Source: Schaalia odontolytica
GTDB taxonomy: Bacteria; Actinomycetota; Actinomycetes; Actinomycetales; Actinomycetaceae
Length of the DNA stretch: 32,000 nucleotides
NCBI RefSeq assembly: GCF_005696695.1
Contig: NZ_CP040006.1
Location: 1,470,001 to 1,502,000, forward strand
Direction of reading: 5' to 3'
The notes beneath the pieces were generated by a model, which was not told the origin of the DNA, did not search any database, and saw only the letters and a program-made list of their open reading frames with translations. A program made the translations under genes and the position numbers. Positions 1 to 32,000 of the stretch are shown in pieces. Positions within the stretch are counted from its first letter, which is position 1. Each line of letters starts with the position of its first letter.

Positions 1-406
1 CAACGTTGCCGGGGTCGCGCCCCTGAGCGAGCACGACGATCGTCTCGCCAACGCTCGGCTCAGGCAGTTCGCGCGACAGCGCATCCAGGGAGGCGACTGC
101 GCAGATGCCCTGCGAGTCCCCCGACAGGGCCGCCGAGACCTCGGCGGTCACCGGATGCACCCAGCGCGTGGCGCGGCGGGCCACGTCCACGACGTCCGCG
201 TGCGTCTCCCACGCGTCCTCGCGGACGTACACGTCACGCACCGCAAACGGTCGGTGCGCAGCAAGTTCACGCACTGCCTGAGGCCCCTCGACAAGCATCA
301 GACCCGAGCGCGAACGCGCCGAGCGCCCGACCAGACCCGACACCCTGCGCACGCGATCGGCGCGGGGATTATCGAGGACGGTCAGGCGCTCGGCGGAAAA
401 GCTCAC
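1..406 (-). CDS. TrmH/SpoU-family RNA methyltransferase, N-terminal part (runs off left edge)
   Basis: Minus-strand frame is open from the window edge to a GTG at 406-404, 3 nt after the rplT stop. Translation is VSFSAERLTVLDNPRADRVRRVSGLVGRSARSRSGLMLVEGPQAVRELAAH...VVLAQGRDPGNV, which looks like the N-terminal substrate-binding region of SpoU/TrmH methyltransferases. Its position after rplT is typical of actinobacteria. It is absent from the ORF track only because it is truncated. Confidence 0.7.
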   Translation of the reverse strand, partial: MSFSAERLTVLDNPRADRVRRVSGLVGRSARSRSGLMLVEGPQAVRELAAHRPFAVRDVYVREDAWETHADVVDVARRATRWVHPVTAEVSAALSGDSQGICAVASLDALSRELPEPSVGETIVVLAQGRDPGNV

Positions 407-409
407 CTA

Positions 410-790
410 TCAGGCCTTGGGGGCGTTGATGTCGGCGGGCAGCGCGTCCTTGGCGACCTTCACCAGGGCGTTGAACGCGTTGATGTCGTTGACGGCCAGC
501 TCGGCCAGCATGCGACGGTCGACCTCGACGCCAGCCAGGTTCAGGCCCTGGATGAGGCGGTTGTAGGTCAGGCCCTGGGCGCGGGAGGCAGCGTTGATGC
601 GCTGGATCCACAGACGACGGAAGTCGCCCTTCTTAGCCTTGCGGTCGCGGTAGGAGTAGACGAAGGAGTGAGTGACCTGCTCCTTGGCCTTGCGGTACAT
701 GCGCGAGCGCTGGCCGCGGTAGCCGGAGGCCTGCTCGAGTACGGTACGACGCTTCTTCTTGGCGTTGACAGAACGCTTAACACGTGCCAT
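410..790 (-). CDS. rplT: 50S ribosomal protein L20
   Basis: 126-aa [42 protein letters not shown]... is an unmistakable L20 sequence. It lies in the conserved infC-rpmI-rplT order. Confidence 0.97.
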
Positions 791-817
791 TTTCTACTGT
801 TCTCCTCTAACTCGAGC

Positions 818-1012
818 TCACTTGCCCAGCAGACGCTTGACGCGCTTGACGTCAGCGGTCTCCAGGACCTGATCGGTCGCCAGACGACGGGTCTTACGGC
901 TGGACTTGTGCTCCAGCAGGTGGCGGGCGCCGGCCTGCTCGCGCATGATCTTGCCCGAGCCGGTCGTGCGGAAGCGCTTCTTAGCACCGGAATGAGTCTT
1001 GTTCTTCGGCAT
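818..1012 (-). CDS. rpmI: 50S ribosomal protein L35
   Basis: 64-aa [47 protein letters not shown] matches L35. ATG at 1012 is preceded by GAAGGA with 6-nt spacing. Confidence 0.97.
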
Positions 1013-1048
1013 TTCTATTCCTTCGTTGTGAGGCGATGGGTATCGCCG

Positions 1049-1687
1049 TCAGTCCTGTTCGGCAGCCTTGTCGGCTGCCACTCGGGCCTGGTCCTTGCTG
1101 GCGCGCTCCGCGCGCTTGCCCCGGCGCTCAGCGCGCTCGGCCTCGCGGCGCTTGCGCTGCTCAGTCAGGGCGTCAGCCTTGCGCTTGGTGGGGGCCAGCA
1201 CCATCGTCATGTTGCGCCCGTCCTGACGGGGCATCGACTCGACGGTGGCAAGGTCACCAATCTCCTCGGCGAGGCGCTGCAGGAGGCGAACGCCAGCCTC
1301 GGGGCGAGACTGCTCTCGACCGCGGAACATGATCATGACCTTGACCTTGTCGCCGGCGGACAGGAAGCGCTCCACGTGGCCCTTCTTGACGCCGAAGTCG
1401 TGATCGTCGATCTTCAGTCGGAAGCGGATTTCCTTCAGCTGCGTGTTCGCCTGGTTGCGGCGAGCATCGCGGGCCTTCTGGGCGGCTTCGTACTTGTACT
1501 TGCCGTAATCCATGAGCTTTGCGACGGGCGGCTTGGCGTTCGGCGCAACCTCAACCAGGTCGAGCCCGGCCTCTTCGGCCAGACGCAGCGCGTCCTCAAC
1601 TCGGACGACGCCGACCTGTTCACCTCCGGGTCCCACGAGGCGAACCTCGGGGACTCGAATACGCTCATTGATGCGAGTCTCGCTGAT
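1049..1687 (-). CDS. infC: Translation initiation factor IF-3, non-canonical ATC start
   Basis: The ORF track starts at GTG 1636, but the frame stays open upstream and encodes [28 protein letters not shown], the conserved IF-3 N-terminus. ATC at 1687-1685 is preceded by GGAAGGAG (1701-1694) with 6-nt spacing. IF-3 genes classically use AUU/AUC/AUA starts. Confidence 0.9.
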
Positions 1688-1726
1688 GAGCGGCTCCTTC
1701 CACAGAATCCTTATGCGTGTAACGAA

Positions 1727-1787
1727 AAGCCTCCGTTACGCGACGCGCACGGAGGCTTCCATAGGTCAACACACACGGGTGTTGACC
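1727..1787 (-). promoter_or_regulatory. Two perfect 9-bp stem-loops in the infC 5' leader (function unknown)
   Basis: AAGCCTCCG (1727-1735) pairs with CGGAGGCTT (1750-1758). GGTCAACAC (1764-1772) pairs with GTGTTGACC (1779-1787). Both lie 40-100 nt upstream of the infC start, inside a 300-nt non-coding gap. Confidence 0.3.
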
Positions 1788-1987
1788 GTCGTACCCGATC
1801 CCCTGCGCGGCGCCCCTGATGGGCGGCATCCTCTCTGTCGAGAGGCGGGTATCCAGGTGGGATTTCTCCGCTTGCGTTCCAGGCTTTCGCCCAGACGGTC
1901 GTACCAACTGTACCAGAAACAGCACAAGAGCGCCAGATCAGCAATCATTGCGCGCCTCACGCTTTACTGGGAGCGCGCGATGCTGGT

Positions 1988-2755
1988 TCAGCGCAGGACG
2001 GGCGCGATCTCGACCCGGTCGGCCGAGGCGATAAGGCGAGGGTTGGAACCCAGGGCGCTCAGGGCGCCCGACAGGTTTTCTTTCATCGCCGAGGCATCCT
2101 CTGCCTGCGCAAATCGCTCGCGGTCCACGGACACGACGACGCGCGTGAGACCGTCGCCCGCGTAGGCGATCTCAACGTCGACGATGGCCGGGCATGCCGC
2201 AGAGGCCTCGGCGAGCAGGAGCTCGCGCAGGGCCTCGTCGCGCCAGGCGGGCAGCCACTCATCCCCCTGCGCGAGCGCTGCGACGGCGGGGCGCGGTAGC
2301 AGCACTGCGTCGGTACCCGGGTTGACGACGATGCGCCCGCCCGTCTCCACGAGGGCGGTCAGACCGATCGTGCGGAAGTCCAGGGCCATCGGACGGTCGC
2401 CGGGGCGGTGAGCGGACAGTGCCTGCGCCGACGAATAAATCGCGAGCGCCTCCCCCGCGGGGGTCTGCGCGCGCACGAAGTCGATCGGATTATGACCGTT
2501 TTCGCCGGCATGAACGCCCGTCACGCGCGGGTCGGGCTCTACGTCGATGGGAACGATCACGCGCTCAAAAATGAGAGCATCGACGAGGGCCTCAAGCCGG
2601 GCCGCTCCCCCGTCGCTCCCCTGCCCCAACGCGAGCGCCCGGGCGGTCCGAGGAAGCCCCTGCCCCACGTCTGCGCGGTCGTGGCTCATCATCGACAGGC
2701 GCTGCGCCAGTCGGTTCTTCTGTTCCTCGGTGAGAGAAGGTGGCGTGGGAGTCAT
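1988..2755 (-). CDS. SseB-family-like conserved protein
   Basis: 255-aa ORF. Its ATG (2755-2753) overlaps the priA TGA (2754-2752) as ATGA. The position between priA and infC is where actinobacterial genomes carry an SseB-family protein. The family call rests on context and general resemblance, not a motif I can verify. Confidence 0.55.
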   Translation of the reverse strand: MTPTPPSLTEEQKNRLAQRLSMMSHDRADVGQGLPRTARALALGQGSDGGAARLEALVDALIFERVIVPIDVEPDPRVTGVHAGENGHNPIDFVRAQTPAGEALAIYSSAQALSAHRPGDRPMALDFRTIGLTALVETGGRIVVNPGTDAVLLPRPAVAALAQGDEWLPAWRDEALRELLLAEASAACPAIVDVEIAYAGDGLTRVVVSVDRERFAQAEDASAMKENLSGALSALGSNPRLIASADRVEIAPVLR

Positions 2756-3477
2756 GAGAGTTCCTCGTATCCGGCAACATCCAGCGCATCGGCCAGAGTG
2801 AATGCGCCCTGGTACAGGGCCTTTCCGACGATTGCACCCTCGATACCGAGGGCACGCAAGGCTTCGATATCGGCCAGGGAGTTGACCCCACCCGAGGCGA
2901 TGATGCGTGCGGGAGTCCGGTCCGCGACGCGGGCCAACAGTTCTCGATTGGAACCGTTCATCTGACCGTCACGAGTCACGTCCGTGACGACCAGGCGGGC
3001 CACACCCGCCTCGTTCAGGACGCGCAGAGCCTCCCAGACGTTGCCGCCCTCGCCGCTTCCGCCGCGCGCGGCCAGGCGATCGCCGCGCACGTCGAGGCAC
3101 ACGGCGACGCGCTCGCCGAAAGCGTCAACGGCCTCGCCCACGGCGTCGATGTCATCGAGGGCTTGCGTCGCGATGTTGACTCGCTCGGGGCCCATCGCCA
3201 ACCCGGTCTCGATGGAGGCTCGGCTCGTGATGCCTCCCGACAGCTCGACGCGCACGGGAACCTCGCGGATCACCCGGGCGAGCATCTCAGAGTGTTCGCC
3301 GCGTCCAAACGCCAGATCCAGGTCCACGAGGTGCACCCAGCGAGCCCCGGCCTCGTCAAACGAACGGGCGACATCGAGGGGACTCCCCCAGGAGCCCTCG
3401 TCGATCGATCCGGAGGACAGGCGCACGGCCTGCCCGCCCGTCACGTCGATCGCGGGCAGCAGTTCGAGGATCGTCAT
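2752..3477 (-). CDS. priA: HisA/PriA (beta-alpha)8 phosphoribosyl isomerase
   Basis: MTILELLPAIDVTGGQAVRL...VCLDVRG...LVVTDVTRDGQMNGSN...IASGGVNSLADIEAL are the HisA/PriA signature blocks. I prefer the ATG at 3477, which forms an ATGA overlap with the upstream gene stop at 3476-3474, over the ORF-track start at 3498. Confidence 0.9.
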   Translation of the reverse strand: MTILELLPAIDVTGGQAVRLSSGSIDEGSWGSPLDVARSFDEAGARWVHLVDLDLAFGRGEHSEMLARVIREVPVRVELSGGITSRASIETGLAMGPERVNIATQALDDIDAVGEAVDAFGERVAVCLDVRGDRLAARGGSGEGGNVWEALRVLNEAGVARLVVTDVTRDGQMNGSNRELLARVADRTPARIIASGGVNSLADIEALRALGIEGAIVGKALYQGAFTLADALDVAGYEELS

Positions 3478-4121
3478 GATTGCTTGCGTCGCAGCCAACC
3501 GAAGGGGCCGCCGCCCTGGCAGCTGCCGTCGGCGGCCACGGAATCCTTGTAGTCGGCGGGCGTCGTACGCCCCAGCAGGAGGTCCTCCGTCGCCGCGGGC
3601 ATCGCACCCAGCAGCAGACCCGCGGGAATCGTCTCCTCGGGCTCGCCACCCACGTAGCGCTGGGCGGAGATGCGACCCGAGACACCCGGCTCCACGCCGT
3701 CACCTTCCACGAGCCAGCTCATGAGCGCGACCGCCCCGTACTTCGACAGGTTCGAGACGGCCCGGGCGACGCGATCCACCGCGTCGGGCATCGGACGCTG
3801 GCCGGTCAGCAGAGCGTCGAGCTCCTCCTCGTCGGTCGGCGTCGTCTCAACGCGCAGCCACACCGCGGTCCACGGCTTGAGACGCACGATCGACTCACGC
3901 ACGCCCGTCAGAGCGAGCAGCGAATGCAGCGCCTCCGGGTAGGAAATAGGGGCGAGCACGAGGGCAACCGACAGGCGGCCACCCTCCAGGTGCAGGGACT
4001 CGTCAACGGGAGTGTCGTCCGGATCGAGGGACGGCAGAGGATCGCCCGCGGCGGGCGTCGATCCCAGCGATGCAACCAGCGACTGGAACTCCGCGTCGAT
4101 ATCGTCGTTGTGAGCGCTCAC
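3474..4121 (-). CDS. Hypothetical acidic protein, 215 aa, unrecognised family
   Basis: GTG at 4121 is preceded by AGGAGG with 4-nt spacing. The 3' end is coupled to priA by an ATGA overlap. No motif that I recognise, and no glutamine-amidotransferase (HisH) signature despite sitting in the hisH-like slot. Confidence 0.65.
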   Translation of the reverse strand: MSAHNDDIDAEFQSLVASLGSTPAAGDPLPSLDPDDTPVDESLHLEGGRLSVALVLAPISYPEALHSLLALTGVRESIVRLKPWTAVWLRVETTPTDEEELDALLTGQRPMPDAVDRVARAVSNLSKYGAVALMSWLVEGDGVEPGVSGRISAQRYVGGEPEETIPAGLLLGAMPAATEDLLLGRTTPADYKDSVAADGSCQGGGPFGWLRRKQS

Positions 4122-4213
4122 CGCTCCTCCTTATACTGTGTGTCTCTACCCAAGGATACTGTTCATCCACGCCCTCGCGCGTGATGCGCTCTCCACCAGC
4201 GAAAGGATTCACC

Positions 4214-4444
4214 ATGAGCACACCGACGATCCCCGTGCGCGGGGAGATCAAGCTCGGCCAATTCGTCAAGCTCGCCTCCCTCGCGGAAGACGGCGCACAG
4301 GCCCGCGAACTCATCCAGGCCGGCGACGTGACCGTCAACGGCGAGGTGGAGACGCGCCGCGGCCATCACCTGAGCGCCGGCGACCTCGTCGAGGTCGACG
4401 CACCCTGGGGCAAGGCCTCAGCGATCGTCGGATCCGCCTCCTAA
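4214..4444 (+). CDS. Small S4-domain RNA-binding protein (YbcJ-like)
   Basis: 76-aa MSTPTIPVRGEIKLGQFVKLASLAEDGAQARELIQAGDVTVNGEVETRRGHHLSAGDLVEV fits the S4/YbcJ fold pattern. ATG at 4214 follows GAAAGGA. The upstream part of ORF 4070-4444 is discarded. Confidence 0.8.
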   Translation: MSTPTIPVRGEIKLGQFVKLASLAEDGAQARELIQAGDVTVNGEVETRRGHHLSAGDLVEVDAPWGKASAIVGSAS

Positions 4445-4461
4445 GCACCCCCGTCGACGAC

Positions 4462-4492
4462 GCGAGCCGAGTCCCACCGGGGCCCGGCTCGC
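4462..4492. terminator. Stem-loop between convergent S4-domain gene and dnaE
   Basis: GCGAGCCG (4462-4469) pairs with CGGCTCGC (4485-4492), with partial internal CCC/GGG pairing. It lies in the 54-nt gap between two convergent stop codons. No clear U-tract. Confidence 0.4.
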
Positions 4493-4498
4493 ATCATG

Positions 4499-8041
<3,543 letters not shown>

Positions 8042-8170
8042 GCGTTGATTCTACTGTCCGAGGCCCGCGCACCCACGGTGAACGCCCCGAGCGGAGCGGT
8101 CGTTCATCTCACGGCGTGACAGCCACGACGAGGCCGGGGCAGGGAAGCGCGGAAACCTCACCAACGGGGG

Positions 8171-9088
8171 TCAGTCGCGCGGGTGGCGCAGCTCCTCGAG
8201 AGCATCGGCGAGATCATCCGGATAGGGACTGGACACGCTCATCGGCATGCCCGTGCGAGGGTGGGCAAATCCGAGTCGAACGGCGTGCAGCCACTGGCGG
8301 GTGAGCCCCAGGCGCTCCGCCTGGGTCGGGTCAGCGCCGTAGAACGTGTCACCCACGCACGGGTGCCCGACGGCGGCCATGTGCACGCGGATCTGGTGGG
8401 TGCGTCCCGTCTCCAGGTGCACCTCGGTGAGCTGAGCTCCCGCCATGAGCTCGAGGGTGTCGTAGTGGGTGACGGCGCGCTTGCCACCGTCGATGACGGC
8501 CATGCGCCATTCGCGCGAAGGATGACGACCGATCGGAGCGTCGATCGTGCCCGAGGCCGGGTCAAGGTGCCCTGCCACAACGGCGTGATACACCTTTTCG
8601 ATCGTGCGTTCTTTGAACGCACGCTTCATGACGGTGTAGGCGAGCTCGGACTTGGCGACCATCATCGCCCCCGAAGTACCCACGTCAAGCCGGTGTACGA
8701 TGCCCTGGCGCTCTGGGGGCCCGTAGCTGGTGATGCGATATCCGGCCGCCTCCAGGTTGCCCAGGACCGTGGGGCCTTCCCAACCGGGGCCGGTGTGTGC
8801 GGCGACGCCGACGGGCTTATCGACGACGACGATATCCTCGTCGTCGTAGAGAATCGCCATGTCGGTGACCGGCGTCGGCTTGCTCTCCGGTTCCGGGATG
8901 GTGACCTCGATGATGTCGAGGGCCCCGAGGCGATCGGATTTGCCGGCGGCAACGCCGTTGATGAGGACGTGCCCCTCCCCCGCCAGCTCCGCGCAGCGAG
9001 AGCGCGACAGGCCGAGCATGCGGGCCAGAGCGGCATCGATCCTCTCACCCACGAGGGCGTCGGGGACGGGAAGCATACGGGAACTCAC
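8171..9088 (-). CDS. rluD: RluA/RluD-family 23S rRNA pseudouridine synthase
   Basis: N-terminal S4-like segment, then the [15 protein letters not shown] catalytic motif and the HQIRVH block. GTG at 9088 overlaps the lspA stop as GTGA. An ATG at 9076 is an alternative start. Confidence 0.9.
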
Positions 9089-9588
9089 TGGGCGTCCTCC
9101 TTCGACGGTTCACGGGAGAGCGCGAGGGCCAGCAAAGGAGCCCCGAGGACGATCCAAATGTCTGCAACATTGCCGACGAACCAGTTGCCGTAGGCGATGA
9201 AGTCGGTGACATGACCGACGCCGAAGCCGGGTTCGGCAGTCAGTCGGTCGATCAGGTTTCCAACGGCGCCGCCCGCCAGCAGCGCGATCGCCAGCAGGGT
9301 CGAGGCTCGGTGGACGCGACGCGCCATCACGACCAGCACGCCGATGATGACGACAGTGAAGATCGTGAGAATCCACGTCTTGCCGGCAGCGAAGGAGAAC
9401 GCGGCACCCGAATTGTGCACGAGGGACAGCGACAGCCACTGCCCGATGAGCGGGCGCGGCCCCTGGCCGTCGAGGGCGGTCCGCGCCCACATCTTTGACA
9501 CCTGATCGGTGGCAATAGCGGCAGCGAACACGAGGCCCGCGTACATCCACGTCGCGCGGGTGTGGGTCGGGTGCGAGGAGTCAGCCAT
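9085..9588 (-). CDS. lspA: Lipoprotein signal peptidase II
   Basis: 167-aa membrane protein with [11 protein letters not shown] and GNLIDRL...VTDFI motifs typical of LspA. Confidence 0.9.
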
Positions 9589-9608
9589 GGTTCCCTATCT
9601 TAAACGAG

Positions 9609-9642
9609 CGGCGGCGGCGCACCACGAAGTGCACCGCCGCCG
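9609..9642 (-). terminator. Candidate intrinsic terminator after divIVA
   Basis: 14-bp GC-rich stem (9609-9622 with 9629-9642), loop CACGAA. The single imperfection is a G-U wobble only in the minus-strand (divIVA-sense) RNA. The stem is followed in that sense by CUCGUUUAAG. It starts 17 nt after the divIVA stop. Confidence 0.5.
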
Positions 9643-9658
9643 GTCAAAGCGATTGCGA

Positions 9659-10240
9659 TCAGTTCTCGCCGTTGTCGACCTCTTTGAGGAGGGTCTCGAG
9701 GTGGTTGCGCAGGTTCGAACGGTACTCGGCCTCGAAGGTACGCAGACCGTTGATCTTGTTCTCGAGCAGCTCGCGCTCCTGGTCGAGCTGGGAGAGCAGC
9801 GAGTCCTTCTGCTTCTGGGCGTCGGCGATGATCGCGTCGCGCTGGGCGTTGGCCTCGGCGATGATCTTCGCGGACTGCTCTTCGCCGTCGCGCACGTACT
9901 CGTCGTGGACGCGCTGGGCGAGGGCCAGCATGGAGGTGGCGGACTCCGCGTCCTGCGGGCCGGTGAGGGCCGGGGCGGCGGGTGCCGGGGTCTCGACGAC
10001 CGGGGCTGCCACGGGGGCGGGGGTCTCAGCCGGCGCGTAGTCGGAGTTGGACAGCTCGGCAATGCGGCGCTCAGCGGCCTCGAGCTTTTCCTTCAGATCC
10101 TGGTTCTCCATCTGCAGGGAGTAGATGGTGGAGACAACCTCGTCGAGGAACTCATCAACCTCGTCCTGGTCGTATCCCTCGCGGAACTTGACGTACTGGA
10201 ACTTCTTGTTGAGGACATCCTCGGTGGTGAGCAGGGCCAT
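9659..10240 (-). CDS. divIVA: DivIVA/Wag31 polar growth and division protein
   Basis: MALLTTEDVLNKKFQYVKFREGYDQDEVDEFLDEV is the canonical DivIVA N-terminus, followed by coiled-coil sequence. I prefer the ATG at 10240 over the ORF-track start at 10318. Confidence 0.9.
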   Translation of the reverse strand: MALLTTEDVLNKKFQYVKFREGYDQDEVDEFLDEVVSTIYSLQMENQDLKEKLEAAERRIAELSNSDYAPAETPAPVAAPVVETPAPAAPALTGPQDAESATSMLALAQRVHDEYVRDGEEQSAKIIAEANAQRDAIIADAQKQKDSLLSQLDQERELLENKINGLRTFEAEYRSNLRNHLETLLKEVDNGEN

Positions 10241-10412
10241 TTCTTCGCCTCTCGGTCGTTTCGATTGGACGCGCGGAAGCCGCACGCCTGGACGACCGGG
10301 AAGGTCGCCCGCTATCACGTCACGAAAATAATAACTGAAATTGTCACACTAGCAACATCCATCACGAGGTGAGGGTCGTTTTTGTGGGACCTCTCATCCC
10401 CCTTTTTGAGCA

Positions 10413-10724
10413 CTACAGGCTCAAAAAGTACAGGAAAGTAGCGAAGCGCTGCCCAACGATAAGCACCAGGAATAAGAGCATGAAACCGACATCGATTGCC
10501 ATGCCTCCACCCAGGCGCAGGGGCGGAACGAAGCGCCCGATCCAACGAATCGGAGGATCAGTCAGCGCGTAGAGAACATTCGCGAGGACCAGCAGAATGC
10601 CACTCGGGCGCCATCCGCGCGCGAAAAACTGAACCCAGTCCAGAATGACGCGCGCGAACAGCACCATCATGTAGAGGTTGATGAGAACGCTCAGTCCCCA
10701 CCCGATCCAGCCAAGAATGGCCAC
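10413..10724 (-). CDS. YggT-family membrane protein
   Basis: 103-aa hydrophobic protein with FARVILDWV and the LTDPPIRWIGRFVPP motif typical of YggT/Ycf19. GTG start lies 6 nt after a GAGG. It sits in the conserved slot between sepF and divIVA. Confidence 0.85.
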   Translation of the reverse strand: MAILGWIGWGLSVLINLYMMVLFARVILDWVQFFARGWRPSGILLVLANVLYALTDPPIRWIGRFVPPLRLGGGMAIDVGFMLLFLVLIVGQRFATFLYFLSL

Positions 10725-10732
10725 GAGCGACC

Positions 10733-11185
10733 TCAGCCCTGGTTATAGAGGGAACCGCGACGGCCGGAGGTGTTATCGCCCGCAACCTCGACAGTGGCCG
10801 GGGACAGGAGGAAGACACGATTGGTGACACGCTCGATGACGCCGTGCAGGCCGAAGGTCAGGCCAGCTGCGAAGTCAACCAGTCGACGCGCCTCTTCCTC
10901 ACCCATGTCCGTGAGGTTGATGATGACGGGCGTACCATCGCGGAACGCCTCACCGATCGTGACCGCGTCAGAGTAGGCGGTGGGGTGGATCGTCACAATG
11001 CGAGTGAGATCCTCGGCCGGCTCGTCACGGCGAATGCTGGTCAGGGTCGGACGGGACACGGGAGTAATGTCGGCCACGGGAGCTACCTCTTCCACCTCGT
11101 CGAATTCGTCGAATTCATCGATGGGCTCCTCCGGTGAGTACCAGCCCATAAACTTACGTGCGCGTGCACCGAACGACTCGCTCAT
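10733..11185 (-). CDS. sepF: Cell division protein SepF
   Basis: [21 protein letters not shown]-terminal membrane-targeting helix. The C-terminal domain reads [32 protein letters not shown]...[23 protein letters not shown] at 11185 is preceded by GAAGGAGG with 5-nt spacing. The ORF-track start at 11266 is rejected. Confidence 0.9.
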
Positions 11186-11364
11186 TGTTCCTCCTTCAGC
11201 CGATGCATAGCCACAAGCTACAGTTACCGAGCGGCATCGCCGAGCAGGGCGCTCGGCGCGTCGCAAGGACCGTGCCGGCGAGCCTCGTCACGGGGTGTTT
11301 CCGCGCCGAACCATGGCGCAGGAAAGCAGCCGACTCGCGGCCCATTCGGAGGTGTAGGCCCCAG

Positions 11365-12123
11365 TCAGGCGGGAACGATAATGAGAGCCTGGCGACCGCA
11401 GGACGAGTCAGCGCGATACGAGAAGAGGTCGGCGTCCTCGAGGGTGCAGCGCTCGTCGATATCCACTCGCACGCCCCGGGCTCCCAGGGCCGAGGCTGCA
11501 GCGCCTGGCAGGTCGAGGGCAGGGGTGTCCCACGACGTGACAGAACGGATGCCGGGCATGAGTTCTTCGCTCTCATCGGCCATGTCGGCGGGCACCTCGT
11601 AGCAGCGCCCGCAGATCGCCGGGCCGATCAAGGCGTTGATCGGGCCGCCGTCGAGGCTACGGATGCGGTCAATGGTCTTGTCAAGGATCCCGCCGAGAAG
11701 GCCGCGCCGACCCGCGTGCACGGCTGCGACGATCTGACCGGAGGCGGCGGAGAACACGACGGGCAGGCAATCCGCGGTCTGCACGGCGAGGGCAGGAGCG
11801 TCCTGCCAGTCGCGGGCGTCGACGATGATGCCGTCGGCGTCGACGGGCCCCCACTCCCCCGTCGCAGGCTTACCGAGCGTCTCTCCGGAAGCCGCCAGAG
11901 TGGGCGCGCTCTCGCCTCGAATGATGAGCTCCACCCGGGTCGAATGAGTCTGATCCATCCAGACAATATCGCGTCCGAGCGTCGCCGCCAGTGCACGCCT
12001 GCGATCGCGCACGAGCGGCTCCCGGTCGCCCACATGGAGGCCAACATTGCCGCATAGCGCGCCGGTGCCCGGGTCCACCTCGGTGAGGTGGACCCGGGCA
12101 CCGGCCCAGAGCTTGTCACTCAT
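11365..12123 (-). CDS. pgeF: PgeF/YfiH (DUF152) peptidoglycan editing factor / laccase-domain protein
   Basis: 252 aa with the QTHS, TADCLPV and CGRCYEV motifs of the YfiH family. Its ATG shares one base with the ftsZ TGA (TGATG). Confidence 0.85.
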   Translation of the reverse strand: MSDKLWAGARVHLTEVDPGTGALCGNVGLHVGDREPLVRDRRRALAATLGRDIVWMDQTHSTRVELIIRGESAPTLAASGETLGKPATGEWGPVDADGIIVDARDWQDAPALAVQTADCLPVVFSAASGQIVAAVHAGRRGLLGGILDKTIDRIRSLDGGPINALIGPAICGRCYEVPADMADESEELMPGIRSVTSWDTPALDLPGAAASALGARGVRVDIDERCTLEDADLFSYRADSSCGRQALIIVPA

Positions 12124-13376
12124 CAGCGCAGGAAGGGAGGAATATCCAGCTCTTCCTTCTCGGGCGCCTCGGGGTAGACGCGAGGAACCTCAAAGGAGTG
12201 CTCGGACTCGGACTCCTCGTACTCAGCGGCAGCAGGCGTCTCGACGGGGGCCGGAGCGGCCTCACGCACGGGGGCAGCAACATCGGCGCGGTGCTGCGGG
12301 CGACGCGTCGACAGCTGGGTGATGCGGGTGGTCTCGGCGGCCGGAGCCTTGGCCTCGGGAGCGGCGGGACGCTGCTGAGCCACCGGAGCGGACACGCGGG
12401 CGACGTTCGGGCGCGACAGTGCCGCATCCGCGGCCTCGTCGAAACCGGCGGCGATGACCGTCACGCGGATCTCGTCACCCAGAGCATCGTCGATGACGTT
12501 ACCGAAGATGATGTTCGCCTCGGGGTGGGCTGCCTCGCGCACGAGCTGCGAGGAGCTGTAAACCTCTTGCAGGCTGAGGTCGGAGCCGCCCTGGAAGAAC
12601 ATGAGCACGCCGTGGGCACCGTCGATCGAGGCTTCCAGCAGCGGGGAGGAGATGGCGCTCTCGACGGCGCGCAGCGCACGATCCTCACCGGTCGCCGCGC
12701 CAATACCCATGAGGGCCGAACCGGCGTCCTTCATGACCGACTTGACGTCGTTGAAGTCCACGTTGATGAGGCCGGGGGTGGTGATCAGTTCGGTGATGCC
12801 CTGGACACCCGAGAGGAGCACCTGGTCGGCAGCACGGAAAGCGTCGAGCACGGAGATGTTCGCGTCGGAGATCTCCAGGAGACGGTCGTTCGGGATGACG
12901 ATCAGGGTGTCGACCTCTTCGCGCAGGGTCGTCACGCCACCCTCAGCCTGAGCCGCACGGCGGTTGCCCTCGAACGAGAAGGGACGGGTCACGACACCAA
13001 CCGTCAGAGCGCCGGCATCGCGGGCGATCTTGGCGACAACGGGGGCCGCACCGGTTCCGGTGCCACCACCCTCACCAGCGGTCACGAACACCATGTCCGC
13101 ACCCTCAAGTGCGGCGGTGATCTCGTCGATGTGATCCTCCGCAGCCTTGCGGCCGACGGCCGGATCCGCGCCAGCGCCGAGGCCGTGCGTCAGTTCGCGG
13201 CCGATGTCGAGCTTGGTCTCAGCATCAGACATGAGCAGAGCCTGCGCGTCAGTATTGACGGCAATGAACTCAACGCCCTTGAGGCCGACCTCGATCATTC
13301 GGTTCACGGCGTTAACTCCGCCGCCGCCGACGCCGACGACCTTGATCACTGCCAGGTGGTTTTGCGGTGTCGCCAT
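12123..13376 (-). CDS. ftsZ: Cell division GTPase FtsZ
   Basis: [15 protein letters not shown], the [13 protein letters not shown] tubulin signature, and the C-terminal DIPPFLR peptide. AGGGAG lies 5 nt before the ATG. Confidence 0.98.
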
Positions 13377-13503
13377 GGATGTCTCCCTTGCATCAGACCC
13401 TCAACCTCTAGTTGAAGGTTGATGTTTAACGTGCTTCGTGTCGGAAAGAACCTAGGGGTCCGCGGGCAATCCTTCAAGCCAACACGCGGACAAAAGAAAA
13501 GGC

Positions 13504-14472
13504 TTAACTGGTCACAGGGTGATTCGGCGAGGACACGTCGTATGTGCTCGCCTGAACGTTCGCCAGCAAAGTGGCCAACACCCGCGCCTTTTGCGGCGCA
13601 TCTCCGCGGGTTCCCCACTTGACGGTTTGGCCACCGCGCAGCGTGAAGTTCACCTGAGTTCCCGTCGACGTCACGGCCGACACCTGGGCGCGCGTCGCCT
13701 CGTCCAGCGCCCCCAGCACGGAGGCAATATCTGCCGCGCCGGTCGCCCGGTCCTCCGGGAGTGTCACGAGCGGGTAATCCCCCGCCGACGGCACCTGTTG
13801 GAAGGCGACGCCTTGATCGTCCACCAGCCAGTAGCCACCCGACGCGGCCTCCACAGCCATGCCCGTCCGCATCGTCACCGACACGCGCAGGCTGGTGGGC
13901 CATCGACGCGATACGCTCGCCGAGCGCACCGCCACGTTTGACTCCACCGCGCGTGCCACCGCCTGCGTGTTCAGGCGCGTGAGCGGAACCCCCTCGAAGG
14001 AGGCGATTGACGATCGCACGGAATCCGCCGTCACCAGCGTGCCATCCTCGCCCGAAACGACGACCGCAGACGACGAGAACGCGAAAACGGGCGAGAAGAA
14101 CGCGACCCACACGCCTCCCGCTGCGAGCGCGAGCGTCACGAATGTGAGCGCGATACGACGAGCGAGGAGGATACGACGCGCGCGGGTACGCTCACGCAGG
14201 CGGCCCCCCAGATCCGTCGCTTCCTCGCCGCCCAGCAGGGATGCGGCATCTGCGACGGGCATAGGGCGATCCACGGTCGTACGCACGCGGCGGCGCTGCG
14301 TGAGCGAGGAGGAACGACGCTTCGGCGCCTGCGCGTCCTCATCCGCAGACGGGGACACGATCTCATCAAAAGACGAGGCGGCCTCCTCCACGTGTGACGG
14401 CTGCTCCTCGTGAGAGCGAGCACCTCCCGGGCGCCTCGGCGACGGTGGCCTCATGCCTCCATCCGCTTCCAC
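13504..14472 (-). CDS. ftsQ: Cell division protein FtsQ (POTRA domain)
   Basis: Disordered basic N-terminus, a single TM (ALTFVTLALAAGGVWVAFF), then POTRA/FtsQ-like sequence in the conserved slot between murC and ftsZ. The start is ambiguous: GTG at 14472, or ATG at 14454, which forms an ATGA overlap with the murC stop. Confidence 0.8.
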   Translation of the reverse strand: MEADGGMRPPSPRRPGGARSHEEQPSHVEEAASSFDEIVSPSADEDAQAPKRRSSSLTQRRRVRTTVDRPMPVADAASLLGGEEATDLGGRLRERTRARRILLARRIALTFVTLALAAGGVWVAFFSPVFAFSSSAVVVSGEDGTLVTADSVRSSIASFEGVPLTRLNTQAVARAVESNVAVRSASVSRRWPTSLRVSVTMRTGMAVEAASGGYWLVDDQGVAFQQVPSAGDYPLVTLPEDRATGAADIASVLGALDEATRAQVSAVTSTGTQVNFTLRGGQTVKWGTRGDAPQKARVLATLLANVQASTYDVSSPNHPVTS

Positions 14473-15842
14473 TCATCGAGCACGTCGGACGCACAGTGAG
14501 TGATCGAACCAGCGCCCATCGTCAAGCACACGCCGCCCTCGGGGGTCAGCGAAGCGGCCAGGCGTGCAGCCTCGTGCATGTCCTCAACGTAGGACGCGCC
14601 CTCGACGCGCGACGAGATGAGGGACGAGTCGACTCCCGGCTCGGGATCCTCCCGGGCGCCGTAGATGCCCGCGAGCACAACGTGGTCCGCGCCCGACAGC
14701 GCCTGGGCGAAACGCTCCGCGAAGATGCGCGTGCGCGAGTACAGGTGCGGCTGGAATACGACGGTCACATCGCCCTCGCCCGCCACGACATGCGCCTCGC
14801 GGATCGCGGCCTCCACCTCCGTCGGGTGGTGGGCGTAGTCATCGAACAGGCGACGCGAACCGACCTGGCCGCGGGCCTCGAATCGGCGTGCCGCACCGGT
14901 AAACTCGCCCAGGCCATCCGCAATCGCCTGAGGCGACAACCCGCATTCGATGCCCGCCACCCACGCGGCAGCCGCATTGAGCACGTTGTGCTCGCCGGGG
15001 ACGCTCAGCGCCAGCGACGCGCTGAGTTCGCCCCACGTCAGCGACGCGCCAGCCCCGTGCGCTTCCACGCGCACGTCAGCGATCACCACGTCGGGGGTGC
15101 ACAGCGAACACTCGAGACGACCGTAGGTAACGACTCGCAGCCCTTCGGCGCGCGCCGATTGCGCCAGCCGAACGGCACCCTCGTCCTCGGCGCAGGTTAC
15201 CAGCAGGCCCCCGGGGACCATGCGGCGCGCGAACTCGACGAAAATCTCCTCGAACTCCTCGCGGGAGTGGTACCGATCCAGGTGATCGGGCTCGACGTTG
15301 GTGACGATCTCGATCGCCGGGGTGTAGTTCAGGAACGAGCCGTCCGACTCGTCCGCCTCAGCGACGAACACGTCCCCGCCGCCCAGGTGTGCGCCGGTGC
15401 CCAGCTGGGGCAGCACACCGCCCACGGCCACCGACGGGTCGAGCCCGCAGGCCGACAGGCCGATCGCGAGCATGCCCGACGTCGTCGTCTTCCCGTGCGC
15501 GCCGGCGACGCCAACAAAGCGCATGCCCGAGGCTGCGAGAGCAAGAGCCTGCGAGCGGTGAATGACGCGCTGGCCGCGCTCGCGCGCAATCGCCAGCTCC
15601 GGGTTGTCCTCGCGGATAGCAGTCGAGACCACGACCACCGAGCTCGGGTCCACGTGCGAGGCCTCGTGCCCGACGAAAGCGCGAACGCCCACCGAGCGCA
15701 GGTGCTCGAGAACGGCGGACTCCTCACGGTCAGAGCCTTCGACCGTGGCCCCCCGCGAAGTGAGCAGCTCCGCGACGACGCTCATGCCCGCGCCGCCGAT
15801 ACCAATCAGATGGAAACGATCCTGCAGCGTCGGCTCACTCAT
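14451..15842 (-). CDS. murC: UDP-N-acetylmuramate--L-alanine ligase
   Basis: HLIGIGGAGMSVVAELL N-terminal Rossmann segment and GAHGKTTTSGML P-loop. 8-nt overlap with the murG end. Confidence 0.95.
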   Translation of the reverse strand: MSEPTLQDRFHLIGIGGAGMSVVAELLTSRGATVEGSDREESAVLEHLRSVGVRAFVGHEASHVDPSSVVVVSTAIREDNPELAIARERGQRVIHRSQALALAASGMRFVGVAGAHGKTTTSGMLAIGLSACGLDPSVAVGGVLPQLGTGAHLGGGDVFVAEADESDGSFLNYTPAIEIVTNVEPDHLDRYHSREEFEEIFVEFARRMVPGGLLVTCAEDEGAVRLAQSARAEGLRVVTYGRLECSLCTPDVVIADVRVEAHGAGASLTWGELSASLALSVPGEHNVLNAAAAWVAGIECGLSPQAIADGLGEFTGAARRFEARGQVGSRRLFDDYAHHPTEVEAAIREAHVVAGEGDVTVVFQPHLYSRTRIFAERFAQALSGADHVVLAGIYGAREDPEPGVDSSLISSRVEGASYVEDMHEAARLAASLTPEGGVCLTMGAGSITHCASDVLDEWKRMEA

Positions 15843-16959
15843 GGCCGGCCTCCTTCACCTGTTCCAGAGCCAGATCCGCCAGCGCACGGGCGGCTCCCGC
15901 GCGACCCAGCGACTGGGATGCGGCCGCCATGTCCGCCAGGCGGGTCGAGCCCAGCAGCGGGAACACGTTGCGGCGCACAAAGTCGGCCGTGAAATCCTTG
16001 TCGTCAACGAGCTGGGCGCCACCGGCGGCCACGTGGTCCGCCGCGTTCAGGCGCTGCTCGCCGTTACCAATCGGCAGCGGCACGTAGATGCAGGGCAGGC
16101 CCAGGGCCTCCATCTCGGCCACGGTTCCCGCGCCCGAACGACACACGACGAGGTCCGCGACGGCCAGCGCGTCCTCCATCGTCGTCAGGTAGTCGATGAC
16201 GTGCCAGCGGTCCGACAGACCTGCTGCCTCAACGGCGGTGCGCACAGGCTCATCCTTGCCCCGGCCGGTCAGGTGCACGACCTGCGCGCCTTCCGGCAGA
16301 GCGTCCGCGGCACCGGTCATCGACTCGTTGACGTGCAGAGCACCCAGCGAACCACCGGTCACCAGCAGCGTCGGTGCATCCGGATTGACACCAAGACGCT
16401 CGGCTGCCTCGCGGCGCGCCTGGGCAGCACCCTCAGCGTCTGCGCGGCGGTCCGCAAGCTCAGCGATCGCCGCACGCAAGGGTAGGCCCGTCACGACCGT
16501 GCGGCCGTTGCGTGCCTTCAACGGAGAGGAGGGGAACGTCAGGGCGACAACCTTCGCGTTGCGCGCGCCCACCTTGTTCGCCAGGCCGGGTCGCGCGTTC
16601 TGCTCGTGAATGACGATCGGCACACCTGCGCGCTTCGCCGCAATGTACGCGGGCGTCGACACGTAGCCGCCAAAACCAACGAGGACGTCAGCGCCCTCCA
16701 GGGCCTGAGCGCAGCGCTTCACGGCGTCCGCGAAACGACCGGGAAGAGTGAAGAACGCCAGGGAGGGACGCCTCGGCAAAGGAACGCGGGGAATTTCCAC
16801 GAGCGGGAATCCTGCGGCGGGAACCAGATCCGCCTCCAAACCAGCCTTCGTCCCCAGAACGACAACCTCAGCTCCACTCTCGCGCAGCTGCGCCGCCGTC
16901 GCCAGCAGAGGATTCACGTGACCGGCAGTACCGCCGCCAGCCATCACAACCTTGACCAT
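15835..16959 (-). CDS. murG: Lipid II-forming N-acetylglucosaminyl transferase MurG
   Basis: MVKVVMAGGGTAGHVNPLLA is the MurG G-loop. ATG at 16959 is preceded by AAGGAG with 6-nt spacing. The GTG at 16989 from the ORF track is less likely. Confidence 0.95.
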   Translation of the reverse strand: MVKVVMAGGGTAGHVNPLLATAAQLRESGAEVVVLGTKAGLEADLVPAAGFPLVEIPRVPLPRRPSLAFFTLPGRFADAVKRCAQALEGADVLVGFGGYVSTPAYIAAKRAGVPIVIHEQNARPGLANKVGARNAKVVALTFPSSPLKARNGRTVVTGLPLRAAIAELADRRADAEGAAQARREAAERLGVNPDAPTLLVTGGSLGALHVNESMTGAADALPEGAQVVHLTGRGKDEPVRTAVEAAGLSDRWHVIDYLTTMEDALAVADLVVCRSGAGTVAEMEALGLPCIYVPLPIGNGEQRLNAADHVAAGGAQLVDDKDFTADFVRRNVFPLLGSTRLADMAAASQSLGRAGAARALADLALEQVKEAGHE

Positions 16960-17031
16960 ATGCGTCTCCTTTACGCGTGTGCGTGACACCAGTGTAGCGA
17001 GCCGCGCAGGCCACCAGGTGCCGCAAGCGTC

Positions 17032-18288
17032 TTAGCGCGCCGAGCGACGGCGAGGGGCGAGGCGGGGATCACGCCCAGCCGAGGCCTCGTCGGGGCGGCC
17101 GATCATCCAAATACCCGCGCGTGCTCGAGCGAACGAGGCAACAACGGCGATCGCGGTGATCGTAAACAGGAACGACGAACCGCCGTAGGACACGAGCGGC
17201 AGAGGCACGCCGATAACCGGTCCCAGTCCCGTCACGGACAGGACGTTGATAACCGTCTGGATACCGATCCACGAGGCCACGCCCGAGGACACGATCGTCA
17301 CAAACAGATCCGAAGATTCGCGCGCCACGCGGAACATTCCCCAGATCAGCAGGCCCAGGCACAGGAGCACGCCGAGGGCACCGAGCAGGCCAAATTCCTC
17401 GCCGACGATCGCAAAAATGAAGTCCGTGTGCGCAGCCTGCAGGTAGTTCCACTTCTCGCGCGAGGCACCCGGCCCGAGGCCGGTCAGACCACCCGAACCC
17501 AGCGCCCACAGCGAGTGGTCGATCTGTTCGGGAGCGGACTCGTCCGGCCCCTTCGACGTGCCCGGGAGAATCGCCAGAATACGGCGGATACGCGTCGGGT
17601 TCGACAACACGAGCAGCACCATCGTCGGGACGGCAAGCACGACGAGGCCACCGAACCAGCGTTTAGGCAGACCGGCCACCCACATCGCTCCCAGCGCGCC
17701 AACAGCCACGACCATCGCGGTGCCCATGTCTCGGCCCAACATGACCGCGCCAAGCGCCGTCAGGATCGGCAGGCCGACGGCCACACTCATCGCCTTCCAA
17801 TCGCCGCGCTTCGACGCCGACTTCGAGACCATGAAACCCAAGAACACGATGAGCGCAAGCTTGAGGAACTCCGAGGGCTGGGCCATGATCGGGCCCACCT
17901 TCACCCAGTTCGCATTACCGCCCTCCGAGCGTCCCAGAGGGCTGAGGACCAGGGACTGGAAGCCGAGCGCGCCCACAAACATGACGGGAGCCAGGTTCAT
18001 GAGCCACCGCTGTGGCACGAGGAGGACAATCGTCGCGATCACGAGCGACACAAGAATGATGATGAGCGGTCGAGCGTAGGCCGTATAGGGGTTCTCCCCC
18101 TGGGCGATCGCCGTCACGGTCTGCGCGGAGAAACCCATGATGAGGCCAAACACCGACAGCAGCAGGGCCGGCAGAATCACGAGGTAGTACGTCGTCGCCG
18201 GGTCATCCTTGCGTTCCTGTCCCGACCCGAAACGGATACGAGGCAGCGTGATCGTCGGGATGTGCCAGCCGCGCTTATTCGTCGCCAC
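17032..18288 (-). CDS. ftsW: SEDS-family peptidoglycan glycosyltransferase FtsW
   Basis: Polytopic membrane protein with SEFLKLALIVFL, HTDFIFAIVGEEFG and PLPLVSYGGSS SEDS motifs. GTG at 18288 is preceded by GGGGGAG with 6-nt spacing and overlaps the murD end by 14 nt. The ORF-track extension to 18552 overlaps murD out of frame. Confidence 0.9.
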   Translation of the reverse strand: MATNKRGWHIPTITLPRIRFGSGQERKDDPATTYYLVILPALLLSVFGLIMGFSAQTVTAIAQGENPYTAYARPLIIILVSLVIATIVLLVPQRWLMNLAPVMFVGALGFQSLVLSPLGRSEGGNANWVKVGPIMAQPSEFLKLALIVFLGFMVSKSASKRGDWKAMSVAVGLPILTALGAVMLGRDMGTAMVVAVGALGAMWVAGLPKRWFGGLVVLAVPTMVLLVLSNPTRIRRILAILPGTSKGPDESAPEQIDHSLWALGSGGLTGLGPGASREKWNYLQAAHTDFIFAIVGEEFGLLGALGVLLCLGLLIWGMFRVARESSDLFVTIVSSGVASWIGIQTVINVLSVTGLGPVIGVPLPLVSYGGSSFLFTITAIAVVASFARARAGIWMIGRPDEASAGRDPRLAPRRRSAR

Positions 18289-19720
18289 CGGCGCTCCCCC
18301 ACTGGGCCGCCAGGCGCGACACGGCATCGGCAAACGCGTCGCCGCGCTGGCCGTAGTTATCGAACTGATCCCACGAGGCGCAGGCCGGGGCGAGCACGAC
18401 GGTGTCGCCCGGCATGGACAGTGCCACGGCCTCGTTGACGACCGAGAACATCCAGTCCTCGTGGCCGTCGACCTCGACGCGGGGGACGTCCGGCGCGCCG
18501 GCCTGCAGCGCTTCCACGAGGGGCGCACGGTCCTCGCCGATGACGACGACACCGCGCAGCGTCGGCTCGACCTGACGGATCAGTTCCGTGAAGTCCTGTC
18601 CCTTCGCGTCGCCACCGACGATCCAGATCGCGCTGCGCGGCGGCAGTCCCGCGAGAGAGGCGCGCGCCGCGTGCGCATTCGTCGCCTTCGAATCGTCCAC
18701 CCAGGTCAGGTCCGCAGCCTGGGCGATGATTGCGCGGCGGTGTCCAGCCGGCCGGAACGCGCGCAGCCCCGCCTCGACGGCCTCGGGCTCAACGCCGTAG
18801 GCGCGGGCAAGGGCCGCGGCAGCCAGGGCGTCCGACACAACCGCGGCGGACGGGTGGGGGCCGTACGCCCCCGCCAAGTCAGAAATGTGCGCGAGGGCGG
18901 CAGCGTGACGCGCGCGGTCCTCCACGAATGCACGATCAACCAGCAGGCCCTCGACGATGCCGAACTGAGAGACGCTCGGCGAGCCGAGGGTCAGCCCGAT
19001 CGCGCGAGCCCCCTCCACGACGTCGGCGTTCTCCACCATCTGCTCCACGCGTCGATCGGACGCGGGGTAGACACATGCGCGGATCGTGTTCTCGTAGACG
19101 CGCGCCTTATCGGCCGCGTACGCCTCCACGCTGCCGTGCCAGTCCAGGTGATCGGCATCCACGTTCAGGCAGATCGACGCCAGGGGCGAGACGGTCCGTG
19201 CCGTGTGCAGCTGGAAGCTGGACAGCTCCACCGCGAAGACCTCGGCGTCGGAGTCAATCGCCCGCGTAATCGGCGTTCCGATATTGCCGACCTCCTCGGC
19301 CTTGGCACCCGCGCAGCGCAGGATCTCACCGAGCATGCCGACCGTCGTCGTCTTACCGTTCGTGCCGGTCACGACCAGCCACGGGCGACCCGCGTGCGGG
19401 CCTTCCTCCTGCAGACGCCAAGCGAGTTCAACCTCGCCCCACACCTCGATGCCGGCGGCCTCGCAGGCCGAGAAGACCGGGTGGTGTGCGGGAATGCCAG
19501 GAGACACGACGACGAGGTCGGGGCTGGCCTCGACGATCGCGCGTGCAAGAGCCTCAGGATCATCGTCGACGTGAACATCGACACCGGCGACGTCATCGAA
19601 GAACAGGGACTGTCCCCCGCGCGCGTCGAAGGCACGCACCTGCCAGTCGCGCGCGAGCAGCGCGCCAGCAGCGCCCTGCCCGGACTTGCCCCAGCCGACG
19701 ACAGCAGCGAAACGACTCAT
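18275..19720 (-). CDS. murD: UDP-N-acetylmuramoylalanine--D-glutamate ligase
   Basis: VVGWGKSGQGAAGAL N-terminal motif and VVTGTNGKTTTVGML P-loop. ATG 19720-19718 overlaps the mraY TGA 19719-17 (ATGA). Confidence 0.93.
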   Translation of the reverse strand: MSRFAAVVGWGKSGQGAAGALLARDWQVRAFDARGGQSLFFDDVAGVDVHVDDDPEALARAIVEASPDLVVVSPGIPAHHPVFSACEAAGIEVWGEVELAWRLQEEGPHAGRPWLVVTGTNGKTTTVGMLGEILRCAGAKAEEVGNIGTPITRAIDSDAEVFAVELSSFQLHTARTVSPLASICLNVDADHLDWHGSVEAYAADKARVYENTIRACVYPASDRRVEQMVENADVVEGARAIGLTLGSPSVSQFGIVEGLLVDRAFVEDRARHAAALAHISDLAGAYGPHPSAAVVSDALAAAALARAYGVEPEAVEAGLRAFRPAGHRRAIIAQAADLTWVDDSKATNAHAARASLAGLPPRSAIWIVGGDAKGQDFTELIRQVEPTLRGVVVIGEDRAPLVEALQAGAPDVPRVEVDGHEDWMFSVVNEAVALSMPGDTVVLAPACASWDQFDNYGQRGDAFADAVSRLAAQWGSAGGDE

Positions 19721-20802
19721 CGAAGGGACACCCACTCCGCGTAGAAGATGCCCGCGCCAGCCACCGCGATGATCGCGGCGATCAGCCAGAAGCGGATCAC
19801 GATCGTCACTTCCTTCCACCCGAGCAGCTCGAAGTGGTGGTGCAGAGGCGCCATGCGGAAGACGCGCTTGCCGGTCGCCTTAAAGACGCCGATCTGGATG
19901 ACGTCGGACAGGACGACGGCGACGAAGAGGCCGCCGACGACGATGGCGAGCAGCTGCGTCTGGGTGAGGATCGACAGGCCCGCGACAGCACCACCGAGAG
20001 CGAGGGCACCCGTGTCACCCATGAAGATCTGAGCCGGCGAAGCATTCCACCACAGGAAGCCCGCGAGGGCACCGATCAGTGCGGCACAGAAGATCGCCAG
20101 GTCGAGCGGGTCGCGTGTCGAGTAGCAGTTCGCCTGGTTCGCGCCGAGCTGCGTGCACGCCTGGATGCGCTGGAAGTAGGTGATGAACGTGTACGCGCCA
20201 AAAACGAAGATCGAGACGCCCGCGGCCAGACCGTCGAGGCCATCCGTCAGGTTCGTCGCGTTCGACCAGGCCGTCACGATGAGGTTGGTCCAAATAAGGT
20301 ACAGGGCGATGCCCAGGCCGAGGCCCGCAAAGCCCAGGGTCAGGGCCGTGGGACGCGCGAAAGAAATCGCAAGGGTGCCCGGGTACTCACCGAACTCGTT
20401 GGGCTTAATGAGCGTGCCCAGAGCAAAGAGCGAGGCCACGGCGACCTGTCCGATGATCTTGCCGGAGGGGTGCAGGCCGAGAGAACGCTGACGCATGATC
20501 TTGATGCCGTCGTCGAGGAGGCCGATGACGCCCAGGCCGACGAACAGGAAGATCAGCAGCAAGCCGGACCACGACGGCCCGGCACCGGCAACAAGAGAGC
20601 CGATCAACCACGCGACGACCGTTGCGAGGATGATGACGACGCCACCCATCGTGGGCGTGCCGCGCTTAGTGAGGTGCTGGGTCGGCCCGTCCTGGCGGAT
20701 GAACTGTCCGTACTGGTGCATGACCAGGAAACGGATGAGGATTGGTGTGCCCGTCACGGACAGGGCCATCGCGATAATAAACGCGGCAATAAGTCCAATC
20801 AC
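19717..20802 (-). CDS. mraY: Phospho-N-acetylmuramoyl-pentapeptide transferase
   Basis: 361-aa membrane protein with KRGTPTMGG, NLTDGLDGLA and MAPLHHHFE MraY motifs. The GTG start overlaps the murF stop (GTGA). Confidence 0.96.
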   Translation of the reverse strand: MIGLIAAFIIAMALSVTGTPILIRFLVMHQYGQFIRQDGPTQHLTKRGTPTMGGVVIILATVVAWLIGSLVAGAGPSWSGLLLIFLFVGLGVIGLLDDGIKIMRQRSLGLHPSGKIIGQVAVASLFALGTLIKPNEFGEYPGTLAISFARPTALTLGFAGLGLGIALYLIWTNLIVTAWSNATNLTDGLDGLAAGVSIFVFGAYTFITYFQRIQACTQLGANQANCYSTRDPLDLAIFCAALIGALAGFLWWNASPAQIFMGDTGALALGGAVAGLSILTQTQLLAIVVGGLFVAVVLSDVIQIGVFKATGKRVFRMAPLHHHFELLGWKEVTIVIRFWLIAAIIAVAGAGIFYAEWVSLR

Positions 20803-22196
20803 CGGGTCGTTCCCTTCTCCCGCAGGATGTCAGCCACCTGCCACGATTGTGAACCGAAAGAACCCTTGACGAGGACGACTGCGCCGTCCTCGGCGTGTTC
20901 CAGGGCGAGCCGCGCGGCATCCTGCGGATCCGCGGCAACCTCGCGGTTGGGCACCTCGGGGGCTCCCTCTAGATAGTAGTGGGCATCTGCGCCAAGACCA
21001 ATGAGTGTGTCGACTCCCGCATCGGCGATCAACGCGCCCACCTGCTGGTGGAGCGACTGGGAGTCCTCGCCCAGCTCGAGCATCTCACCGAGAACGGCGA
21101 TGCGCTGGCTGTCGCGACCAATCGAGGCGAGAGCAGCGATGCCCGCGCGCATCGAATCCAGGTTCGCGTTGTACGAGTCATCGATCAGCGTCAGGTCCGT
21201 TCCGTCGACGCGCAGCTCGTGGACGTCCATGCGGTGCGGACTCAGCGCACGAGCGAGCGAGAGGACACTCGCCACGGTCTCAAGACCAACCCCGAGGGTG
21301 AGCGCACCGGCGGCGGCTGCCAGCGCGTTCGCGACGTGGTGGCGACCCACGATCTTCAGCTCGACGGGGGCCTCTCCTTCGGGGGTCACCAGGGTGAAGG
21401 ATGCGCGGTCGGCGCGGTCGAGGCGCACGTCGCGCGCGACGACGTCGGCACGCTCGTTGCCCGAGGCCGAGAAGCGGATCACGGGTCCGGTTGCCAAAGG
21501 AGCCATGGCCTCGACGTTCGGGTCGTCCGTGTTGAGGATGACCGGACCGCCCGGACGGGTTCCCTTGATGAGCTCGGCCTTCGCGGCCGCAACGCCCTCG
21601 AAACCGCCGAAGCCACCCACGTGGGCGTGGCCCACGCACAGCTCGATGGCCACGTCGGGGGCGACGATGTCCGTCAGGTAGGTAATATGGCCGGGCCCTG
21701 AAGCGCCCATCTCAAGAACGAGGTGACGCGTCGTCTCGTCGGCCAGCAGCACGGTCAGCGGCAGGCCGACCTCGTTATTGAAGGACAGCTTGGGGGCGAC
21801 CGTCGGCCCGTCCTCGCTCATGATCTGGAGCAGCAGGTCCTTCGTGGTCGTCTTACCCACGGAGCCGGTCATCGCGATAACATCCAGGTCGCCGCCACTG
21901 CGCAGCTTCTCGACGTGCGCGCGGGCCAGTGCCCCGAGTGCCTCGGTCGAATCCTCGACGACGATCTGGGTCACGGCCTCGTCGACCTCGTGCTCGACGA
22001 TGACGGCGACTGCGCCGCGCGTGGCCGCACCGGACACGAACGCATGACCGTCGGCGCTCTCACCGCGGCGCGCAACGTAGAGCGACCCTGCCTGAGCCTC
22101 GCGAGAATCCGTCACCACGGGCCCCGTCACGGGAACATCGTTCCCCACGAGGCGACCCGATACTGCCTCAGCGATCCACTGGGCTGATGCCTGCAT
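20799..22196 (-). CDS. murF: UDP-MurNAc-tripeptide--D-Ala-D-Ala ligase
   Basis: MTGSVGKTTTKDLL P-loop followed by SFNNEVGLPLTVL is diagnostic of MurF, not MurE. ATG is preceded by AAGGAG with 6-nt spacing. Confidence 0.9.
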   Translation of the reverse strand: MQASAQWIAEAVSGRLVGNDVPVTGPVVTDSREAQAGSLYVARRGESADGHAFVSGAATRGAVAVIVEHEVDEAVTQIVVEDSTEALGALARAHVEKLRSGGDLDVIAMTGSVGKTTTKDLLLQIMSEDGPTVAPKLSFNNEVGLPLTVLLADETTRHLVLEMGASGPGHITYLTDIVAPDVAIELCVGHAHVGGFGGFEGVAAAKAELIKGTRPGGPVILNTDDPNVEAMAPLATGPVIRFSASGNERADVVARDVRLDRADRASFTLVTPEGEAPVELKIVGRHHVANALAAAAGALTLGVGLETVASVLSLARALSPHRMDVHELRVDGTDLTLIDDSYNANLDSMRAGIAALASIGRDSQRIAVLGEMLELGEDSQSLHQQVGALIADAGVDTLIGLGADAHYYLEGAPEVPNREVAADPQDAARLALEHAEDGAVVLVKGSFGSQSWQVADILREKGTTR

Positions 22197-22213
22197 GCTT
22201 TACTCCTTCAGAC

Positions 22214-23947
22214 TCACGGGGTCGTCGGATACAGGTTAGCCGACCCCGTAGACGCGGGGATACCCAGGTTCGCGACCGCCGTACGCGCAATGTCGCCAAA
22301 AAGCGGGGCTGACGAATCAGATGAGACCGACGCCACCCTCGGATTGTAGAGAACCACGGCGATCGCCAGGCGCGGCGCGTCCGCGGGGATAATACCCGCG
22401 GTGGTCGACACGAGGCCCGCAGCGCCGTCGATAACGGTCTCAGCGGTACCCGTCTTCACACCGACCCGGTAGCCCGGGACCTTCGCGGCACCAGCGGTAC
22501 CCAGGTCATCCTCAACGACGGATTCCATCATGGTCAGCAGCTGCGAAGCAGCCTGCGCATCCATGACCTGCACGGGCTGGCTGGTATCGGGAACCTCGAC
22601 CGTTCCATCCGCGTTCGTCCACGACTTCACGATGTGCGGCGAAATGCGCACTCCCCCATTCGCGATCGTCGCGATTGCGGAAGCCTCCTGCATCGCCGTA
22701 ATCGCGTAGGCCTGACCGAACATCGTCACGTAGCGATCGCGGCCCTGCCACTGGTCGGCACTGCGCAGCAGACCGGAAGATTCACCGGGCAGCTCGATAC
22801 CGGTCTCCTGACCAAAGCCGAAGCCGCGCATCATGGAGTAGCGCTGATCATCGCTCATCGTCTGACCGATGAGTACCGTTCCCGTGTTCGAGGACTCCGC
22901 CAACACACCCGTCGCCGTCAAGGTCTCACCATCGTGCTCGTGGAAGTCCGTGATCGGGCCACCGGCATCGGGCAGATCCAGCGCGTAGGGAACCTGGAAG
23001 ACACTCGTCGGGGTGATCGTCCCCTGGTTGAGAGCCGCTCCCACGGTCACGAGTTTGCCCACCGAGCCCGGCTCGAAGGTGTCCTGCACAGCGTGCACCT
23101 TCTGAGGCTTGGCGTTGTCGGGTTCCGTTGAGTTCGAATCCGCCATGACGAGGACATGCCCCGTCGCGACATCTTCGATGACGACCGCGCCCCAGTCGGC
23201 CTGGTGCTTTGCGACGCGCGCATCCAGAAGATCCTGCACCTGGTGCTGAAGGTCAGCGTGCAGCGTCAGCTCGACGTTGCCACCGTTCTTGGGCTCCACC
23301 GTCGTCTTCTTGCCGCCGGGCATGACGGCGCCGTTAGGAGCGATCTCAAAGGCCTGCGCGCCCGGGGTACCCGTCAGAAAGGCGTCGAACTGTGCCTCCA
23401 TGCCCGAGGAACCCTGTCCTTCGGCGTTCACAGTACCGATGACCGGGGCCGCCACGTTGCCGTTGGGGTATTCGCGTTCGAAGACGGACTCCCACTCAAT
23501 CCCGTAGATGTCCAATTTACGGATCTCACGGTAGGTCACCGCATCGACGTTTCGCTTGATGTACTCGTAGGTCGAGTCGCCCAGCATCATGCCGCCCAGC
23601 TCAGCCTCGTTCATGCCGAGGAGCGGGGCGAGCTGACGAGCGGCCTCAGCGGGGCCGCGCCCGACCTCGTTGCCGTCATCGTCGCGGTGCACATAGGCGC
23701 GAATATTCACCTGGTTGACGGCGATATCGTAGGTCTGGATCGAGTTCGCCAGCACCACTCCGGTTGCGTCGGTGATCGTTCCGCGCGCGGCCGCAACTTC
23801 CGTCGAGGAAGTGCGCACACGCTGCCCCTGGGCGGCCAGGGATGGGCCTTCAATGATCTGCAGCTGCACGAGCCGCACGGCGCAGATGCTCAGGGCAAAG
23901 ATGAAGAATCCCAAGACCCAGCGCGAACGCGTGATGACGGTATCCAT
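22214..23947 (-). CDS. ftsI: Class B penicillin-binding protein (division transpeptidase FtsI/PbpB)
   Basis: N-terminal TM, a PBP dimerisation region, and a transpeptidase domain (FEPGSVGKLVT = SxxK, SSN, KTGT). I prefer the ATG at 23947, 9 nt after GGAGG. GTG at 23953 is possible. Confidence 0.9.
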   Translation of the reverse strand: MDTVITRSRWVLGFFIFALSICAVRLVQLQIIEGPSLAAQGQRVRTSSTEVAAARGTITDATGVVLANSIQTYDIAVNQVNIRAYVHRDDDGNEVGRGPAEAARQLAPLLGMNEAELGGMMLGDSTYEYIKRNVDAVTYREIRKLDIYGIEWESVFEREYPNGNVAAPVIGTVNAEGQGSSGMEAQFDAFLTGTPGAQAFEIAPNGAVMPGGKKTTVEPKNGGNVELTLHADLQHQVQDLLDARVAKHQADWGAVVIEDVATGHVLVMADSNSTEPDNAKPQKVHAVQDTFEPGSVGKLVTVGAALNQGTITPTSVFQVPYALDLPDAGGPITDFHEHDGETLTATGVLAESSNTGTVLIGQTMSDDQRYSMMRGFGFGQETGIELPGESSGLLRSADQWQGRDRYVTMFGQAYAITAMQEASAIATIANGGVRISPHIVKSWTNADGTVEVPDTSQPVQVMDAQAASQLLTMMESVVEDDLGTAGAAKVPGYRVGVKTGTAETVIDGAAGLVSTTAGIIPADAPRLAIAVVLYNPRVASVSSDSSAPLFGDIARTAVANLGIPASTGSANLYPTTP

Positions 23948-23964
23948 AGGCACTCGCCTCCGAG

Positions 23965-24357
23965 TTACTTCGCGGGGGTTCCAGCCTCGACAGTGCCGGT
24001 CTCAAGCGTGATGAAACCCGACTTGCCGGCGGGCACCATGCCGTTCGCCTTGGCCGCCTTCTCCAGTTCCGTCGGCGAGGCCTTACGGTCCAGCTCAGCG
24101 CGCATGGTCCACGACTGCGCCTCCAGTTCGTTGAGCACGAGCTGCTGCTCGCGGATCTCAAAGGAGGTCTGCGCCATGCGGGTGTTGAGCACCATCGAGG
24201 TCACCACGGACGCCAGAGCGACGACGACGAGGAGGGCCACGACGGCCATCAGGGAACGGCGCGGGCGGGTGCCCTGGACGAGACGAAGCTCGTGGACCTC
24301 GTCGCGGCGCAGCTCGGGGCGCGCTGCGGGACGTGCCTTCGCGGTTGCTGCACTCAT
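23965..24357 (-). CDS. ftsL: FtsL-like bitopic division protein
   Basis: 130 aa: basic N-terminus, one TM (LMAVVALLVVVALASVVTSMVL), then a coiled-coil-like segment. It sits in the conserved slot between rsmH and ftsI. ATG 24357 forms an ATGA overlap with the rsmH stop and follows GGAAGGA. The call is by position and architecture. Confidence 0.65.
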   Translation of the reverse strand: MSAATAKARPAARPELRRDEVHELRLVQGTRPRRSLMAVVALLVVVALASVVTSMVLNTRMAQTSFEIREQQLVLNELEAQSWTMRAELDRKASPTELEKAAKANGMVPAGKSGFITLETGTVEAGTPAK

Positions 24358-25361
24358 GCGAGGTCCTTCCATTCACGGATGAGCTCCGCGCCGCGCAGTC
24401 GCACGGAAGCGGATCGGGGATTGTGGTCTTGTTCGGCCTGGTCGGCCTTGTTTGCGCCCTTTGTCAGCAGGCGCAGGCTGGGAGCCATCTCATCGGGGAT
24501 GATCGGCAGTCCGGGAGGCGCTGCGGACGTGGAGCCGCGGCGCAGCACATCTTTGACTATTCGGTCTTCGAGGCTTTGGTAGGACTCCACGACGAGGCGC
24601 CCGCCGACCCTCAGACTGGACAGCGCCCGCGGAAGCGCCCGCTCCAAGATGGTCAACTCGTCGTTGACCGCAACGCGCAGCGCCTGGAACGTGCGTTTCG
24701 CCGGGTTGCCGCCCGTGCGCCTCGCAGGTGCCGGGATTGCCTCGCGAATGATGTCCACGAGCTCTCCTGTGCGAGTGATGGGGGCGTCGTCTCGGCGGCG
24801 GATGATGAGCCTGGCGATCCGGGGTGCAAACTTCTCTTCGCCGTAGGTGCGCAGGATACGGATCAGTTCGCCTTCCGAGGCGGTGGCCAGCAGGTCCGCC
24901 GCGCTCTGCCCGCTCGTCGCGTCCATTCGCATGTCAAGCGGAGCGTCCTTCGAGTAGGCGAAGCCGCGGTCGGCCTCGTCGAGCTGGAGGGATGACACTC
25001 CCAGGTCCATAAGAACGCCGTCCACGCGAGCGCCCGCACCGAGCTGCTCCTCAACGGCCACATCGATGTTGTCGTAGGTGGTGTGAACCGCGCGGAAACG
25101 CGTCCCGAAGCGCTCGAGGCGCGCCGAGGCCAACTCGATAGCCTGGGGGTCGCGGTCAATGCCAATGACGGTGAGCCCCTCGAAACGCTCGAGAGCTCCC
25201 TCCGTGTGCCCGCCCATGCCCAGCGTTCCATCCACGAGGACGGCACCGGGGCGCTCGATCGCCGGGGCGAGCATGTCGAGGCACTCGCGTAGCAGCACGG
25301 GGACGTGACGCTCGCTCGCGGGGCGCGACGAATCGCGCACCGACTCCGATGCATCGCGCAT
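24354..25361 (-). CDS. rsmH: 16S rRNA m4C1402 methyltransferase RsmH (MraW)
   Basis: HVPVLLRECLDML...VDGTLGMGGH...DLGVSSLQLD...SYQSLEDRIVK are RsmH motifs. ATG is preceded by AAAGGAGG. Confidence 0.96.
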   Translation of the reverse strand: MRDASESVRDSSRPASERHVPVLLRECLDMLAPAIERPGAVLVDGTLGMGGHTEGALERFEGLTVIGIDRDPQAIELASARLERFGTRFRAVHTTYDNIDVAVEEQLGAGARVDGVLMDLGVSSLQLDEADRGFAYSKDAPLDMRMDATSGQSAADLLATASEGELIRILRTYGEEKFAPRIARLIIRRRDDAPITRTGELVDIIREAIPAPARRTGGNPAKRTFQALRVAVNDELTILERALPRALSSLRVGGRLVVESYQSLEDRIVKDVLRRGSTSAAPPGLPIIPDEMAPSLRLLTKGANKADQAEQDHNPRSASVRLRGAELIREWKDLA

Positions 25362-25472
25362 GTCGCGCCTCCTTTACGTTTATCGCCTCGATCCGTCCAC
25401 CCAGGTCCCCCACCGTGCTCCGCCACCGGGGAAGTGATGTCGGAACAGCGGGCGGAGACCTGGACGTACGGG

Positions 25473-25904
25473 TCAGAACATCCCGGGAATAATCTCTTCT
25501 GCTGTATTGGAGAAGACCTCCTCCTGGACAGCGAGGTATTCGCGCCAGGCCGAGGCATCCCAGATTTCAGCTCGCGAGCCCGCGCCAATGACGGCGAGCT
25601 CACGACCCAGACCGGCGTATGCACGCAGGTCTGCGGGGACGCTAATGCGCCCCTGCTTGTCCGGGACCTCCTTATAGGCACCCGAGAGCATCACACGAAT
25701 CCAGTCACGCGCCTGCTTGGACGACAGGGGCGCGCGGCGCAGTTCCGCGGTCATGTTCTCGAACTCCGACGCAGGGAATGCGTAGATGCAGTGCTCTTGT
25801 CCGCGAGTGAGGACGATTCCGCCCTCCATGTCCTCGCGAAAGCGCGCGGGCAGGAACATGCGACCCTTGTCGTCGAGCTTGGGCTCGTACGTACCGAGGA
25901 ACAT
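25473..25904 (-). CDS. mraZ: Transcriptional regulator MraZ
   Basis: 143 aa, [23 protein letters not shown]... with the duplicated DxxGR motif (second copy [10 protein letters not shown]). First gene of the dcw cluster. Confidence 0.96.
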
Positions 25905-25933
25905 GTCACCGCCCTCCCCTGTTCGGAACTCTC

Positions 25934-25958
25934 CCCCACTTTAACCCACCAAACCCCA
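25934..25958 (-). promoter_or_regulatory. Candidate MraZ operator: three TGGGN direct repeats at 10-bp period
   Basis: In the mraZ sense the sequence reads TGGGG-TTTGG-TGGGT-TAAAG-TGGGG (25958-25934), ending 29 nt upstream of the mraZ ATG. The spacing and motif equal the E. coli MraZ operator architecture, which is three TGGGN repeats with 5-nt spacers between the promoter and mraZ. Confidence 0.6.
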
Positions 25959-26194
25959 TATTTACGCAGGAACTTACGGCGTGGCGCGAGATACATCGAG
26001 GAAAAATGGCGGAATTGCAGCGAAAAAATCAGGTGGAGAAAAGTGGGGAAATCTTGCACACACTCGGTGAGTCGCACCATCATGGACGACGGCTGTCAGA
26101 GACGATAACGAGATGCAAAACAGGTGCAATTCGTTGCTATTACAGCGTTTTCACGAGGCATGGGAGCGTTTGGAGGGCACCGGTGCCACTCTCG

Positions 26195-26432
26195 GGGAGG
26201 ACAGTGGGGAGGGAGGTGGGGAATCCCAGGGAGCGCAGTGGGGAGCACAGTGGGGAGCACAGTGGGGAGCACAGTGGGGAGCACAGTGGGGAGCACAGTG
26301 GGGAGCACAGTGGGGAGCGCAGTGGGGAGCGCAGTGGGGAGCGCAGTGGGGAGCGCAGTGGGGAGCGCAGTGGGGAGCGCAGTGGGGAGCGCAGTGGGGA
26401 GCGCAGTGGGGAGCGCAGTGGGGAGCGCAGTG
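26195..26432 (+). repeat. 12-bp tandem repeat array, 17 perfect copies plus about 3 degenerate copies
   Basis: GGGAGCRCAGTG is repeated head-to-tail from 26229 to 26432 (204 bp). R is G in unit 1, A in units 2-7 and G in units 8-17. Degenerate copies lie at 26195-26206 (GGGAGGACAGTG), 26207-26218 (GGGAGGGAGGTG) and 26219-26228. The array is intergenic. Confidence 0.97.
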
Positions 26433-26470
26433 AAGCGGGGCGAGCCGGCTAAACCGGCTCGCCCCGCTTC
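26432..26470 (-). terminator. Perfect 17-bp GC-rich stem-loop downstream of the DUF3040 gene
   Basis: GAAGCGGGGCGAGCCGG (26432-26448), loop CTAAA, CCGGCTCGCCCCGCTTC (26454-26470). It starts 18 nt after the stop at 26489 and has no U-tract on either strand. It directly abuts the last repeat unit. Confidence 0.6.
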
Positions 26471-26488
26471 ATCAGTCGGATGGAACGC

Positions 26489-26905
26489 CTAGTCGTTGTC
26501 TCGACGGTCGTCCCAGCGGCGTTCCTGATCCTGGATGAAGGAACTCCATCCGCTGCTCTTGTCTACGCCACGCGCGGACGATTCGTCGGCCGACTCTGAC
26601 GACGATGCCCCCGGGCGCGACAGGGCGTAGAGGATACCGGCGACCGTCAGCGCGAAACCGGCGACCCCCAGGAGGATCGAGAGGATCGAGTAGCCCAGCG
26701 ACACGGCAGCGACCAGGACGACCATGCCCAGGACCGCTCCGGTCAGGCCCAGCGCGATGCGACGCGGCGCGCGCGGTCCGTGAGCCGGCTCGGGGTCCTC
26801 TTCGACCGCGGGGGCGGACATCTGGGAGGCCAACGCCGGGTCTTCCTCGCGCAGGGATGCTTCCATCTGCTCGAGGATCTTCTTCTCGTACTCGGTGAGA
26901 GCCAT
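26489..26905 (-). CDS. DUF3040-family small membrane protein
   Basis: MALTEYEKKILEQMEASLREEDPALASQM is the DUF3040 N-terminal helix, followed by two TM segments. A conserved actinobacterial neighbour of mraZ. Confidence 0.8.
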   Translation of the reverse strand: MALTEYEKKILEQMEASLREEDPALASQMSAPAVEEDPEPAHGPRAPRRIALGLTGAVLGMVVLVAAVSLGYSILSILLGVAGFALTVAGILYALSRPGASSSESADESSARGVDKSSGWSSFIQDQERRWDDRRDND

Positions 26906-26972
26906 TGGGTGCCCCTTTCGGACGGTAGTGTCCTCAGCTTAGCGCGTGTGACATGCCGGAGACGAACTGGCC

Positions 26973-28316
26973 TTACAGGAGCGTTCCCTGTGTGGGCTCT
27001 TCGTTTCCGGGGTCATTCCCCTGCCCGTGCGCCGAAGCGTTGGAACCGGCGGGAGGAGCCCCGGCCTCGTTGCTATCCCCACCGAAGGAGCGCCTGCCCG
27101 GCACCTTCTTACCCAGGAGCGTGGCAGGGGCGAGGGCGCCCGCGCCGAACTTGTCACGGATCTGATCCATCGCGCGCTCGGAGGCGGCGGGCCTCTCATC
27201 GCGGTCGAGCGTGACGGCGACGCCGCCCGAGCGCGCCTGCAGCCCCTCTACGCGCACGCCGAAGAGCCGCACTCCCCCGATCGGCATGTTCTCGCGGGCA
27301 AACAGGCCCTGTGCCGCCTGCGCAATATCGCGCCCCGTATCGGTGGGGGCCACGAGGCTCACGCTGCGTGTGATCGTATGAAAATCGGTGCCGCGCATCT
27401 TGATGCCCACAGTCCACCCCACAACCCCTCCGGCGCGCAGCCTGCGGGCGCAGTCGTGCGAGGCCGCCAGGATGAAGTCTTCAATGTCGGCCCGCGAGCG
27501 CACGTCCTCCTCGAAGGTTCGTTCCATGCCGACCGATTTCTCCGCGCGTGTGGGGGCGACGGGACGCGGGTCGATGCCCCACGACAGGTCGTGCAAGTGG
27601 TGGGCTGAGGCGACGCCAAGGAGCTTGGTGAGGCGTGTGAGTGGGGCGTTGGCCAGGTCCCCGATCGTGTCGATCCCCTCCCGATCGAGGATCGCCGCGG
27701 TCTTTCCCCCGACTCCCCACAGTGCTCCAACGGGCAGTCCGTGGAGGAAGTCGACCGTGGCCGCCTGCGGGATGAGGAGCAGGCCGTCGGGCTTGGCGTG
27801 CGAGGAGGCAATTTTGGCAACCGACTTGGTGGCGGCGATTCCGACGGATGCGGGCAGCCCGACGGCTTCGCGGATACGCGTACGAATGAGTCGAGCGATC
27901 CGGGTGGGCGATCCCAGCCTGCGGCGCGCCCCGGAGACGTCGAGGAAGGCCTCGTCGATGGAGACCTGCTCGAGGTCGGGGGTAACGGTGGCGAGAATCG
28001 CCATCACCTGGCGGGAGTAGCGTTGATAGAGGCCGTGGTTGCCGGGGATGAAAGCGGCGCCTGGGCACAGGGCGCGGGCGCGCGAGGTGGGCATGCCGGC
28101 GCGCACGCCCAGGGCACGGGCCTCGTAGGTGGCGGAAGTGACGACTCCGCGCCCGGACGTGCCGCCCACGATGATGGGGCGGCCGACGAGGCTCGGGTCC
28201 TCGCGCATTTCGACCTGCGCGAAGAAGGAGTCCATGTCGACGTGCAGGATCGGCGTGGCGCTATCGTCCGATCCCCAGTCGCGTTTGGCGCGCGCGTCCC
28301 TGGGAGCGTTTGACAT
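26973..28316 (-). CDS. dinB: Y-family DNA polymerase IV
   Basis: ILHVDMDSFFAQVEMREDPSLVGRPIIVGG...GVVTSATYEARALGVRAGMP...SIDEAFLDV are Y-family catalytic motifs. ATG is preceded by AGGAGG with 4-nt spacing. Confidence 0.93.
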   Translation of the reverse strand: MSNAPRDARAKRDWGSDDSATPILHVDMDSFFAQVEMREDPSLVGRPIIVGGTSGRGVVTSATYEARALGVRAGMPTSRARALCPGAAFIPGNHGLYQRYSRQVMAILATVTPDLEQVSIDEAFLDVSGARRRLGSPTRIARLIRTRIREAVGLPASVGIAATKSVAKIASSHAKPDGLLLIPQAATVDFLHGLPVGALWGVGGKTAAILDREGIDTIGDLANAPLTRLTKLLGVASAHHLHDLSWGIDPRPVAPTRAEKSVGMERTFEEDVRSRADIEDFILAASHDCARRLRAGGVVGWTVGIKMRGTDFHTITRSVSLVAPTDTGRDIAQAAQGLFARENMPIGGVRLFGVRVEGLQARSGGVAVTLDRDERPAASERAMDQIRDKFGAGALAPATLLGKKVPGRRSFGGDSNEAGAPPAGSNASAHGQGNDPGNEEPTQGTLL

Positions 28317-28363
28317 GTCACCTCCTGTGCCCGTGGGCGTCGTCCATGGTTACAGTGTCCACC

Positions 28364-29185
28364 ATGGCACGCTCATCTTCGTCACGCGACGTCTCCTTCG
28401 ACACGGATTTCGGTCCGGCCCGTATCCGCTGGGACGGTCCGCGCGCGACGCTGTTCCTAGGCGACGTCGAATCGTCCGCGGTCGACACGTCGGACCCCAC
28501 GTACTTGGAGTTCGAGTACATGCAGCACATGGACGCCGTCGTGTCGTCCCTGTGGGGTCCCCAGGATCGTTTCCGCGCACTCCACGTGGGCGGCGCGGCC
28601 TGCGCACTTGCGTGCGCCTGGTCCTCGTCTCGCCCGAATTCGCGCCACGTCGCAGTAGAGGTCGACCGTCTTTTGGCCGAGCAGGTGCGTGAACATTTCC
28701 CCATTCCCAAGGCCCCGCAGGTCAAGATCCGCGTTGGTGACGGGCGCGCGGTCCTCGACGAGGCACGAGAGGGTTCTTTCGACGTCATCGTGCGCGACGC
28801 CTTCGCGTCGGGCGTGACTCCCGATCATCTGCGCACGGTGGAGTGCGCCGACCGGGCACGGCGCACCCTCACGGCCTCGGGGGTGTACCTCGTCAATTGC
28901 GCGCACGGAGGACCTGCCAACGCGCGCCAGGACGTGGCCGCCCTGCAGGAGGTGTTCCCCTTTGTGGCATCCATCCAGGACCCGAAGGTGGGGCGAGGGG
29001 GACGGCGCGGCAACGTCGTCGCCCTGGCGAGCGCCGCCGACGTCGTGGACGTTGATCAGATCGATCGGGCCCTGCGCACCCTGCCTCTCCCAGCCCGCAT
29101 TACGAGGCCGGCCGACCTGACACGCTGGGTCGCGGGCACGCCGGCGCTGACAGACTCACTGGTGGGCTACCCGCAGGCCGACTGA
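28364..29185 (+). CDS. Spermidine-synthase-like SAM-dependent methyltransferase family protein
   Basis: FEYMQHM...ALHVGGAACALA...VEVD...GDGRAVL...FDVIVRDAF resembles the class I MTase / spermidine synthase-like fold. The start is uncertain (ATG at 28310, 28346 or 28364). 28310 would overlap the divergent dinB start. Confidence 0.6.
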   Translation: MARSSSSRDVSFDTDFGPARIRWDGPRATLFLGDVESSAVDTSDPTYLEFEYMQHMDAVVSSLWGPQDRFRALHVGGAACALACAWSSSRPNSRHVAVEVDRLLAEQVREHFPIPKAPQVKIRVGDGRAVLDEAREGSFDVIVRDAFASGVTPDHLRTVECADRARRTLTASGVYLVNCAHGGPANARQDVAALQEVFPFVASIQDPKVGRGGRRGNVVALASAADVVDVDQIDRALRTLPLPARITRPADLTRWVAGTPALTDSLVGYPQAD

Positions 29186-29246
29186 CTCTCCCGGCACGCG
29201 CGGGTGAATTCACGCGCACGGGCGAGCCCAGGTGCGTGGATAGAGC

Positions 29247-30323
29247 TCAGGCGCGGTGGCGCGGAGCCGAGGGACCCGGGCCCTGTCCATTGCGACGCGC
29301 CTCGATGCGTGCAAGCACGTCCTCGATCGTGTCGGGCTTGGAAGCTTCCACGGTTTCCTCAGTGCGCGGGGCACGCTGAACGGACTCGATCTCCTCGTCC
29401 TGGGCGCGCGAGACCTGCGCCAGATAGGCCTCGATGACGTCACCGATATCCTTCGGGGTCTTCTCCTCGCCGCCCGCCGACGGGCGCTGACCGAGTCCGG
29501 GCAGCGGGATCGCACCCTCCCCTCCGGTCCACGCGTCGAAGTGCTCCTCGAGGTTGGAGACCGTGTGGGAGATGTCGGGGTTCCCCTCCACGAGCTTGGC
29601 GATGTTCTCCTGGTCCTGCGCGGCCCCCTGTTCGAGATCACCGACGGGCAGAGACAGGTCAGCGAACTTCGCGAAGGAAGTGAGCAGGGCCGACGAGGCC
29701 GCCGGGTAGCCGGTGTCCGCCATGTAGTACGGGACCGCGCCGAGCAGCGCCAGCCCGCCAATGCCTCGTTGCCCCATGCGGATCTGCATGAAGGTGGACA
29801 GCGGCGAAGGGAACTGCATGTGATTCGAGATCGCGCCAGACCCCGGGGGAAGCAGCGACGCGTCGGTGGCCTGCACGTGCACAGGCGTCGGTCGCGTGTG
29901 CGGCACACCCGAGGGCACCCCGTGCAGCGAGAAGGTGATCTCCACGCCGGCGCGCTCACACAGCTCGTTGATCGCGTTCGTGAACGACTCCCAGTGCGCA
30001 TCCGGCTCCGCGCCGTGCAGGACCAGGATCGGGTTGCCCATGTCGTCTTCGACGAGGTCAAGGACAGTCTGAGGCATCACCATGTCCGGGGAGGAGACCC
30101 AGTTGTCCACGGTCACAATCGGGCGGTGCGAACGGTAGTCCATGAGCGTGTCCGCATCGAAGGTCGCGACCCGCTCGTTGTGCAGGGAGCGCAGGAGCTG
30201 GCCAATCGCCATGCGCCCTGCGGCGCCGGCGTCAATCGCCCCATCAAAGTGGATGAGGAGAATCTTCGCCTTCGCACCGGCGGCGGGACCGTCGGCATAC
30301 AGGTCAGTGGCGTTGATACTCAC
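29247..30323 (-). CDS. PAC2-family (proteasome assembly chaperone-like) protein
   Basis: 358 aa. ILLIHFDGAIDAGAAG...ILVLHGAEPDAHWESF...LHGVPSGVPHTRP...LLGAVPYY resembles the actinobacterial PAC2 family. GTG is preceded by GAGGAGG with 4-nt spacing. Confidence 0.75.
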   Translation of the reverse strand: MSINATDLYADGPAAGAKAKILLIHFDGAIDAGAAGRMAIGQLLRSLHNERVATFDADTLMDYRSHRPIVTVDNWVSSPDMVMPQTVLDLVEDDMGNPILVLHGAEPDAHWESFTNAINELCERAGVEITFSLHGVPSGVPHTRPTPVHVQATDASLLPPGSGAISNHMQFPSPLSTFMQIRMGQRGIGGLALLGAVPYYMADTGYPAASSALLTSFAKFADLSLPVGDLEQGAAQDQENIAKLVEGNPDISHTVSNLEEHFDAWTGGEGAIPLPGLGQRPSAGGEEKTPKDIGDVIEAYLAQVSRAQDEEIESVQRAPRTEETVEASKPDTIEDVLARIEARRNGQGPGPSAPRHRA

Positions 30324-30497
30324 GTCTCCTCCTCATGCTGATTCTTCTGCCTCGCGTCTAACGTACCCGGGCAGCGCCCACCTCGTCACGCGGGAGATGG
30401 TTTTGAGCTTGCGGCGAAGTCGCGTACACACCGCACATAGAAGAGCACGCGAGACGAAAGTAGGGAACAATGGAAGGCCCATAATCGAGGAGGACCC

Positions 30498-32000
30498 ATG
30501 GCCACGAACGAGCACCGCGAGTCGTCGACCGACCTTCCGTTGCCCGAACAGGATTTCGTGGACAGCGCCTACGAACGCCTGGACGCGCTGCGCGCGTCCT
30601 ATCGGGATCGTCAGGGGCGCGTCCACTCGACCCACGGCGTCGGCAACGCCCAGGGATGGACCGAGCGCGAGGCCCTGTCGGCCCACCTCGGTGAAATGGC
30701 CGCGCGCCTCGAAGGCGTCGAGGAACGCCTCGTGTTCGGGCGCCTCGACATGGCTGATCGTTCAACCCGCCACGTGGGTCGTCTCTCCCTGTCACACGAG
30801 GACGGCACTCCCCTGCTCGTTGACTGGCGCGCACCCGCCGCGCGCCCCTTCTACCAGGCCACCTCCGCTGAGCCGGACGGCGTCGTGCGCCGCCGCCACA
30901 TTTCCACCCGCGACCGACGCGTCACCGGCCTCGAAGACGAGCTGCTGGACGCCTCCCGCGCTTCCGGGCTGGAACTCCAGGGCGAGGGCGCCCTCATGCA
31001 CGCCCTTAGCGAGGCCCGCGACGGCCGCATGGGCGACATCGTTGCCACCATCCAGTCCGAGCAGGACCGCATCATTCGCGCGTCCGACAAGGGCCTCCTG
31101 GTCGTCCAGGGCGGCCCCGGCACCGGCAAGACGGCCGTCGCCCTCCACCGCATCGCGTACCTGCTCTACGCCCACCGCGAGCGCCTCGAACGCTCGGGTG
31201 TTCTCCTCGTCGGTCCCTCGCGCCTGTTCCTGCGCTACATCGAGCAGGTCCTGCCGTCGCTCGGCGAGACGGGCGTCGTCTCGGTGACGCTGGGCGACCT
31301 GGTCCCGGGAGTGAACGCTCGCGGCAGCGAGGACGAGGTCGTAGCGCGGATCAAGGGCCTTCCCGCGTGGGCGAAGATCGTCAAGGAAGCCGTACGGGCG
31401 CTGGCCAAGCTCCCCGACGGCGACCAGGTGCTGCGCGTATGGAACCGCGAGGTGACGCTCACCCGCGCCGACGTGGAGAGCGCAAGGCGCCGGGCGAAGC
31501 GCTCGGGCCGCGCGCACAACGTGGCGCGAGAGTCCTTCGCGCGCGAACTCATGGACGTTTTGGCCCTGCGCTTGGCGCGCGAGGCCGGGGACGCGGACTC
31601 CGAGGGCGGCGTCGATCCCGAGGTCAAGCGCTCCTGGCTCATCGAAATCCGCGATTCCGTGGACTGCCGACGTGCGATCAACACGGCGTGGATGCCGACG
31701 AGCGCACAGACGCTGCTGCGCCGCCTCTACGCTCGCCCCGAGGTGCTTGCGGCGGCAAACCGCAAGGCCGGCTCCCCCCTGCGTCCCGACGAGCTTGCTA
31801 CCCTCGTGCGCCCCCGCTCGGCGCCGTGGACGGTCTCGGACGTGCCGATCCTGGACGAGTGCGAGGAGCTGCTCGGCCCCATGCCGTCGTCTTCCTCCTC
31901 GTCGCGCGAGGCCGACGAGGGAGCGATCGAGCGCGCCCGCGAGGCGATCGAGGCCCAGAACCTGGGCGGCGGCATCGTGACCGCCCAGATGCTCGCCGAG
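30498..32000 (+). CDS. helD: HelD-like (UvrD/helicase IV-type) RNA polymerase-associated ATPase, N-terminal 501 aa, runs off right edge
   Basis: ATG 30498 is preceded by GAGGAGG. The frame is open to the window end. LLVDWRAPAARPFYQAT and the Walker A VVQGGPGTGKTAVALHRIAYLLY match actinobacterial HelD proteins. Confidence 0.8.
   Translation, partial: MATNEHRESSTDLPLPEQDFVDSAYERLDALRASYRDRQGRVHSTHGVGNAQGWTEREALSAHLGEMAARLEGVEERLVFGRLDMADRSTRHVGRLSLSHEDGTPLLVDWRAPAARPFYQATSAEPDGVVRRRHISTRDRRVTGLEDELLDASRASGLELQGEGALMHALSEARDGRMGDIVATIQSEQDRIIRASDKGLLVVQGGPGTGKTAVALHRIAYLLYAHRERLERSGVLLVGPSRLFLRYIEQVLPSLGETGVVSVTLGDLVPGVNARGSEDEVVARIKGLPAWAKIVKEAVRALAKLPDGDQVLRVWNREVTLTRADVESARRRAKRSGRAHNVARESFARELMDVLALRLAREAGDADSEGGVDPEVKRSWLIEIRDSVDCRRAINTAWMPTSAQTLLRRLYARPEVLAAANRKAGSPLRPDELATLVRPRSAPWTVSDVPILDECEELLGPMPSSSSSSREADEGAIERAREAIEAQNLGGGIVTAQMLAE

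Follow-up and report, generated by a model that had tools for sequence, protein, structure and literature searches.

Upstream of mraZ in Schaalia odontolytica lies a perfect tandem array of a 12-bp unit, which raises the question of what such a tract is, to which neighboring gene it belongs, and whether it may take part in the control of that gene. Few bacterial regulators are as conserved as MraZ, although what it does in the cell is not well understood, and the MraZ operators characterized so far are all fixed sets of three or four boxes at the promoter. The array was analyzed in a window of 32,000 nucleotides (the whole stretch of DNA under study), where it lies among the following features.

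24354-25361, minus strand: rsmH
25473-25904, minus strand: mraZ, encoding a canonical MraZ
~26193-26228, plus strand: three decayed units, GGGGAGGACAGT, GGGGAGGGAGGT and GGGGAATCCCAG, at the mraZ-proximal end of the array
26229-26432, plus strand: perfect 12-bp array GGGAGCRCAGTG, 17 units without indels, read as non-coding
26431-26471, minus strand: perfect hairpin with 18-nt arms (26431-26448 and 26454-26471) and a 5-nt loop
26489-26905, minus strand: DUF3040 membrane-protein gene (Pfam PF11239, 67 bits), the usual upstream neighbor of mraZ
26973-28316, minus strand: dinB

Sequence and Layout of the Array

An earlier note on this DNA, made from the sequence alone, had described 17 copies of the unit without a single indel. 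Tandem Repeats Finder confirmed this description, reporting at 26229-26432 a period of 12 with 17.0 copies, 98% matches, 0% indels, a score of 366, and the consensus GGGAGCGCAGTG. When the tract was cut into 12-mers, one GGGAGCGCAGTG was followed by six GGGAGCACAGTG and ten GGGAGCGCAGTG, which reproduces exactly the block pattern G1/A6/G10 given in that note. The variable position forms 3 runs as compared with 8.8 expected (P = 0.0014), and this non-random clustering of variants is a signature of local duplication and not of scattered mutation. Read in the direction of mraZ, the unit is CACTG[C/T]GCTCCC. The three decayed copies said to lie on the mraZ-proximal side were likewise found; GGGGAGGACAGT and GGGGAGGGAGGT have kept the hexamer GTGGGG, and GGGGAATCCCAG belongs to a 'CCCTGGGATT' type that is itself amplified in sister species. 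The GC content is 72% in the array, 53% in the 288-bp spacer to the mraZ ATG, and 66% in the window. The array, inverted relative to mraZ, occupies the stretch about 325-530 bp before the ATG of that gene.

The placement of the array between the DUF3040 hairpin and mraZ was as the earlier note had it, with one reservation on the label of terminator that it gave to the hairpin. The hairpin starts 17 nt past the DUF3040 stop codon and folds at -37.9 kcal/mol; no T/U run follows it on either strand, and an intrinsic-terminator scan made no call there, so that "terminator" is an assumption. It is possible that the hairpin is a factor-dependent or "I-shaped" terminator. The scan of 25400-27000 returned 0 sigma-70 promoters and 0 intrinsic terminators, and promoter positions in this region are for that reason inferred from conservation only. 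An E-value search of 25000-27500 against Rfam gave no match over the array. The same search listed a sub-threshold mraW RNA between mraZ and rsmH, as well as chance matches to miRNA and lncRNA families.

Coding Potential

Stop codons are absent from all six frames inside the array, which explains the four ORF-track entries that cross it, as the earlier note had argued. The open frames also leave room for the view that the array encodes a repeat protein, such as the (GSAV)n product of the ORF at 26124-26492 on the plus strand, which would be a small glycine-zipper membrane peptide. This ORF matched Pfam Gly-zipper_Omp with 42.7 bits, and gene callers have annotated such ORFs in 4 of the 12 fetched assemblies that carry gene calls. 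However, the Pfam match is what GxxxG periodicity gives with every translation of the form (G-x-x-x)n; moreover, the ORF starts in the poorly conserved spacer and runs through the hairpin, and conspecific strains have only 2-5 units. We found that the arrays at the same place in sister species are built from 22-, 23-, 34-, 35- and 46-bp units, as represented by 15.3 copies of the 23-bp unit CCTCCACCTTCCTCCCCTGGGTT at the locus L030, and units of these lengths make a common reading frame impossible. Neither the frame nor the peptide repeat is conserved in homologues. The coding reading was rejected on these grounds, the Pfam match being an artefact of periodicity, and we leave it next to no probability. 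Judged from these comparisons, the tract is non-coding, which bears out the reading given before.

Copy Number Variation among Strains and Species

The locus was found in identical form on contig LLVT01000003.1 of GCA_001462375.1. The record LLVT00000000 is Actinomyces (now Schaalia) odontolyticus subsp. actinosynbacter XH001, which was assembled from 2x300-bp Illumina reads. Across strains, species representatives and metagenome contigs, the number of strict units ranged from 2 to 24, and in Schaalia meyeri DSM 20733 the perfect copies number 24.8. An identical MraZ is encoded in ten contigs, in nine of which the tract directly follows the DUF3040 hairpin, whereas in L002, the tenth, the two are separated by other genes. 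The tract has 2-8 units in these nine contigs, and among contigs with identical MraZ the unit number was 2-17. Mobile DNA has been inserted into the array in some strains, and the locus has been retained.

A comparison of 315-bp flanks gave 12 versus 4 units at 99.7% identity and 5 versus 2 units at 99.4% identity. Since the unit counts differ despite near-identical flanks, the copy number outpaces point substitution. These differences of 3-8 units at 99.4-99.7% flank identity, together with the range of 2-24 units in relatives, agree with the slipped-strand expansion proposed in the earlier note and with an origin by local duplication or slippage; its suggestion to count units across relatives had left room for an identical number in all of them, and this is not what was found. 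Draft and metagenome counts carry some uncertainty, since short-read drafts break or gap in the array: the L008 scaffold has an N gap in the array, the short-read contig L092, which encodes the same DUF3040 protein, breaks inside it, and a 240-bp tract is barely spannable by 2x300-bp Illumina reads. A bacterial VNTR is defined by a head-to-tail unit of about 10 bp or more and by copy-number polymorphism among strains. With its period of 12, its 17.0 copies and 0 indels, and with 2-17 units in contigs of identical MraZ (counts that drafts may get wrong), the tract is a bacterial VNTR in this sense.

Linkage of the Array to mraZ

At five loci (L002, L021, L025, L030 and L035), 1.7-2.8 kb separate DUF3040 from mraZ, and in all five the distance from the array to the mraZ ATG is still about 290-330 bp. 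In L002 and L021, which were read at the sequence level, the DUF3040 hairpin has no array behind it. In L002, the only one of the five with gene calls, the insert holds two opposite-strand genes between DUF3040 and mraZ. The array was also considered as a terminator accessory of DUF3040, a role that was not supported, since it remains beside mraZ at loci where other DNA parts the two genes. As judged from these rearranged loci, the array belongs to the mraZ control region and not to the 3' end of DUF3040, and the tie to mraZ that the earlier note had supposed holds across insertions of 1.7-2.8 kb.

A metagenome scan for four successive copies of CTCCCCAC-N4 gave 81 loci. All 13 of the loci with a TGTG/TGCG spacer were the mraZ-upstream locus. 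The remaining loci have other spacers and GC contents, and mraZ is absent from them where the flank is long enough; we conclude that the arrays without the TGTG/TGCG spacer are unrelated minisatellites. As arrays of the CTCCCCAC core occur in unrelated metagenome contexts, the core alone, even when arrayed, does not identify an mraZ locus.

MraZ Boxes in the Window

MraZ boxes in Mycoplasma and other bacteria read GTG(G/T), have a 10-bp period and typically number three per promoter (PMC12957436; bioRxiv 10.1101/2022.02.09.479790), and in B. subtilis the motif GTGG[A/T]G occurs three times, with 4 nt between the copies. On the plus strand, each unit junction of the array reads GTGGGG-AGCRCA, in which GTGGGG is a published MraZ box, inverted with respect to mraZ. 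Box-like elements also lie between the array and mraZ, as follows.

25934-25959, minus strand: proximal canonical MraZ operator, ATGGGG-N4-GTGGGT-N4-GTGGGG, three sense boxes with a 10-bp period
26033-26048, plus strand: middle inverted box pair, GTGGAG-AAAA-GTGGGG, an exact match with 10-bp spacing
26050-26058, minus strand: putative extended -10 element, TGcAAGATT, directly upstream of the middle pair

The proximal operator, 30-55 nt upstream of the mraZ ATG, agrees with the published MraZ boxes (PMC12957436; bioRxiv 10.1101/2022.02.09.479790). The middle pair lies about 130-145 nt upstream of the ATG, and both it and the proximal boxes rank with the best-conserved non-coding blocks there; a 15-nt segment of the middle pair is 87% identical to segments of the array. 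The sequence TGcAAGATT at 26050-26058 is a putative extended -10 promoter element, conserved in sister species as TGnTAGATT, TGnTAACTT or TGnAAGATT.

Hexamer pairs were counted in the window. With at most one mismatch, GTGGRG-N6-GTGGRG had 20 matches in the window as compared with 0.8 expected, and 17 of the 20 were in the array and the decayed units. Under the same threshold, GTGGRG-N4-GTGGRG had 21 matches as compared with 1.2 expected, 17 of them in the array and decayed units. Exact matches to the N6 pair numbered 15 in the perfect array and one in the decayed units. The N4 register, that is, the 10-bp spacing, is present in the array only with one mismatch at T (GGGGAG-N4-GTGGGG), which recurs at every unit.

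An MraZ operator would be expected to have 3-4 direct repeats with a 10-bp period, each with GTG(G/T) or GTGG[A/T/G]G as its core box, to overlie the promoter or transcription start site (TSS) in the orientation of mraZ, and to be conserved at the same relative place in related species. The array has the core box in each repeat, and its boxes are conserved at the same relative place in related species. However, its perfect boxes lie 12 bp apart, and it is inverted and 325-530 bp upstream; since the array departs in period, position and orientation, we did not file it as a canonical MraZ operator.

Comparative Architecture across Species

The mraZ loci were fetched from 80 species genomes, and 71 of them, each with at least 600 bp upstream, were used. 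The boxes fell into zones, given below as distances upstream of the ATG.

20-79 nt, proximal zone: peak of sense GTGG, present at 40-59 nt in 71 of 71 loci; GTGG[A/G]G pairs at 10 bp, sense in 46 loci, inverted in 0
120-159 nt, middle zone: peak of inverted CCAC, present at 140-159 nt in 61 of 71 loci; GTGG[A/G]G pairs at 10 bp, inverted in 49 of 71 loci, sense in 0
220-420 nt, distal zone: inverted CCAC several-fold enriched over sense GTGG; GTGG[A/G]G pairs in the 71 loci, inverted at 10 bp in 27, at 12 bp in 21, at 13 bp in 4 and at 9 or 11 bp in 0, sense in 0

In the 71 species loci, sense 10-bp pairs were thus confined to the proximal zone. The distal 12-bp pairs also occur in two Leifsonia species that have no arrays. 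The base next to the distal GTGG core is G or A in 85% of cases and the one after it is G in 81%, like in the proximal and middle boxes, as compared with a background in flanking coding DNA where both following bases fit in only 15% of GTGG. The distal element consists of 1-4 boxes in distant Actinomycetaceae, Microbacteriaceae and Kocuria (for example, cctCCACtttcctCCAC), and expansion into arrays was found only in the clade of S. odontolytica, S. meyeri and "Pauljensenia". The conservation of the distal boxes and the restriction of arrays to one clade argue that the minisatellite is a lineage-specific amplification of a conserved distal box element that is constrained in orientation and spacing. 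A literature search on MraZ in Actinobacteria or Schaalia found no report of MraZ sites in those groups, and the literature searches brought up neither a hypervariable MraZ-box array nor a tripartite inverted/sense architecture in Actinomycetota.

The middle and proximal boxes could also pair with each other in the RNA of the 5' leader. For this pairing, RNAalifold returned -4.7 kcal/mol over 37 species; all of the box-to-box pairs were invariant, with no covariation, so that they give no information for or against it. The DNA-box reading is the simpler one for these two elements.

A Possible Landing Pad for MraZ

Residues 1-130 of the Schaalia MraZ align without gaps to Mycoplasma genitalium MraZ (PDB 9qlr), with K13, R15 and R86 conserved. 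In cryo-EM complexes, these three residues read the GTG(G/T) box, and their conservation suggests that MraZ probably binds the array units. Cooperative binding of MraZ to repeated boxes, binding at high concentration to boxes of lengthened spacing, and fibre-like assemblies on concatenated 4-box DNA have been reported (PMC12957436; bioRxiv 10.1101/2022.02.09.479790), and according to the structural paper an MraZ octamer can occupy a single box. With this spacing tolerance, with single-box octamers and with fibres, a long array could hold many MraZ subunits.

We favor, with a probability of about 0.5, the explanation that the tract is a strain-variable non-coding minisatellite derived from an expanded distal inverted MraZ-box element and likely serves MraZ as a multi-site landing pad. 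The array would have arisen from the distal element by slipped-strand or unequal-exchange amplification, and MraZ of Schaalia would bind its units, so that MraZ oligomers may land about 325-530 bp upstream of the start codon. The array might then concentrate MraZ near the promoter, as an auxiliary operator or by a loop, or alternatively sequester MraZ as a decoy in cis. In either case the unit number could shift the set-point of MraZ autoregulation and of dcw expression, in either direction.

Several observations speak against MraZ binding. The perfect boxes have a 12-bp and not the canonical 10-bp spacing, and inverted boxes hundreds of bp from the start codon are unlike every characterized MraZ operator. 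Many units of sister species have CTCCCCGG or CTCCCTGG in place of CTCCCCAC, so that the most constant part of the unit is CTCC(C) and not the GTG contacted by MraZ. Among the metagenome arrays, 12-bp arrays of the CTCCCCAC core occur with other spacers, and at least several of these have ample flank and no mraZ. In addition, conspecific strains with only 2 units suggest that the array length is not strongly constrained.

The main rival to the landing-pad explanation is neutral expansion, which we regard as possible though on the unlikely side: the ancestral 2-4 distal boxes may be functional, and the long array would be a by-product of slippage in which the unit number has no effect. Once two or three similar 12-bp units adjoin, replication slippage would go on lengthening and shortening the tract. 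No copy number between 2 and 24 is obviously preferred, and strains of one species differ widely in it although their flanks are almost the same; the unit structure turns over between species, with periods of 12, 22, 23, 34, 35 and 46 bp; degenerate non-box units (CTCCCCGG) have been amplified as readily as box units; and the insertion of mobile DNA into the array in some strains, with the locus kept, is also what neutrality would allow. On the other hand, arrays or multi-box clusters are found at the same place clade-wide, while the DUF3040 protein has diverged to about 72% identity, and the array is still attached to mraZ after rearrangements. The constant orientation and the quantized spacings suggest a constraint on at least the box, its orientation and its spacing.

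Two further readings, both weaker than neutral expansion, assign a role to the nucleic acid itself. The array could be a Rho-loading (rut-like) insulator, whose C-rich RNA of about 200 nt, following a hairpin without a U run, would stop read-through from DUF3040 before the mraZ promoter. A rut site needs at least about 80 nt of C-rich, G-poor and weakly structured RNA, and the array provides this: C makes up 55% and G 17% of the sense RNA, whose minimum free energy is -53.6 kcal/mol, where random 204-nt pieces taken from the window give -83 +/- 10 kcal/mol, and all unit variants of sister species are C-rich and G-poor on the mraZ-sense strand. The co-directional unit upstream of the array is DUF3040 in the window, whereas L002, L021 and L025 have other DNA between the two. 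In these three loci, mraZ has kept the array despite the different upstream DNA, and the genes called there in L002 run on the other strand. The distal boxes of Microbacteriaceae are found upstream of a canonical terminator with a U tract. Strict 10- or 12-bp spacing of a hexamer is, moreover, not a property of rut sites, and some units contain the self-complementary CCCCGGGG, all of which makes Rho loading distinctly improbable.

Less probable still is the formation of a G-quadruplex or i-motif, by which the 17 GGGG tracts of the plus strand, the template for transcription in the direction of mraZ, would modulate transcription or replication. The mean G4Hunter score over the array is 1.36, which places it among the few long high-scoring stretches of the window, and a G4 has been reported in the G-rich MraZ-box region of the S. 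aureus mraZ promoter (PMC11796246). However, a canonical G4 has at least four G tracts of at least 3 with loops of 1-7 nt, and the loops here are of 8 nt, though the G4Hunter score leaves a long-loop G4 conceivable; in the 23-bp unit of L030 only a single G4 tract is found beside GG runs, so that the G4 potential is not conserved; and the G-richness is an automatic by-product of GTGGGG boxes. We consider this reading very improbable.

A more far-reaching form of the landing-pad explanation, which is speculative and which we hold to be unlikely, is that the array is a fast-evolving "MraZ sponge" or filament-nucleation site, in which up to about 25 boxes in cis would recruit MraZ oligomers and slippage would reset dcw expression, making the tract a contingency locus for cell size and morphology in oral Schaalia, XH001, the host strain of TM7x, among them. 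If so, the tripartite architecture of inverted and sense boxes would be the general actinobacterial form of the MraZ operator.

Comparison with Known Systems

Mycobacterial MIRU-VNTR elements consist of 40-100 bp units dispersed at many loci, and they are not known to serve the gene beside them as transcription-factor sites. The array resembles them as a head-to-tail repeat with a unit longer than 10 bp in actinobacterial intergenic DNA, polymorphic among strains and with variants arranged in blocks; it differs from them in its 12-bp unit, which in the data examined (MraZ-anchored loci of isolate genomes and the metagenome scan) is confined to one locus and carries the box of a neighboring regulator. 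In Haemophilus influenzae, upstream 7-bp repeats of variable length set the expression level of hmw1A and hmw2A. Like these, the array is an upstream tandem tract whose unit number varies among isolates and which could grade expression, whereas its unit is longer, it lies far upstream, and the proposed effect is through regulator binding instead of spacing or transcript effects. The DnaA-box cluster datA and the iteron and incA arrays of plasmids are direct-repeat binding sites that set the free level of an oligomerizing DNA-binding protein. The likeness is that of a cluster of binding sites outside the primary operator or origin, with titration by the array being a conjecture, and the difference is that the proteins and sequences are unrelated and that those clusters are not hypervariable between strains.

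The array and the known MraZ operators share the core hexamer, tandem direct repeats and a place upstream of mraZ, and the cognate MraZ has K13, R15 and R86. The known operators have 3-4 boxes with a 10-bp period that overlap the promoter or TSS, and no length variation has been reported for them; the array has 17 boxes (2-25 in relatives) with a 12-bp period, is inverted, lies 325-530 bp upstream, and, unlike them, stands in addition to a canonical 3-box operator. The G4 of the S. aureus mraZ promoter is also a G-rich repeated tract upstream of mraZ with G4-forming potential; it is a short motif just downstream of the promoter, as compared with the 8-nt loops of the array, whose potential is not conserved in sister species (PMC11796246).

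Implications for MraZ and for Strain Typing

What is added here to the fixed operators is an array next to mraZ, hypervariable and made of 2-25 box-like units, and a conserved three-part box layout, sense in the proximal and inverted in the middle and distal elements, in Actinomycetaceae, Microbacteriaceae and Kocuria. Together, the array and the layout provide a natural allelic series for asking how MraZ dosage and higher-order assembly may act on the dcw operon. In the laboratory, the Saccharibacteria epibiont TM7x has strain XH001 as its host; infection by TM7x has been reported to change the division and shape of XH001 (PMC10768705), and RNA-seq has been published for this strain. The tract breaks short-read assemblies, and it could be a strain-typing marker for oral Schaalia.

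Box pairs and spacer upstream of mraZ

The conserved middle pair, an inverted MraZ-box pair at window 26033-26048, and the proximal operator, three sense boxes at 25934-25959, were found to form an inverted repeat of 17-21 nt, 81 nt apart, with 82-86% complementarity. The two together amount to a palindromic operator arrangement. A leader stem is a possible alternative explanation for the repeat, and RNAalifold gave no covariation support for pairing between the middle and proximal boxes.

Among the 71 species loci compared for box layout, distal pairs had a spacing of 10 or 12 bp, or 13 bp in four of the loci, and none had a spacing of 9 or 11 bp. In the distant family represented by Leifsonia (L081 and L082), inverted box pairs spaced 12 bp instead of 10 bp are also present, as simple two-box elements approximately 224-238 nt upstream of mraZ.

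The spacer between the 17-copy array and the middle pair is variable, except for a semi-conserved element at window 26123-26158, which reads, in the mraZ sense, CCTCGTGAAAACGCTGTAATAGCAACGAATTGCACC in the window and TGGTATTTCAATGA in sister species. This element could be a further promoter or binding site.

Insertions in and near the array

We found that the array is split in some strains by a non-coding insertion of approximately 1 kb that is rich in internal inverted repeats. Both of its borders show the unit CTCCCCGGG(G)ATTC, and the insertion may be a small mobile element targeting the repeat. In Actinomyces bouchesdurhonensis, two arrays are kept apart by a fragment related to it.

Array-splitting insertion or related fragment
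L103:11205-11895
L112:55-1060
L028, approximately 2265-2565, between its two arrays

A further insertion, of approximately 2.7 kb, separates the DUF3040 gene from the array (L002:372-2133, with an equivalent in L021 and L025). In L002 it carries two opposite-strand genes, DUF6318 among them, and in all three loci the array remains on the mraZ side.

Annotation and assembly records

An ORF encoding (GSAV)n at window 26124-26492 (+) crosses the array and matches Pfam Gly-zipper_Omp with 42.7 bits against a gathering score of 25, a match due purely to GxxxG periodicity. Gene calls were available for 12 of the assemblies retrieved, and 4 of these have an ORF annotated across the array; such calls are an annotation trap.

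The array interior is a break point or N gap in short-read assemblies (contig end in L092; L008:2509-2604), and unit counts from draft or metagenome assemblies are therefore of lower confidence. Schaalia-type MraZ (84-100% identity) and a matching locus layout were also found in L012, L020 and L052, from assemblies titled Sanguibacter keddieii 250_SKED, Xylanimonas cellulosilytica 352_XCEL and Trueperella pyogenes 331_TPYO, records that are probably mislabelled.

In the mraZ-rsmH intergenic region, window 25383-25477 (-) matched the mraW RNA motif of Rfam (RF01746) below threshold: the hit scored 41.4 bits (E = 1.2e-6), where the gathering score is 50.
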